A stretch of DNA of 51,472 nucleotides from an uncultured Pseudomonadota bacterium (lineage in GTDB: Bacteria; Babelota; Babeliae; Babelales; RVW-14): NCBI GenBank assembly GCA_964519365.1, contig CAZFHP010000002.1, positions 7,527 to 58,998 on the forward strand, given 5' to 3'. The position numbers and the translations under genes were made by a program. The notes beneath the pieces were generated by a model. That model worked only from the letters and a program-made list of their open reading frames with translations, had not been told where the DNA came from and ran no database searches. Positions 1 to 51,472 of the stretch are shown here, piece by piece. Positions within the stretch are counted from its first letter, which is position 1. The number at the start of each line of letters is the position of its first letter.

Positions 1-186
1 TTAAGAAAAGATTTTCCACTTACAGGATATAACGAAGTTAGATATAGCGAAGATAAAAAAAAAGTTGTTTCTGAACCTGTTAAATTAGATCAAGAATATA
101 GAAATTTTGATTTTGATAGCCCTTGGGAGGGAACAAAATATATCAATAAAGAAACAGACAAAAATAAAAATAATAATAAACAATGA
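1..186 (+). CDS. 3' end of an unidentified CDS entering from upstream of the window
   Basis: Frame 1 is open from base 1 to TGA at 184-186 (..[22 protein letters not shown]). No recognisable motif. The stop overlaps the next ATG (ATGA). Confidence 0.35.
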
Positions 187-533
187 TTAAAAAAAAAAGA
201 ACACTCTATGGAGCTCTTTTTGAAAATATGATCATTGTTGATCTCATTAAAAATTTTAAAAGCCAAGGACTTCGCTATTCGCTAATGTTTTTTAGGGACA
301 GCAATAAGAATGAAATAGACCTTATTATAGAATCAGGGGGCAAAACAATTCCTGTAGAAATAAAAGCATCAGGAACAGTTAACACGAGTTTTTTTAATAC
401 GATTGCCTGGTTTAATAAGAAAACACAGAATGACGAAGATGCTATTGTTATTTATGGTGGAGATCAAAATCAAAAACGGTCTCAGGGTAAAGTTATTTCT
501 TGGAAAGATTTGGAAAGTGTTTATAAAAAATAG
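183..533 (+). pseudogene. Orphan C-terminal DUF4143-like fragment of an AAA-type ATPase (N-terminal ATPase part missing)
   Basis: The 116-aa ORF shows the pattern FEN.II.DL.K......L.FFRD....EIDLIIE..GK.IPVEIKAS. This matches only the C-terminal third of ~400-aa AAA+DUF4143 proteins. No Walker motifs are present. Confidence 0.5.
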
Positions 534-545
534 GGATAAGTAGCT

Positions 546-1664
546 ATGATTAAAAATAAAAAAGGTTCGAAGGTATCTTCAGTTGCAACCAAGGAATACG
601 CAGAGACTCTTGCGATGTTAAAAAAGCAAGTTCAAGAGGCTCAGGTTAAAGCGGTATTTTCTGCCAACAAGGAACTGATTAAACTTTATTGGTTAATTGG
701 TAAAACCATTATTGAGAAGCAAGAGGCTGTTGGATGGGGTTTATCTATAATTGAATTGCTTGCAAAAGACTTACAAAGTGCATTCCCAGGTATCGGGGGG
801 TTTTCTAAGAGAAATGTCTTTAGAATGCGTGCTTTCTATAGTGCTTATCAAAAAGTGCCACAAGCTGTGGCACAAATAGAAAAACTTCCAATTTTTAACA
901 TTCCATGGGGGCATAATGCTGTACTGATCGAAAAGATCAAAGACTTGGATCTAAGGCTTTGGTATGCACAAAAAGCAATTGAAAATGGTTGGAGCCGTAA
1001 CATGCTCGAAACATGGATTAAATCAGAGTTACACAATAGGCAAGGTAAAGCAATTACAAATTTTAGGAGAACGCTTCCTGTTCCACATTCAGATATGGCA
1101 CAACAATCGTTAAAAGATCCATACTTATTCGACTTCTTAACACTACAAGAAGAACATCTCGAGCGAGATGTTGAGCAAGGTCTGATCGATCACATACAAA
1201 AATTTTTGCTTGAGCTTGGAAAAGATTTTGCTTTTGTTGGACGGCAATATCATCTTGAAGTAGACGGTGATGATTATTACTTGGATTTGTTATTCTATCA
1301 TTTAAAGCTACGATGTTATGCTGTTATTGAATTAAAAAACACAGCATTCAAGCCTGAATTTGCAGGAAAATTAAACTTTTATCTTTCAGCTGTTGATGAT
1401 TTACTAAGACACAAAGACGATAACCCAACAATTGGTCTTCTTTTGTGTAAAACCAAGAAAAACTTTACCGTTGAGTATGCTCTGAGAGATATAAACAAGC
1501 CAATTGGCGTGGCGGAATATGAAACAAAGCTTGTGGCATCGTTGCCGAAAAATCTTAAAAGTAGTTTGCCTACCATTGAAGAAATTGAGGCAGAACTTGA
1601 AAAAAAGGATGCGTTGAGCAAAATTAAAAGAAAAAACGTTACAAAATGGGGGCTCAAAAAATAA
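546..1664 (+). CDS. YhcG-like PD-(D/E)XK nuclease domain protein (DUF1016 family)
   Basis: The 372-aa ORF has the typical DUF1016 layout: ELIKLYWLIGK, GWG..IIE.LAKDL, PWGHN..LIEK, LWYA.KAIENGWSR. The nuclease core reads YYLDLLFYH..LRCYAVIELK. Confidence 0.85.
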   Translation: MIKNKKGSKVSSVATKEYAETLAMLKKQVQEAQVKAVFSANKELIKLYWLIGKTIIEKQEAVGWGLSIIELLAKDLQSAFPGIGGFSKRNVFRMRAFYSAYQKVPQAVAQIEKLPIFNIPWGHNAVLIEKIKDLDLRLWYAQKAIENGWSRNMLETWIKSELHNRQGKAITNFRRTLPVPHSDMAQQSLKDPYLFDFLTLQEEHLERDVEQGLIDHIQKFLLELGKDFAFVGRQYHLEVDGDDYYLDLLFYHLKLRCYAVIELKNTAFKPEFAGKLNFYLSAVDDLLRHKDDNPTIGLLLCKTKKNFTVEYALRDINKPIGVAEYETKLVASLPKNLKSSLPTIEEIEAELEKKDALSKIKRKNVTKWGLKK

Positions 1665-1944
1665 AGGATCGCAATAACAAAGAAGGGGCTATGGTGATGA
1701 AAAAGAGTTTTCTGATTTTGTTGGCATGTCAACGGTTTTTGAAGTCATAGCATGTAACTTTTTGGGAATAAAAGTACTCGCATTTTCTGCGTTTTCGAAC
1801 GTTTCTGCTGATAGGCATGAGTCTACGATGAACCATGATGAGGTGATTGCTGCAATGAAGGCCATGGCACCAAAGCTGTCTTTACTTGTGACCAGCTGTG
1901 CTCAAAAGATAGTTGGGCTATAGGTTTGCCTTGTTTTTTGATGC

Positions 1945-3789
1945 CTATTCTTTTTGGTCAAACGAAGTAACTTCTGCCAGAGAGTCTATTCCTACGCATT
2001 GTAAGTCATCAAGAACTTTAAATTTTCTACTTCGATTTCCAGAGAGATAGTCCCATGAAAGCAAAGGGCTTCTTCTTGTCATTACTTCTTTTTGAAGATC
2101 AATTAATCTTTTATCAAAAGAGACAACCCAACCATGACCATCAAAGCCAATCCAGTGCTTTCTATAAAAAGGGTTTTGTTTAATTTTGGCAACAATTGCT
2201 TGCCATGTGTCGATAAAAGAAATGCCATTGCGATTTTTCGCTCGAGCTTTTTGAACGAAATCATCGTAAGACCATACTGTTGGGTTTGGATATGTTGGTA
2301 TTGTTTTTGGTAAAGAATATTCATAAAAAGCTTCTTCAGATAATGTCCCGTACCATAATAGTTGCACTTTATGTGTTATTAGGTAAGCAAGAGCTTGATA
2401 TGGACCAGGAATGTATTTCATTACCTCTTTGTACTTATACGGTTTTTTCCCCTTGCGATCTTTAAAAATTTTTGCGGGGAATATTTTTCCTGTTTTTTTC
2501 CCGTCTTTTATCTCTGTATATTCTGTATTAGAAACAAATGTACGATATGCTTGCCAGCCCTTGAATAGTGAAAAATCAACAGTTTGTTGTGCTTGTGCAA
2601 AAAGGTCTGGATTTTTTCTGAGAATTTCAGCAATTTTATATTGAAGAAAGTTGTCTTTTGATAGATATTTATCACTCCACAAGTGATCTTTTTTTTCTTC
2701 AGGGTCTGTTGGATTATGAAGTTTTTGAAGTGCGTCATAAAGTTTTTGTTGACGGTGCCCGTCTATTATCGGATCATTATTTGCGTCGACTCCTATATTT
2801 AAAAGAAGCAATTTATATAGACCATAAAGATATGGGAAAAATATATGTTCTTCAGAAGTTTCTTTACCATGAGAAATCATGTACTTAAAACCATGAGTGA
2901 GTCGAGTGTCACGGATCATTTTTGCAAATCCTAAAATAGGTTTGTTTTCTTCATCGGTGGTCCAATAAGCCTTGCATTCCCATAGAGGGGTTTGTTTTTT
3001 TTCTGCGTTATCAGCAAGAGCTAACGCTTGATCATATTGTTTGTTTACCTTGTCTTTATTTTCTTCAGTTTTAGGCATAAATTTTTGTTCACCTTGATCT
3101 TGATCAAAAAACTCGACTTTTTTCTTTTTATCCTTACCAATAGGGATGATGCTTGTTGGTGTTGGACTAATATCTGGATTTTCACCTAAATCGTTGCTTA
3201 ATTCCCAAATATCAGTTTGGTTATATACTGCAATGGAACTTATGAATAGAAAGGGGGTAAACACTGCTTGAAGAAGTGTCTGCATGTTTACATAGAATTT
3301 TGGATCGCTTGGGTCATTTGGGTTACGATGTAAAAATTTACCATCACTTTCAGGGGGATTGTTTCTTGTAAAAAAGAATCGGCCATTGGCATCATAATAG
3401 TCAGGGAATGTGGGGCCATATTTAACAGCGCTTACAAAATACCCTCTTAGAATTAAAGCCTCAGGTGTTTTTTCAGAGTTTGCTTGATGGTATGTTTTGT
3501 TCCATGTGTGCCAATAGTTATAGTTTATTCCAAGCCATTCGCGACGGGTTTTCCATTTTTCTGCTGGGATTTTTGTTTGCCAGTCAGTAAGAGAGATTGT
3601 TTCAGGAAAAAGCTTTACAGGAAAAAGCTTTAAATGTTCTTCAAGAAGAGCCAGATTTTGTGCTGGCATTAACATGCATGCGTCGTTGTATTGTTTTGCA
3701 AAGCAGTATTTTTTTGGTTTTGCATATAGGTGTGCGCTTGTTACAGTAACGAGAATAAATATGATTCCTGATAAAATCTTTTTCTTCAC
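1945..3789 (-). CDS. Hypothetical secreted protein (614 aa)
   Basis: Long uninterrupted ORF with an N-terminal signal peptide (MKKKILSGIIFILVTVTSAHLYA). No family recognised. Confidence 0.7.
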   Translation of the reverse strand: MKKKILSGIIFILVTVTSAHLYAKPKKYCFAKQYNDACMLMPAQNLALLEEHLKLFPVKLFPETISLTDWQTKIPAEKWKTRREWLGINYNYWHTWNKTYHQANSEKTPEALILRGYFVSAVKYGPTFPDYYDANGRFFFTRNNPPESDGKFLHRNPNDPSDPKFYVNMQTLLQAVFTPFLFISSIAVYNQTDIWELSNDLGENPDISPTPTSIIPIGKDKKKKVEFFDQDQGEQKFMPKTEENKDKVNKQYDQALALADNAEKKQTPLWECKAYWTTDEENKPILGFAKMIRDTRLTHGFKYMISHGKETSEEHIFFPYLYGLYKLLLLNIGVDANNDPIIDGHRQQKLYDALQKLHNPTDPEEKKDHLWSDKYLSKDNFLQYKIAEILRKNPDLFAQAQQTVDFSLFKGWQAYRTFVSNTEYTEIKDGKKTGKIFPAKIFKDRKGKKPYKYKEVMKYIPGPYQALAYLITHKVQLLWYGTLSEEAFYEYSLPKTIPTYPNPTVWSYDDFVQKARAKNRNGISFIDTWQAIVAKIKQNPFYRKHWIGFDGHGWVVSFDKRLIDLQKEVMTRRSPLLSWDYLSGNRSRKFKVLDDLQCVGIDSLAEVTSFDQKE

Positions 3790-3939
3790 GTGAAGCCCCC
3801 CTTAATAAATTATTTTTTAAAAAATTATGGTCCTATGTCTTTAGCATGACCAGGAGTAGTGCTATTTGTCAATAAGTGTGGGTTGAGAGGTTGGTTTCTG
3901 CTTACTATCGCCTTGTTTTCATAACTTAGAATAAAACCC

Positions 3940-3979
3940 TTGAGCAATATAATATAAGATACTATACTAAATTATAGTA
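3940..3979 (+). promoter_or_regulatory. Putative sigma70 promoter (TTGAGC-17-TATACT) with an overlapping 7-bp inverted repeat, upstream of the toxin/antitoxin pair
   Basis: TTGAGC at 3940-3945 and TATACT at 3963-3968. The inverted repeat TACTATA/TATAGTA spans 3960-3979 and overlaps the -10 box. AAGGAG lies 7 nt before the GTG start at 3995. Confidence 0.4.
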
Positions 3980-3994
3980 ACAAGGAGTTTATAC

Positions 3995-4315
3995 GTGAAA
4001 AAATGGCAAATACGGTATTGGGCCGAAGAGACCGGGAAAAAGTCCTTTGAGACGTGGCTTGATAGCCTGACAAAAGAGCAACTTAAATCCGTTGCTAAAG
4101 AATTAAAAATGCTAGAGAGTGCTGGTAATGAGTTGAAAATGCCTCATAGTAAAGTGCTAGGTGATGGCTTATTTGAATTAAGGGAGCGGAGGTATGGTTA
4201 TCGTATTTATTATGGCTTTCGCAGGAAGCAAGTAATTATTCTTTTTGCTGCAGGGAAAAAAAAGAGTCAAGAAAGAGATATTAAAATAGCCCGTAAGCGC
4301 TTAGAAAAAAATTAG
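3995..4315 (+). CDS. Type II toxin, Gp49/HigB-like (RelE/ParE superfamily)
   Basis: The 106-aa ORF has a GTG start with an AAGGAG SD. The pattern LGDGLFELR....YRIYY.F....VIILFAAGKKKSQ..DI..A is typical of phage Gp49-like toxins. An HTH gene follows. Confidence 0.8.
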   Translation: MKKWQIRYWAEETGKKSFETWLDSLTKEQLKSVAKELKMLESAGNELKMPHSKVLGDGLFELRERRYGYRIYYGFRRKQVIILFAAGKKKSQERDIKIARKRLEKN

Positions 4316-4332
4316 GGAGGAATGTATTACGT

Positions 4333-4644
4333 ATGAAAACAAAAAGCTTTCAAAAATACCTTGAAAAAAGGTTGGATAAAGAAGAAATTGCTGATATTGA
4401 GGTACAAGCAAAATTGGAACTTTCGATTTTACAATCATTTCAAGATCTTATTGCAAGCATGATGAATGACTACATGGAAAAAAATGAGATCGGTTTTAAT
4501 GAACTTGTAAGAAAGTTACATTGGAGCCCATCTAAGGTTTCTAAAATAAGACGCGGTGAAGCTAACTTGACATTAGCAAGTCTGGCACATCTTTTTGCTT
4601 TGTTAGGTAAAGAACCTCAAGAAGTTTTTATGAGAAAAAAATAA
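4333..4644 (+). CDS. XRE-family helix-turn-helix antitoxin
   Basis: The 103-aa ORF lies 18 nt after the toxin. The HTH segment reads FNELVRKLHWSPSKVSKIRRGEANLTLASLAHLFALLG. Confidence 0.8.
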   Translation: MKTKSFQKYLEKRLDKEEIADIEVQAKLELSILQSFQDLIASMMNDYMEKNEIGFNELVRKLHWSPSKVSKIRRGEANLTLASLAHLFALLGKEPQEVFMRKK

Positions 4645-4653
4645 TGGGCTTAT

Positions 4654-5106
4654 TTACTTCCAGTTAACTTCGCTATACATGATCTTTTTGTCTATCATAT
4701 CGATAACATGTTTGTGTAACGGCGTAATATCTACTGGCAACTGGTTAATCGAGAACCATGCAACGTTGCTTGATTTTTCAGGTTCTGTTACGCGCGGCTC
4801 ACCTTCCCACTTTGTTGTTTCCATAAAAAAATTAATATACTCGTCTCCCGTTGGCGTTTTAGCGTGAAGAACATGGGCGATTTTTAGATTTTCTGCCTGA
4901 AGTTTTACCCCAAGCTCTTCTGCCGCTTCGCGTATTGTTGCTTGTGTTATAGATTCTTGTCCGTCAACTCCGCCACCGGCAAAGACGTATTTATTGTTTA
5001 AGTATTTTGTGTTAGAACGTTTGAGCAAACATGTTTTGTCTCCGTCTTTTAAAATTATTGCGGTAAAAACGGGGATTGTATAACGGTCTTGTATTTTGTA
5101 TTGCAT
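4654..5106 (-). CDS. NUDIX hydrolase
   Basis: A perfect Nudix box is present: GGVDGQESITQATIREAAEELGV (Gx5Ex7REUxEExGU). Confidence 0.85.
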   Translation of the reverse strand: MQYKIQDRYTIPVFTAIILKDGDKTCLLKRSNTKYLNNKYVFAGGGVDGQESITQATIREAAEELGVKLQAENLKIAHVLHAKTPTGDEYINFFMETTKWEGEPRVTEPEKSSNVAWFSINQLPVDITPLHKHVIDMIDKKIMYSEVNWK

Positions 5107-5220
5107 AGGCTTCTTTCGAATGTAAAAGATAAGATTTTTAAAGGTGCTAAAAAAAGATATAGATTTAGCTTATCGTCTGTTTTTTTTAAAATCAAGTGCG
5201 ACGGTTATTTTACGGGAGTA

Positions 5221-6543
5221 TTATCGTCGCCTTGCCCGTAGTTTGTTCCAATATTCTAAGCGTCGCTTGATGTCTTTTTCAAACCCATACTCGGTTGGTG
5301 TATAAAACTCTGAATTATTAAGATTTTTGGGTAAAAAACTTTGTCCTGAAAAATTATCTTTTTCATGATGATCATATTTATAACCAACGCTATATCCAAT
5401 ATCTTTCATGAGTTTTGTTTCAGCGTTACGTATATGTAATGGTACTGGATCGTTGCGTGTTTTGGCAACGGCTTGTTTGACTTTGCCCATAGCACTATAG
5501 GTGCGGTTAGATTTTGGAGCTGTCGCCAGATAGATGACACATTGTGCAAGCGCGACATCACACTCTGGGTAGCCCAAAAAATGAATGGTTTGTTGTACCG
5601 CTACTGCTTGGACCAATGCCTGTGGGTCAGCAAGGCCGATGTCTTCGCTAGCAAAACGAATTAGCCGACGTACAATATATAATGGGTCGGCGCCGCCTTC
5701 AATCATGCGGGCAAGCCAATACAATGCAGCCTGTACGTCTGAACCACGTAGTGATTTATGCAGAGCTGAAATAAGATTGTAATGTTCTTCCCCATGCTTG
5801 TCATATGATACGCGGCGCTTGGTCAAAGCTGCTCTAATAGTTGATACGTCAAGCGTGCGTTTGTTATTTTTTAAAGGCGTTGCGTTTGCTGCGTGCTCAA
5901 GGGCAGTAAGAGCAACTCGTGCATCGCCATTAGCATAGTTTACCAATTGTGTTCGTGCGTTATCGCTTAGGTGTACATGATGTGACGCGAGGCCATTTTC
6001 GCTGTCAGCTAAACATCTGATAATAATTTGTTCAACATGTGTGTCTTCCAAAGCATTGAGTACGCATACGGTGCAGCGGCTGAGTAAGGCGTTATTAATC
6101 TCGAACGATGGATTTTCAGTTGTTGCGCCAATAAGCATAATTGTTCCATTTTCCAGCGGCTGTAAAAAGGCATCTTGTTGAGCTTTATTAAATCGATGGA
6201 TTTCGTCAACAAATAAGATGGTATTTTTTCCGTCAGATTCAATGCGACTTTTTGCCTGCTCAATAGTTTCTTTAACTTCTTTAATGCCATTAAATGCGGC
6301 GCTAAAAGCAATAAATGGACGCTGGGTTGTATTGGCGATAACTCGAGCCAATGTTGTTTTTCCAGTGCCTGGAGGTCCCCAAAAGATATAACTGTTGATT
6401 GTATCTGTGGTAATTGCTTGGCGTAATAGTTTGCCTTGTGCTAGTAAATGATCTTGCCCTACGACGCTATCAAGGGTTTGTGGACGCATGCGTTCAGCAA
6501 GTGGTGGCTGATGATTGGCAAAAAGATTTAATTGTTTTTTCAT
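5221..6543 (-). CDS. rarA: Replication-associated recombination protein A (AAA+ ATPase RarA/MgsA)
   Basis: The 440-aa ORF has Walker A GPPGTGKTT, Walker B LFVDEIHRFNK and GATTENPSF. The C-terminal MgsA motifs are LHKS.RGSD..AALYWLARM and RRL.RFASEDIGLADP. Confidence 0.95.
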   Translation of the reverse strand: MKKQLNLFANHQPPLAERMRPQTLDSVVGQDHLLAQGKLLRQAITTDTINSYIFWGPPGTGKTTLARVIANTTQRPFIAFSAAFNGIKEVKETIEQAKSRIESDGKNTILFVDEIHRFNKAQQDAFLQPLENGTIMLIGATTENPSFEINNALLSRCTVCVLNALEDTHVEQIIIRCLADSENGLASHHVHLSDNARTQLVNYANGDARVALTALEHAANATPLKNNKRTLDVSTIRAALTKRRVSYDKHGEEHYNLISALHKSLRGSDVQAALYWLARMIEGGADPLYIVRRLIRFASEDIGLADPQALVQAVAVQQTIHFLGYPECDVALAQCVIYLATAPKSNRTYSAMGKVKQAVAKTRNDPVPLHIRNAETKLMKDIGYSVGYKYDHHEKDNFSGQSFLPKNLNNSEFYTPTEYGFEKDIKRRLEYWNKLRARRR

Positions 6544-6548
6544 TAAAA

Positions 6549-7154
6549 CTATTTTTCCCCAGCTTGTTTGAGTGCTTGATAATGTCGAGGGTTTTTGCGT
6601 TTGATGTAATACCCAAGTTTACCTTCGGCTTTTTGGGAAGATATACCAAATTGCTTGATAAAAGTATACAAATTATCGAGTGCTTCTTGTGTTTGATTTT
6701 TGTTTTTAACCGTTGTTTCGATCTCGCACAAGTTATACGTTAAATCGCCAAAATCTGCATGGTCGAAATCGATAATAAAATTATCTTTCTTATGTGTTTG
6801 CCGTGTATTTGTAAATTTGTATAATTGTTCGTACCCAGATTTTTTAAGGGCACTCGTAAAAGAATTTTTGTAGCATTCGTGCAAGCTTAGTAGCTTCGCA
6901 ATACTATCTGGGTCAGTAAATTCGTTCATGGGAATATTTTTGTTGATGTTAAAACCGCCAGTTTTGGTTGCTGGTGTTTTAAGCTCAAAAAGTTTATCTC
7001 TTTGTCTGAGCCACATGCCCTTTGTTGTTAAACTAAAGTCTGAAGAGTCGTAATAAATGTCTGTAAAAGTTTTTTCAGCGACAAGCGTTGCCCCGGATAG
7101 TAATTTTTCTTTTTGTTCTTCTGTTACGTGAACTTTAATTTCTACTTCGATCAT
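6549..7154 (-). CDS. CYTH-domain triphosphate tunnel metalloenzyme, thiamine-triphosphatase-like
   Basis: An ExExK signature sits at the N-terminus (MIEVEIKV), followed by YYD, WLRQRD..FELKTP, IDFDHADFG..YNLCEIE and KLGYYIKRKNPRHYQAL. ATG 7154 is chosen as the start; the track ORF extends to a TTG at 7193. Confidence 0.8.
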   Translation of the reverse strand: MIEVEIKVHVTEEQKEKLLSGATLVAEKTFTDIYYDSSDFSLTTKGMWLRQRDKLFELKTPATKTGGFNINKNIPMNEFTDPDSIAKLLSLHECYKNSFTSALKKSGYEQLYKFTNTRQTHKKDNFIIDFDHADFGDLTYNLCEIETTVKNKNQTQEALDNLYTFIKQFGISSQKAEGKLGYYIKRKNPRHYQALKQAGEK

Positions 7155-7161
7155 GTGTTTT

Positions 7162-7575
7162 TTATTTCCTGATATCATTTGGATTTGTTGCAAAAAAACG
7201 CTTTTCGTTTCTGAGCTCTTTGTTTTTTAACGCTGTGAATAGATCAATATTAAGACTTGCGCATAAGTCTAAAAGATAGAAAAAGACGTCTGCTACTTCT
7301 TCTTCTACCGTTGTATAACTGTTAGCTTTGTTTTGGTCAATTTTTAACCCAGTTATTTTGCGTATAGCTTTTGCGAGCTCCCCAACTTCTTCGACCATGA
7401 GTAGCGTGATATCTCGAGGTGTTTCTTTATCAAAGCCTCTTTGTTTAACGACCGTGCTGATATATGTTTGTAATTTATCTAAAGACATAGATTGGCAAAG
7501 ATCTGATGCCTGAGCTGGAGAGACGTTGTTTTTTTGAACGTTTGGCGGAGTGTTTTTTTGCGTATTATTTTCCAT
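7162..7575 (-). CDS. MazG-type nucleotide pyrophosphohydrolase domain protein
   Basis: The 137-aa ORF carries the all-alpha NTP-PPase motifs LLMVEEVGELAKAIRK and EEEVADVFFYLLDLC. Confidence 0.8.
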   Translation of the reverse strand: MENNTQKNTPPNVQKNNVSPAQASDLCQSMSLDKLQTYISTVVKQRGFDKETPRDITLLMVEEVGELAKAIRKITGLKIDQNKANSYTTVEEEVADVFFYLLDLCASLNIDLFTALKNKELRNEKRFFATNPNDIRK

Positions 7576-7585
7576 TGTGATCCTT

Positions 7586-8473
7586 CTAATGATAATTTTT
7601 AAAGTGTTCGACTACGAGCTTTGCTATTTTCTCTTCCAGAGGTCGGTTAAAGATTGTATGTCCCATATCTTTTATCATGACGAATATAGACTCAGGAATA
7701 GCGTCGGCAACAGATTTGCCGTGTCTTGGCAAGACAACGGGATCTTTATCTCCATGGATAACAAGCGTTGGGCTGTTAATTTTTTGAAGTGTGTGAGATT
7801 TTTCCATGGTAGCAAGAAACTTGTTCATCATGAGCTCATGATTTTTACCTGTGTTGTTATGTTTTGTACGCGTAAGAAAGTCGCGTGTAAAATCTTTTGC
7901 CATTTCTTCATCGAGTGGGATTTTCCCATTGAGATGGCGCCAGACGGGTATATAATTTTGAATAGTTTCTTGCAAAGTTTTCCCAGGTTTGATTGCGCTA
8001 AATATCTTTGATGTAGAGTCAAGAATCTCTTGTTCTTCTTTTGTTGTGGGTTTAGCCATTTCTTCTGTTATTTCGATAGGCCCTGCAGAGATAATAACAA
8101 GACTGAGAACTCTGTCTGGGTAATCTACACCAACTATTTGGCAAATCCATCCTCCCATAGAGTTGCCAATAAAATGGGCTTTTTGTATCCCGTAGCTGTC
8201 TAGAATTAACGTAGTATCTTTGGCAAGATCTGACATGGTATACGGTGTCTTTTGCCAGTCTATCTCGCAAGACTCGCCAACATCACGATGGTCATATCGT
8301 ATTACGAAAAAACTTTGATTGGCTAGATCACGACAAAAATTGTCAGTCCAAAAGCGTGCGGTACATCTTTTCCCAGCAATAAGAATATACGCAGGATCTG
8401 ACGTTTCCCCAAAAGTTTCAGTACGGAATTTAAGATTGTTGATAGCAATATCTTTTTGTGAAAATTGGATCAT
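7586..8473 (-). CDS. Alpha/beta hydrolase
   Basis: The nucleophile elbow is GNSMGG, and MGH lies near the C-terminus. It is a paralogue of ORF 16328-17224. The start is taken at MIQFSQ (an ATGA overlap with the upstream ORF). Confidence 0.8.
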   Translation of the reverse strand: MIQFSQKDIAINNLKFRTETFGETSDPAYILIAGKRCTARFWTDNFCRDLANQSFFVIRYDHRDVGESCEIDWQKTPYTMSDLAKDTTLILDSYGIQKAHFIGNSMGGWICQIVGVDYPDRVLSLVIISAGPIEITEEMAKPTTKEEQEILDSTSKIFSAIKPGKTLQETIQNYIPVWRHLNGKIPLDEEMAKDFTRDFLTRTKHNNTGKNHELMMNKFLATMEKSHTLQKINSPTLVIHGDKDPVVLPRHGKSVADAIPESIFVMIKDMGHTIFNRPLEEKIAKLVVEHFKNYH

Positions 8474-8910
8474 TTTGGGGTCTTTTTTTTTGTGATTCTT
8501 TCCCAGGATGTATTTTTGCAATTTGTGCATGGGTATTGAATGTTTTTTATGTGTTCAATGACAAAATCGACCATCTCTGTTTCCTTAGTATCAATTGAAG
8601 CTAAAAGTTTTAAAAAAGCATCATATGATGCTTTACATGATTGAAGCATTAAGCAAGCAGAAAACTCACCTAACGATAGTATACTTTGTTTGCAGTTTGC
8701 ACACCAAATAGGTAAGTTTTCCGTATTTTTTTTAAAGTACCCCTCAGCTGCAATTTTGTCGAGTTGAAATAGAAAAGTCATAAAGCTTGTAGCCATTGGA
8801 CATTCTGAGATAATATCTTGGTGTAAAACTTCTAGTTCTTTTTGGTCTTGTGCAAAAATAACTATTGAAAAACAACATAGAACGATGGATAAAAAATATT
8901 TTCCCCACAT
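8470..8910 (-). CDS. Hypothetical Cys-rich secreted protein
   Basis: The 146-aa ORF has a signal peptide (MWGKYFLSIVLCCFSIVIFA). It is translationally coupled to the hydrolase. No family recognised. Confidence 0.5.
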   Translation of the reverse strand: MWGKYFLSIVLCCFSIVIFAQDQKELEVLHQDIISECPMATSFMTFLFQLDKIAAEGYFKKNTENLPIWCANCKQSILSLGEFSACLMLQSCKASYDAFLKLLASIDTKETEMVDFVIEHIKNIQYPCTNCKNTSWERITKKKTPK

Positions 8911-8930
8911 AGCGCCCCCCTTTCCAGAAT

Positions 8931-9272
8931 TTAACGAGTTAAACCACGATCGGTTTTTTTTGTTGTACTGGTTTTAACTTTTTCGACATTAGCTTCAATA
9001 GCTGGTTCTTTTTCTATTATCGAAATGGGATCCCATACGTCAATCTTTTTGCATTTTGGACACTTAATACCCAAAAGTCTTGCAAAAGTTGCCATGTGAC
9101 CATCAATGAAGCCTCTTGTTTTTTGATTGGCAAAGAAATAATTTTTTATGGCTTCAGTAAAAATTGCGACAAGCCCACTAGCGACAGCTAGTTTGGCCAA
9201 ATAAACTTCGATGTACGGCATAAATTCCCAGATGTCCATTTTTCGTTCACATTTTCTACATTTTATTTTCAT
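8931..9272 (-). CDS. Hypothetical protein with two CxxC pairs and a central hydrophobic helix
   Basis: The 113-aa ORF has CRKC near the N-terminus, CPKC later, and a hydrophobic stretch LAKLAVASGLVAIF. Confidence 0.45.
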   Translation of the reverse strand: MKIKCRKCERKMDIWEFMPYIEVYLAKLAVASGLVAIFTEAIKNYFFANQKTRGFIDGHMATFARLLGIKCPKCKKIDVWDPISIIEKEPAIEANVEKVKTSTTKKTDRGLTR

Positions 9273-9418
9273 AAAAAGCCTTAAAATTAATTATGTTCTG
9301 AGTAAATTAACACTATAAAAGTTATCACGCTATTATATTGTAATCAATACTTTTGTGAATATCTCTGTTTTTGATAGCCCTTTAGGCTTCGCGTGTTTTC
9401 TTTTTAATGGGATAAATA

Positions 9419-10210
9419 TTATCGAGCTTCAACCAATAAAAAATCTTGTACGAATGAAATTGGTTCTTCTGGTTTTTTATTAAGTTGCTTGTACATAGCC
9501 TCAGCAAGGGCCTTCGAAAATTTTAAAGCTTGATCATGAGGTAACTCTGTACTGTGAGGTACCCATCGCATAAGCGTCTGAACAGTAGCTTCAAGCGTTG
9601 GAGCCATAGAAGATCTGTGAATAATTTCTATTTTTTTATGTTCAAAACCAGCTTGATCAAGCAATTGTTTAAAATCGTTTTTTGATTTTAGAAAAAGACT
9701 TTTTTTGTTGTTTTCTATTGCCGTCTTCCATGCATGTTCGCGTTTAAGAGTTTTAAAGGCGCGACTTATAAGTGAATCATCCTGTCGGACAGCCATAATA
9801 ATTAGAGTTTTTCCCGTTGGTTTTAAAGATTTTTTTATATTGTGCAAAACAGCTCCTTGGTCTTTGACCCAGTGCAATACAAAAAAACTCGTTATGCAGT
9901 CAAACTTTTGCTTGAAAGAAAAGTTTGTTGCATCGGCAATCTCAAATCTAAGATTTGTTGCGTCAATAAAAGATTGTTGTGCTGCTTGAATCATGCTCGG
10001 TGAAAGATCGATACCAATAACGTTCCCTCGGGGAACTTTTTGTGCCATTTTTGCGGTAAGTTTTCCGTGCCCACATCCAATATCAAGAATTGCTTCGTCG
10101 CCTTTAAAATTTATCCGTTCAAAAAGAGCAGCCAGCGCCCATCCATGATTTTGAAAACTCGTGTGTTTTCCGTAGTGTTTACTGTTCCATGTATCGCGTT
10201 TATTATTCAT
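9419..10210 (-). CDS. Class I SAM-dependent methyltransferase
   Basis: Motif I reads ILDIGCGHGKLT. The downstream acidic loop (IGIDLS) and the overall length are typical of the fold. Confidence 0.85.
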   Translation of the reverse strand: MNNKRDTWNSKHYGKHTSFQNHGWALAALFERINFKGDEAILDIGCGHGKLTAKMAQKVPRGNVIGIDLSPSMIQAAQQSFIDATNLRFEIADATNFSFKQKFDCITSFFVLHWVKDQGAVLHNIKKSLKPTGKTLIIMAVRQDDSLISRAFKTLKREHAWKTAIENNKKSLFLKSKNDFKQLLDQAGFEHKKIEIIHRSSMAPTLEATVQTLMRWVPHSTELPHDQALKFSKALAEAMYKQLNKKPEEPISFVQDFLLVEAR

Positions 10211-10227
10211 ATATCAACCTATCGTTA

Positions 10228-10437
10228 TCAAAGTTTATTTTGATTGGCCAAAGCTTTTGTCATAATTTTTTTTAACACTTTATCTGAACGCTGCTTTGGC
10301 CATGTTAACCTATTGCCAGGCGTATATTTTATGTGAATTTTATTTGCTTTTTCTAAAAAACTTTTTACAGCAGTAAAGAACTTTTCTGGGTATTTTTTCA
10401 AGACTAAGTATAGTGCTTCTTGGTAGCGTTTGCCACC
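10228..10437 (-). pseudogene. Relic of a GNAT acetyltransferase (C-terminal fragment only)
   Basis: The minus-strand frame reads *GGKRYQEALYLVLKKYPEKFFTAV... This closely matches GSGRYQEALYLTLKKYFEE in the intact GNAT at 11276-11830. The frame is closed by TGA just upstream and has no start codon. Confidence 0.5.
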
Positions 10438-10462
10438 TCAAAGATTTTTGTTAAATATTTTG

Positions 10463-10491
10463 TTGACAATGTAACACATTCGTGGTACGGT
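10463..10491 (+). promoter_or_regulatory. Putative promoter TTGACA-17-TACGGT for the second Gp49/XRE module
   Basis: A consensus -35 TTGACA lies at 10463-10468 and a TAnnnT -10 at 10486-10491. A GGGAG SD precedes ATG 10526. Confidence 0.35.
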
Positions 10492-10525
10492 GTAGTTATA
10501 TTATGACATAAAGCGCGGGAGATTC

Positions 10526-10912
10526 ATGAACAAATTTGTAGCTTATAAAGGTCGATTCTTTACTATTGAATGGTATTTCAATGTTCGTGGTCGTAGCCAA
10601 GCGTTACAGTATTATGAATCATTATCTATTGAAGAAAGAAATAAAGTCCTTTATTTGTTTCAAACAATGGGGGATTTTGGGAAGATTAGAAATCAACAAA
10701 AATTTAATGCCGAAGGAGATAAGATTTATGCTTTTAAACCAATGCCACATCGATTTTTAAGCTTCTTTTTTATTGGTTCGAAAATTATTGTAACGAATGC
10801 ATTTGAGAAAAAACAGCAGAAACTACCATTGCGGGAAAAAGAAAAGGCATTACGGTATTGTAAAGATTATAAAATGCGCGTTAAGAAAGGTTGTTATTAT
10901 GAAAAAAAATAA
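10526..10912 (+). CDS. Type II toxin, Gp49-like (RelE/ParE superfamily)
   Basis: The 128-aa ORF shows the pattern KIYAFKP...RFLSFFF.GSKIIVTNAFEKKQQKLP..EKEKA. An overlapping HTH gene follows. Confidence 0.75.
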   Translation: MNKFVAYKGRFFTIEWYFNVRGRSQALQYYESLSIEERNKVLYLFQTMGDFGKIRNQQKFNAEGDKIYAFKPMPHRFLSFFFIGSKIIVTNAFEKKQQKLPLREKEKALRYCKDYKMRVKKGCYYEKK

Positions 10913-11273
10913 AAAGAAGGCCAAGAAAAAACCGTTATCAACATATGAAGAGCACATGCAAAGTTTAAGTCCAAAACAGTTGAAGGCTTACAAAAAAGGA
11001 TATCAAGATTTTTTATTGTCGGAGCTTGTTATTGCTGCTATGCAAGAGGACGATGTTTCTGTTAGAGAACTAGCAAAAGCTGCAGGAATATCTCCTACGA
11101 TTGTTCAAGAAGTTCGTACAGGAAAGCGTAAGAATTTATCGGTGCAGTCATTTTTTAAAATTTTAGATGCTTTGGGATACTCACTTATTCTTGAAAAACC
11201 AGGGAAGAAGCAAACAAAAGCTGAACGTATTACTCTGCAAGCATCTATTTTCCCTCACCATAGGGGAAATTAA
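10899..11273 (+). CDS. XRE-family helix-turn-helix antitoxin
   Basis: The start is taken at MKKNKKK (ATG 10899, overlapping the toxin stop). The HTH segment reads VSVRELAKAAGISPTIVQEVRTGKRKNLSVQSFFKILDALG. Confidence 0.75.
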   Translation: MKKNKKKAKKKPLSTYEEHMQSLSPKQLKAYKKGYQDFLLSELVIAAMQEDDVSVRELAKAAGISPTIVQEVRTGKRKNLSVQSFFKILDALGYSLILEKPGKKQTKAERITLQASIFPHHRGN

Positions 11274-11275
11274 AA

Positions 11276-11830
11276 TTATTTGAAATTTTTCCGTTTTTGC
11301 TCAAATTTATTTCGTGTTAATTCTATCAAATACGCGTATTTGCCAGGCCTATGATCGTTGTCTAATTTTTTGGCAACAACAAAACCAAATTTCTGGTGAG
11401 CTTTCAAGCTTCGTTTGTTTTCTTCTGTAACAAAAGCAAAAATCGAATTATCCTGCGTTTCTTCAAAATATTTTTTCAAGGTCAAGTAGAGTGCTTCTTG
11501 ATACCGTCCGCTACCCCAAAAATGTTCATTAAGCCATGATCCTAATTGTCCGTTTGGGTGTTCTTTACTTCGAATGACAATTCCACCGATCAATTTGTTT
11601 GTCTTATTTTCGAAGATACAGTACACCATGTGATGGTGCTTATCGACCAATGCTACTTGTAAGTACTTAATCGTTTCTTGCATATCACACGTTGGTGGGA
11701 GTCCAAGTGCTTGTCGAACAATGGGGGAAAACATGCGGTGATATTCTTCAAAAAACTTTTCTTGTAATGGTTTTAGAGTAACGAGTTTTCCTTTAAGCGG
11801 GTCATTTTTTTTATCATGTTTTTTTATCAT
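11276..11830 (-). CDS. GNAT family N-acetyltransferase (RimJ/RimL-like)
   Basis: The 184-aa ORF has a GNAT core (LIGGIVIR .. WGSGRYQEALYL). It overlaps the upstream kinase gene by 4 nt. Confidence 0.85.
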   Translation of the reverse strand: MIKKHDKKNDPLKGKLVTLKPLQEKFFEEYHRMFSPIVRQALGLPPTCDMQETIKYLQVALVDKHHHMVYCIFENKTNKLIGGIVIRSKEHPNGQLGSWLNEHFWGSGRYQEALYLTLKKYFEETQDNSIFAFVTEENKRSLKAHQKFGFVVAKKLDNDHRPGKYAYLIELTRNKFEQKRKNFK

Positions 11831-12852
11831 GGTTTCACCTTTATAACGAAGTCTTCATCCGTTTTAAATGCTATATCTACCACACCATTCGGTTCAAACA
11901 TTGCTATGAAATGCTTATACATTTCTGTTCTATTTTCACCTCCTGACACTGTCAAAAGTAAATACTGCCCATACAGTGCAATATCTTCCACGATTCGCTC
12001 ATGCCGATAATAGGCCAAGATTGTTTTGTTAATTTCAATTTTTCCATAGCCTTTATAGAAAAGCGCTTCTTCGTGCGACTTATTCCAAACATTTGCGACA
12101 CCTCCGCCAATAAACATGAGGTCTCGTTCCTTCGGTGCCATAATAGGGTCATCCCAGTCAACTATGTAGATAGTATTTTTTTCATCTATCAACACATTGC
12201 CACCATGAATATCAGAATGGCACAGTACGAATTTAGGCGATTCATTCTCAAGTACTTTGGCTAACTGTTCAGCTCGATCTATTAACCGGTGAATTGCCAG
12301 CGCATTTTCCTTCATAAATGCCCATAGTTTCAGTGTGATTTCGTCGCCGATCGGTTCAGTTTCAATATAGGTATAAAGCGACCGAACAATGTCTCGCCAC
12401 TTAGATGAATAGGTTTCACGCCGTATTTGGTGTTTGATTGAAGAGGGGACATCAATTTCGTGAACTTGTCTTAGTGTTTTGCCGAGCGTTATCCATTGTT
12501 CGCCTGTTAGAGCGCGATCGAACCCATTTTGTCCCTCAATAAATGGATACACAATAATGGTGCAATCGTCAATGAGTTGAGTTCGGTGCCCATGAGTTGT
12601 TTTGACCGGAAGAATAATCTGTTGAATGCCAGCACTATGCAATAGTTCTACGATAGTAATGCCGATGTCGTGATGGTGACCACGCTTTAACTTTACGAAA
12701 TAAGATAGCTGGTCGTGCGCCTCGGCTTTATATACCAGCGCATTTATATCCGCACCCAAAGGAAGAAATGTAAGCGTGGTAACTTTAATACCATAATAGG
12801 TGCGAAGGCAATCAATAATACGTTGGTCTGAAAGGGGTGGTTTTACTAACAT
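11827..12852 (-). CDS. Aminoglycoside phosphotransferase-fold kinase, APH(9)/spectinomycin-phosphotransferase-like
   Basis: The catalytic loop is CHSDIHGGNVLID and the metal-binding motif is IVDWDD. The strings APKERDLMFIGGG and YYRHERIVEDIA match, from memory, the Legionella APH(9) subfamily. Confidence 0.85.
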   Translation of the reverse strand: MLVKPPLSDQRIIDCLRTYYGIKVTTLTFLPLGADINALVYKAEAHDQLSYFVKLKRGHHHDIGITIVELLHSAGIQQIILPVKTTHGHRTQLIDDCTIIVYPFIEGQNGFDRALTGEQWITLGKTLRQVHEIDVPSSIKHQIRRETYSSKWRDIVRSLYTYIETEPIGDEITLKLWAFMKENALAIHRLIDRAEQLAKVLENESPKFVLCHSDIHGGNVLIDEKNTIYIVDWDDPIMAPKERDLMFIGGGVANVWNKSHEEALFYKGYGKIEINKTILAYYRHERIVEDIALYGQYLLLTVSGGENRTEMYKHFIAMFEPNGVVDIAFKTDEDFVIKVKP

Positions 12853-13090
12853 ATCAATCCTTATAAAATTGGAGTGTGTGCATATCTTGGGGGATTCGAA
12901 CTCTCATTCCCTGGCACTTGAACCCTGGGTCCTACCACATGTTTTAACCGTCGTGCTTAACCTTAAATGAAAGGTATACAAAATAAGACACACTTCTTGA
13001 AAGACGATAGCATTTTGATATAGTGTGCGCAAGCTTAAAGTACGTCTAAAAAAAGAGGATGAAATTGCCATATGGAAAACCGTTTTAGGT

Positions 13091-13154
13091 TTTGGTCAAA
13101 ATATGGGGGGTAAAATAGCCATAATTTGGCTAAAATATGGGGGGTGTTTTAGCC
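13091..13154. repeat. Two tandem ~30-bp repeats (TTTGGYMAAAATATGGGGGGT...TAGCC), 34-bp period
   Basis: Copy one is tttggtcaaaatatggggggtaaaatagcc (13091-13120) and copy two is tttggctaaaatatggggggtgttttagcc (13125-13154). The second copy contains an 8-bp inverted repeat, GGCTAAAA/TTTTAGCC. Confidence 0.6.
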
Positions 13155-13288
13155 AAAAACAAAGTCTTATATTCTTGTATTTGTTGAAAGGGTTTTCTGG
13201 GAGGGGTTTTGTAGAGATGTTTGTTAATTTTAAAGTAACACTTTAAAATTAACAGGCGAAGGTTTTGATAAAAAATCCAAATAGTTTT

Positions 13289-13810
13289 TTAAACCACGGT
13301 CTTATTGTTTTTCCTATACACACGACATGGCGTTCCTTTCCACACCCCTTCTCTCCAATAGCTTAACCCAATTTTTTCAGCTACACGAAGTGATTTTTGA
13401 TTGTCATGGGCAATACAAGAGACTATTTCAGGTAATTTTAAAACGGTAAAAGAATAATCGCGAACAGCGATTGCTGCTTCTGTTGCCAAGCCTTTGCACC
13501 ATAACTTTTTATGAATGCGATAAGCTAGCTCGATAACGTCTGTTTTCTCATCGATTTTTTCTGTGTGTAAGCCACAATAGCCAATTAATTTTTTTGTTTC
13601 TTTTTCTATAATGGCCCATAAGCCAAAGCCATTTTGATTATAGCTTTTAATCATGTGATTAAGAAAGCCTCGAGCATAATTAACATCCAAAGGGCCAAAC
13701 TGAGAACGATGTGGCATGCCGCCATCAGCAAGTATTTCAAAAATTGTGTTGTTATCTTCCATAACAAAGTTGCGCAAAATTAAACGTTCAGTTTCAAGTA
13801 TTTTTTTCAT
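13289..13810 (-). CDS. GNAT family N-acetyltransferase (RimJ/RimL-like)
   Basis: The 173-aa ORF has the N-terminal TERLILR motif and a GNAT core (LIGYCGLH .. WCKGLATEAA). Confidence 0.85.
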   Translation of the reverse strand: MKKILETERLILRNFVMEDNNTIFEILADGGMPHRSQFGPLDVNYARGFLNHMIKSYNQNGFGLWAIIEKETKKLIGYCGLHTEKIDEKTDVIELAYRIHKKLWCKGLATEAAIAVRDYSFTVLKLPEIVSCIAHDNQKSLRVAEKIGLSYWREGVWKGTPCRVYRKNNKTVV

Positions 13811-13817
13811 GAATTTC

Positions 13818-13991
13818 TCATTTTTTTTGTATTTTTTTCTTTGCTAATGCCCTTTGCCGTGCTTCATCCGAAAATTTCTTAAGTCTTTCCATAAAAGAGT
13901 TATAGTCATCAATACTAAGGTAAACATAAATTGGTTTGTTGTTTTTGTCATAAAAGAATTCTGGTTTTATGATTTTATTTTTTTTGGCCAT
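13818..13991 (-). CDS. Small (57 aa) antitoxin-like ORF, below the ORF-track cutoff
   Basis: Hand-translated as MAKKNKIIKPEFFYDKNNKPIYVYLSIDDYNSFMERLKKFSDEARQRALAKKKIQKK. The pattern resembles the 72-aa antitoxin at 14275-14493. It sits 2 nt after the RelE stop. Confidence 0.4.
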   Translation of the reverse strand: MAKKNKIIKPEFFYDKNNKPIYVYLSIDDYNSFMERLKKFSDEARQRALAKKKIQKK

Positions 13992-13993
13992 AA

Positions 13994-14272
13994 TTAATCC
14001 CTATAAATTTCTTTCCTATGTCCTACTTTGATAACATAAACGATAATTTGATTTTTCCACACAGTGTAAATGATGCGATAGTTACCCATTAGCAACCTAT
14101 AACGATGTTCTTGAGAAGGACTTAATTTTTTGATATCAAGATTTGGTTGATCATTAATAAGCTTTTCAAGTGCTACATAAATTTTTTGAGCAATATTTTT
14201 GGGTAACTTGTTGATAGTTTTTTTTGCTTGAGTTGAGTAAATAAGTCGATATCCTTTGAGCTTGTCGACCAA
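13994..14272 (-). CDS. RelE/ParE family type II toxin
   Basis: The 92-aa ORF has the motifs YRLIYS..A.K.I.KLPK, YRLLMGNYRIIY and IIVYVIKVGHRKEIYR. Confidence 0.85.
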   Translation of the reverse strand: MVDKLKGYRLIYSTQAKKTINKLPKNIAQKIYVALEKLINDQPNLDIKKLSPSQEHRYRLLMGNYRIIYTVWKNQIIVYVIKVGHRKEIYRD

Positions 14273-14274
14273 AG

Positions 14275-14493
14275 TTATCGTTTTTTTCTTTCAATAATTT
14301 TCTTAATTTCTTCATGGGTGTAAAATTTAGCAGGTTCTTTTTTGGCTTGTTCAACTGCATCATTATCGAGAAAATCTTCCATTTTTTCTACTAGTTTTTC
14401 AAAGTCTGTGTGTTTAAGTAAGACGCCAGTAATTGCTCCTTTTTCGTTTTGTATACTGCGTACTTTTACTTTAGGAATTGTGTACCAAGACAT
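14275..14493 (-). CDS. Cognate antitoxin (Phd/YefM- or RelB-like)
   Basis: The 72-aa ORF ends 2 nt before the RelE start. Its acidic C-terminal half is typical of antitoxins. Confidence 0.65.
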   Translation of the reverse strand: MSWYTIPKVKVRSIQNEKGAITGVLLKHTDFEKLVEKMEDFLDNDAVEQAKKEPAKFYTHEEIKKIIERKKR

Positions 14494-14515
14494 AAAAAAC
14501 TCCTTTCAAAATTCG

Positions 14516-14725
14516 AAAACCGCCATTGACCATGAGCTTTTGACCTGTTATCCATCGAGCTTGATCTGAAGCCATAAACAGTACAGCGTCAGCTATATCT
14601 GATGGTTCACCAAGCTTTTCAAGCGGGATCATTGGCTTAAGCGAATCTTCAAGTGTTTTATCAATCCAACCTGATTGCGCTGGGCCGGGAGCGATTATGT
14701 TCACTCGAATGTTGTATTCGGCGCG
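14516..14725 (-). pseudogene. 3' relic of a short-chain dehydrogenase/reductase (FabG-like) gene
   Basis: Residues 55-122 of track ORF 14471-14881 read EYNIRVNIIAPGP....I........P..KLGEPSDIADAVLFMASDQARWITGQKLMVNGGF. This is the C-terminal third of an SDR. The Rossmann and catalytic YxxxK parts are absent. Confidence 0.7.
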
Positions 14726-14726
14726 T

Positions 14727-15137
14727 TCATTTTCTTTCAAAAACATTTGACTGACCTGCTTCTGGGATAGATGTCTTTTTAAGGACAAAGCGCATAATGC
14801 TATTTGCATGCTTGATTGCTTGTTCTGCATCTGCTTTGTCTGGGATATCAAATTCTGTTGGATATCTAAATTTTGTAGCAAAAGGATTTAAAAAATCAGC
14901 AGCTTCAAGTTTTTTACGAAAGCTTTGATCAGATAATATACACAATTCAAGCAATCGAAGTAAATCATGCGTCTTGATAATAGGATGGCCTTTAAATATG
15001 AGATAAGCTTTTAAAGATTTTTCTGCTGATTGTTGACAATGATAAACAAGAGGCGAAAATCGTTCAGTTTTAAATAGATCTTTTGCTGCGCCTAAATCTT
15101 CTTTTGATATGCTTAACCATTTTTCATGCTCGAGCAT
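14727..15137 (-). CDS. HEPN domain protein (toxin partner of MNT), copy A
   Basis: With the start at MLEHEKWL the product is 136 aa. The motifs are YHCQQSAEKSLKAYL, KTHDLLRLLE and FRYP. It overlaps the MNT stop by 14 nt, exactly as in copy B. Confidence 0.85.
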   Translation of the reverse strand: MLEHEKWLSISKEDLGAAKDLFKTERFSPLVYHCQQSAEKSLKAYLIFKGHPIIKTHDLLRLLELCILSDQSFRKKLEAADFLNPFATKFRYPTEFDIPDKADAEQAIKHANSIMRFVLKKTSIPEAGQSNVFERK

Positions 15138-15444
15138 AAAGCACCTTTCCATGTTTTTTGATTTTATGGCATAAGGTGGTTATGTTTTTTGCGGATTTTT
15201 CAAATTCATCTTTTGTATAAACAATGATATCTTTGGAAATTCCTAAACCAAACAAAGCTCGTTGCCCAGGACGAGGACGGTTGTAAGATTTTTCATCAGA
15301 TTCATCAACAACGATAACTAAATCCAAATCACTGTCTTCTGTTGGTGTTCCCCAGGCGTATGAACCGAAAATATAAATAGCGACAGGATTATATGTTTTG
15401 ACAAGGCGATTTTTTACTTCCTCGATTATTTTTTTGTTAATCAT
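15124..15444 (-). CDS. Minimal nucleotidyltransferase (MNT) antitoxin, copy A
   Basis: The 106-aa ORF carries the NTase motif IFGSYAWGTPTEDSDLDLVIVV. Confidence 0.9.
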   Translation of the reverse strand: MINKKIIEEVKNRLVKTYNPVAIYIFGSYAWGTPTEDSDLDLVIVVDESDEKSYNRPRPGQRALFGLGISKDIIVYTKDEFEKSAKNITTLCHKIKKHGKVLYARA

Positions 15445-15477
15445 AATTTTAAATAGCCTTTCGATTTTTTACATTTG

Positions 15478-16335
15478 TTATTGGTATGATTTTATCATGT
15501 CTGCGATTTTTTCTAAATTGTTTTGCTTGCCAACCCGATATTCCCAAAATATCCAGTGTTCAAGGTTTGTTGGATAATCCATAATAGGATTATCATCTTT
15601 GGTTAATCCTAATTTTTTGTAAGTCTTGAGCGCTGTTGTATTAGTCGTTCGTGTATGCAAAGAAATGCGTTTGATGCTTGGGTTTATCTTGAGTATTGAA
15701 CTCATAAGTAATTTGCCGAGTCCGCGATTTTGTGATGTTGGATTAACGGCAAAATGCATCATTTTGATGTTGCCAAAAGCGTAGCTGTCACGTAGCATGA
15801 ATGTACTAAAACCAAGTAGAGTGTTAGTATTTTGATCCTTAACGGTAATCACATCGCAAATATCTTTGCCAAACAGAGTAAAAGCCTCAGGTCCCCAGGT
15901 AGACGTGTCATAAATGAAGTGTGGCTTGAGACTTTCTTGCACTACCGTTTCAACTTTTGACCAGTCAATTGCATCAACCCCATCTTTGAAAAGTGGCTCA
16001 AAGATTTTGTAATAGGGTTCTGTGCCTACAACTTGAGGGAAGATTCGCAAAAAGTTCATTTCAACTGGTGTATATGCTGCACATGCAATAGGCCATACTT
16101 TTTTCATTGTGTCTAAAAATTCAGGTGCAAAGAGAGTTGCTTTTTGCCATTCTAAAATAACAGGAGTTCCTGTTTTATCTTTTGCGTGAAAGGATCCTGC
16201 TTGTTGTGTATTATCGAGATGTGTGTTTTTATTTGCTTGATTATATGTTTGCATATTAGTTCCTGCGTAAATGTTTATCGAAATAAGAGTGTACGTTATT
16301 GACAATAGTGCCCATTGTTTTGTTTTGTTATGCAT
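15478..16335 (-). CDS. Signal-peptide protein with a C-terminal GNAT acetyltransferase domain, copy A
   Basis: The 285-aa ORF has an N-terminal hydrophobic signal. GNAT motif A reads QNRGLGKLLMSSIL. It is a paralogue of 19619-20518. Confidence 0.7.
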   Translation of the reverse strand: MHNKTKQWALLSITYTLISINIYAGTNMQTYNQANKNTHLDNTQQAGSFHAKDKTGTPVILEWQKATLFAPEFLDTMKKVWPIACAAYTPVEMNFLRIFPQVVGTEPYYKIFEPLFKDGVDAIDWSKVETVVQESLKPHFIYDTSTWGPEAFTLFGKDICDVITVKDQNTNTLLGFSTFMLRDSYAFGNIKMMHFAVNPTSQNRGLGKLLMSSILKINPSIKRISLHTRTTNTTALKTYKKLGLTKDDNPIMDYPTNLEHWIFWEYRVGKQNNLEKIADMIKSYQ

Positions 16336-17224
16336 GTTGGTTTTCCCGTGTGTTAACGAGATCTAAGATAAGATCAGCTATTTTTTGTTCTAAATCTCGA
16401 TTAAAGATCATGTGTCCCATCTTTGGGATAATTTCTAAATGAGAGTTTGGTATCGCTTTATGTGTTGCTTGCGCATGTGATGGAAGCATAAGATAGTCTT
16501 CTTGCCCGTGAATAATAAGTGTTGGGTCTGTGATTTTCTGTAAATCTTGTTTTGTTAGTTTTACGTGCGCCTGAGCGCGCACATGATTATGTGGGACTTC
16601 AAATGCTTTAATTTGTTTGTCTTTTGTTAAGAACATGTGATTTGATCGCATGTAAAGATCTTCGATATATGCTTGTGCTATATTTTTATCAAACTCAGCT
16701 GTGCCGTTTAGATATTCATATGATCGTAAAAAGCCATAAAGACTCTCTTTAAAATCTAATGTTGGTTTATTAGCAAGTAAAAGCTCCCATGTTTTTTCTA
16801 AACGAGTGTGTTCTTGTTCGGTTACTTTTATGTCTCCAGGATAAGGCGTCGAAATAAGAGTAATGCTTGAGCATAGATCTTTATGCGTAAGGGCACAAAG
16901 TTCTGCGGTTGTTCCACCCATAGATATACCAATCAGATGAGCTTTTTCTACGTTATACGAGTTTATGATAGCAAGCGTATCGCTTACAAGATCGTTTATT
17001 ATGTATGGGTTTTGTGTGTAATCTATTATTGACGATAACCCGGTATCTCTATGATCATAGCGAATAACGAAATAGTTTTTACTTGCAAGATATTCGCAGA
17101 ATTTTTGATTCCAAAGGGTTGCAGGGGCCATGGCTCCTGCTATTAACACAATGGCCGGGTTGTAGAGTTCCCCAAACGATTCTACCCATAATCGAATTGA
17201 GCCATGTTGAATTGTTTTTTCCAT
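16328..17224 (-). CDS. Alpha/beta hydrolase
   Basis: The nucleophile elbow is GISMGG, HGQEDY is present, and MGHMIFNR lies near the C-terminus. It is a paralogue of 7586-8473. Confidence 0.85.
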   Translation of the reverse strand: MEKTIQHGSIRLWVESFGELYNPAIVLIAGAMAPATLWNQKFCEYLASKNYFVIRYDHRDTGLSSIIDYTQNPYIINDLVSDTLAIINSYNVEKAHLIGISMGGTTAELCALTHKDLCSSITLISTPYPGDIKVTEQEHTRLEKTWELLLANKPTLDFKESLYGFLRSYEYLNGTAEFDKNIAQAYIEDLYMRSNHMFLTKDKQIKAFEVPHNHVRAQAHVKLTKQDLQKITDPTLIIHGQEDYLMLPSHAQATHKAIPNSHLEIIPKMGHMIFNRDLEQKIADLILDLVNTRENQHA

Positions 17225-17253
17225 AGAGTTTTTCTCCTCAGTGAAATATATTT

Positions 17254-18846
17254 TTATTTTATTTCGATCGTTTCTTTTATGCTTATGTTTTGCAAGAACG
17301 TAGCATCGTGAGATACGGCTATTATTGCACCTTTATAATTTCTCAGAGCACGCTCGATACTTGCAATACTTTCTAAGTCCATGTTGTTTGTTGGTTCGTC
17401 TAGTAAAATAAGTTGAGGCGGGGTATCGCCCATTAAAACACAGGCAAGTGCTGCGCGCATTTTTTCTCCGCCACTTAGATTTTTAATACGTTTATGTGCA
17501 TCGTCATGAGCAAACAAAAAAGATGCGAGTCGCACTCTGCAATCTGTTTCTTTTGTATTTTTGTTTAAATGTTTAAAGTTTTCAAGTATTGTTTGTTCTG
17601 GATCTAAGAGGCTTAACGTTTGATCGAGATAGGCGCACTGCTTTACGCCAACTTTGATTGTTCCCCTTGTTGGAATAAGTTGCCCCATGATTAGTTTTAG
17701 CAACGTTGTTTTTCCTGAGCCGTTTTTGCCAGAGATAGCAATGCGCTTGGGGCCAGTTATTGTCATGTTAAAGCCAGATAATATTAGTTTATGTCTTGGA
17801 TATGCAAACGATAAATTTTGAATTTCTAAGACTAACTTTGTATTATGAACACGTGTTGCTTCAAGTTCAAAATTAAAAATATCTTTTTGTTCAAGCTTTG
17901 ATTTTGCCGTTACGAGTTTATCTCGTGCTGTTTCTAGTTGCTTATCTGTTTTTGATTCAAGTTTGCTTTTAGTTTTTTCAGCCCGGCTTTTTTTGTAATC
18001 AAGAAACATTTTGGGATGGCTTTTGTTGCGACGAGCTTTGTTCCCAATTTTTACTCGTTTGTCGTAACGTTCTTTGCTTACTTGAACTGTTTTTTTTGTT
18101 TTTTTTAGATGTTTTTGTGCGTTAATAAGATCTTGTTCCAGAGTTTCTTGCTCTATGGCTTTTTGTTTAACGTAATCAGTATAATTACCACCGTACGTTT
18201 TGAGTCCCAGTTGTGAAAGCTCTATAATTTGATCCATTAATTTCAGTAATTCTCGATCATGACTTACAATTAAGATTCCACCATTAAAGTTTTTTATAGC
18301 GTCATATAGGGCTAATCGTGATTCGCTGTCTAAGTTATTTGTTGGTTCATCGAGAATCAAGAAATCAGATTTGTTTATGAGCAATCGGGCAAAAAACACA
18401 CGTGTTGTTTGCCCGCCACTTAACGTTTTGATTTGTCGTGATAAGTTTAATTCTTTCAGGTTGCATCGATGCAAAATTTCTTTAGCTTGTTCGACAATAT
18501 CCCAGTCATCGCCAATAATATCAAAGTCTTCTTGACTTGCTTGCCCCGTGTTAACTTGTTTAAGAGCTGCTATTTTTTTGTTGATACCAAAAACTTGAGC
18601 AATTGTTTGATTTTGATTGACAACGAAATTCTGCGGCAAATATCCAATTTTGCACTGTGTGTGAACAACGCCTGTTTGTGGCGCCAACTCACCAATTATT
18701 AATCGTAATAAAGTCGTTTTGCCTGTGCCATTTGAACCAACAAGGCCTGTTTTTTTGTTGTCCAAACTCAGCGATAAGTTTTTGAACAAACTTTTGTCAT
18801 CAAAAGAATAAGATATATTTTCGCAAATAATGTTTCTTTTTAGCAT
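17254..18846 (-). CDS. ABC-F family ATPase (two fused ABC domains, no transmembrane domain)
   Basis: Two Walker A motifs (GSNGTGKTT, GKNGSGKTT), two signature motifs (LSGGQ, LSGGE) and two Walker B motifs (ILDEPTNNLD, LLDEPTNNMD) are separated by a ~90-aa Lys/Arg-rich linker. Confidence 0.9.
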   Translation of the reverse strand: MLKRNIICENISYSFDDKSLFKNLSLSLDNKKTGLVGSNGTGKTTLLRLIIGELAPQTGVVHTQCKIGYLPQNFVVNQNQTIAQVFGINKKIAALKQVNTGQASQEDFDIIGDDWDIVEQAKEILHRCNLKELNLSRQIKTLSGGQTTRVFFARLLINKSDFLILDEPTNNLDSESRLALYDAIKNFNGGILIVSHDRELLKLMDQIIELSQLGLKTYGGNYTDYVKQKAIEQETLEQDLINAQKHLKKTKKTVQVSKERYDKRVKIGNKARRNKSHPKMFLDYKKSRAEKTKSKLESKTDKQLETARDKLVTAKSKLEQKDIFNFELEATRVHNTKLVLEIQNLSFAYPRHKLILSGFNMTITGPKRIAISGKNGSGKTTLLKLIMGQLIPTRGTIKVGVKQCAYLDQTLSLLDPEQTILENFKHLNKNTKETDCRVRLASFLFAHDDAHKRIKNLSGGEKMRAALACVLMGDTPPQLILLDEPTNNMDLESIASIERALRNYKGAIIAVSHDATFLQNISIKETIEIK

Positions 18847-18865
18847 TTCAAACCGCTAGCTATTT

Positions 18866-19276
18866 TTATTTGTCTTCAAAAATATTTGATTGATCTCTAT
18901 CTGGTATAGATATCTTTTTAAGTACAAAGCGCATGATGCTCTTTGCTTGTTTAATTGCTAGTTCAGCGTCTACCTTGTCTGGGATGTCAAATTCTGTTGG
19001 GTACCTAAATCTTGTTGAGAATGGATTTAATGCATCTGCTTTGTCATACATTTTTTCAAAACCGGTATCAAATTTACTACACAGTTCAATAAGTTTGGTT
19101 AGGTCATGTGTTTTAATTATTGGGTGTTTTTTTAGTACAAGATAGCCCTTTAGGAATTTTTCTGCTGACTGTTGACAGTGGTACGTGACGGGAGAAAAAC
19201 GTTCGAGTTTTAGTAAATCTTTGGCTACGATTAGGTCTTCATGAGCAATACGCAACCATTCTTCATGCTCTTGCAT
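18866..19276 (-). CDS. HEPN domain protein, copy B
   Basis: The 136-aa ORF is collinear with copy A (YHCQQSAEKFLKGYL, KTHDLTKLIE, FRYP). Confidence 0.85.
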   Translation of the reverse strand: MQEHEEWLRIAHEDLIVAKDLLKLERFSPVTYHCQQSAEKFLKGYLVLKKHPIIKTHDLTKLIELCSKFDTGFEKMYDKADALNPFSTRFRYPTEFDIPDKVDAELAIKQAKSIMRFVLKKISIPDRDQSNIFEDK

Positions 19277-19583
19277 AGAGCACCTTTCCTTCTTCTTTTA
19301 TTTTGTAAACAAGAGTTGTTATTTCTTTAGATCTACGGTCAAACTCTTCTTTTGTGTAAACAATGATGTCTTTCGATATATTCAAACCACGGAGTGCTTT
19401 ATAGCCCGAAATGGGGCGCTTATAGGATTTTTCATCAGATTTATCAACAACGATTACTAAATCCAAATCACTATCTTTGGTTGGGGTTCCCCAAGCATAT
19501 GAACCGAAAATATAAATTGCGATGGGATCATATGTTTTGACAAGTCGATTTTTTACTTCATCAATGATTTTTTTGTTGATCAT
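19263..19583 (-). CDS. Minimal nucleotidyltransferase (MNT) antitoxin, copy B
   Basis: The 106-aa ORF carries IFGSYAWGTPTKDSDLDLVIVV and is collinear with copy A. Confidence 0.9.
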   Translation of the reverse strand: MINKKIIDEVKNRLVKTYDPIAIYIFGSYAWGTPTKDSDLDLVIVVDKSDEKSYKRPISGYKALRGLNISKDIIVYTKEEFDRRSKEITTLVYKIKEEGKVLYARA

Positions 19584-19618
19584 GATTTTGAATGCCCTTT
19601 CGATTTTTATTAGAGTTT

Positions 19619-20518
19619 TTATGATTCTAACATTCCTGCTACTTTTTCTAAAATATTTTGTTTGCCTGTGCAGTACTCCAAAAAGATCCAGTGATCAGTA
19701 TTAAACGTATAGTTGTGTTCTTCTATTGTTGGGTTAGGATCGCTAACAAAACCCCAGTTTAAGTAAGCTTGCTTTGCTGTCGTATTTGTTATGCGCGTGC
19801 ATAGAACAATGCGTTTTATGTCCGGGAGTATTTTCAAAATCGATCCCATGAGCAATTTCCCCAAGCCCTTATTTTGTTCTTCAGGCAACATGGCAAAAAC
19901 TGTGCATTTGATATCACCATAAGCATGTTCAGGGGTTATTAAAAAAGTAACAAACCCAAGAGTCTTGTTTGTTGTGTTGTCTTTGATCGATACAAAAATA
20001 TGCGCAATGTTAGCAAGCTTTTCTTTCATAGCGTTGGGAAATTGTGATGGATCGAATACAAAAAAGTTTTTGAGAATTTCTTGTGTCTTTTTTTCGACTA
20101 ACGTCCAGTTAACGTCTTTTATGTTGTTTTTAAACAGCTTTTCGAAGGGCTTAAAATATGCTTCTGTTCCGACAACGTCAGGATATTTTTTCAAAAAATC
20201 AACTTCTATTTTTGTGTATGCCGGGCGTGCAACATCCCAGACGCTTTTTAGTGCTGCTGCATAGTCTGGAGACAGCATGTCTGTTTTGAGCCAGTCTAAA
20301 ACAACAGGCCTGCCTGATTTATCTTTTGCTTGAAAAGAGCCTGTTTGTTTTAATTTTGTTAATTCGTTTACATGGCTAAGCCATGCTTGATTTTGTGTTT
20401 CGTTATTTGTTTTCATGGGAGTTCCTGCGTAAATGTTTATCAAAAAAATAGTGCTTGTGGTGAGCAATAACATCCATTTTTTGTTACGAATCAGTTGCTT
20501 TCGCTTGTTCTTCAGCAT
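19619..20518 (-). CDS. Signal-peptide protein with a C-terminal GNAT domain, copy B
   Basis: The start is taken at ATG 20518, with an AGGAG SD 5 nt upstream. GNAT motif A reads QNKGLGKLLMGSIL. Confidence 0.7.
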   Translation of the reverse strand: MLKNKRKQLIRNKKWMLLLTTSTIFLINIYAGTPMKTNNETQNQAWLSHVNELTKLKQTGSFQAKDKSGRPVVLDWLKTDMLSPDYAAALKSVWDVARPAYTKIEVDFLKKYPDVVGTEAYFKPFEKLFKNNIKDVNWTLVEKKTQEILKNFFVFDPSQFPNAMKEKLANIAHIFVSIKDNTTNKTLGFVTFLITPEHAYGDIKCTVFAMLPEEQNKGLGKLLMGSILKILPDIKRIVLCTRITNTTAKQAYLNWGFVSDPNPTIEEHNYTFNTDHWIFLEYCTGKQNILEKVAGMLES

Positions 20519-20526
20519 AATTACTC

Positions 20527-21324
20527 CTAAACGCAATCAAGACGTTTTTTCAAGCGATATATTGAATGCCAGCTAAGCAGGACAATAAACACACAAAGCA
20601 CAAGTATGCACACCCAAAAAGATAAGTAATCTTTTTGATCAAGCATAACGCCTCGTAGAAGTTCCATGGCATAGACGTACGGGTTTAATAAATTTATGTA
20701 TGCGAGCATAGGGTTAAACCCATACAAGACTTTCCAAGAAAACTGAAAGCATCCTAAGAACCACAGTGGATAGATAACCCGCATGATAGTGTTTTCAGCT
20801 GTTTCAACGCTTTTTGCACAACTGATGAGCCATAGCGTAAACACACCAAAGAACATATTGAATACGAAAAAAGCGAAAACAAATTGCAGGATTGAAATAT
20901 GTGAAAGATTTAATGTGTAAAATAGTACGAGCTTGCATGTTGGTATTGCTATGCTTGATATAATCGCGCAATTGATCATGTAAAAACACATATACTTAAC
21001 AAAGAGTAACCAATATGGAATTGGAAGGCTTAAATAGTATGAGATTTTTTGCTCCCCTTCTAAGTCTCCAAGAAAATTATAAAGTTGTGGAAATACCTCA
21101 AATCCTGATGCGCCAACAATTGTTCCTGCAGCTAAGAATGCTCCATATTCTAGTGATAGCCCAAATGCTGGTAATAGATAAGCCGTAACTGCAACCATAG
21201 TACTTACCCAGATTATTGAATTGATAACTTTATCAAAAACTTTATTGTGAAGTGTTGCCAAGTCTGTTTTGAGTAATTGCCAAAAGATGTGTGTGTACGA
21301 AAAAAGTTTTATGTTTTGTAACAT
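20527..21324 (-). CDS. ABC-2 type transporter permease, paralogue 2
   Basis: The 265-aa polytopic membrane protein lies directly downstream of a near-identical-length paralogue and an ABC ATPase. Confidence 0.8.
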   Translation of the reverse strand: MLQNIKLFSYTHIFWQLLKTDLATLHNKVFDKVINSIIWVSTMVAVTAYLLPAFGLSLEYGAFLAAGTIVGASGFEVFPQLYNFLGDLEGEQKISYYLSLPIPYWLLFVKYMCFYMINCAIISSIAIPTCKLVLFYTLNLSHISILQFVFAFFVFNMFFGVFTLWLISCAKSVETAENTIMRVIYPLWFLGCFQFSWKVLYGFNPMLAYINLLNPYVYAMELLRGVMLDQKDYLSFWVCILVLCVFIVLLSWHSIYRLKKRLDCV

Positions 21325-21390
21325 GTTTAGATCTTTCTTTTTATGTTTTTCTAACTTTTTTAAAAAGTTTACGGTTTTATTAGTAGCATG

Positions 21391-22188
21391 CTAGATACAG
21401 TCGAGTCGTTTTTTTAATCGATATATCGCATGCCAGCTGAGCAAAACAATAAAAACGCTGAGCATCAAAATGCAAAGTCCAAAAGATAAAGAATCTTTGG
21501 GATCAAGCATAACTCCACGCAAAAGCTCCATAGCATAAACGTATGGGTTTAATAAATTTATGTATGCTAGTATTGGGCTAAACCCGTATAAAACTTTCCA
21601 GGAAAATTGAAAGCAACCTAGGAACCACAGTGGATAAATAATACGCATGAACGTATTACCCATCCCCCCGACATTTTTCGTATAGCTAATAAACCATAGT
21701 GTTAGAACTCCAAATAGTGTGTTTATCATAAAAACGGCTATTATCAAACGTATTATTGATAATTGGGATAAGTCGAGCCGATTAAGTAGTACCAGCTTAC
21801 ATGTTGGTATGGCGACCGTTGAGATGAGCATGCAGTTTGTAATGTAAAAGCATATGTGCTTAACAAGTAATAGCCAGCTTGGTATTGGGAGCGTTAAGTA
21901 GTATGAAATGTTTCGCTCTCCATCCAAATCGCTGACAAACTGTACCATTTGTGGAAAGATTTCAAAGCCTGCAGAGCTGACAATTGAACCTGCGGCAAGA
22001 AATGCTCCATACGCTGGAGACAGTCCAAATGCTGGAAGCAAATACGCAGAAATAGCGACAACGGTACTAACCCATATCATGGAATTGATAATTTTATCGT
22101 GGAGCTGATCGTACAATGTTGCTAGGTCAGTTTTAAGCAATTGCCAGAATATATGTCTGTACGAAAACAGTTTTATATTTTGTAACAT
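21391..22188 (-). CDS. ABC-2 type transporter permease, paralogue 1
   Basis: The 265-aa protein has N- and C-terminal ~55 aa almost identical to paralogue 2, while the middle has diverged. Confidence 0.8.
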   Translation of the reverse strand: MLQNIKLFSYRHIFWQLLKTDLATLYDQLHDKIINSMIWVSTVVAISAYLLPAFGLSPAYGAFLAAGSIVSSAGFEIFPQMVQFVSDLDGERNISYYLTLPIPSWLLLVKHICFYITNCMLISTVAIPTCKLVLLNRLDLSQLSIIRLIIAVFMINTLFGVLTLWFISYTKNVGGMGNTFMRIIYPLWFLGCFQFSWKVLYGFSPILAYINLLNPYVYAMELLRGVMLDPKDSLSFGLCILMLSVFIVLLSWHAIYRLKKRLDCI

Positions 22189-22227
22189 CTGTTATCTTTC
22201 TTTTTTATAATTTTAAATTTTAAAAAA

Positions 22228-23025
22228 TTATTGTTCTGTTTCTTCGTGCATAAGCTGTATAAATACGTCTTCAAGCTTGCTCTTATCATAGGCTGTCTTA
22301 AGATTCTCAGGTGTATCGATTAAGCGAACTTTGCCCTTTTCGAGAATACAAATTCTGTCAGAAAGTATTTCGGCTTCGTCTAAATAGTGCGTTGTAAGCA
22401 GCACGCTGACGCCCTCGTTTTTGAGATTACGAATATTTTCCCAGAGCTCATGACGAATATGTGGATCAAGTCCAACGGTTGGTTCATCAAGAATAATTAG
22501 TTTTGGGCTATGCATAAGCGAGCGTGCAATAATAACGCGTTGTTTGTATCCACCTGAAAGCGTAGACGGGTTTGCTTCGGCGTATTCTGTGAGCTTATAC
22601 TTTTGCATGAGTTCTTGTGCCCGTTCTTGTGATTTTTGCTTGCTCAGCCCATAATAAATTCCAGCCCAAACAAGATTTTCTTCAACTGTAAGGGCAGTAT
22701 TAAGATTCGGCTTTTGCGGGCACAGGCCAATTATTTTACGAAACTCAGGAATATCGTCATAAATCGACTGTCCGTTCCACATGATCATGCCTGATGTTGC
22801 AGGATGAAGTGTAGCGATCAATGATGATAACGTTGTTTTGCCTGCACCGTTTGCGCCAAGCAGTCCCAGAATCTCGCCTTTAAAAATTTGAATCGAAACG
22901 CCTTTAAGGGCATCTATGATTCTTTTCCCATCTCGATACTGTTTTTTTACGTTTTTAATAGCGATAAGAATGTTATTGGTTTGTTCTGCTGGTTCTAGTT
23001 TTTGATTTTTTTGTGTGTTTGTCAT
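22228..23025 (-). CDS. ABC transporter ATP-binding protein (DrrA/NodI-like exporter ATPase)
   Basis: Walker A is GANGAGKTT, the signature is LSGGYKQR and Walker B is LILDEPTVGLD. The start is taken at MTNTQKN (ATG 23025); the longer track start would run into an intergenic repeat. Confidence 0.9.
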   Translation of the reverse strand: MTNTQKNQKLEPAEQTNNILIAIKNVKKQYRDGKRIIDALKGVSIQIFKGEILGLLGANGAGKTTLSSLIATLHPATSGMIMWNGQSIYDDIPEFRKIIGLCPQKPNLNTALTVEENLVWAGIYYGLSKQKSQERAQELMQKYKLTEYAEANPSTLSGGYKQRVIIARSLMHSPKLIILDEPTVGLDPHIRHELWENIRNLKNEGVSVLLTTHYLDEAEILSDRICILEKGKVRLIDTPENLKTAYDKSKLEDVFIQLMHEETEQ

Positions 23026-23065
23026 GAGTATCCCTTCTATGTTAGATGTTAAATGAAGCGTCCTG

Positions 23066-23094
23066 CTCTCCGAAGCCACCTGGGCGTAGGAGGG
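23066..23094. repeat. GC-rich 29-nt hairpin repeat, copy 1
   Basis: The sequence is ctctcc-gaa-gcc-acctg-ggc-gta-ggaggg. It has the same two-stem fold as copy 2, and its 19-nt core matches 31439-31457 at 18 of 19 positions. Confidence 0.6.
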
Positions 23095-23130
23095 TGTGAT
23101 CGAACATACGTATGGTTAGATATGGGCCTG

Positions 23131-23159
23131 TCCTCCGTAGTCACCTGGACGTAGGAGGA
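23131..23159. repeat. GC-rich 29-nt hairpin repeat, copy 2
   Basis: The sequence is tcctcc-gta-gtc-acctg-gac-gta-ggagga. The inner stem GTC/GAC replaces GCC/GGC of copy 1 with pairing preserved. Confidence 0.6.
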
Positions 23160-23295
23160 TTACGATGATAAATCGCGCGTACGCAAAAACTAAACAAAAT
23201 AAAAAATAATAAGTGTATCGTTGGAGAAATCCTACAATTACACGGCGTGTGGAACACGGCTTGCAAATCTGTAGATTTTGTTTAAGAAATTCGCG

Positions 23296-23334
23296 TTAAG
23301 AGGCGCGAACCATTAAAAAGACAGTCATTTTCAT
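23296..23334 (-). CDS. Candidate 12-codon leader peptide (MKMTVFLMVRAS) upstream of the ABC exporter operon
   Basis: AAGGAG (23344-23349, minus strand) lies 9 nt before the ATG at 23334. The stop codon sits in the loop of the TTCGCG/CGCGAA hairpin. Confidence 0.3.
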   Translation of the reverse strand: MKMTVFLMVRAS

Positions 23335-23374
23335 AGCGGGTTACTCCTTCACAAAAAGTATTAAAGATTTTTTA

Positions 23375-23402
23375 ATTCTAACAAAATATTAAAATAAGTC
23401 AA
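23375..23402 (-). promoter_or_regulatory. Putative sigma70 promoter TTGACT-16-TAGAAT for the leader/ABC exporter transcript
   Basis: On the minus strand, TTGACT lies at 23402-23397 and TAGAAT at 23380-23375. This is ~25 nt upstream of the leader SD. Confidence 0.35.
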
Positions 23403-23501
23403 ACTTTGGGTTTTAGTGTCATTTTGCAATATCTATCATTTCATATATTTTATAATTGTAAGGTGAGATTGAAATATCAAACGAAAAAAGAGGTATTTTT
23501 T

Positions 23502-24521
23502 ATGAGTAACAAGAAGATCACCATATGTGATACAAATATACATCCTGGTGAAGTGGCAAATCTTGCTTTACCATTACCAGAGCGATATTCATGTTCTCCC
23601 CTTTTTATGCCGATAAAAGTGATTCATGGTGAAAAAAAAGGCCCCTGTTTAATTATATTTTCAGGCTTAAAGGGAACAGAGCTTAATGGCCTTGAAATTG
23701 CCAATCGTATTATTAAATCTGTAACGCCATCAAAAATCTCAGGAACAGTTATTACGATTCCTGTTATGAATGTTTATGGGTTAACGCATTATCCCTTGAT
23801 GCTTCCCAAAGGGCATGATTTAAGTAATTGTTTCCCGGGTGATGAAAAAGGAACATTTGGTGAGAGAACAGCATATTTAATAACGCATGAAATTCTTAAA
23901 AAAGCTGATTACTGTGTAGAATTACAAACGGGTGACTTGAATCACAATATTTTGCCTCAAGTGTATTGTAATTTTGAGAATAAACGCGCTAAAAATTTAG
24001 CGAAAGTGTTTTGTGCGCCTGTTGTAACAAATGTTTCTACTGAAAATAATAAATTACGACAAACAACAGAAGAATTGCAAGTTCCTTTGCTTGTATACCA
24101 AGCCGGAGAAGCGATGCGTTTTGATGAAAACGCTATAACCCTCGGGGTTAATGGCGTTAAGAACGTTATGCGGGTAATTGATATTTTAGCAAAAGAACCA
24201 ACAGAAGAGGTGGTTCCAATTTTTTCTCGAGATGAAGATTGGATTGTGTCGCACAAAGGTGGTATTTTACATACGAGTGTTTCTTTGGGGCAAGCGATTG
24301 ATAAAGGTGAAACTATTGGGACAATTAGCGATCCCTTTGGAGCAGATATTATTGAACCTCTTTCGTCACCACAAAAAGGTGTTGTTGTAGGTGTTAACAC
24401 CGCGCCACTTGTTTATGAAGGATTGCCAATATTCAAAATAGCTTCATTCTTGGATTATGATAAAGCTGAGACTGTGATTGAAGAGTGGGATAAGAAACAA
24501 CCTGATAGTTATATAGGTTAG
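23502..24521 (+). CDS. Succinylglutamate desuccinylase/aspartoacylase (AstE/AspA, M14-like) family protein, possibly non-catalytic
   Basis: The start is taken at MSNKKITI (ATG 23502). The family layout is present (GP.LIIFSGL.GTELNG, NCFPG, ..L.TGD). However, positions expected to hold zinc-ligand His read K and Q. Confidence 0.75.
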   Translation: MSNKKITICDTNIHPGEVANLALPLPERYSCSPLFMPIKVIHGEKKGPCLIIFSGLKGTELNGLEIANRIIKSVTPSKISGTVITIPVMNVYGLTHYPLMLPKGHDLSNCFPGDEKGTFGERTAYLITHEILKKADYCVELQTGDLNHNILPQVYCNFENKRAKNLAKVFCAPVVTNVSTENNKLRQTTEELQVPLLVYQAGEAMRFDENAITLGVNGVKNVMRVIDILAKEPTEEVVPIFSRDEDWIVSHKGGILHTSVSLGQAIDKGETIGTISDPFGADIIEPLSSPQKGVVVGVNTAPLVYEGLPIFKIASFLDYDKAETVIEEWDKKQPDSYIG

Positions 24522-24528
24522 CCCAATT

Positions 24529-25794
24529 ATGATTGATAATGAACTAACGGCTAAAGGTTTTCGGGTTTGGGGTATTTGTGCGTTCTTTTTTTTATATGAG
24601 TTTTTATTGCGTACTATTATGGGTACTTATCAGCATCCGGTTATGCATGATTTACATTTAACAACATTTCAGTTCTCGTTGCTTAGCTCAACTATTTTTT
24701 TGATGATCTACGGTTTTATGCAAATCCCTGTTGGCATTATTGTTGATAACATAGGTTTGAAAAGATCGTTACTTATTGGTGCCCTAACCTGCTCTTGTGC
24801 GGCGATAGGATTCTCTTATTCATACACTTATGGTATTGCAATAGCGTTTAGAATGCTTATGGGGTTTGGTGCATCTTTTGGATTTATTTGTTTGCTTATT
24901 TCTGTGAGTGAATGGATGCCCCATAAATACAGTGCAATATTTATAGGGTTATCGCAGTTTATTGGTACCTTGGGCCCAATGCTTGCCGCTGGGCCGTTAG
25001 CAAGTATTTCTAAAGGAAATGCTATTCAATGGCGTTTTGTATTTTTAGTTTTGGGAGGAGTTGGGTTTCTTTTAACCGTGTTGATTTTGCTTTTTGTTGA
25101 AAATGCACAGGAAAAAGCAGGTAGGTATGTGATATTACACAAGCCTCAAAAGATATCGACGTCAATTTCAAAGTTGTTTTCAAGAATTCAACCATGGTAT
25201 ATTGCATTGTTAACAACAAGTTTATACTTTACCATAGAATATCTTTCTGAAAATGAAGGACGCGCTTTTTTGGTTTTAAAAGGTGCCTCTGCAACCTCAG
25301 CTTCTTATATACTTTCTATTGCTTGGATAGGATATGCGATAGGGTGCCCCTTGCTGGGATTCCTATCAGATTTTCTTGAACGGAGATTAACAATTATGAA
25401 GATAAGTGCAGCCTTAGGCCTGGCAGCAATTGTTATAATTCTTTACGCTCCCGGGATCCTTGTTTTGCAATGTGCTTTTTTTGCTTTAGGGGTGAGTGCT
25501 AGTGGTCAAAGTATTGGCTTTGCAATGATAGCAGAAAACTTTAAGCCGCAATTTTTAGCCGTTGGTTATGGTTTTAATAATGCAATGCTTACGGCTTTTG
25601 CTGCAATAAATGCACCATGTATTGGATTAGTACTTGATTATACAAAAGAAGGATCAACTTTATCGTTGCATGAATATTTGTTTGTGTTTAATGGTCTTAT
25701 AGTAATCGCTGTTATTGGATTAATTCTTTCGATTTTCTTTGTAAAAGAAACATATTGTAAATCATCTGTTGATTTTACTATTTTAAAACCATAA
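24529..25794 (+). CDS. MFS transporter
   Basis: The 421-aa ORF has ~12 hydrophobic segments and an MFS-like loop motif (VDNIGLKRSLLIG). It starts 7 nt after the preceding gene. Confidence 0.85.
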   Translation: MIDNELTAKGFRVWGICAFFFLYEFLLRTIMGTYQHPVMHDLHLTTFQFSLLSSTIFLMIYGFMQIPVGIIVDNIGLKRSLLIGALTCSCAAIGFSYSYTYGIAIAFRMLMGFGASFGFICLLISVSEWMPHKYSAIFIGLSQFIGTLGPMLAAGPLASISKGNAIQWRFVFLVLGGVGFLLTVLILLFVENAQEKAGRYVILHKPQKISTSISKLFSRIQPWYIALLTTSLYFTIEYLSENEGRAFLVLKGASATSASYILSIAWIGYAIGCPLLGFLSDFLERRLTIMKISAALGLAAIVIILYAPGILVLQCAFFALGVSASGQSIGFAMIAENFKPQFLAVGYGFNNAMLTAFAAINAPCIGLVLDYTKEGSTLSLHEYLFVFNGLIVIAVIGLILSIFFVKETYCKSSVDFTILKP

Positions 25795-25805
25795 AAACAG
25801 TCAGT

Positions 25806-26195
25806 CTATAAAGCTTCTTTTTTTGTGAGTAGTTGCACAATAGGAAGATCTGGTTCAGGGAAATCATAATTGATGAGATTTTTTGAAGTTACCCAATCAA
25901 TAGCCTGATGCACATTGAGTTTTAAGTTTCCTGAAAAAGATTCGATTTTAAAGGCAACCAATTGCATTGGGTTTCCGTTGTGAAAAAAATCTACAGAGCA
26001 TAAACTATGTCCAATTGTCGCGTGAATAGAAAGTTCTTCAAAAAGCTCTCTTTGTAGAGCTTCTTCTAATGTTTCTCCAGGTTCGACTTTTCCTCCGGGG
26101 AATTCCCATTTATCTTTAAAGGGGTCATTTTTCGCTCGTTGAGCAATCAAGTATTTACCGTTTTTTTCGATTATGGCTGCAGCTACTTTTTTCAT
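25806..26195 (-). CDS. NUDIX hydrolase, MutT-like (8-oxo-dGTP diphosphatase type)
   Basis: The start is taken at MKKVAAAII (an AGGGGGA SD is present). The Nudix box reads GGKVEPGETLEEALQRELFEELSI, preceded by WEFPGGK. Confidence 0.85.
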   Translation of the reverse strand: MKKVAAAIIEKNGKYLIAQRAKNDPFKDKWEFPGGKVEPGETLEEALQRELFEELSIHATIGHSLCSVDFFHNGNPMQLVAFKIESFSGNLKLNVHQAIDWVTSKNLINYDFPEPDLPIVQLLTKKEAL

Positions 26196-26211
26196 TGATT
26201 TCCCCCTTTTT

Positions 26212-28419
26212 TTATCCTGAACATGCCTGTGCAACAATAGTTTCTGCTTCTTCGAGGATACTATTATCAAACCCCTGGTAACGCAAAATATCGATGGCAA
26301 TATGTTGGTTCGAAATGCCAGGTTCTAATTTGTATGGGTATATGATCGTGTTTTTTTGTGTGTTTTTGTTAACGTCTTTTGTGTCGCTACTTTTATCTAT
26401 ATCACCTGTCTCGCTTATTTTATTTTGTATCACCGAGACTTTGTAATTCGCAAATTGATTAGTAACGGTTTCGAGTTTTGTAAGTAGCGGGAAATGTGTT
26501 GCGATCAAGTTTATACTTTTGGGGAAGTTGCTTAAGTGATGTGCAACGCTATATGCTGCAGCTTCGCCCTCTAGTGGCGATGTGCCATTAAAAACTTCGT
26601 CAAACACAGCAAAGCTAAACTCGTTTTCTTTAAGATTTTTGATTTTTGTGATAAGCGTGTCAGTTCTTAGAACTTCTGATTTGAAAAGAGAATTGCCCGC
26701 ACCGATATCGTCTGTGATATTTAAGTACGTTGCAATCGAATGAAATGGCGTAAACGTGAACGTTTGGGCTGGTACTATACCAATTGTTTGAGCCATAATT
26801 AAACATGTTGCAAGTGCTTTAAGAATTGTCGATTTGCCGCCTTCGTTTGGCCCCGTAATAATCGCGTTTGGTCGTTTATTATCAGTGCCTAACGTCAGTG
26901 TATTGGGTACAACTTTATCTGTATCAATAAGTGGATGCCAGAAGTTTTTGGCTTTTATGAATGGGGTTGGTGCATTTGCATAATTTGCAAACGCAAACTT
27001 AACGGGTTTGTATTCAAACTCTTTGCAAAGTTTAGCAAGAGAATAGTATGCGTCGACGCGCCCAACAGCTGCAAGTGTGTCTTCGAGTTGTTCTTTAAAG
27101 TCGCACATGAGGATATAAGCTCGAGTGATAACCCCTTTATTAGAGAAAAGAGATACGCCGTGCTTAAACGTTTGTGTGTCAAGAAGAAGCGAGACGAGTT
27201 GTGTAAGTTCTTCCCCTGTTTTTTCACATTTTTCAAACGGGATTTCAAGATCTTTAAATTCATCAAATTTTGCCAAACCAGGGTGTTCTTTAATTGTTTC
27301 ATAAAGAAGTTTTGTTGCTTCCATACTTCTTGCCGCAGCAATAAGAAGCTTTTGCAAGCATTTTTCAAAATTGATACAATCACGCGCCCATACAAATTGT
27401 TGTTTCGCTTGATAGGTGCACATAGTGCTTCCAATGAGAGCGATTATTGTATGGAGAATTCGATTTGTACTTAACTTCCAAAGAAAACCAAAAGCAGGGT
27501 TAGGGCTCCCGCTGTAGCTATTGGCCCACTCTTGAAGTGTGGGAGGCATGTCAATAAAATTTGTTGCCCGTACAAGTCCGTAACCAAGAAGTGTTGCTGC
27601 AGCAAGCGATGTTCCGAAAGCGCCACAGATATTCATTTGATGCTTTGTTATGCTTTTGATAAGTAGCGGTATATCATGGTTGTCAAGTGTTTGTATGTGT
27701 GGGATTTTAAACTCGAGGTCTCCTAAAAACTGCCTGAATGAGTTATGTTTATTCCAAAAAGACAGGACGATATTTTCGTTGGTTTTTAATTCTGAAAAAA
27801 TCGACTCAAAAACACACGTAAGATCATCATCTTCTAAAAAATCAGAAAATGCTTTGATAATGTTTTGGCGTTGTTTAAGTTTTTGTGTATCAATTGTTGG
27901 TTGCGCGAGTAGCCAGTACAGACTGATGGTTCCATACTCTGTATGTGTATTGTCAAGAACGTTTGCCAAAAATTTTGTTGGGTCACTTTTTCCATCCGGG
28001 TCAACTTTTCCGCAAAATAGTTGGAGATCTTGCCATGTGGCTTGATCATCGAGAGTCAAAGATGTGTCTAGTTTTTTTCTTTTTTCAACTTCTAAGAAAA
28101 GATTATAGGCATAGTATCTTTTTGTTCGGTTCGTTGGATTGAGTGTATGTTTCATGTAGGCTTCAAGAAATTCTGCAAACGAGTTGCAGGCCCATGTATC
28201 ATCTTGCCAGGGATATGATTGCATGTTAATGTCGGATATTTTTTGCAATGGCGAGCGTGGTACTTTTTCTTCGTCTATTTTTTTTTTTTGTTTTTCTTCG
28301 AGCTTCTCTTGTTGTGCGTGTTCTGGCTTTTCTGTGCTTTTGCTAAAAACCGGCGTGATGAGAAGTGTAAGTAGTGCGCCAAGAAATACGCTGTGGACTT
28401 TGATCTTTTGCTTTCCCAT
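26212..28419 (-). CDS. MutS-related ATPase (core + domain V only) with an N-terminal signal/anchor and internal hydrophobic segments
   Basis: Walker A is GPNEGGKSTILKA and Walker B is FAVFDEVFNGTSP. A core-domain pattern (T.YGT..LYWLL.QP..D...L..RQN.I) is present. The N-terminus reads MGKQKIKVHSVFLGALLTLLITPVFS. Confidence 0.8.
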   Translation of the reverse strand: MGKQKIKVHSVFLGALLTLLITPVFSKSTEKPEHAQQEKLEEKQKKKIDEEKVPRSPLQKISDINMQSYPWQDDTWACNSFAEFLEAYMKHTLNPTNRTKRYYAYNLFLEVEKRKKLDTSLTLDDQATWQDLQLFCGKVDPDGKSDPTKFLANVLDNTHTEYGTISLYWLLAQPTIDTQKLKQRQNIIKAFSDFLEDDDLTCVFESIFSELKTNENIVLSFWNKHNSFRQFLGDLEFKIPHIQTLDNHDIPLLIKSITKHQMNICGAFGTSLAAATLLGYGLVRATNFIDMPPTLQEWANSYSGSPNPAFGFLWKLSTNRILHTIIALIGSTMCTYQAKQQFVWARDCINFEKCLQKLLIAAARSMEATKLLYETIKEHPGLAKFDEFKDLEIPFEKCEKTGEELTQLVSLLLDTQTFKHGVSLFSNKGVITRAYILMCDFKEQLEDTLAAVGRVDAYYSLAKLCKEFEYKPVKFAFANYANAPTPFIKAKNFWHPLIDTDKVVPNTLTLGTDNKRPNAIITGPNEGGKSTILKALATCLIMAQTIGIVPAQTFTFTPFHSIATYLNITDDIGAGNSLFKSEVLRTDTLITKIKNLKENEFSFAVFDEVFNGTSPLEGEAAAYSVAHHLSNFPKSINLIATHFPLLTKLETVTNQFANYKVSVIQNKISETGDIDKSSDTKDVNKNTQKNTIIYPYKLEPGISNQHIAIDILRYQGFDNSILEEAETIVAQACSG

Positions 28420-28460
28420 ACGGAGCTCCTGTATAGTTTTCGAGTGTTTATATTTGAAAA

Positions 28461-29819
28461 TTACTTTTTGTTTTTTAGCGAGTGTGCATAATCACGAAAC
28501 GATGGTTGTGTATCCCAAATGCTTTGTTTAAGTTCTTTGAGTATACTGTTAGGCAGAGAGCTTTGGGCTTTTTGCTTGTGACCGTTATGCTTAAAGAGCG
28601 TTGCCGTAAGGCAATTATCTTCTTGTTGTAAGTTTACATCTATAGCATTTAAATTATTTTTTTGCAAAAGAGCAATAAGCATAGGAGTAAAAACGACAAT
28701 TGGAAGAGGTGCAAATGGTGTATCGTATGGGCTCCAACAAACACACCAAAAGTCTGCATGGGTTGGGTCCTCTGGATATTTGCTTATAAGTTTCCCCCCG
28801 CGTAATGGAGCTTTAAGTTTTAGTTTATGTTTTGACGAAGTGTTATTTTTGGACCGATTGACCATAATTTTACTTTGAATAATCTGATTGCCAGAATTTT
28901 TATAGCACGTTGTTGCGATGCGTTGCCGACTATATCGATATTGTGTAGAAATAAAGTCTGCAGCTTGGATAGTATCGTTTTCAGAATAAAAATTATAAAC
29001 GTTTTTAAAGAATGGCGAGAAGAAAAGACATTCTGTTTCAAACTGAATAGGTGTTGCATAGAGTATGAGTTCGTCAATATGCCATGGTTCTGAATGCTCT
29101 TGTAAGTCGAAAGAATTTTTTTGAGCGTGTAATAGTTTTTGCATTGCTTTATGTGATGCGTGCATTGCAGGATAGTCATGTATACTGTTTGTTACACATG
29201 CATGAACTGATGCTAAATTCGCTCCGACATTTCCTCCATGGCTATGACAAATTACTCGAACTTTGGGCTCGATATTTTTTTTGCGATATGCCTGAATTTC
29301 TTTGCTAAGTTCGGTATAAAGCTTGATCGCCTCTTTTCTTCGCTCGGTTTGGCTAAGTAGTCCGCTCCAACCAAATAAGTAAAACACGTGCTTGTGACTG
29401 TTATTTGATTTTCTTACTGTTTGTTCGATGTAATTATCTACACGATCGTATGCATTAACCAGTGTTTGAATAATAGCATCATGTTTTGTAAGAGTATATG
29501 ATTTGTGGGATAACGTTTGGACGTTAATTAATCCACAATCACTCATAAGACGGTCAGAGTAAAAAAAGTCACGTTTTCGTACGTCGGAGATAATTTTTTT
29601 GTAAAGTGTTTGCCCTGGAGAGTCTGTAAAGGTGCTGATAGGGTTTACAGCCCCTAAAAACGAGCCATAGCTGCCATGAACAAATATTGTGATCCAGAGT
29701 TCTTGTTTTTGCTTTTTTTCTAAGTTTTGAGTCATGTGTTTTATGCTTTTGCTTGACAGCGGGCAAAATATGTTTATCAAAAATAAAACAATAGTACATG
29801 TTGTACGGGAAAAATGCAT
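28461..29819 (-). CDS. Secreted alpha/beta-fold lipase/esterase-like protein, paralogue 1
   Basis: A signal peptide is present. The oxyanion-type motif is WITIFVHGSYG and the nucleophile elbow is ICHSHGGNV. Confidence 0.65.
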   Translation of the reverse strand: MHFSRTTCTIVLFLINIFCPLSSKSIKHMTQNLEKKQKQELWITIFVHGSYGSFLGAVNPISTFTDSPGQTLYKKIISDVRKRDFFYSDRLMSDCGLINVQTLSHKSYTLTKHDAIIQTLVNAYDRVDNYIEQTVRKSNNSHKHVFYLFGWSGLLSQTERRKEAIKLYTELSKEIQAYRKKNIEPKVRVICHSHGGNVGANLASVHACVTNSIHDYPAMHASHKAMQKLLHAQKNSFDLQEHSEPWHIDELILYATPIQFETECLFFSPFFKNVYNFYSENDTIQAADFISTQYRYSRQRIATTCYKNSGNQIIQSKIMVNRSKNNTSSKHKLKLKAPLRGGKLISKYPEDPTHADFWCVCWSPYDTPFAPLPIVVFTPMLIALLQKNNLNAIDVNLQQEDNCLTATLFKHNGHKQKAQSSLPNSILKELKQSIWDTQPSFRDYAHSLKNKK

Positions 29820-29925
29820 GAGTTGCTTTCAAGAAGATGCTAAAGTTGCTAAATCTTACGTTAAGCATTTTATCTCTTGATAAGAGAGAATACAAGTTGT
29901 GTACGTTTAAAACAAAAAATAGTAT

Positions 29926-31218
29926 TTATCTTGACCATAACTTCGAACGAAGGGAACTTAATCTTGAACGAGCAGAATGTAATGCCCCTCCCAACTTTGA
30001 ACGAACTGTTGTGAATTTTTTATGAACAGAGTCTGCAAAAGATTCTTTTGTTTGCCAAACGAAATTTTTTGCCCGTTGGAATATTTTCCCAGGCAACATA
30101 TAAAGTGCATGGATTTTGCTTTTATTGTGCTCGCAAGCTGTTGCAATTAGATGTCCTGCTTGTTGATCTTGTGTTAATGTCATATCAATATCGTCGCAAG
30201 GGCTTTGACTTGATACCATTGTAAGTACAGGAGTTAAAAGAGCAATCGGAAGAATCCAATCATTATCCCAATAAGCATTCCAATAGTCAGCATGGGCTAG
30301 ACCATTAGGATCATGCAAGGGCAAACCACCACGCAGGATCACTGCAAGTTTAGAAAAATAAGCTTGTTGTTCTTTTTTATCGCCATTATTAATGGTGATT
30401 TTTGTTTGAACAACTCGATTAACTGGAACTTTATGTTCTGGCTTTTCTATACGATGGCGGCTTATAAAAGATGGATCGAGTGCAAAGAGAAAAGATGGGT
30501 CTGCTACTTGTATAATATCCTTGAAAGAGTAAACATGATGTACTGTTCTAAAAAATGGTGAAAAGAAGAATTTTTCTGTTGCCTCTTGAATGGGGGTTCC
30601 ATAAAGGACTAGTTCGTCGATAGACCAATTACTATAAGCGTATGACGTATGGATAGGAACCATTTTTGCGCAGACGTTTCCTCCATGACTATGTGCAATA
30701 ATACGAATGCGCGGGAAAACGCCATATTGTTTGTGATGCGCGATTCGTTCTTTGTTTAATTTTTGATAAAGTTTTTGGGCTGCTTGTGTTCGAGCAGCGT
30801 CGCTCAGGGTGCCGTCCCAATTAAAAAGATAACAGGTATGTTTTGCGTGTGGGTCGGTTTGATATGCGATTGTTTCGTATGCATATATAAGTGCTAAGAG
30901 CCTTTTATTGTGCATAGACGTTGGTAAAATAGAGTCGACTTTAACAAGTCCTTTGTCACTCATTAGAGCATTTGCGAAAAAAGGGATTTTGTTTCTAAGA
31001 AATTGGACAATTCTTTGGGGAACAAACTTTGGGAAAATACCATGTGTTCCATGAACAAAGACAGTAATCCAGTGTTCTTGTGGTTTTTCTTGCGTAGATA
31101 TTTCTTGAGCGGTTTGTTTAGCAAGTGTTTGTGGAGTATCTGGTAATAAAATGCTTGATTGTATAAGTAAACTAACAGCAAGTATGTGAAATTTAAATAA
31201 TTTACGTAAAAGCTTCAT
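29926..31218 (-). CDS. Secreted alpha/beta-fold lipase/esterase-like protein, paralogue 2
   Basis: A signal peptide is present. The motifs are WITVFVHGTHG and IIAHSHGGNV, and the protein is collinear with paralogue 1. Confidence 0.65.
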   Translation of the reverse strand: MKLLRKLFKFHILAVSLLIQSSILLPDTPQTLAKQTAQEISTQEKPQEHWITVFVHGTHGIFPKFVPQRIVQFLRNKIPFFANALMSDKGLVKVDSILPTSMHNKRLLALIYAYETIAYQTDPHAKHTCYLFNWDGTLSDAARTQAAQKLYQKLNKERIAHHKQYGVFPRIRIIAHSHGGNVCAKMVPIHTSYAYSNWSIDELVLYGTPIQEATEKFFFSPFFRTVHHVYSFKDIIQVADPSFLFALDPSFISRHRIEKPEHKVPVNRVVQTKITINNGDKKEQQAYFSKLAVILRGGLPLHDPNGLAHADYWNAYWDNDWILPIALLTPVLTMVSSQSPCDDIDMTLTQDQQAGHLIATACEHNKSKIHALYMLPGKIFQRAKNFVWQTKESFADSVHKKFTTVRSKLGGALHSARSRLSSLRSKLWSR

Positions 31219-31418
31219 GAGTCCCCCGGTTTGTTAACAAAATAGAGATAACATCCATTTTTTCATTTTTTTAAGAGTGCTTTTTTAAGCATACTTTATT
31301 ATAGCTGGTTTAAGCACATGAGTAAAACGGTCCCATTTCTACAGGCTTTTAGTGAGCACTTATTACAGTTCGTAAATTTTTATATTAGCCTCTGTGTGAC
31401 TACCAAGGGCCGTGCCCG

Positions 31419-31462
31419 ACGAAGCTCCGTCCTGGGCAACGAAGCCGCCTGGGCGTAGATGG
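31419..31462. repeat. Third locus of the GC-rich repeat family (one and a half units)
   Basis: The string cgaagccgcctgggcgtag at 31439-31457 matches copy 1 (cgaagccacctgggcgtag) at 18 of 19 positions. A degenerate half unit (cgaagctccgtcctgggca) precedes it at 31419-31437. Confidence 0.6.
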
Positions 31463-31485
31463 TTCAAACAACAATTTCCGTGTAT

Positions 31486-33387
31486 TTACTTTAAGACGAC
31501 AACATGAGAGCTCTTGTTTTTATTGCTCATGGGATAAACTTTTTCGCCTGTTTTCCAGTTAATCGTTACTTCTTGAAGCCCTGGATCAAAGTAAAACTGT
31601 TTTTTGTTGGTCGTTATACTTTGTGTAAAATGTAACCAGATGGGAAAGACTATTTGATTTGCATAGACATAGCGGCCCATTGGTTTGTTATCATCCCGTC
31701 CTAGGTAAACAGCTGTTGTGAGTTCTGGGGTTGAGCCAAGAAACCAGGTTGTTGTTGCACCGTTATTTGCTCCCGTTTTGCCAATAGCTTCGGTATCGAT
31801 CCACTTTTCATGACGGAAGAAATTTTTTGCTCGTTTTATACGATATGAAAGAGCTTTGAGCATTTTGGCATTTGTTTTAGGATCAAGGACCCGATGGCTT
31901 TCTGGTTTATAGGCCCATATCTTGCGTCCCCATTCGTTACGTACCCATTCAATAAGAAACGGTTTTACGTATACGCCGTTATTGGCAAATGTATTAAACG
32001 CTGCGGCGTTTTCTTCTACTGATGCATGGGCTGTACCTAAAGCAAGTGATGGATATGGATAGAGCTCTCGCGTAATATTAAAGCGTTTTGCCATAGAAAT
32101 TAATCGTTGGACACCAACTTCAAGTAAAAGTTTAACGGCAATAATATTATTCGAAAAAGTAAGTGCTCTGACAAGAGTCATGGGGCCTTCAAATGTTCGG
32201 GTCCAGTTTCTGGGCTTGTAAACACTTTTATCTTGTGACTCTATTTCGATGGGTTCGTCAACAAAAACGCTGTCCATGTCAAATCCTGATGTTAAAGCGA
32301 GCGCATAAAGAATGGGTTTAAACGAAGAGCCAATTTGGCGATATGCCTGAAATGCCCTGTTAAACTGGGACATTCTAAAGTCACTCCCGCCGATCAGTGT
32401 TTTGATTTTTCCTGACGTGACGTCTATTGACATCATGCCACCATTAACTTCAGGACTAATTTTTTTATGAACGTTTTGAATCATATCGCTAAAAGACTTC
32501 TCTGCATGTTTTTGCATCTCTTGATTTATAGTAGTCTTGATTTTAAGCCCTTTGGTGTACAGTGCTTGTTTGCCCCATTTTTGTTCGGCCCATGCTCTGA
32601 CCCATTCTTGAATGTACAGTCGAATAGGGTTGCCGGGAATGTGATCCTCTATAATCAGAGGTAGTTTTTTTGTTTGTTTAAATTCTTTTTGTGTCAGGTA
32701 TCCCAAATTTCTCATGCTACGCAAAATAATATTTCGTCTTTTACGTGCTGTTAATGGTGCATTAAGTGGTGAATAAAAGCGAGCGGATTTTGCAACAGCA
32801 GCAAGTGTTGCGGCTTCGTCTAATGTTATGTTTTCAATAGATTTGTTCCAGAATCGCTTACACGCTGCTTGTACGCCGTAAATTCCCCGTCCGAAGTACA
32901 TATTATTTAAATATAACTCTAGAATTTGGGGTTTGGTTAACTGGCGCTCTAGGTGTAAAGCTAATATAGCTTCTTTGAATTTCCGTAAAAACGTCCGTTC
33001 TTGTGTTAAGAACATTAAACGTGCTACTTGTTGCGTGATTGTACTAGCGCCTTGAACGACGCGTCTGTAATATAAATTTACAAGAGCTGAGCGAATTATT
33101 CCCTTGATAGAAATCCCGTGATGTGAGAAAAATTTATGGTCTTCAGCTGCTGTAAACGCTTTTATGACAACATCTGGAATTTGAGCGTATGTTATTGGAG
33201 TTCGTTTATCAAGGGCAAACCGTGCGAGTTCTTTGCCTTGGTCATCTAAAATAATAGATGGTTTGGTTGTAACGAATTTTTCCAGGGCAGAAAAATCACG
33301 CACTTCGTTTTCAAGTACGTAAACAAACGCTCCAGCAAAGCCGCAGGATATGAGAAGAAAAAATATTGACAGCCAGCGTATGATCAT
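31486..33387 (-). CDS. mrcA: Class A penicillin-binding protein (PBP1A-type transglycosylase/transpeptidase)
   Basis: The glycosyltransferase motifs are AAEDHKFFSHHGI, GASTITQQ and RKFKE. The transpeptidase motifs are SSFKP (SxxK), SNN and KTG. Confidence 0.9.
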   Translation of the reverse strand: MIIRWLSIFFLLISCGFAGAFVYVLENEVRDFSALEKFVTTKPSIILDDQGKELARFALDKRTPITYAQIPDVVIKAFTAAEDHKFFSHHGISIKGIIRSALVNLYYRRVVQGASTITQQVARLMFLTQERTFLRKFKEAILALHLERQLTKPQILELYLNNMYFGRGIYGVQAACKRFWNKSIENITLDEAATLAAVAKSARFYSPLNAPLTARKRRNIILRSMRNLGYLTQKEFKQTKKLPLIIEDHIPGNPIRLYIQEWVRAWAEQKWGKQALYTKGLKIKTTINQEMQKHAEKSFSDMIQNVHKKISPEVNGGMMSIDVTSGKIKTLIGGSDFRMSQFNRAFQAYRQIGSSFKPILYALALTSGFDMDSVFVDEPIEIESQDKSVYKPRNWTRTFEGPMTLVRALTFSNNIIAVKLLLEVGVQRLISMAKRFNITRELYPYPSLALGTAHASVEENAAAFNTFANNGVYVKPFLIEWVRNEWGRKIWAYKPESHRVLDPKTNAKMLKALSYRIKRAKNFFRHEKWIDTEAIGKTGANNGATTTWFLGSTPELTTAVYLGRDDNKPMGRYVYANQIVFPIWLHFTQSITTNKKQFYFDPGLQEVTINWKTGEKVYPMSNKNKSSHVVVLK

Positions 33388-33751
33388 GGTTATTTATGGG
33401 GTGTAAGGGGTTAAAATTTGTAACGTATGGTTTATGGCGAATCCCATGTTATTTTATAGCATAATTTATTTTTACACAAAATGAGTTGTAGAGGCAGGGT
33501 AATTTTGGTGAACAACTTTTATTCGTGCAATATGGAGGTTATTGTTCCAAATTGCACGGTTGCGAAATCTTAAAATGATGAGGGCTGTGGTTTTAGGGTT
33601 AAGTAAAAAGAAAAACATTGCCAGTCAGCGTGTAATCGTTATTCTATTACAAGTACATAAAGCATATATTTTTCTTAGCATAACATGAGCTTATGTTACA
33701 CTTAGTATCGTGTTGCTTTATTTTTTTCTAGGCAAGAGGATTTGAAGATCT

Positions 33752-34417
33752 ATGGAACAATATGATAATGTGTGGAAAAATGATAGCGTAGATGGGCACT
33801 TCAAAGCTAACATTCCTCAAAAAATGCTGGAGCTTTTTGAGCAGGAAAATGTTGAAACTATTCTTGACCTAGGCTCTGGAGACGGGACCATTGCTGTAGC
33901 TTTGGCAAAGCGAGGAAAAGCAGTACATGCATTGGAAATTTCCAATGAGGGGATTAAGAAAGCAAAGGCACAAGCACAGAGAGCTCAAGTATCTGTTCAT
34001 ACTCTTCAACAAGATATGTACAAGCCTCTGTCGCTTGAAGACAAGTCTCTTGATGCAGTCATTGCATTCCAGTCATTAAATCACAACACTTTACCCCAGA
34101 TAGAGAAACTTTTTGTAGAAATCACACGGGTCTTGAGGGTCGGGGGGTTATTGATCGTGAAGACAGCAAACTTTAATTCACTTGACCTCAAAGATCTTGG
34201 CAACGGATTGTGCGAGGATTCCCATGGCGGTATTTCCTGCACCCTGCGATTCATAGACAAGCAGACCTATGTGCCTCAGGACGGCCCTGAAAAAGGTTTA
34301 ACTCACTATGCTTTTTTGCCAGAGCAATTGACAGATAAAATAGAAGCATTGGGATATACTCAGATTTATGCTGAAATACTACAGTGGCATATTCTGGCAA
34401 TGTTCAAAAAGAATTAA
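33752..34417 (+). CDS. Class I SAM-dependent methyltransferase
   Basis: Motif I reads ILDLGSGDGTIAVALAKRG, and post-I/II spacing is typical of the fold. Confidence 0.8.
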   Translation: MEQYDNVWKNDSVDGHFKANIPQKMLELFEQENVETILDLGSGDGTIAVALAKRGKAVHALEISNEGIKKAKAQAQRAQVSVHTLQQDMYKPLSLEDKSLDAVIAFQSLNHNTLPQIEKLFVEITRVLRVGGLLIVKTANFNSLDLKDLGNGLCEDSHGGISCTLRFIDKQTYVPQDGPEKGLTHYAFLPEQLTDKIEALGYTQIYAEILQWHILAMFKKN

Positions 34418-34697
34418 CCGATCTTTCATATTTATCTCCCGAAGGAATTTTTGTGTTGACTTGAAGCTTCGTATTTTTCCCCTCAGTGTATAAGTATCAA
34501 GAGATAAAAAGAAATAGTATCGAAAATCAATGTATGATGACTTTTTTCTCACGGGAGTTACAGTTAGTATAACTGTTTTTGTAAATAATTACGTGGATTC
34601 GAACGTATTTTTTGGCTTTGATCAAAATGTGCTAAAATAAAGCTTATTCGTGTTGATGTAAGAAGTTTGATGTTTTTAAAGCGTGTGAACATAATTT

Positions 34698-35441
34698 ATG
34701 GTGAAAAAGAAAGTAAAGCAAAAAGATAAAAGTAGAGCTAAAGAAGTATTGTATGGTGCGCATGCGATTATTGAGATGCTCAAAGCAAAGAAGCGAAAAT
34801 TAATCGCGATCTATGTGCGTAAGCCGTTTCCCAAGGCTTGGGATCGCGTAAAAAGATATCTGCCTAAGTCTGTTCCCAATATTCAGTATGTAACGAAAAA
34901 CACACTTGATGGGATTTCTCGCACGACAGAGCACAAAGGGATTGTGGCGTTGGTTTCGCCTTTTAAGTTTTCTACAAAAATGTTTGATCCCAAGAAGAAA
35001 AAATTTATTTTGTTGCTTGATTCAATTCAAGATGTGGGGAATCTGGGGGCTATTTTGCGATCTGCGTATTGTGCCGGAGTAGACGGGGTTGTTTTGTGTA
35101 AAACAAAGGCAGCCCATCTTACTGGAGCAGTATTTAGTGCGTCTGCAGGGTATGCAGAGTATCTAGATATTTACGTAGCGCCGTCGATTAAAGCTGCCGT
35201 TATAGAAACAAAGAAAGCCGGGTATAACTTGTATATGGCGGTTATCGATGGCAAAGATGCTACACAGGTTGAGTTTAAGAAGCCAACATGTTTGGTTATT
35301 GGTAACGAAGCGACAGGTATTGATAAGTCTGTACGGAAAGACGGGGTAAAGATTACTATCCCACAAAGGTCAGGAGAAATTTCATATAACGCATCTGTTG
35401 CTGCAGGTATTCTGCTTTTTCTTGTTTCGTCAAAGAGATAG
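34698..35441 (+). CDS. rlmB: SpoU/TrmH-family RNA 2'-O-methyltransferase, RlmB-like
   Basis: The N-terminal substrate-binding domain begins LYGAHAIIEML. The SPOUT motifs are DSIQDVGNLGAILRSA, LVIGNEATGI and SYNASVAAGILLF. Confidence 0.8.
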   Translation: MVKKKVKQKDKSRAKEVLYGAHAIIEMLKAKKRKLIAIYVRKPFPKAWDRVKRYLPKSVPNIQYVTKNTLDGISRTTEHKGIVALVSPFKFSTKMFDPKKKKFILLLDSIQDVGNLGAILRSAYCAGVDGVVLCKTKAAHLTGAVFSASAGYAEYLDIYVAPSIKAAVIETKKAGYNLYMAVIDGKDATQVEFKKPTCLVIGNEATGIDKSVRKDGVKITIPQRSGEISYNASVAAGILLFLVSSKR

Positions 35442-35614
35442 CTTAGTTGGGCCTATTTATCCTTAGTGAGTACTATTAAGCGTGTATATCTAAGGGTCTT
35501 TTTCTATTTATTGCAGTTTGACACGGTTTTGTTTTACCATGGTGGTGAACGTATACGTTTTTTATAAAATTTGTGTCAAATGTAAGTAGTTTATAAAAGA
35601 AGATAGAAGAGACG

Positions 35615-36538
35615 ATGGCAAAAAAAAACGCTGGAAACAAAAGAAGTTATCGATATGTTTTGCGTCGGCAAAACAATACAGAATGTAAAAAGCGTAAGCG
35701 TTTTGTTTTTATTCTTTTGCTTGTTCTTTCGATTATGTTTGTAAATATTTATAAATGTTTGGACATAACTATTTCTCAGATCTCTTTTTCAAAAATATCC
35801 TTGGTAGAACCGGTTAGATTTTGGGTAGAAAGTTTTTTTTCGGGGGTATCACACTATGATGTATCATGTACATTTGAGCATATTTATTCTCAGGATATTC
35901 AAAATAAAATAAAAGCGCTTATTGCGCAAAAAACAAGAAACGCTAATCCCCTATATTTTCGTGTATCTAATTTTTCTCTTGACTTAAAGACCTCGTTTAA
36001 TGTTATTGATCAGGTAAGCATACAAAGAGGGGTGCCGAATAAACTTAATGTGAAAATAATTGGGGTTCGGCCGGTTTATCTTATCAATACACGTTTTATC
36101 GTAGGGGAAAATAGACGGTGTTATGATAACGCGAAATTTAAGGGATATGATGTGAGCCAGTTAAAACATGCTTGTATTGCGCACGAGTATTGTAAAGGTA
36201 TACTTGCGCAGGATGTATATGTATTTTTGTCGGATCTTCCAGAAATAATTTGGGATAAATTTATTCTTGATTATCATAGGCCGACACATGTTGCTTTGCA
36301 TCCCAGAAAAGAAGAACATGATTTACACAATTGTGAAATTGTTGCTGACAATAAAATTAAGAATTATGAGAAGATAAAAAACATAGAGCATGTTTGTCGT
36401 GATATGTTTGCAAAGGATGAGGTATTGTATAAACGATGGAAGCTTGGATGGCGTAAGCTTACATTTGATGTGCGGTTTGATAATCGCATTGTTGTAAAAA
36501 TTTTTAAGCTATCAAAAAGACGGGGGAGAGGGACATGA
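35615..36538 (+). CDS. ftsQ: Probable cell-division protein FtsQ/DivIB (assigned mainly by position)
   Basis: The predicted topology is a basic N-terminus, a single TM (FVFILLLVLSIMFV) and an extracytoplasmic domain. It overlaps ftsA by 4 nt. Confidence 0.5.
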   Translation: MAKKNAGNKRSYRYVLRRQNNTECKKRKRFVFILLLVLSIMFVNIYKCLDITISQISFSKISLVEPVRFWVESFFSGVSHYDVSCTFEHIYSQDIQNKIKALIAQKTRNANPLYFRVSNFSLDLKTSFNVIDQVSIQRGVPNKLNVKIIGVRPVYLINTRFIVGENRRCYDNAKFKGYDVSQLKHACIAHEYCKGILAQDVYVFLSDLPEIIWDKFILDYHRPTHVALHPRKEEHDLHNCEIVADNKIKNYEKIKNIEHVCRDMFAKDEVLYKRWKLGWRKLTFDVRFDNRIVVKIFKLSKRRGRGT

Positions 36539-37770
36539 AAAAGACATTTTTAGGTCGCTATGTGACCGCTATTGATATAGGAACAACCAAAATCTGTGTG
36601 TTAATTGCGCTTGTTGATTCACACGGCAAGCTTGATATTGTTGGTATTGGCAAACATCCATCTTATGGCCTAAAAAAAGGTGTTGTTGTTAATATTGCTC
36701 AAACAGTAGCATCTATTAAATCTGCAGTTAAAGAAGCTGAAGAGATGGCTGGGGTAACTGTAGAAACAGCTACTGTAGGTATTTCTGGGGGGCATATTAA
36801 GTCTTTTAATTCGACTGGGGTTGTGGCAATTAAGAGGAGAGATGTTACGCAGCATGATATTGATCGTGTTATTGATGCCGCAAAAGCTATTCCTATTCCA
36901 CAGGATCAAGAAATTTTGCATATTTTACCACAGTATTTTCGAGTTGATGGACAAGAGTATGTCCTAGACTCTCTTGGTATGTATGGTGTGCGGCTTGAAG
37001 CACAAGTACATATTATTACTGGTGCCGTAAGCTCTGCGCAAAATATTATTAAGTCATGTGAGCTTGCAGGGGTAAGTGTTTCGGATATTGTTTTAGAGCA
37101 AATAGCTTCAGCTGATGCTGTGTTAACTGATGCAGAACGAGAAATAGGGGTTGGGATTATTGATATAGGTGGGGGCACATCTGACTTTGCTATTTACAAA
37201 GATGGGCGTATTCGACATTCAAAAGTATTACCCATAGCTGGGAATCACTTTACAAATGATCTAGCGATTGGGTTAGGAGTTTCTCGGGAACAGGCAGAAA
37301 ATTTAAAAAAACTTTATGGGATGGCGCAAGAAGGTGCAACAATAAATGTTGATTTGGGATACGAAGGGGGTCAGAAAACTGTAAATTTAGATAGCATTGC
37401 AGAGATTGTGCGCTTTCGAGCAGAAGAAGTATTTGAATTATTTTCGGATGAGATTTATGAGTATCGTTTAAAAGCATTTATGCCAGCAGGGGTTGTTTTA
37501 ACAGGAGGAGGAAGTTTGCTTACAGGGATCCCTGGGGTTGCTCAAGAGCGAATAGATCTTGCTGTACGGGTTGGATCACCATTGAGCAGTTTAGCTTCTG
37601 AAAAGTGTGTTATTCCAGATGTTCTCAAGAGTCCGATTTATGCGACTGCTTACGGATTGCTTTTGTATGCCGCAGATGAAAAAAGTACGCGATATATAGC
37701 TGATCGTAATGATGCAATGGTTACGAAAATTTTTAAAACCATGAAATCATGGATTTATGATTTCTTGTAA
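36535..37770 (+). CDS. ftsA: Cell division protein FtsA
   Basis: Actin-fold motifs are present: AIDIGTTKICVLIA, GIIDIGGGTSDFAIY and VLTGGGSLL. It lies upstream of ftsZ. Confidence 0.95.
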   Translation: MKKTFLGRYVTAIDIGTTKICVLIALVDSHGKLDIVGIGKHPSYGLKKGVVVNIAQTVASIKSAVKEAEEMAGVTVETATVGISGGHIKSFNSTGVVAIKRRDVTQHDIDRVIDAAKAIPIPQDQEILHILPQYFRVDGQEYVLDSLGMYGVRLEAQVHIITGAVSSAQNIIKSCELAGVSVSDIVLEQIASADAVLTDAEREIGVGIIDIGGGTSDFAIYKDGRIRHSKVLPIAGNHFTNDLAIGLGVSREQAENLKKLYGMAQEGATINVDLGYEGGQKTVNLDSIAEIVRFRAEEVFELFSDEIYEYRLKAFMPAGVVLTGGGSLLTGIPGVAQERIDLAVRVGSPLSSLASEKCVIPDVLKSPIYATAYGLLLYAADEKSTRYIADRNDAMVTKIFKTMKSWIYDFL

Positions 37771-37794
37771 AACTATTTTAATGAGGGAAGTAGC

Positions 37795-39132
37795 ATGATA
37801 GAAATTTGTGTTGAAGAAAAACAAACAGCCATTGGTGCGTGTTTAAAAGTTATTGGTATTGGGGGAGCTGGAGGGAATGCTGTTAATAGCATGATTAATA
37901 ATGCTGAGATCGAAGCTGTAAATTATCTTGTTGCCAATACTGACGCCCAAGCATTAAATTTATCGTCTTCTTCTATAAAAATCCAGCTTGGTTCTAAAAT
38001 AACAAAGGGGCTGGGTGCAGGTTCTAACCCTGATGTTGGTAGGCGCTCGGCAGAAGAAGATATTGAAACAATTTTAACGCATATCGAAGATGCTGATATA
38101 CTGTTTTTAACAGCTGGCTTAGGTGGAGGTACAGGCTCAGGGGCTTTGCCTGTGATTGCAAAAGCAGCAAAAGATATGGGAGTATTGACGGTTTCGATTG
38201 TAACAAAGCCGTTTGTATTTGAAGGTAAACGTCGGTTAAGAATTGCAGAAGATGCCATTAAAGTTTTAAAGCAAAGTGTTGATACGCTTATTGTTGTTCC
38301 AAATCAGAGATTATTAGAAGTTGCTGATGCAAAGATTTCTATGCTTGATGCGTTTGCTCTTTCAAACGATATCTTAAAACAAGCAATTAAAGGCATATCA
38401 GATATTATTACCAAGTCGGGACATATTAACGTGGACTTTGCTGACGTTAAAACGATCATGAAAGATATGGGCATGGCGCTTATGGGTATAGGGCGAGCGA
38501 GTGGTGAGAATCGTGCTCGTGAAGCAGCTGAAAAAGCCATCAGTTCTCCTTTGCTTGAAAATATTAGTATCGATGGAGCACAGGGTGTTCTGATTAATAT
38601 CACAGGTGGCCCTGATTTAGGCCTGTATGAAATTAACGAAGCAGCGTCTATGGTTTACGATATGGTAAGCGAAGATGCCAATATTATTTTGGGTTCGGTT
38701 ATTGACCAAAACATGAACGACGAACTTATGGTAACAGTTATTGCAACTGGTTTTGAAACTCCTGATAGTGCCCGTGCAGATCATGCAAAAGATAGCATTG
38801 CTCAAGAAAAAACAGACGCGTTTTTTGGCCGTATGAGCCAAGCTGAAAGTATTAAGGGCGCTGTTAAGCATGAAGAAAAAAAGCATGAAGAAAAAAGTGC
38901 AAAAGATCAAACGTATGATTTAAACGATCTTGACACACCAACGTTTTTGCGGAAGAAAGCTGAAGTGAAACAGTTGGAAGATGCGACACGTAATGCGCAC
39001 AAGCAAGAAGAGCCTTGTGAAAAACAAAAAGAGACAGAAGATAAAAATCAAGAAACAGAAGAGCAAGAAAATAATACTCAAGAAAATCAAAAAAAACAGA
39101 ACAAGTTTTTTGAAAGTGATATTTCGCTGTGA
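37795..39132 (+). CDS. ftsZ: Cell division GTPase FtsZ (with an unusual extension after the C-terminal peptide)
   Basis: The motifs are GIGGAGGNAVN, the tubulin signature GGGTGSGALPV and NVDFADV. The C-terminal peptide DLDTPTFLRKK is followed by 57 further residues. Confidence 0.97.
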   Translation: MIEICVEEKQTAIGACLKVIGIGGAGGNAVNSMINNAEIEAVNYLVANTDAQALNLSSSSIKIQLGSKITKGLGAGSNPDVGRRSAEEDIETILTHIEDADILFLTAGLGGGTGSGALPVIAKAAKDMGVLTVSIVTKPFVFEGKRRLRIAEDAIKVLKQSVDTLIVVPNQRLLEVADAKISMLDAFALSNDILKQAIKGISDIITKSGHINVDFADVKTIMKDMGMALMGIGRASGENRAREAAEKAISSPLLENISIDGAQGVLINITGGPDLGLYEINEAASMVYDMVSEDANIILGSVIDQNMNDELMVTVIATGFETPDSARADHAKDSIAQEKTDAFFGRMSQAESIKGAVKHEEKKHEEKSAKDQTYDLNDLDTPTFLRKKAEVKQLEDATRNAHKQEEPCEKQKETEDKNQETEEQENNTQENQKKQNKFFESDISL

Positions 39133-39170
39133 TCGTTTAAATTACTTTGTTTTACGTTATGAGATTGACA

Positions 39171-39199
39171 AGCCCCGGCATTTTGCCGGGGCTTTTTTT
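39171..39199 (+). terminator. Rho-independent terminator after ftsZ
   Basis: A 9-bp GC-rich stem AGCCCCGGC/GCCGGGGCT with a 5-nt loop is followed by TTTTTT. Confidence 0.85.
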
Positions 39200-39292
39200 C
39201 GTTTTAAAAAATTCGTAAAAATTATCGTTGTTATTATACTGGTGTGAGTTGAAATTTATGTTTTGAAGTTTGCAAGGAGAAAGGGTGTAGTA

Positions 39293-40300
39293 ATGGTAGT
39301 ACTGGGGCGTGGTTTTTTTTTTGTTTTTGTGTTGTTATCTACAATGCCAAACAGTTGCCTTGCTCAGCAAGCACATAAGCAAGCGCAAGCACAAGAAGAA
39401 CAAGTTCAATCAAAGTTAAGCAACAAAAAATATTTTTGTTCTGTTGCAGATGAAAAACATTATCCATGGCTCTTAAATTTAATCGGGAGCATTCACAAAA
39501 ATAACTGGGAAAATTTAGAACAGATTGCGATTATCGATCTAGGCTTTACACAAGAACAGCGTGCTACGCTAAACACAATGGAGCACGTATGTGTGTATGA
39601 TCTTGATGTGACACACCCTCTTCGGGATGATCTCTTAACCCCCTTTTTAACGTCTAATTGGGGAAAAAAAGTTCGTGGGTGGTTTGCATGGAAGCCGGTT
39701 GTAATAAAACAGGCACTTGATATGTTTGATTATGTTTTTTATCTGGACGCAGGCTGTGTTGTTCTTAAGCCATTAGATAATCTATTTAAGTATATTCAAG
39801 AGAAAGATCATTTTCTTGTTCGAGATCAAGAATGGTTTGTCGGAGGTCAAAGTAAATTGTTTACGATTGGTGAGCAGTGTACGCGCTATGTGTTAGATAA
39901 ATTTAATTTACTGTCTCCTGAAAATCAATGGATATTACATGAGGCAAATATTTTGCCGGGCATACAGGGTGTAAGCAGAGCAATATATGATTCGTATGTG
40001 ATGCCGATGTATGAATTTACGAAAGATCTAAAGATTTTTGAAGACGATGGGTCTTCTATGTATGGTTTTGGATGGGCCAGGCATGATCAGACGATTTATA
40101 GTATTTTTGTGCGCTTGTATGGATTTGAGCCTTTTGAAACGCAAAAAGAGGTTGAGTTAGAAGCCGATGGAAAGAAGTTTACTGTGCATTGTTGTGATTA
40201 TGCGCCGCATAACCCTGACATTTTTTATAATTGTAAAGGGGGTATGAATTTTGCAGATGACATACGTTATAAGAAAGAAGCCTGCCAGAGAAGCCAATAG
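39293..40300 (+). CDS. Secreted protein, possible nucleotide-sugar transferase (DUF1647-like pattern)
   Basis: The start is taken at ATG 39293, giving a signal peptide MVVLGRGFFFVFVLLSTMPNSCLA. The strings IAIIDLGFT, WFAWKPVVIKQAL and YVFYLDAGCVV recall GT-A/DUF1647 proteins, from memory only. Confidence 0.55.
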   Translation: MVVLGRGFFFVFVLLSTMPNSCLAQQAHKQAQAQEEQVQSKLSNKKYFCSVADEKHYPWLLNLIGSIHKNNWENLEQIAIIDLGFTQEQRATLNTMEHVCVYDLDVTHPLRDDLLTPFLTSNWGKKVRGWFAWKPVVIKQALDMFDYVFYLDAGCVVLKPLDNLFKYIQEKDHFLVRDQEWFVGGQSKLFTIGEQCTRYVLDKFNLLSPENQWILHEANILPGIQGVSRAIYDSYVMPMYEFTKDLKIFEDDGSSMYGFGWARHDQTIYSIFVRLYGFEPFETQKEVELEADGKKFTVHCCDYAPHNPDIFYNCKGGMNFADDIRYKKEACQRSQ

Positions 40301-40391
40301 ATTGCATAATTAATTTTTAACGTGTTGTTTGGGAGAACTGTTTTGAGAGTAATTTTGAGAGAAAGAGAAAGAGTAAGTATGGGAGTATGTA

Positions 40392-41618
40392 ATGAAGAGT
40401 TCAAGAATAGCTTGTTCTATATGGTTATGCCTTAGTTTTTTCGTTTTGCATGTTGGCCAGAGTTTTGCGAGCTTTCCAACAGGAACACGTGTTGCAACGT
40501 CGGATGGGCTTGTTGCTATAGAAAAGTTGTCTGTTGGCGATAAAGTTCTGAGCTATGATCTTAATGAAACAGATACGAACAAGAAAATAATAGAAGTCAC
40601 TGTTACAGAAATTAATAAACACATTGCAGATTCTATTTTTACGTTGTATACGGCAGATGGGGGGTGGGTTGAAGCATCGCCACAGCAGCTTCTTTTTACG
40701 ATTAAATCTACCAGAGATAAAACTATTGAGCAGGCGAGTGATACGCTTGTTATGGATTTTGTTCAAGCGCAATACATAACAACAGATTATATGCTTATTG
40801 ACGAGCATTTGACCTGTGTTCCTATTACTAAAGCTGTAAGAACAGAACTAAGGACGACGTACCCGCAACAATATTCAGAAAAAATAAAGCGTAATAGACG
40901 GAATGAAATTACGTCTATAGAAAAGCGAATCGTTAACATTGATACGTATGCAATAGAAGTAGAAGAGCCACATATACTCTTGATTTCTGATCGATCATGT
41001 GATAAAACAACCAGCAAGCCTCGTTTATTGTTAACGCATAACGGTATCCCTGCGCTTGCTGTTGGGGTGTCATTAGCCTTTGGATCAACCCCAGCGTCAC
41101 TTTCTTTGGCTGGAGTATCAGCAAGTGTTGGGGGGTTGGGAGTTACTTTGGGTCCTGTGGGAGTTGCGCTTGGAGTTGCAACGGGCTTAGGATTGTTGGG
41201 ATATCAGCTTTTTAAAGGCAACAAGAAACAAGAGACGTCTTTTTATATTGAGCGTTCCGGCCCAAGTGGTTCAGGAAGTCCTGGAGGGAGAGACCCTAAG
41301 GATGATGATGAGGATAAAAGGGAAAAAGAAAATGAAAAGCTTGTTGTGACGCAAGGCAAAAGTAATGCTCCAAAAAAAAGTATACCGAATTCCGTTTATG
41401 AAAAGATTGATAATGAAAATAAAAATATTGTTACATCTCGAACAACCTATGATGATAATGGCTATCCAACAACAAGATGCGACTTTTATAGAGGGAGTAA
41501 CCCTCATACACATTTTGATAAAGGAAGTAGTAGAATTCTTAAAAATCATAAACATATTTTTAGGTTTAACAATAAAGGACAACTACTAACGAGTGAAAAA
41601 GTTGTTTTGATAGAATAA
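40392..41618 (+). CDS. Polymorphic toxin 1: signal peptide, Hint (PT-HINT-like), glycine-zipper segment, variable C-terminal domain
   Basis: The Hint motifs are SFPTGTRVATSDGLVAIEKLSVGDKVLSYD, DTYAIEVEEPHILLI and LLLTHN|G. The glycine zipper reads GGLGVTLGPVGVALGVATGLGLLG. The unique His-rich C-terminus covers aa 290-408. Confidence 0.8.
   Translation: MKSSRIACSIWLCLSFFVLHVGQSFASFPTGTRVATSDGLVAIEKLSVGDKVLSYDLNETDTNKKIIEVTVTEINKHIADSIFTLYTADGGWVEASPQQLLFTIKSTRDKTIEQASDTLVMDFVQAQYITTDYMLIDEHLTCVPITKAVRTELRTTYPQQYSEKIKRNRRNEITSIEKRIVNIDTYAIEVEEPHILLISDRSCDKTTSKPRLLLTHNGIPALAVGVSLAFGSTPASLSLAGVSASVGGLGVTLGPVGVALGVATGLGLLGYQLFKGNKKQETSFYIERSGPSGSGSPGGRDPKDDDEDKREKENEKLVVTQGKSNAPKKSIPNSVYEKIDNENKNIVTSRTTYDDNGYPTTRCDFYRGSNPHTHFDKGSSRILKNHKHIFRFNNKGQLLTSEKVVLIE
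40746..41257 (+). repeat. 512-bp near-identical direct repeat, copy 1 (inside toxin 1)
   Basis: Base-by-base comparison with 43346-43857 (offset exactly 2600) shows 2 mismatches. The flanks on both sides diverge abruptly. Confidence 0.95.
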
Positions 41619-41674
41619 ATGATATTTTTATAAATTAAATGTATAGCAATGATGAAGTTAAATATAGGGGTGTA

Positions 41675-42184
41675 ATGAGTTGGAAAGTGCTTGGAATATT
41701 AGAATTAAATGATGTTGCCGCATATTCAAAAAAAGTAAGACTTTCATTTTTAGTAGCTGAAAAAGCAACAAAATATAAAATTGGAATTAAATTTGGGAAG
41801 AACATATTCACAGGTTTTAGAAAAAAGTATAAAGAAGGTACGAAGAGAATGCTTTTTGAACTAACAGATGATCCTATGGCGATCAATGCCGATAACCTTT
41901 TCGCTGAGGAATATGCTCCTGAGGCAGATGTTGATTTTGACGATAGGTTGTTTCCAAGAATGTTACGTATGCAGAATTTTCTAGAAGAAGTCTTAAAAAT
42001 CGAAGCTGTCAACAAAGTGGTTTTAGATCTTAATATTGATAATGAAGTTAAATTTGAGACCATGGTGACTGATGTTAATAATTTTTGTAATACCATGTTG
42101 AAGCTATATGAAGAAAAAAAAGATTTTTGGATGCCAACAGAGAAGATTATTGTACAGAAGTCTCATGAGATAAAGGGATTATAA
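41675..42184 (+). CDS. Putative immunity protein 1a (169 aa)
   Basis: It lies immediately downstream of toxin 1 and has no signal peptide. The start is taken at MSWKVLGI (AGGGG SD), which gives the same length as paralogue 1b. Confidence 0.55.
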   Translation: MSWKVLGILELNDVAAYSKKVRLSFLVAEKATKYKIGIKFGKNIFTGFRKKYKEGTKRMLFELTDDPMAINADNLFAEEYAPEADVDFDDRLFPRMLRMQNFLEEVLKIEAVNKVVLDLNIDNEVKFETMVTDVNNFCNTMLKLYEEKKDFWMPTEKIIVQKSHEIKGL

Positions 42185-42185
42185 A

Positions 42186-42695
42186 GTGAGCTTAAAAGTT
42201 TTTGGAGTTTTTCATATAGACAATAGCGCTATAACTGTTGACGAGATAGTACGAATATCATTTTCTATGGTTCAAAAGGCTATAAAAAAGAATGTAGGCA
42301 TAAAACTTGGAGGAAGTATAACACAGAGCTTTCTTGATCGATATGAAAATATTAGTCAGGCAATTCCATTTGAGCTAACAGATAATCTTATGGAAGAAAG
42401 TGCGAGTTGTTTGTTTTCTGGAGATGTTGGTTCTGTAAAAACAAACAGTATACACATGTGTACAAATGAATCTTTAGAATCTAGAATGTTTCATGTACAG
42501 AATTTTCTAGGTGAATTATTAAAAATAAAAGAGGCTAAAAAGATAGTTTTAGACATTAATACTAAGGAAGAAGTTTTTTTTGAGACAATTAAAATTAGTG
42601 TTGAGAATTATTGTAAAGCGATGCTTGAATTGTATGAAAAAAATAATAATATGACACCTGTTATGAGAATTGTTTTAAAAAAAACTATCATTTGA
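42186..42695 (+). CDS. Putative immunity protein 1b (169 aa, paralogue of 1a)
   Basis: It has a GTG start 1 nt after the 1a stop. It is collinear with 1a (..MQNFLEEVLKIEAVNKVVLDLN.. versus ..VQNFLGELLKIKEAKKIVLDIN..). Confidence 0.55.
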   Translation: MSLKVFGVFHIDNSAITVDEIVRISFSMVQKAIKKNVGIKLGGSITQSFLDRYENISQAIPFELTDNLMEESASCLFSGDVGSVKTNSIHMCTNESLESRMFHVQNFLGELLKIKEAKKIVLDINTKEEVFFETIKISVENYCKAMLELYEKNNNMTPVMRIVLKKTII

Positions 42696-42889
42696 TGTTG
42701 GTTGCCAGATAGTGGTCCAAAAGGGAGTTTTGTAATTTCTGTAATAAAAGATTACGATTGGGAAATTTCTCTTTATCATAAACAAACTAAAGATTTAGAA
42801 ATGCTTGATACGTTTGTTGGGGAGTGTAGGATTTTAGATCATAGTGGAAATCTGAATTTTGTCTGAATATTACCGTTTTGTATTCATTT

Positions 42890-42918
42890 TTGAACATTTT
42901 TGATATTTGCAGTAAAGT
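42890..42918 (+). promoter_or_regulatory. Putative promoter TTGAAC-17-TAAAGT upstream of toxin 2 (conserved element, copy 1)
   Basis: The core TATTTGCAGTAAAGTA (42904-42919) recurs exactly at 44709-44724 with the same -35/-10 geometry. Confidence 0.4.
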
Positions 42919-42991
42919 AGCCTGTTGAGAAAGGGGGACAAAAGCTTGATTGCTTCAAATGTTATTTGTTGCATCTTCGTAGGAGTTCATA

Positions 42992-44209
42992 ATGCTTTAC
43001 AAAAAAACAATCCGATTTATATGTTTATGCTTGAGTCTTATTTTTTCTCATCTTGATCTATGCCGATCAAGTCTTCCTGCCGGGACTCAAATTGCAACTT
43101 CTAACGGGTTAGTTTCCGTCGAAATGCTAGGTGTCGGGGATAAGGTGTTGGGCTATGATCTTAACGAAACAGATCCCAATAAAAGAATAATAGAAGTTGC
43201 TGTAATAAATATCGATAAACATTTGGCGGATTCTATTTTTACTTTGTACACAACAGAAGGGGGCTGGGTTGAAGCTTCGCCGCAGCAGCTATTTTTTACT
43301 CTTGAGTCAACGGTTGGCCAAGCTGCGGATCAGGTAGGTAAGATTCTTGTTATGGATTTTGTTCAAGCGCAATACATAACAACAGATTATATGCTTATTG
43401 ACGAGCATTTGACCTGTGTTCCTATTACTAAAGCTGTAAGAACAGAACTAAGGACGACGTACCCGCAACAATATTCAGAAAAAATAAAGCGTAATAGACG
43501 GAATGAAATTACGTCTATAGAAAAGCGAATCGTTAACATTGATACGTATGCAATAGAAGTAGAAGAGCCACATATACTCTTGATTTCTGATCGATCATGT
43601 GATAAAACAACCAGCAAGCCTCGTTTATTGTTAACGCATAACGGTATCCCTGCGCTTGCTGTTGGGGTGTCATTAGCCTTTGGATCAACCCCAGCGTCAC
43701 TTTCTTTGGCTGGAGTATCAGCAAGTGTTGGGGGGTTGGGAGTTACTTTGGGTCCTGTGGGAGTTGCGCTTGGAGTTGCAACGGGCTTAGGATTGTTGGG
43801 ATATCAACTTTTTAAAGGCAATAAGAAACAAGAGACGTCTTTTTATATTGAGCGTTCGAGTTCAGGTGGACCAGGTGGATTGGATCCTAAAGATCCTAAA
43901 GATGATGAAGATGATGCCTCAATTAAAAGTTTGATAAAAGCGAAGCACTTGCCAACAGATGGTAAAATTAGATATGTCCCTCCTAAAGGCTTAAAACCAG
44001 CAGAAGGTTTGCCTCAAGCGAGAATTGGGAATGATAAGGCATTCATAGATAGGTTTGGTAATAAATGGCTAAAAGGGCCTTCGCGGACAATGGATGAACC
44101 ATTTGAGTGGGATGTTCAATTATCAAATCAAGGAAGAACACAACTAGGATGGGCATCTAAGAATGGTAATTATATTAATGTGAGTTTAAAAGGAAGGATT
44201 ACGCATTAA
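42992..44209 (+). CDS. Polymorphic toxin 2: same signal peptide, Hint and glycine-zipper chassis, different C-terminal domain
   Basis: An AGGAG SD is present. The Hint opens SLPAGTQIATSNGLVSVEMLGVGDKVLGYD. Nucleotides 43346-43857 are nearly identical to toxin 1. The unique C-terminus contains FIDRFGNKWLKGP..PFEWDVQLS..GNYINVSLKGRITH. Confidence 0.8.
   Translation: MLYKKTIRFICLCLSLIFSHLDLCRSSLPAGTQIATSNGLVSVEMLGVGDKVLGYDLNETDPNKRIIEVAVINIDKHLADSIFTLYTTEGGWVEASPQQLFFTLESTVGQAADQVGKILVMDFVQAQYITTDYMLIDEHLTCVPITKAVRTELRTTYPQQYSEKIKRNRRNEITSIEKRIVNIDTYAIEVEEPHILLISDRSCDKTTSKPRLLLTHNGIPALAVGVSLAFGSTPASLSLAGVSASVGGLGVTLGPVGVALGVATGLGLLGYQLFKGNKKQETSFYIERSSSGGPGGLDPKDPKDDEDDASIKSLIKAKHLPTDGKIRYVPPKGLKPAEGLPQARIGNDKAFIDRFGNKWLKGPSRTMDEPFEWDVQLSNQGRTQLGWASKNGNYINVSLKGRITH
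43346..43857 (+). repeat. 512-bp near-identical direct repeat, copy 2 (inside toxin 2)
   Basis: See copy 1. Confidence 0.95.
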
Positions 44210-44227
44210 TAATTTAGGATTTTACTT

Positions 44228-44581
44228 ATGAAAAAAGAACCGTTGATCGTAATTAAGTTAATGATAAGAAATTATACCGATCAGTTATCTCAAGAGATTC
44301 TTGGGCAAGCAAAAGCGTTGCTTTTTCAAAAATATCCAAAGATAGAGATTGAGCTTTTGAACACTGAAAAATACTGGAAAATTCCAGAACTAACGATTTG
44401 TTATGTGGGAATTTATTATGAAAATGCGATTTCTATCACGGATGTTTTAAGTTGTTTGACGAAGTCAAATTTTTGGCATGAAAAAGATAAACTTGAAGAA
44501 GAATCTGTATGGGATTTGCGAATACACCAAGGGATTTTGATAAACAAAAATGTTGAATGGGCACATGTTTATACTTGGTGA
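44228..44581 (+). CDS. Putative immunity protein 2 (117 aa)
   Basis: It starts 18 nt after the toxin 2 stop, has no signal peptide and is unrelated to immunity 1a/1b. This mirrors the unrelated toxin C-termini. Confidence 0.55.
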   Translation: MKKEPLIVIKLMIRNYTDQLSQEILGQAKALLFQKYPKIEIELLNTEKYWKIPELTICYVGIYYENAISITDVLSCLTKSNFWHEKDKLEEESVWDLRIHQGILINKNVEWAHVYTW

Positions 44582-44694
44582 CGTTATCATAAGAAAACTA
44601 AAAAATTAGAGAGTGCATTGTAATGGTGAAGAAATTTCTTCTGGGGAAATTATAGGGATTTTTTTTAGCTTTTATTTGTTTCGGTTTTATTTTT

Positions 44695-44723
44695 TTGAGT
44701 CACTTTGGTATTTGCAGTAAAGT
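44695..44723 (+). promoter_or_regulatory. Putative promoter TTGAGT-17-TAAAGT upstream of the ankyrin gene (conserved element, copy 2)
   Basis: It has the same 16-nt core and spacing as 42890-42918. A second shared block (AAGCTT.ATTG.TC.TGAAAT-like) follows in both copies. Confidence 0.4.
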
Positions 44724-44844
44724 ATTTTTTTAGGCAAGCTTATTGATCTTGAAATTGTTGAGCTATTGATTTGATTGTGCTTTCACGTGTATCATAAAAA
44801 AAATAGGACTGCTGTATCTTTCGGGTTTGCTTTTGGGGGATGTT

Positions 44845-45756
44845 ATGAGGGGGATTTTTAAGTTTATTTTGGGGGTTTTAGTTGTTGTTAAATTTTTTTG
44901 TTGTGATTTTTGTCAGGGAATGAAGATCGTAAGTGATGTTAAAGCGATTGAAAAGAGTGATTCAGAAATAGCTCGATGCTTTCTTAATGCTTTGAAAAGA
45001 AATGATGCTGATGGAGCCATAAAGCTTATTAAGAGTAATCCTGAGATGGTTAGCGAGGGTATTTTCGGAGAGCTTACCCCATTGCATTGTGTTGCATTAG
45101 AAAAGATTGTTGGGATTGATTGTGTTGGGGCAAAGAAAATAACAAGGGCTCTTGTTTTGTTAGGTGCTGATATTAATGCACGTGTAGGTTTTTTGGGTTT
45201 AACAAAAGGGTTGACGCCATTGTGTATTGCCGCGGGTATGGGGAATGTTGATTTGACGTTATTTTTTATTGAGCTTGGTGCGAAAGTTAATGCATTAAGA
45301 GTTGATAATTTGACGCCATTGCATTGCGCTGTAGAGAGGGAAGATATCCTAACAGCATTCTTGCTTATTTGTGCGGGTGCGAATATTTATGCTCAAACAA
45401 AAGGAGTGTATCCATTTTTATTTTCTAGAAATAGATATCGATTGCGAGATTCAAGGTTAACGGCATTACATCTTGCCGCATGGTTAGGGCGAACGAGTGC
45501 TGTTTCACAGTTGTTATCTGCAGATAAAAATAAAAGAAGAGCCTTGATGGCAAATGATCCGATACAAATGCGCCCATTAAAAGATTGGAAAACTAATTAC
45601 GGGAATACGTCTGCGGGATTGGCTTCACTTCGAAATCATGAACACGTTTTAAGGCTTCTTGGTAATGTGAGGGGTGATATCGTTGTTAATAAAACAAAAA
45701 ATAAGAAAACAAAAAATAAAAAGAAAAAGAAACGGAAGAAGAAAAACAAGAGGTGA
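44845..45756 (+). CDS. Ankyrin-repeat protein with N-terminal signal peptide and polybasic C-terminal tail
   Basis: The start is taken at ATG 44845 (MRGIFKFILGVLVVVKFF). At least four ANK-like units are present (LTPLHCVA, LTPLCIAAGMGNVDLTLFFIELGAKVNA, LTPLHCAVERED, LTALHLAAWLGR). The tail reads KTKNKKTKNKKKKKRKKKNKR. Confidence 0.85.
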   Translation: MRGIFKFILGVLVVVKFFCCDFCQGMKIVSDVKAIEKSDSEIARCFLNALKRNDADGAIKLIKSNPEMVSEGIFGELTPLHCVALEKIVGIDCVGAKKITRALVLLGADINARVGFLGLTKGLTPLCIAAGMGNVDLTLFFIELGAKVNALRVDNLTPLHCAVEREDILTAFLLICAGANIYAQTKGVYPFLFSRNRYRLRDSRLTALHLAAWLGRTSAVSQLLSADKNKRRALMANDPIQMRPLKDWKTNYGNTSAGLASLRNHEHVLRLLGNVRGDIVVNKTKNKKTKNKKKKKRKKKNKR

Positions 45757-45779
45757 CGTTTAGATAAACGTAACCTCTT
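45748..45779. terminator. Hairpin between convergent ank and ndk-paralogue genes
   Basis: The sequence is AAGAGGT-g-ACGTTT-aga-t-AAACGT-a-ACCTCTT, a nested inverted repeat spanning the ank stop codon. Confidence 0.5.
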
Positions 45780-45786
45780 GGATCTG

Positions 45787-46308
45787 TTAACTATGGTAAT
45801 TTAGGGGTAACTCAGGAAAGAAAAAGTTAATTTCTGTTGCCGCAGTTTCAGGAGCATCTGAACCATGGACGGCGTTTTGTGTGTAGCTTGCGGCATAAAG
45901 CTTTCGTAATGTATTTGGAGCGGCTTTAGCTGGGTTTGTTGCGCCCATTAAATCACGCCATGTTTTTATAGCGTTTTCTTTTTCTAAGACCATAGCGATG
46001 ATAGGTCCTGATGTTATGAATTTTACGAGATTTTTAAAAAATGGTTTGCCCTTATGTACACCGTAGAATTTTTCAGCACGGATTTTTGAGAGCATTGTCT
46101 TTTTCATGGCAACTATAGTAAAACCTTCTTGTTCAATGCGATCGATAATTTTACCTGTATTTTTATCTTTAACGGCATTAGGTTTGATCATGGCAAACGT
46201 ATGATTTGTTTGTTGTGTCGTGTTTGTTTTGTTTGTTAGGCATGAAGAGAAAAGTATTAAGCATATGCTTAACGAGAGAAGAAGAAAGTTGCGAATTTTT
46301 GTGATCAT
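45787..46308 (-). CDS. Nucleoside diphosphate kinase paralogue with N-terminal signal peptide (possible lipoprotein)
   Basis: A full NDK core is present (AMIKPNAV, catalytic NAVHGSD). It is preceded by a 37-aa extension MITKIRNFLLLSLSICLILFSSC... Confidence 0.85.
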   Translation of the reverse strand: MITKIRNFLLLSLSICLILFSSCLTNKTNTTQQTNHTFAMIKPNAVKDKNTGKIIDRIEQEGFTIVAMKKTMLSKIRAEKFYGVHKGKPFFKNLVKFITSGPIIAMVLEKENAIKTWRDLMGATNPAKAAPNTLRKLYAASYTQNAVHGSDAPETAATEINFFFPELPLNYHS

Positions 46309-46363
46309 GAGAAATTTCCTGATTGGTTAGATTTGATTATTGGTTTAATTGACTATAAAGCTT

Positions 46364-46412
46364 AAGAAGGGTCGTTGCTTTTGTGTAGGCAACGACCCTT
46401 CTTGTTTTTTTT
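46364..46412. terminator. 15-bp perfect inverted repeat between the two ndk genes
   Basis: The arms are AAGAAGGGTCGTTGC and GCAACGACCCTTCTT with a 10-nt loop. The T-run lies on the plus-strand side only. Confidence 0.6.
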
Positions 46413-46431
46413 CTTTCTGATGTTTATGTAT

Positions 46432-46839
46432 TTATGTTAATTCAGGAAAGAAGAAGTTAATTTCACACACAGCTGTTTCTGGCGAATCAGAACCGTGTGT
46501 TGCATTTTCTGTAAAGCTTGCTGCATAGAGCTTGCGCAATGTATTTTCAGCGGCTTTTTCAGGGTTTGTTGCACCCATTAAATCGCGCCATGCTTGAATG
46601 GCATTTTCTTTTTCTAAAACCATAACGAAAATTGGCCCTGATGACATAAATGTTACGAGTTCTCCAAAGAAAGGCTTACCTTTGTGTATTGCATAAAAGT
46701 CTTGTGCTCGCTCACTTGTCAGGTGAAGCTTTTTAATTGTGACAATATTAAAGCCTTCTTGTTCAATACGATCAATGATCTTGCCCGTATTTTTGTCGTT
46801 TACGGCGTTTGGTTTAATTATTGCTAATGTTCGTTCCAT
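46432..46839 (-). CDS. ndk: Nucleoside diphosphate kinase
   Basis: The 135-aa ORF has the motifs [22 protein letters not shown] and NATHGSDS. Confidence 0.95.
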
Positions 46840-46841
46840 TT

Positions 46842-48659
46842 TTACTTGCTTTCTTTATCGTTTTGTTTTTGTATGTGTTCTTCTAATGCCTGTTGCAAAG
46901 AGCTCTTTGGTGATTTTGGTTGTTTGAATTGTTCTGGTTTCTTTAGGTGTGGTTTTTTAGTTTCTTTTGCTTCGGCTTTTTCTACTGCTTTAGGAGTTTC
47001 TTCTGCGGGAGTTTGTTTTTTCTCGGGCTTTAAACTTAAGCCAAGCTTACGTTCTTCAGGGCTTACTTTGATAACCCTAAACTCTTTGGTTTCGCCAACT
47101 TTAAGAATGTCTTCAACTTTACTGATTTCTTTATCAGAAAGTTCGGATATGTGTACAAGACCTTCTATTCCTGTTGGAAGTTTTACGAATGCTCCAAACG
47201 TAGTGATTTTTGAAACAGTTCCTTCAACCATGCTACCAATAGAATATTGGCTTGCAATGTCTTCCCAAGGGTCTTTTTCTAGTTGTTTAATACCAAGTGA
47301 GATTTTTCTATTAGCGACGTCAATAGCCAAGATAATAGCTTTGAGCTCATCGCTTTTTTTATATCGTTCGCTTGGATGTGTGACATGATCTGTCCATGAT
47401 ATATCTGAAATATGGATAAGCCCATCAACGCCATCGAATACCTGAACAAAAAGGCCAAAATCAGTGATATTACTGATTGTTCCTGTAATGATATCGCCAA
47501 CATTGAATTTTTCAGCGACAGCTTTCCATGGATCTTCTTGTAGTTGTTTGATACTCAGAGACATTCGTCTGTTATCTTTATCTAATGCAACTACGACGGC
47601 TTCGAGCTTATCTCCTATTGCATAGTGCTTAGATAAATTGTTGATACGTTCTGTCCATGAAATTTCTGAGATGTGAATAAGCCCTTCGACGCCTTTTTCA
47701 ACTTCAATAAAGAGTCCATAATCAGCGATACTAGAGACGCGGCCTTCGACTTTTTGGCCGATAGGGTATTTTTCTTCAACCTGTTCCCAAGGGTTTTCAC
47801 TCAATTGTTTCATGCCCAAAGAAATTTTCTCATGCATTTTGTCAAAAGAAATAACTTTAACAGTAATTGTATCGCCTATTTTGACGAGTTCACTAGGGTG
47901 AGAGATTCGTCCCCATGACATATCTGTGATATGAAGGAGTCCGTCGATTCCGCCAACGTCAACAAAGACGCCATAACTCGTGATATTTTTAACCGCTCCT
48001 TGAAGTACTTGGTCTTCGGCAATTGTTTCAAGTGCTTTCTTTTTATCTTCAAAACGTTGTTCTTCGATGTATTTTCTGCGTGAGATGATGATATTTCCAC
48101 GCTTTTTATTTACTTTGAGTATTTTGCAAACAACTTCTTGACCGACAAACTGATCAAAATCAGTAACACGTTGAACATCTATTTGAGAGCCGGGCAAAAA
48201 TGCTGGAATGCCGACGTCTACGCTCAGGCCACCTTTTACTTTGTGGGTTACAACACCCCGAACCGGTTTATCTTCTGCTGCAAGATCGGTGATAGAGTTC
48301 CAGGCCTTAAGTGCTTTTGCTTTTTGATATGAAAGAACAACAACCCCATTTTCGTCTTCTAAACGATCAAGAAGAACATCTATTTCTGAGTTTGGAGCAA
48401 GTTCTTGAAGCTCATAATGGGTAAATTCATAATTTGGAATGAGGCCGTCTGATTTGTAGTCGATCCCGACTAATACGCCAGAGCCATCTTTGTTTATAAT
48501 TTTTCCGGTGATAACTTTACCAACTTGAAATTTGTTCGAAATATCTTCATAGAGTTGGTTAAGTTCGTTTTGTTGTGTATCACTAAGTTGAAATTCTTCT
48601 TCAATCAGTTCTGCGCTTAATCGTGTAGAAAGCTTGTATTTGGAGCTTTGTTCTGTCAT
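46842..48659 (-). CDS. rpsA: 30S ribosomal protein S1
   Basis: The 605-aa ORF has six S1 repeats (G..V.G.V......G.FV....GV.GL.HIS..S) and a Lys/Glu-rich tail. Confidence 0.95.
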
Positions 48660-48769
48660 GAATGAATCCTTGGCACGCGAATCGTACCACTGTTAAAAGG
48701 TTAATGATAATTATTACACATCTTACATTTTTAATTGTATTCCCCCAAAGAATAGCAAAAAAATGGAGA

Positions 48770-49714
48770 TCAAGCAATTTTTCCTGTTATTTCGAAATTG
48801 TAAACTTTTTTTGACGTCTTGATTAATTTTTTAAGAGCCAAGTTTTTTATTAATTGCTTCTGATAGAGCTTTTTGATGAATTGTGTCGGAGATTGTGTGT
48901 CATGAGTATTACCTGTTAGTTTAATAATTTTATGTTTGTTTTTTGTGTGGGGTTTTATATCTATATTTGTAAGCCAAGTATCATCGGGTATTGTTTCAGC
49001 CATTGTTGTAAGTATATGTGCCATATTGTTGGTTTTATCTTTTATTTCTCTTAAGTGTATAATTTTTTGTGTTATTTGCTTTGATTCTTCTTGTATAGCA
49101 TGTAGTGCTTTTACTTTTTTTTCTTGTTTTTTTACCAGCGGTTGCAAAGCTTTGTGCTTTTGGTCAAGAGTATTTCTGTTTTGTTTGAGCTTCGTGCTTA
49201 TTGTATTAAGAGCTAAGCAAAAAAACAGGAGAAATCCTGCGGTACATGTCAGCCAGCTAATGGGGGAGTTTTGGTTGTATTTTTTAAAAACACTCAAAAA
49301 GTCTTTTTGCTGTGATAACTCATGTATATTTATTGTTTTGTTTGTTTCGTTAAATAACGTATGTGTAATAAGAGCTTCTATTTGTATGGGTGCTTTTGCA
49401 ATACACAGGCTTACTTGGAGCGTTGCTAAGCGCTGTGTGTATAAATTTTTGGTTGAAAGCTCTGGCATAGAGACGTATGTTTTGGGTTTGCGTAACGTGT
49501 GTGTGTTTAGAAATTTATGTATGTGCTTTTGTATTGCTGTTGGGTTAAAGATAAGCCCACGATTAACTTCAAGATTATCAAGGGCAATAATAGCTTGTTT
49601 TTTTATGTGATAGTTTTTAACAAAACGTTTGAGTAAAAAAAGTTTGAGATGGTTATTTGTTATTTCGATGTACAAGATTTTTTTGTGCATGAAATTAAAC
49701 ATCATAGTTACCAA
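48770..49714 (-). CDS. Hypothetical membrane protein, possibly a degenerate PilM-N / PilN-like type IV pilus assembly fusion
   Basis: A central TM (ISWLTCTAGFLLFFCLAL) is followed by a coiled coil and DDTWLTNIDI...IKLTGNT, as in PilN. The N-terminal ~90 aa resemble the start of PilM. The assignment is weak. Confidence 0.3.
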   Translation of the reverse strand: MVTMMFNFMHKKILYIEITNNHLKLFLLKRFVKNYHIKKQAIIALDNLEVNRGLIFNPTAIQKHIHKFLNTHTLRKPKTYVSMPELSTKNLYTQRLATLQVSLCIAKAPIQIEALITHTLFNETNKTINIHELSQQKDFLSVFKKYNQNSPISWLTCTAGFLLFFCLALNTISTKLKQNRNTLDQKHKALQPLVKKQEKKVKALHAIQEESKQITQKIIHLREIKDKTNNMAHILTTMAETIPDDTWLTNIDIKPHTKNKHKIIKLTGNTHDTQSPTQFIKKLYQKQLIKNLALKKLIKTSKKVYNFEITGKIA

Positions 49715-49735
49715 CGTTCTTAATAGGTTAAAGCG

Positions 49736-50875
49736 TTATAATTTAAACGTTTGCAAAAGTTTCGGGTCAATATTTTGCGTGTGTTTTTTTAGTTCGTCAT
49801 GAGTTAACAGGCCTTTTTTTGCCCCAAGATATTGTAATACGTTTGCGCTATTGGAGATACCGTTTTTAAGAGCATCTTTGAGTGAATACTTTAATAAGAT
49901 GCTTGCAACAAAGCATGAACCAAATGAATCGCCAGCTCCGACGGTATCGATAACAGATATCGGGAGGCTTGGGTGAAAAAGTATTTCTTCTTGTGTTGCT
50001 ACGTAAACGCCATTGGAGCCATTTGTTACGACAATAATTTTAGGACCCATTTTAAGCATTTCTTTAAAAAACTGGCGAATACTAAACGATAAGTTTTCAC
50101 ATGCTATAGGGTTATCAATAAGATATGGTTTGCGTTCGTGGCATGATGGTTCAAGAGAAAGATCTATTGGGCACGCTCGTGTTTTTGGGCTAAAAGCAAA
50201 TGCTTTTTTATATGTATCGTCTGTTTCGGCGAGTGTTAACATAAAAGTTTTAGCTTCGGAGTAGTTAAGAATAAAAATATCTATGTATGGTAGGGCTTCT
50301 TTGAGCGTTTTGATTCCTTTTTTGAGTTGGCTTGATCCTGGGTTTATTGCGACAGGGACATTGTTTTTATGAGCATGTTGGGCGATATCTGGAAGAATAT
50401 AAGCTGCATCGTTACTAAGGGACGTTATATAAAGATGATCATAGTTTTTTATTTGCTCTAGAGGAATTTGTGTATTTCCCAGAAGAATATTTGCGCCCCT
50501 GTATGCAAAGATGGTTCGCTCACTACTTAGAGACTTTATCATGAACGATGTTCCTGTGTGTAACGTGTTTGTTTTTGTAATAAGACCTGTGTTGATATTA
50601 TTTTTTGTAAGCATTGTCAGAATTGTTTTACCAGCTTCATCTGTGCCTAGGTTACAAAAGCAGCTGGTGTTAAAGCCGAGTCGATTAAAAGAGACGGCTG
50701 TGTTTGTAGAGCCGCCGCCTGTAAGATAGGTGATATTGTCTATGTCTATTTTTTCTCCTGATTCAAAAAGAAGGTAATTAATGGATGTATCTTTTTTGAT
50801 GAGAGTCATAAAGTCTGTTCCTGTGTAATTTAAAAAGATGTCTTGAGTTGCTCCACCAATTGTTAAGATTTTCAT
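49736..50875 (-). CDS. PfkB-family carbohydrate/nucleoside kinase (ribokinase-like)
   Basis: The start is taken at MKILTIGGA. The motifs are GGGSTNTAVSF and the C-terminal ATP/anion-hole motif DTVGAGDSFGSCF. Confidence 0.85.
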   Translation of the reverse strand: MKILTIGGATQDIFLNYTGTDFMTLIKKDTSINYLLFESGEKIDIDNITYLTGGGSTNTAVSFNRLGFNTSCFCNLGTDEAGKTILTMLTKNNINTGLITKTNTLHTGTSFMIKSLSSERTIFAYRGANILLGNTQIPLEQIKNYDHLYITSLSNDAAYILPDIAQHAHKNNVPVAINPGSSQLKKGIKTLKEALPYIDIFILNYSEAKTFMLTLAETDDTYKKAFAFSPKTRACPIDLSLEPSCHERKPYLIDNPIACENLSFSIRQFFKEMLKMGPKIIVVTNGSNGVYVATQEEILFHPSLPISVIDTVGAGDSFGSCFVASILLKYSLKDALKNGISNSANVLQYLGAKKGLLTHDELKKHTQNIDPKLLQTFKL

Positions 50876-51164
50876 TGATTTCCCCATTATTACTTTTTTG
50901 TGATTTATTTCATTTATTATTTTGTACGATTTTATAGTATGGCGACAAGATTTATAATGCAATGATATTGAGATATTTTGAGTGATTATGATAGGAGCAG
51001 CTGTTTTTTAGCACAAAAAAAAATATTATTGTGGTCTTTTCGTTGGTTGGGCGTGATTTTGCAAAAGCTTAAATAGATGGGCGTTTTGAACGCCTAGGGC
51101 TATTAATTTTAGAATAGTCGGAATAAGCTTTTTAAGACTTTGATAAATTTTTTTCAGAAAAAGC

Positions 51165-51192
51165 TTGAAATAACAAAAAGAAAAGGTATAAT
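51165..51192 (+). promoter_or_regulatory. Putative rRNA operon promoter TTGAAA-16-TATAAT
   Basis: TTGAAA lies at 51165-51170 and a consensus TATAAT at 51187-51192. This is ~210 nt upstream of the 16S start. Confidence 0.5.
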
Positions 51193-51324
51193 TAACACCA
51201 TCATCAAGGAGCGAGCCACCGAGAAAGAGGCTCTGACACGAAGGGGGAGAGAGAGAAAAGTTTAAAAATTAGAAAATTATGTGTCTTTGAAATGTATAGA
51301 AATTTCGCTAGTAAAGAAAAGAAA

Positions 51325-51377
51325 AGAAATTTTCTGAAAGAAAAGAGATTTTCTGGAAGAAAGAAATTTTCTGAGTG
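51325..51377 (+). repeat. Three tandem ~18-nt repeats (AGARATTTTCTGRAAG) in the rRNA leader
   Basis: The three units are agaaattttctgaaag, agagattttctggaag and agaaattttctgagtg. Confidence 0.6.
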
Positions 51378-51400
51378 TAGTTGACTTCTTAGTCAATTTT

Positions 51401-51472
51401 GATACGGAGAGTTTGATTCTGGCTCAGAATGAACGCTGGCGGCGTGCTTAACACATGCAAGTCGAACGAGAA
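51401..51472 (+). rRNA. rrs: 16S rRNA gene, 5' end (partial, runs off the window)
   Basis: The universal 27F region AGAGTTTGATTCTGGCTCAG is followed by GAATGAACGCTGGCGGCGTGCTTAACACATGCAAGTCGAACG. Confidence 0.97.

Follow-up and report, generated by a model that had tools for sequence, protein, structure and literature searches.

The 51,472-nucleotide stretch of DNA analysed here (the window) carries two neighbouring genes for small proteins with similar N-termini and different C-termini, which raises the question of whether they form a polymorphic toxin system and how such toxins might reach a target. The original prediction had described two paralogous toxin ORFs of 408 and 405 aa, each with a signal peptide, a Hint module ending HN↓G, a Gly/Ala/Val stretch of about 55 aa with GxxxG spacing, a linker and an unrelated C-terminus, followed by two 169-aa paralogous ORFs after toxin 1 and an unrelated 117-aa ORF after toxin 2, all devoid of signal peptides. 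These observations were confirmed throughout (ORFs, signal peptides, Hint, hydrophobic segment, linker and downstream ORFs). The locus is a polymorphic toxin system of two toxin–immunity cassettes, in which the toxicity of the tails is predicted from sequence; a chance origin of its features is excluded because E-values span 1e-27 to 1e-185. In order, the parts of each toxin are signal peptide, type-A BIL-like Hint, glycine-zipper module, SFYIER junction, acidic linker and variable basic tail. Behind each toxin gene stand its cognate ORFs, which are acidic and of cytoplasmic type (Table 1). An ankyrin-repeat gene adjoins the toxin locus.

Table 1. Features of the two-cassette locus in window coordinates
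Feature	Residues (aa)	Positions	Strand	Evidence
Toxin gene 1 (408 aa)		40392..41618	+	ORF; signal peptide, Hint, zipper, linker, unclassified C-terminal domain
Toxin 1 signal peptide, predicted cleavage SFA↓S	1-26	40392..40469	+	Hydropathy, AF2 helix
Toxin 1 Hint (type-A BIL-like, PT-HINT-related)	27-217	40470..41042	+	Pfam, 2LWY, AF2/Foldseek, H216/N217 invariance
Toxin 1 glycine-zipper hydrophobic module	218-275	41043..41216	+	Composition, GxxxG spacing, invariant residues
Toxin 1 end of constant region (KK..SFYIER, E287 invariant) and acidic Gly/Pro/Asp/Lys linker	276-311	41217..41324	+	Alignment, pI
Toxin 1 putative C-terminal toxin domain and stop codon	312-408	41325..41618	+	Tail recurs in relatives
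Immunity candidate 1a (169 aa)		41675..42184	+	Shine-Dalgarno, start codon, homologues
Immunity candidate 1b (169 aa)		42186..42695	+	Paralogue of 1a
Toxin gene 2 (405 aa), Ntox17 tail		42992..44209	+	ORF, Pfam, same chassis as toxin 1
Toxin 2 signal peptide	1-26		+	Same chassis as toxin 1
Toxin 2 Hint	27-217	43070-43642	+	Same chassis as toxin 1
Toxin 2 zipper	218-275	43643-43816	+	Same chassis as toxin 1
Toxin 2 Ntox17 (PF15524) domain and stop codon	310-405	43919..44209	+	Pfam
Immunity candidate 2 (117 aa)		44228..44581	+	Homologues behind Ntox17-tailed chassis toxins
Recombination or gene-conversion tract	119-289	40746..41257, matching 43346-43857	+	Nucleotide identity

The N-terminus of both toxins combines a basic n-region with a hydrophobic h-region (KD12 2.35); AF2 placed a helix at aa 2–20 of toxin 1. 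The −3/−1 residues (SFA↓S in toxin 1, CRS↓S in toxin 2) are compatible with signal peptidase I. In 68 relatives, residue −1 is Ala in 22 and Ser in 21, and the predicted cleavage lies within one residue of Hint residue 1. Positions 2–31 of the Pfam Hint_2 profile align to aa 27–56, and the Hint therefore begins at S27, directly at the cleavage site as had been proposed.

For the window toxins, Pfam gave sub-threshold matches to Hint_2, PT-HINT and Hint, every Hint family staying below its gathering threshold. The predicted match to the Hint fold was found by other means. A profile of the chassis matched C. thermocellum's bacterial intein-like (BIL) domain (2LWY, E = 4e-7). An AF2 model computed from an alignment of 74 sequences reached a pLDDT mostly >90 over aa 27–218, and all of its best 50 Foldseek matches in the PDB (50/50) were Hint folds, among them BIL2 (6y75, E = 6e-9) and, with a TM score of 0.85, 2lwy and the gp41-1 intein. 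The Hint fold of the predicted structure was thus confirmed by AF2 and Foldseek, with BIL domains as its closest relatives. PT-HINT itself was matched by 40/74 family members (best E = 3.4e-15), and several relatives pass its gathering score along the whole profile. At 191 aa, the Hint of the window subfamily is longer than type-A BILs (about 140), with insertions totalling about 45 aa.

The Hint carries a block F motif (YAIEVEEPH) and a block G motif (THN↓G); it ends with H216-N217, and N217–G218 is the position of the scissile bond. His-Asn is conserved in 74/74 sequences and the block F His (H194) in 71/74. Residue 1, by comparison across 70 relatives, is Ser (30), Gly (21), Ala (18) or Val (1) and never Cys; in block B, His is mostly replaced by Gln (Gln 62, His 12 of 74). 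The residue after the Asn is Gly in 31 and Phe in 23 of the 74, then others, and never Cys or Ser. Conservation within the Hint is limited to the residues of C-terminal cleavage, which fits the earlier proposal that only Asn cyclisation would matter. In type-A BILs, which end with His-Asn and have no +1 nucleophile, cleavage predominates, and Asn cyclisation can cleave C-terminally without the earlier splicing steps (PMC4031507).

The hydrophobic module behind the Hint is 58 aa long and contains Gly (13), Leu (11), Ala (8) and Val (8); its sole charged residue is K275 at the final position. GxxxG pairs lie at 250, 257 and 261, besides 16 small-xxx-small pairs, and G247, G254, P255, G261 and Y271 are invariant within the subfamily. 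Low-confidence helices were modelled by AF2 at 220–226, 234–245 and 254–274. Kyte-Doolittle hydropathy rises up to 1.81 at aa 251–269; for the best 19-residue window, the apparent free energy of insertion has a median of +3.2 kcal/mol and is never <0 (74 proteins; Hessa 2005 scale). Basic residues (KGNKK) follow directly, and the linker has a pI of 4.6–4.9 (4.9 in toxin 1). In the DNase effector Tde1, a GxxxG zipper is needed to permeabilise membranes and enter prey (PMC10240207), an experimental precedent for the earlier proposal that the zipper itself may act in translocation.

The tail of toxin 2 is an Ntox17 domain (Pfam, E = 1.5e-27; score 96.1 bits, cut-off 25; profile positions 2–98 of 98) with a pI of 10.1, and the ExD motif described for this family (Zhang et al. 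2012) is present as FEWDV. The tail of toxin 1 (pI 9.6) belongs to an unclassified family without a match in the PDB, which recurs in the relatives P0006, P0029, P0037, P0152 and P0167. A weak match of this tail to Ntox24 (E = 0.066) did not recur in relatives. A survey for the chassis with other C-termini, as had been suggested, identified at least 74 full-length cluster representatives as one family; they share the layout and carry 26 unrelated tail types, and the same tails occur on long-Hint and short-Hint chassis. The C-terminal domain is therefore swappable, as expected of a polymorphic toxin locus. The tails include colicin-E3-like (16), Ntox37 (8), Ntox21 (5), Ntox35 (4), Ntox17 (2) and HNH (1). 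In the profile search, 29 cluster representatives scored <1e-30 and 90 scored <1e-10; toxin 1 corresponds to P0001 at 100% identity, with 27 chassis homologues at 40–83% identity. Every taxon-labelled member comes from Dependentiae/Babeliales. One chassis homologue lies inside an integrative element with an integrase, recombinases and a primase.

Toxin 1 and toxin 2 are 82% identical across aa 1–298 and unrelated in the C-termini beyond, and identity between the paralogues stops past aa 289. At the nucleotide level, the tract listed in Table 1 has 2 mismatches in 512 nt, including 461 nt that are mismatch-free. It ends at the constant/variable junction, and the flanking 5' gene parts are 55–85% identical. 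Orphan tail-plus-immunity cassettes are present in related loci, and these orphan modules start inside the zipper. The region from zipper to junction is the homology tract for tail exchange.

Each toxin had been proposed to possess its own immunity-like gene. ORF 1a was listed with 181 aa and was shortened to 169 aa because homologues share the start Met encoded at 41675, and an AGGGG Shine-Dalgarno sequence precedes this ATG by 7–11 nt. It has a pI of 6.0, lacks a signal peptide and is 37% identical to 1b, which begins 1 nt past the 1a stop; the same tandem pair with identical 1-nt spacing is found in the related locus L014. The 117-aa ORF (pI 5.9, no signal peptide) is unrelated to 1a and 1b. 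All three lack a hydrophobic segment (maximum KD19 <1), and the basic toxins are accompanied by acidic immunity candidates. Ntox17 was paired with the Imm31 family by Zhang et al. 2012; the 117-aa protein differs from that family, has no Pfam match and is therefore not recognisably Imm31. ORFs of the 169-aa family stand behind toxin 1-type tails in L014, L017 and L101, and homologues of the 117-aa protein (59% and 67% identity) directly follow Ntox17-tailed chassis toxins in L016 and L101, the latter repeating the whole two-cassette order. In these related loci, the downstream ORFs co-vary with the toxin tail, which backs the proposal.

How the toxins might be delivered is best explained by Sec export, shedding of the Hint and zipper-mediated entry. 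Sec would export the precursor, and signal peptidase I would cut at Hint residue 1, and therefore no N-extein would be left. The Hint would lack the N-terminal half of intein chemistry and retain only the His of block F and the His-Asn of block G; cyclisation of N217 would break the N217–G218 bond, shed the Hint and free a fragment of about 190 aa comprising zipper, linker and toxin, which the Hint probably keeps soluble or inactive until then. The fragment would leave the cell across the outer membrane. The core genes of the phylum include components of type II secretion and two gspD genes (PMC4776705), which makes this system a conserved candidate for that step. In the target membrane, the zipper would insert and bring the toxin domain into the cytoplasm, where immunity proteins would protect kin and the producer itself. 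The most likely targets would be competitors among the Dependentiae or other bacteria in the same protist host. The usual scaffolds (Rhs, haemagglutinin, LXG, PAAR and MafB domains) were not found by Pfam in the window toxins or family members, in line with the original prediction. Several points speak against this reading: genes upstream of chassis toxins differ between the related loci compared, no exporter, lysis gene or receptor-binding domain was linked to the cassettes in the window or related loci, the window toxins stay below the Pfam thresholds of all Hint families, and the 117-aa protein is not Imm31. Taken together, a Dependentiae-specific toxin–immunity system with this layout and this mechanism is judged to have a somewhat better than even chance of being correct.

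The zipper might alternatively be a stop-transfer anchor, leaving the mature toxin as a type I inner-membrane protein with a periplasmic Hint and with toxin and immunity protein in the producer cytoplasm. Hint cleavage would then free only the Hint, and the module would serve as an addiction- or abortive-type toxin–antitoxin pair or would need a contact-dependent hand-over. This is consistent with the Lys/Arg cluster right after the hydrophobic stretch in most members, the hydropathy maximum, the low-confidence 21-residue AF2 helix at 254–274, the cytoplasmic immunity proteins and the homologue in an integrative element. Export is nevertheless preferred over anchoring because the insertion energy is never favourable, and the segment contains much Gly, Pro and Ser. 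Moreover, the tails are the same domains as in exported T5SS, T6SS and T7SS toxins, orphan cassettes and shuffled tails are typical of toxins exported for competition, and a conserved self-cleaving Hint would be purposeless with nothing to release, which makes anchoring unlikely. The zipper could also be the toxin itself, pore-forming or depolarising like TelE or EsxX, with the tails as accessories. Membrane-depolarising glycine-zipper toxins are known among T7SS LXG effectors. Here, however, the zipper is constant, whereas the products of the downstream ORFs are soluble and vary along with the tail, and the families matched by the tails are toxins of nuclease type, so that this reading is very improbable. 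Least probable of all, the N-terminal helix would be an uncleaved anchor, and the Hint would cut its own N-terminal junction via Ser27 or splice the anchor onto the zipper–toxin fragment. The window proteins do have Ser at Hint position 1 and type-A BILs can splice (PMC4031507), but position 1 is Gly or Ala in 39/70 and never Cys, block B has Gln in 62/74, and the junction carries residues of signal-peptidase type at −3/−1.

The same biochemistry might be directed against a eukaryotic target, the fragment passing through the protist's vacuole or plasma membrane, and immunity would then protect only before export. Dependentiae are obligate parasites of protists (PMC4776705, PMC6561590), polymorphic-toxin-like proteins were reported in the intracellular Amoebophilus and Odyssella (Zhang et al. 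2012), and the adjoining ankyrin-repeat gene would also suit a host target. On the other hand, wide tail diversity, matched immunity genes and orphan cassettes point to conflict with kin and competitors and not to host manipulation. In addition, colicin-E3-type domains, as found in the tails, act as bacterial ribosome toxins. A host target is consequently considered improbable.

The original prediction of an undescribed delivery and toxin system holds for the arrangement and the phylum and not for the class, as Sec-dependent HINT-processed polymorphic toxins were already listed by Zhang et al. 2012. MafB class 1 of Neisseria is similar: it has the order signal peptide, DUF1020, type-A BIL and variable tail, MafI provides immunity, mafB-CT cassettes occur as orphans, and its secretion depends on the signal peptide (PMC4287609). 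Shared features are thus a small Sec toxin whose variable tail follows a BIL/Hint, a neighbouring immunity gene, orphan tail cassettes and no dedicated secretion machine in the locus. Unlike MafB with its conserved N-terminal domain, the window toxins lack DUF1020. The novelty lies in the Hint directly behind the signal peptide, in the zipper that separates it from the toxin, and in the phylum Dependentiae. With PT-HINT (PF07591) of Rhs, CdiA and others (Zhang et al. 2012), the family shares the fold, the His-Asn end and a presumed autoproteolytic toxin release, and relatives reach its gathering score; in contrast to classical PT-HINT, the domain is N-terminal without an N-extein, starts with Ser, Gly or Ala, has Gln for the block B His and would release the toxin along with a membrane-active module. 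Type-A BILs (2LWY and Tetrahymena BUBL BIL2, 6Y75) are the best sequence and structure matches, with the same His-Asn end and missing +1 nucleophile, but have Cys as their first residue and are flanked by a polypeptide on either side, whereas the window family never has Cys1 and has a C-terminal partner only.

A GxxxG-rich or transmembrane region N-terminal to a nuclease-type toxin is also found in Agrobacterium Tde1, a T6SS DNase with an N-terminal glycine zipper, and in Tse6/prePAAR. These are T6SS-delivered and shielded by adaptors or chaperones, whereas the window toxins start with Sec and have the covalent Hint as sole candidate shield. In engineered C-terminal-cleaving intein tags, the first residue is mutated and the tag is fused N-terminally to the target protein. 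Like them, the window Hint would free a C-terminal fusion by Asn cyclisation without N-terminal chemistry; the tags are laboratory constructs, and the window family, if this is true, would be a natural counterpart of the same logic.

The constant part of both toxins, here called the chassis, comprises a signal peptide (aa 1-26), a Hint domain (aa 27-217), a hydrophobic region termed the zipper (aa 218-275), and a junction with a linker, and is followed by a variable tail. Amino acids 1-298 of toxins 1 and 2 are 82% identical, and no similarity was found beyond. At the DNA level, the two paralogues resemble each other in a mosaic fashion: identity is just 55-85% over the first 354 nt, 461 nt (40746-41206 and 43346-43806) are without a single mismatch, 512 nt contain two mismatches, and similarity breaks down immediately past codon 289. 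The identical tract of 461 nt, which ends at the constant/variable junction, is a recombination tract.

Each toxin gene is followed by small ORFs. The two proteins behind toxin 1 (1a and 1b) are 37% identical, and the second starts 1 nt past the stop of the first. ORF 1a was listed at 181 aa but is taken to be 169 aa long because an AGGGG Shine-Dalgarno sequence lies 5' of the ATG used here and its homologues begin at the same methionine. The ORF located 18 nt 3' of toxin gene 2 is unrelated to this pair. All three downstream proteins are mildly acidic (pI about 6) and lack a hydrophobic segment; the toxin tails are basic (pI 9.6 for toxin 1 and 10.1 for toxin 2). No recognisable remnant of a toxin or immunity gene was found in the two spacers, and promoter and terminator scans gave results no better than shuffled controls.

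Features of the two-cassette locus and its neighbours in the window
Feature	Position	Strand	Description
Gene directly 5' of toxin 1	39263-40300	+	345-aa protein, signal-peptide-like N-terminus, no Pfam family
Toxin gene 1	40392-41618	+	ORF of 408 aa, tox1-type tail (aa 312-408)
Immunity candidate 1a	41675-42184	+	169 aa, ATG at 41675, 3' of toxin 1
Immunity candidate 1b	42186-42695	+	169 aa
Spacer	42696-42991
Repeat, first copy	42887-42919		33 nt, with GATATTTGCAGTAAAGTA at 42902-42919
Toxin gene 2	42992-44209	+	ORF of 405 aa, Ntox17 tail (aa 310-405)
Immunity candidate 2	44228-44581	+	117 aa
Spacer	44582-44826
Repeat, second copy	44692-44724		33 nt, with GATATTTGCAGTAAAGTA at 44707-44724 (one mismatch)
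Gene directly 3' of the locus	44827-45756	+	ankyrin-repeat protein (at least 4 repeats), hydrophobic N-terminus, poly-Lys tail
Nucleoside-diphosphate kinase	45787-46308	-	tandem paralogue
Nucleoside-diphosphate kinase	46432-46839	-	tandem paralogue

The signal peptide has a basic n-region and a strong h-region, is predicted by AF2 to be helical, and carries residues at positions -3 and -1 that are compatible with signal peptidase I. The predicted cleavage site coincides with residue 1 of the Hint domain to within one residue in 68 relatives. A lipoprotein signal was rejected, as the residue before the h-region Cys is Leu or Phe, so that no lipobox is formed. The Hint/intein-like module claimed in the original prediction was found at the level of the fold, and its match to the proposed Pfam families was divided. 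The alignments to Hint_2, PT-HINT and Hint do start at residue 26-27 of the window toxins, but all scores lie below the gathering thresholds (PT-HINT 21.3 versus 27.7, Hint_2 23.9 versus 28.4, Hint 19.1 versus 29.7). These weak scores are explained by insertions totalling about 45 aa in the subfamily to which the window toxins belong. Relatives with a shorter Hint domain (P0048, P0056, P0064, P0070 and P0073) reach the PT-HINT gathering score with the whole profile covered, and PT-HINT is matched by 40 of the 74 full-length chassis relatives with E<1e-3 (best 3.4e-15). With a profile built from 14 chassis sequences, the BIL domain of C. thermocellum was retrieved (2LWY, E=4e-7). AF2 reached a pLDDT of 43.8 with 23 close homologues, and a usable model was obtained from the 74 sequences including the short-Hint relatives, with pLDDT mostly above 90 over aa 27-218. 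In a Foldseek comparison of this model with the PDB, the best 50 matches were all Hint folds, with BIL domains first (6y75, E=6e-9; 2lwy, TM 0.85), followed by mini-inteins and Hedgehog.

Conservation within the Hint domain is one-sided. H216 and N217 of block G are present in all 74 relatives and the block F histidine, H194, in 71. Residue 1, which is Ser in the window toxins, is otherwise variable (Ser in 30, Gly in 21, Ala in 18 and Val in 1 protein) and is never Cys; block B reads SPQQ, and its histidine position is Gln in 62 and His in 12 of the 74 proteins, which leaves neither an N-terminal nucleophile nor a TxxH motif. Following the Asn, position +1 is Gly in 31 relatives and in the window toxins, Phe in 23, and A, V, I, E or others in the remainder, but never the Cys or Ser of an intein, and the signal peptide is the sole N-extein available for ligation. 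N-myristoylation at the N-terminal Gly exposed by cleavage was rejected, as Gly stands at +1 in only 31 of 74 proteins and the following residues are off consensus.

The zipper region (13 Gly, 11 Leu, 8 Ala, 8 Val and 6 Ser) contains one charged residue, the final K275. GxxxG pairs occur at 250, 257 and 261, and 16 small-xxx-small pairs are found within 58 aa; G247, G254, P255, G261 and Y271 are invariant across the subfamily. Such stacked (G/A/S)xxxG repeats on a hydrophobic stretch are the pattern expected of a transmembrane glycine zipper, which this region would thus represent on the basis of its sequence. None of the Pfam Gly-zipper families matched the window toxins at E<=1, and AF2 confidence is low here. 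The zipper is followed by the conserved junction KK..SFYIER, in which E287 is invariant, and by a Gly/Pro/Asp/Lys linker.

A survey of genomes for the same chassis with other C-termini, as suggested with the original prediction, yielded 26 unrelated tail clusters on the 74 full-length proteins, with tail types shared between long-Hint and short-Hint chassis. Recognised tails include colicin-E3-like Cytotoxic domains (16), Ntox37 (8), Ntox21 (5), Ntox35 (4) and Ntox17 (2), and further Tox-HNH-EHHH and DUF4258. Toxin 2 ends in a complete Ntox17 domain (E=1.5e-27) with the ExD motif of the family; a PDB sequence search with this tail was without match. The tail of toxin 1 forms a small unclassified family with P0006, P0029, P0037, P0152 and P0167, with invariant Tyr, His and Lys-His residues, without a Pfam match and with an empty PDB profile search. 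Its assignment to Ntox24 was discarded, since the weak match (E=0.066) is absent in four relatives and the PDB search gave no support. The tail of another Babeliales toxin, P0166, is 44-52% identical to segments in Methylocapsa sp. (L099) and Paenibacillus popilliae (L100), an alphaproteobacterium and a firmicute, which by sequence similarity shows exchange of tails across phyla.

Adjacent immunity-like genes had also been claimed, and the downstream ORFs were found to co-vary with the tail. Members of the 169-aa family follow tox1-type tails in three other loci (L014, L017 and L101), with two more homologues in L017 and, in L014 (3146-4106), a tandem pair with the same 1-nt spacing as in the window. 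The first members of these two pairs are 46% identical, as compared to 37% between the members within a pair; thus, the duplication is old and both copies have been retained. Apparently both are required, possibly as a heterodimer or in two compartments. Likewise, Ntox17-tailed chassis toxins in L016 and L101 have 3' neighbours that share 59% and 67% identity with the 117-aa ORF. None of the immunity candidates belongs to a Pfam or NCBIfam family, and the 117-aa protein was accordingly not recognisable as Imm31. Positions 1-2473 of L101 repeat the window order (tox1-type tail, 169-family ORF, Ntox17 toxin, 117-family ORF) on a different chassis subtype, in another context with an adjoining Mur ligase gene, and with a single 169-family gene, so that the two-cassette unit moves or persists as a block. 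L101 represents a second Dependentiae lineage, assigned by 67% protein identity to TM6 GW2011_GWF2_38_10.

Orphan modules were identified in L009, L010, L012, L016 and P0167. They start inside the zipper, run through the junction into a different tail, and each has its own small ORF 3'; the window itself contains no orphan tail cassette. In L016 (2418-6591; GCA_001468855.1, LDIV01000003.1), a toxin array runs from an orphan module through a masked insertion-sequence-like stretch to a second toxin, which is full-length and accompanied by a 183-aa ORF; the contig opens with another immunity-like gene.

The features by which Zhang and Aravind recognise such systems from sequence were all found: a constant N-terminal trafficking part with unrelated tails, recognised toxin families, a co-varying 3' immunity gene, and orphans with recombination at the junction. 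We are therefore highly confident that the locus is a polymorphic toxin-immunity system with a Hint-zipper chassis. The full mechanism, i.e., export, self-removal of Hint and translocation of the toxin by the zipper, rests on a chemistry and a route that we infer, and it is favoured by a narrow balance; by analogy, each step is plausible and has a precedent. As the predicted signal-peptidase site lies at Hint residue 1, there would be no N-extein and splicing would be impossible, and together with the one-sided conservation this leaves C-terminal cleavage by Asn cyclisation as the only reaction that appears selectable. Chemistry through Ser27, either N-terminal cleavage or splicing, would fit the window toxins with their Ser at position 1 but is hardly to be expected, because Gly or Ala occupies this position in over half of the relatives. 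Type-A BILs, which have His-Asn and no +1 nucleophile, chiefly cleave, and Asn cyclisation is possible without the earlier splicing steps (PMC4031507). Cyclisation would release a fragment of about 190 aa consisting of zipper, junction, linker and toxin. From the zipper onward, the same unit is found in the orphan cassettes and is also covered by the identical DNA tract.

The zipper might instead act as a stop-transfer segment that keeps the toxin in the cytoplasm of the producer. The basic cluster behind the hydrophobic stretch, a Kyte-Doolittle peak of 1.81 and a 21-residue helix in the AF2 model, at low confidence, are consistent with such a topology, but the best 19-residue window has a median apparent insertion free energy of +3.2 kcal/mol that is never below 0 in the 74 proteins, and the region is rich in Gly, Pro and Ser. 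The scale of these energies reportedly stems from Hessa et al. 2005. Judged by these values and this composition, the stop-transfer topology is improbable, and they speak for a zipper that is exported rather than anchored in the membrane of the producer. The exported zipper would then serve as the translocation device for the toxin. Experimental precedent comes from Tde1, a DNase effector of Agrobacterium, in which an N-terminal GxxxG zipper is needed for membrane permeabilisation and prey entry (PMC10240207). That the zipper itself is the toxin is very unlikely, since the immunity candidates are soluble proteins that vary with the tails. Immunity proteins of a cytoplasmic type are compatible with toxins that act in the cytoplasm. 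The same mechanism might be directed against the protist host, a reading we consider just as improbable as the stop-transfer topology, as diverse tails with matching immunity genes, along with the orphan cassettes, favour bacterial conflict. For the outer-membrane step of the favoured mechanism, type II secretion could be a candidate route, as the core genes of the Dependentiae phylum include its components along with two gspD genes (PMC4776705).

A more far-reaching proposal, which we regard as speculative and rather doubtful, is that delivery is self-contained and works without a dedicated secretion machine. Hint would be a covalent, self-removing safety cap and chaperone, the unmasked zipper alone would carry nuclease toxins across the target membrane, and obligate intracellular Dependentiae would use this minimal AB-toxin logic against co-infecting bacteria or the host. 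Asn cyclisation might be modulated by pH or redox conditions in the protist vacuole, and engineered C-terminal-cleaving intein tags would have a natural counterpart in the chassis.

The claim of an undescribed system holds in part. Sec-dependent, HINT-processed polymorphic toxins had already been listed (Zhang et al. 2012), so the category is not new, but the Hint-zipper arrangement differs. The closest described system is MafB class 1 of Neisseria (signal peptide, DUF1020, type-A BIL, tail), which shares with the chassis the signal-peptide-dependent export, predicted in the latter, and the lack of an established outer-membrane route. In contrast to MafB, the chassis has no N-terminal domain other than Hint, a Hint domain that appears reduced to C-terminal chemistry, and a conserved glycine-zipper module between Hint and toxin, and it has so far been found in Dependentiae only. 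DUF1020 (PF06255) was found neither in the window toxins (E<=1) nor in the 74 relatives (E<=1e-3). The other usual delivery scaffolds, i.e., the TPS domain with haemagglutinin repeats, YD/Rhs repeats, PAAR and LXG, are missing among the Pfam matches as originally stated, and compared to CDI, Rhs, T6SS PAAR and T7SS LXG toxins, the chassis proteins are small (about 260-600 aa).

If the mechanism is true, this would be the simplest polymorphic-toxin chassis known, with about 300 aa for export, timed self-activation and membrane translocation, and none of the Rhs cages, filaments or injection machines would be needed. A Hint domain cut down to the single reaction of C-terminal Asn cyclisation would serve as a pro-domain, and the proteins would offer a small tractable model for glycine zippers that move folded or unfolded cargo across bilayers and for nuclease toxins crossing the inner membrane. 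For Dependentiae, this would be the first description of a competition system, one that points to bacterial conflict inside protist hosts; a literature search retrieved no polymorphic toxins or Hint proteins for Dependentiae/Babeliales. The tox1-type tail, the 169-aa pair and the 117-aa protein represent putative new toxin and immunity families, and a natural self-cleaving tag for biotechnology might be derived.

A word-indexed search identified 27 chassis homologues with 40-83% identity, all about 380-450 aa long, of which the named ones belong to 'Candidatus Babeliales'. When 1.84 billion cluster representatives were searched exhaustively with a profile, 29 proteins scored below 1e-30 and 90 below 1e-10. 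Most matches of 260-600 aa have a common layout, with a signal peptide, a Hint start at residue 20-35, His-Asn at 150-240, a hydrophobic stretch with few charges (median 50 aa), a Lys/Glu-rich linker and the tail. One short-Hint member comes from a Babeliales genome. Most members are on unlabelled metagenome contigs; apart from the genome described next, no member was found with a taxon label other than Dependentiae/Babeliales, and no relative was found on viral contigs. Three chassis toxins lie on CAZMQG01 contigs (L009-L011, L037) deposited as 'uncultured Pseudomonadota', with a Babeliales-like FtsZ 61% identical to that of the window, and by this similarity the label of that genome is probably wrong.

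The locus is surrounded by the housekeeping genes ftsA, ftsZ, mutS, pilN and rpsA and a gene for a class A PBP. Since the window FtsZ is 50-75% identical to FtsZ from Dependentiae/Babeliales (TM6) genomes, the host belongs to this phylum of protist parasites. In 80 other Dependentiae genomes, no chassis gene was found near ftsZ; thus, the position is not syntenic. In L001 (117-17241), the toxin P0005, followed by two tandem 79-aa ORFs, is embedded in an element that also encodes a tyrosine integrase, two serine recombinases, a helicase and a primase/VapE-like protein, so integrative mobile elements carry some of the cassettes.

No conserved 5' partner or exporter was found, and the genes 5' of three loci are unrelated. 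The 345-aa protein is not a conserved partner either, as it is unrelated to the genes 5' of homologous toxins elsewhere. The motif GATATTTGCAGTAAAGTA, part of the 33-nt repeat, has 2 matches versus 0.11 expected, about 75-105 nt 5' of toxin gene 2 and about 105 nt 5' of the ankyrin-repeat gene, with none upstream of toxin gene 1. The two genes may share it as a promoter or regulatory site. The ankyrin-repeat protein is a typical candidate for a Dependentiae host-interaction effector. The longer of the two nucleoside-diphosphate-kinase paralogues has an extra N-terminal hydrophobic leader ending in ..LFSSC that looks like a lipoprotein or secretion signal, and an exported kinase of this type, if true, would be notable for an energy parasite.
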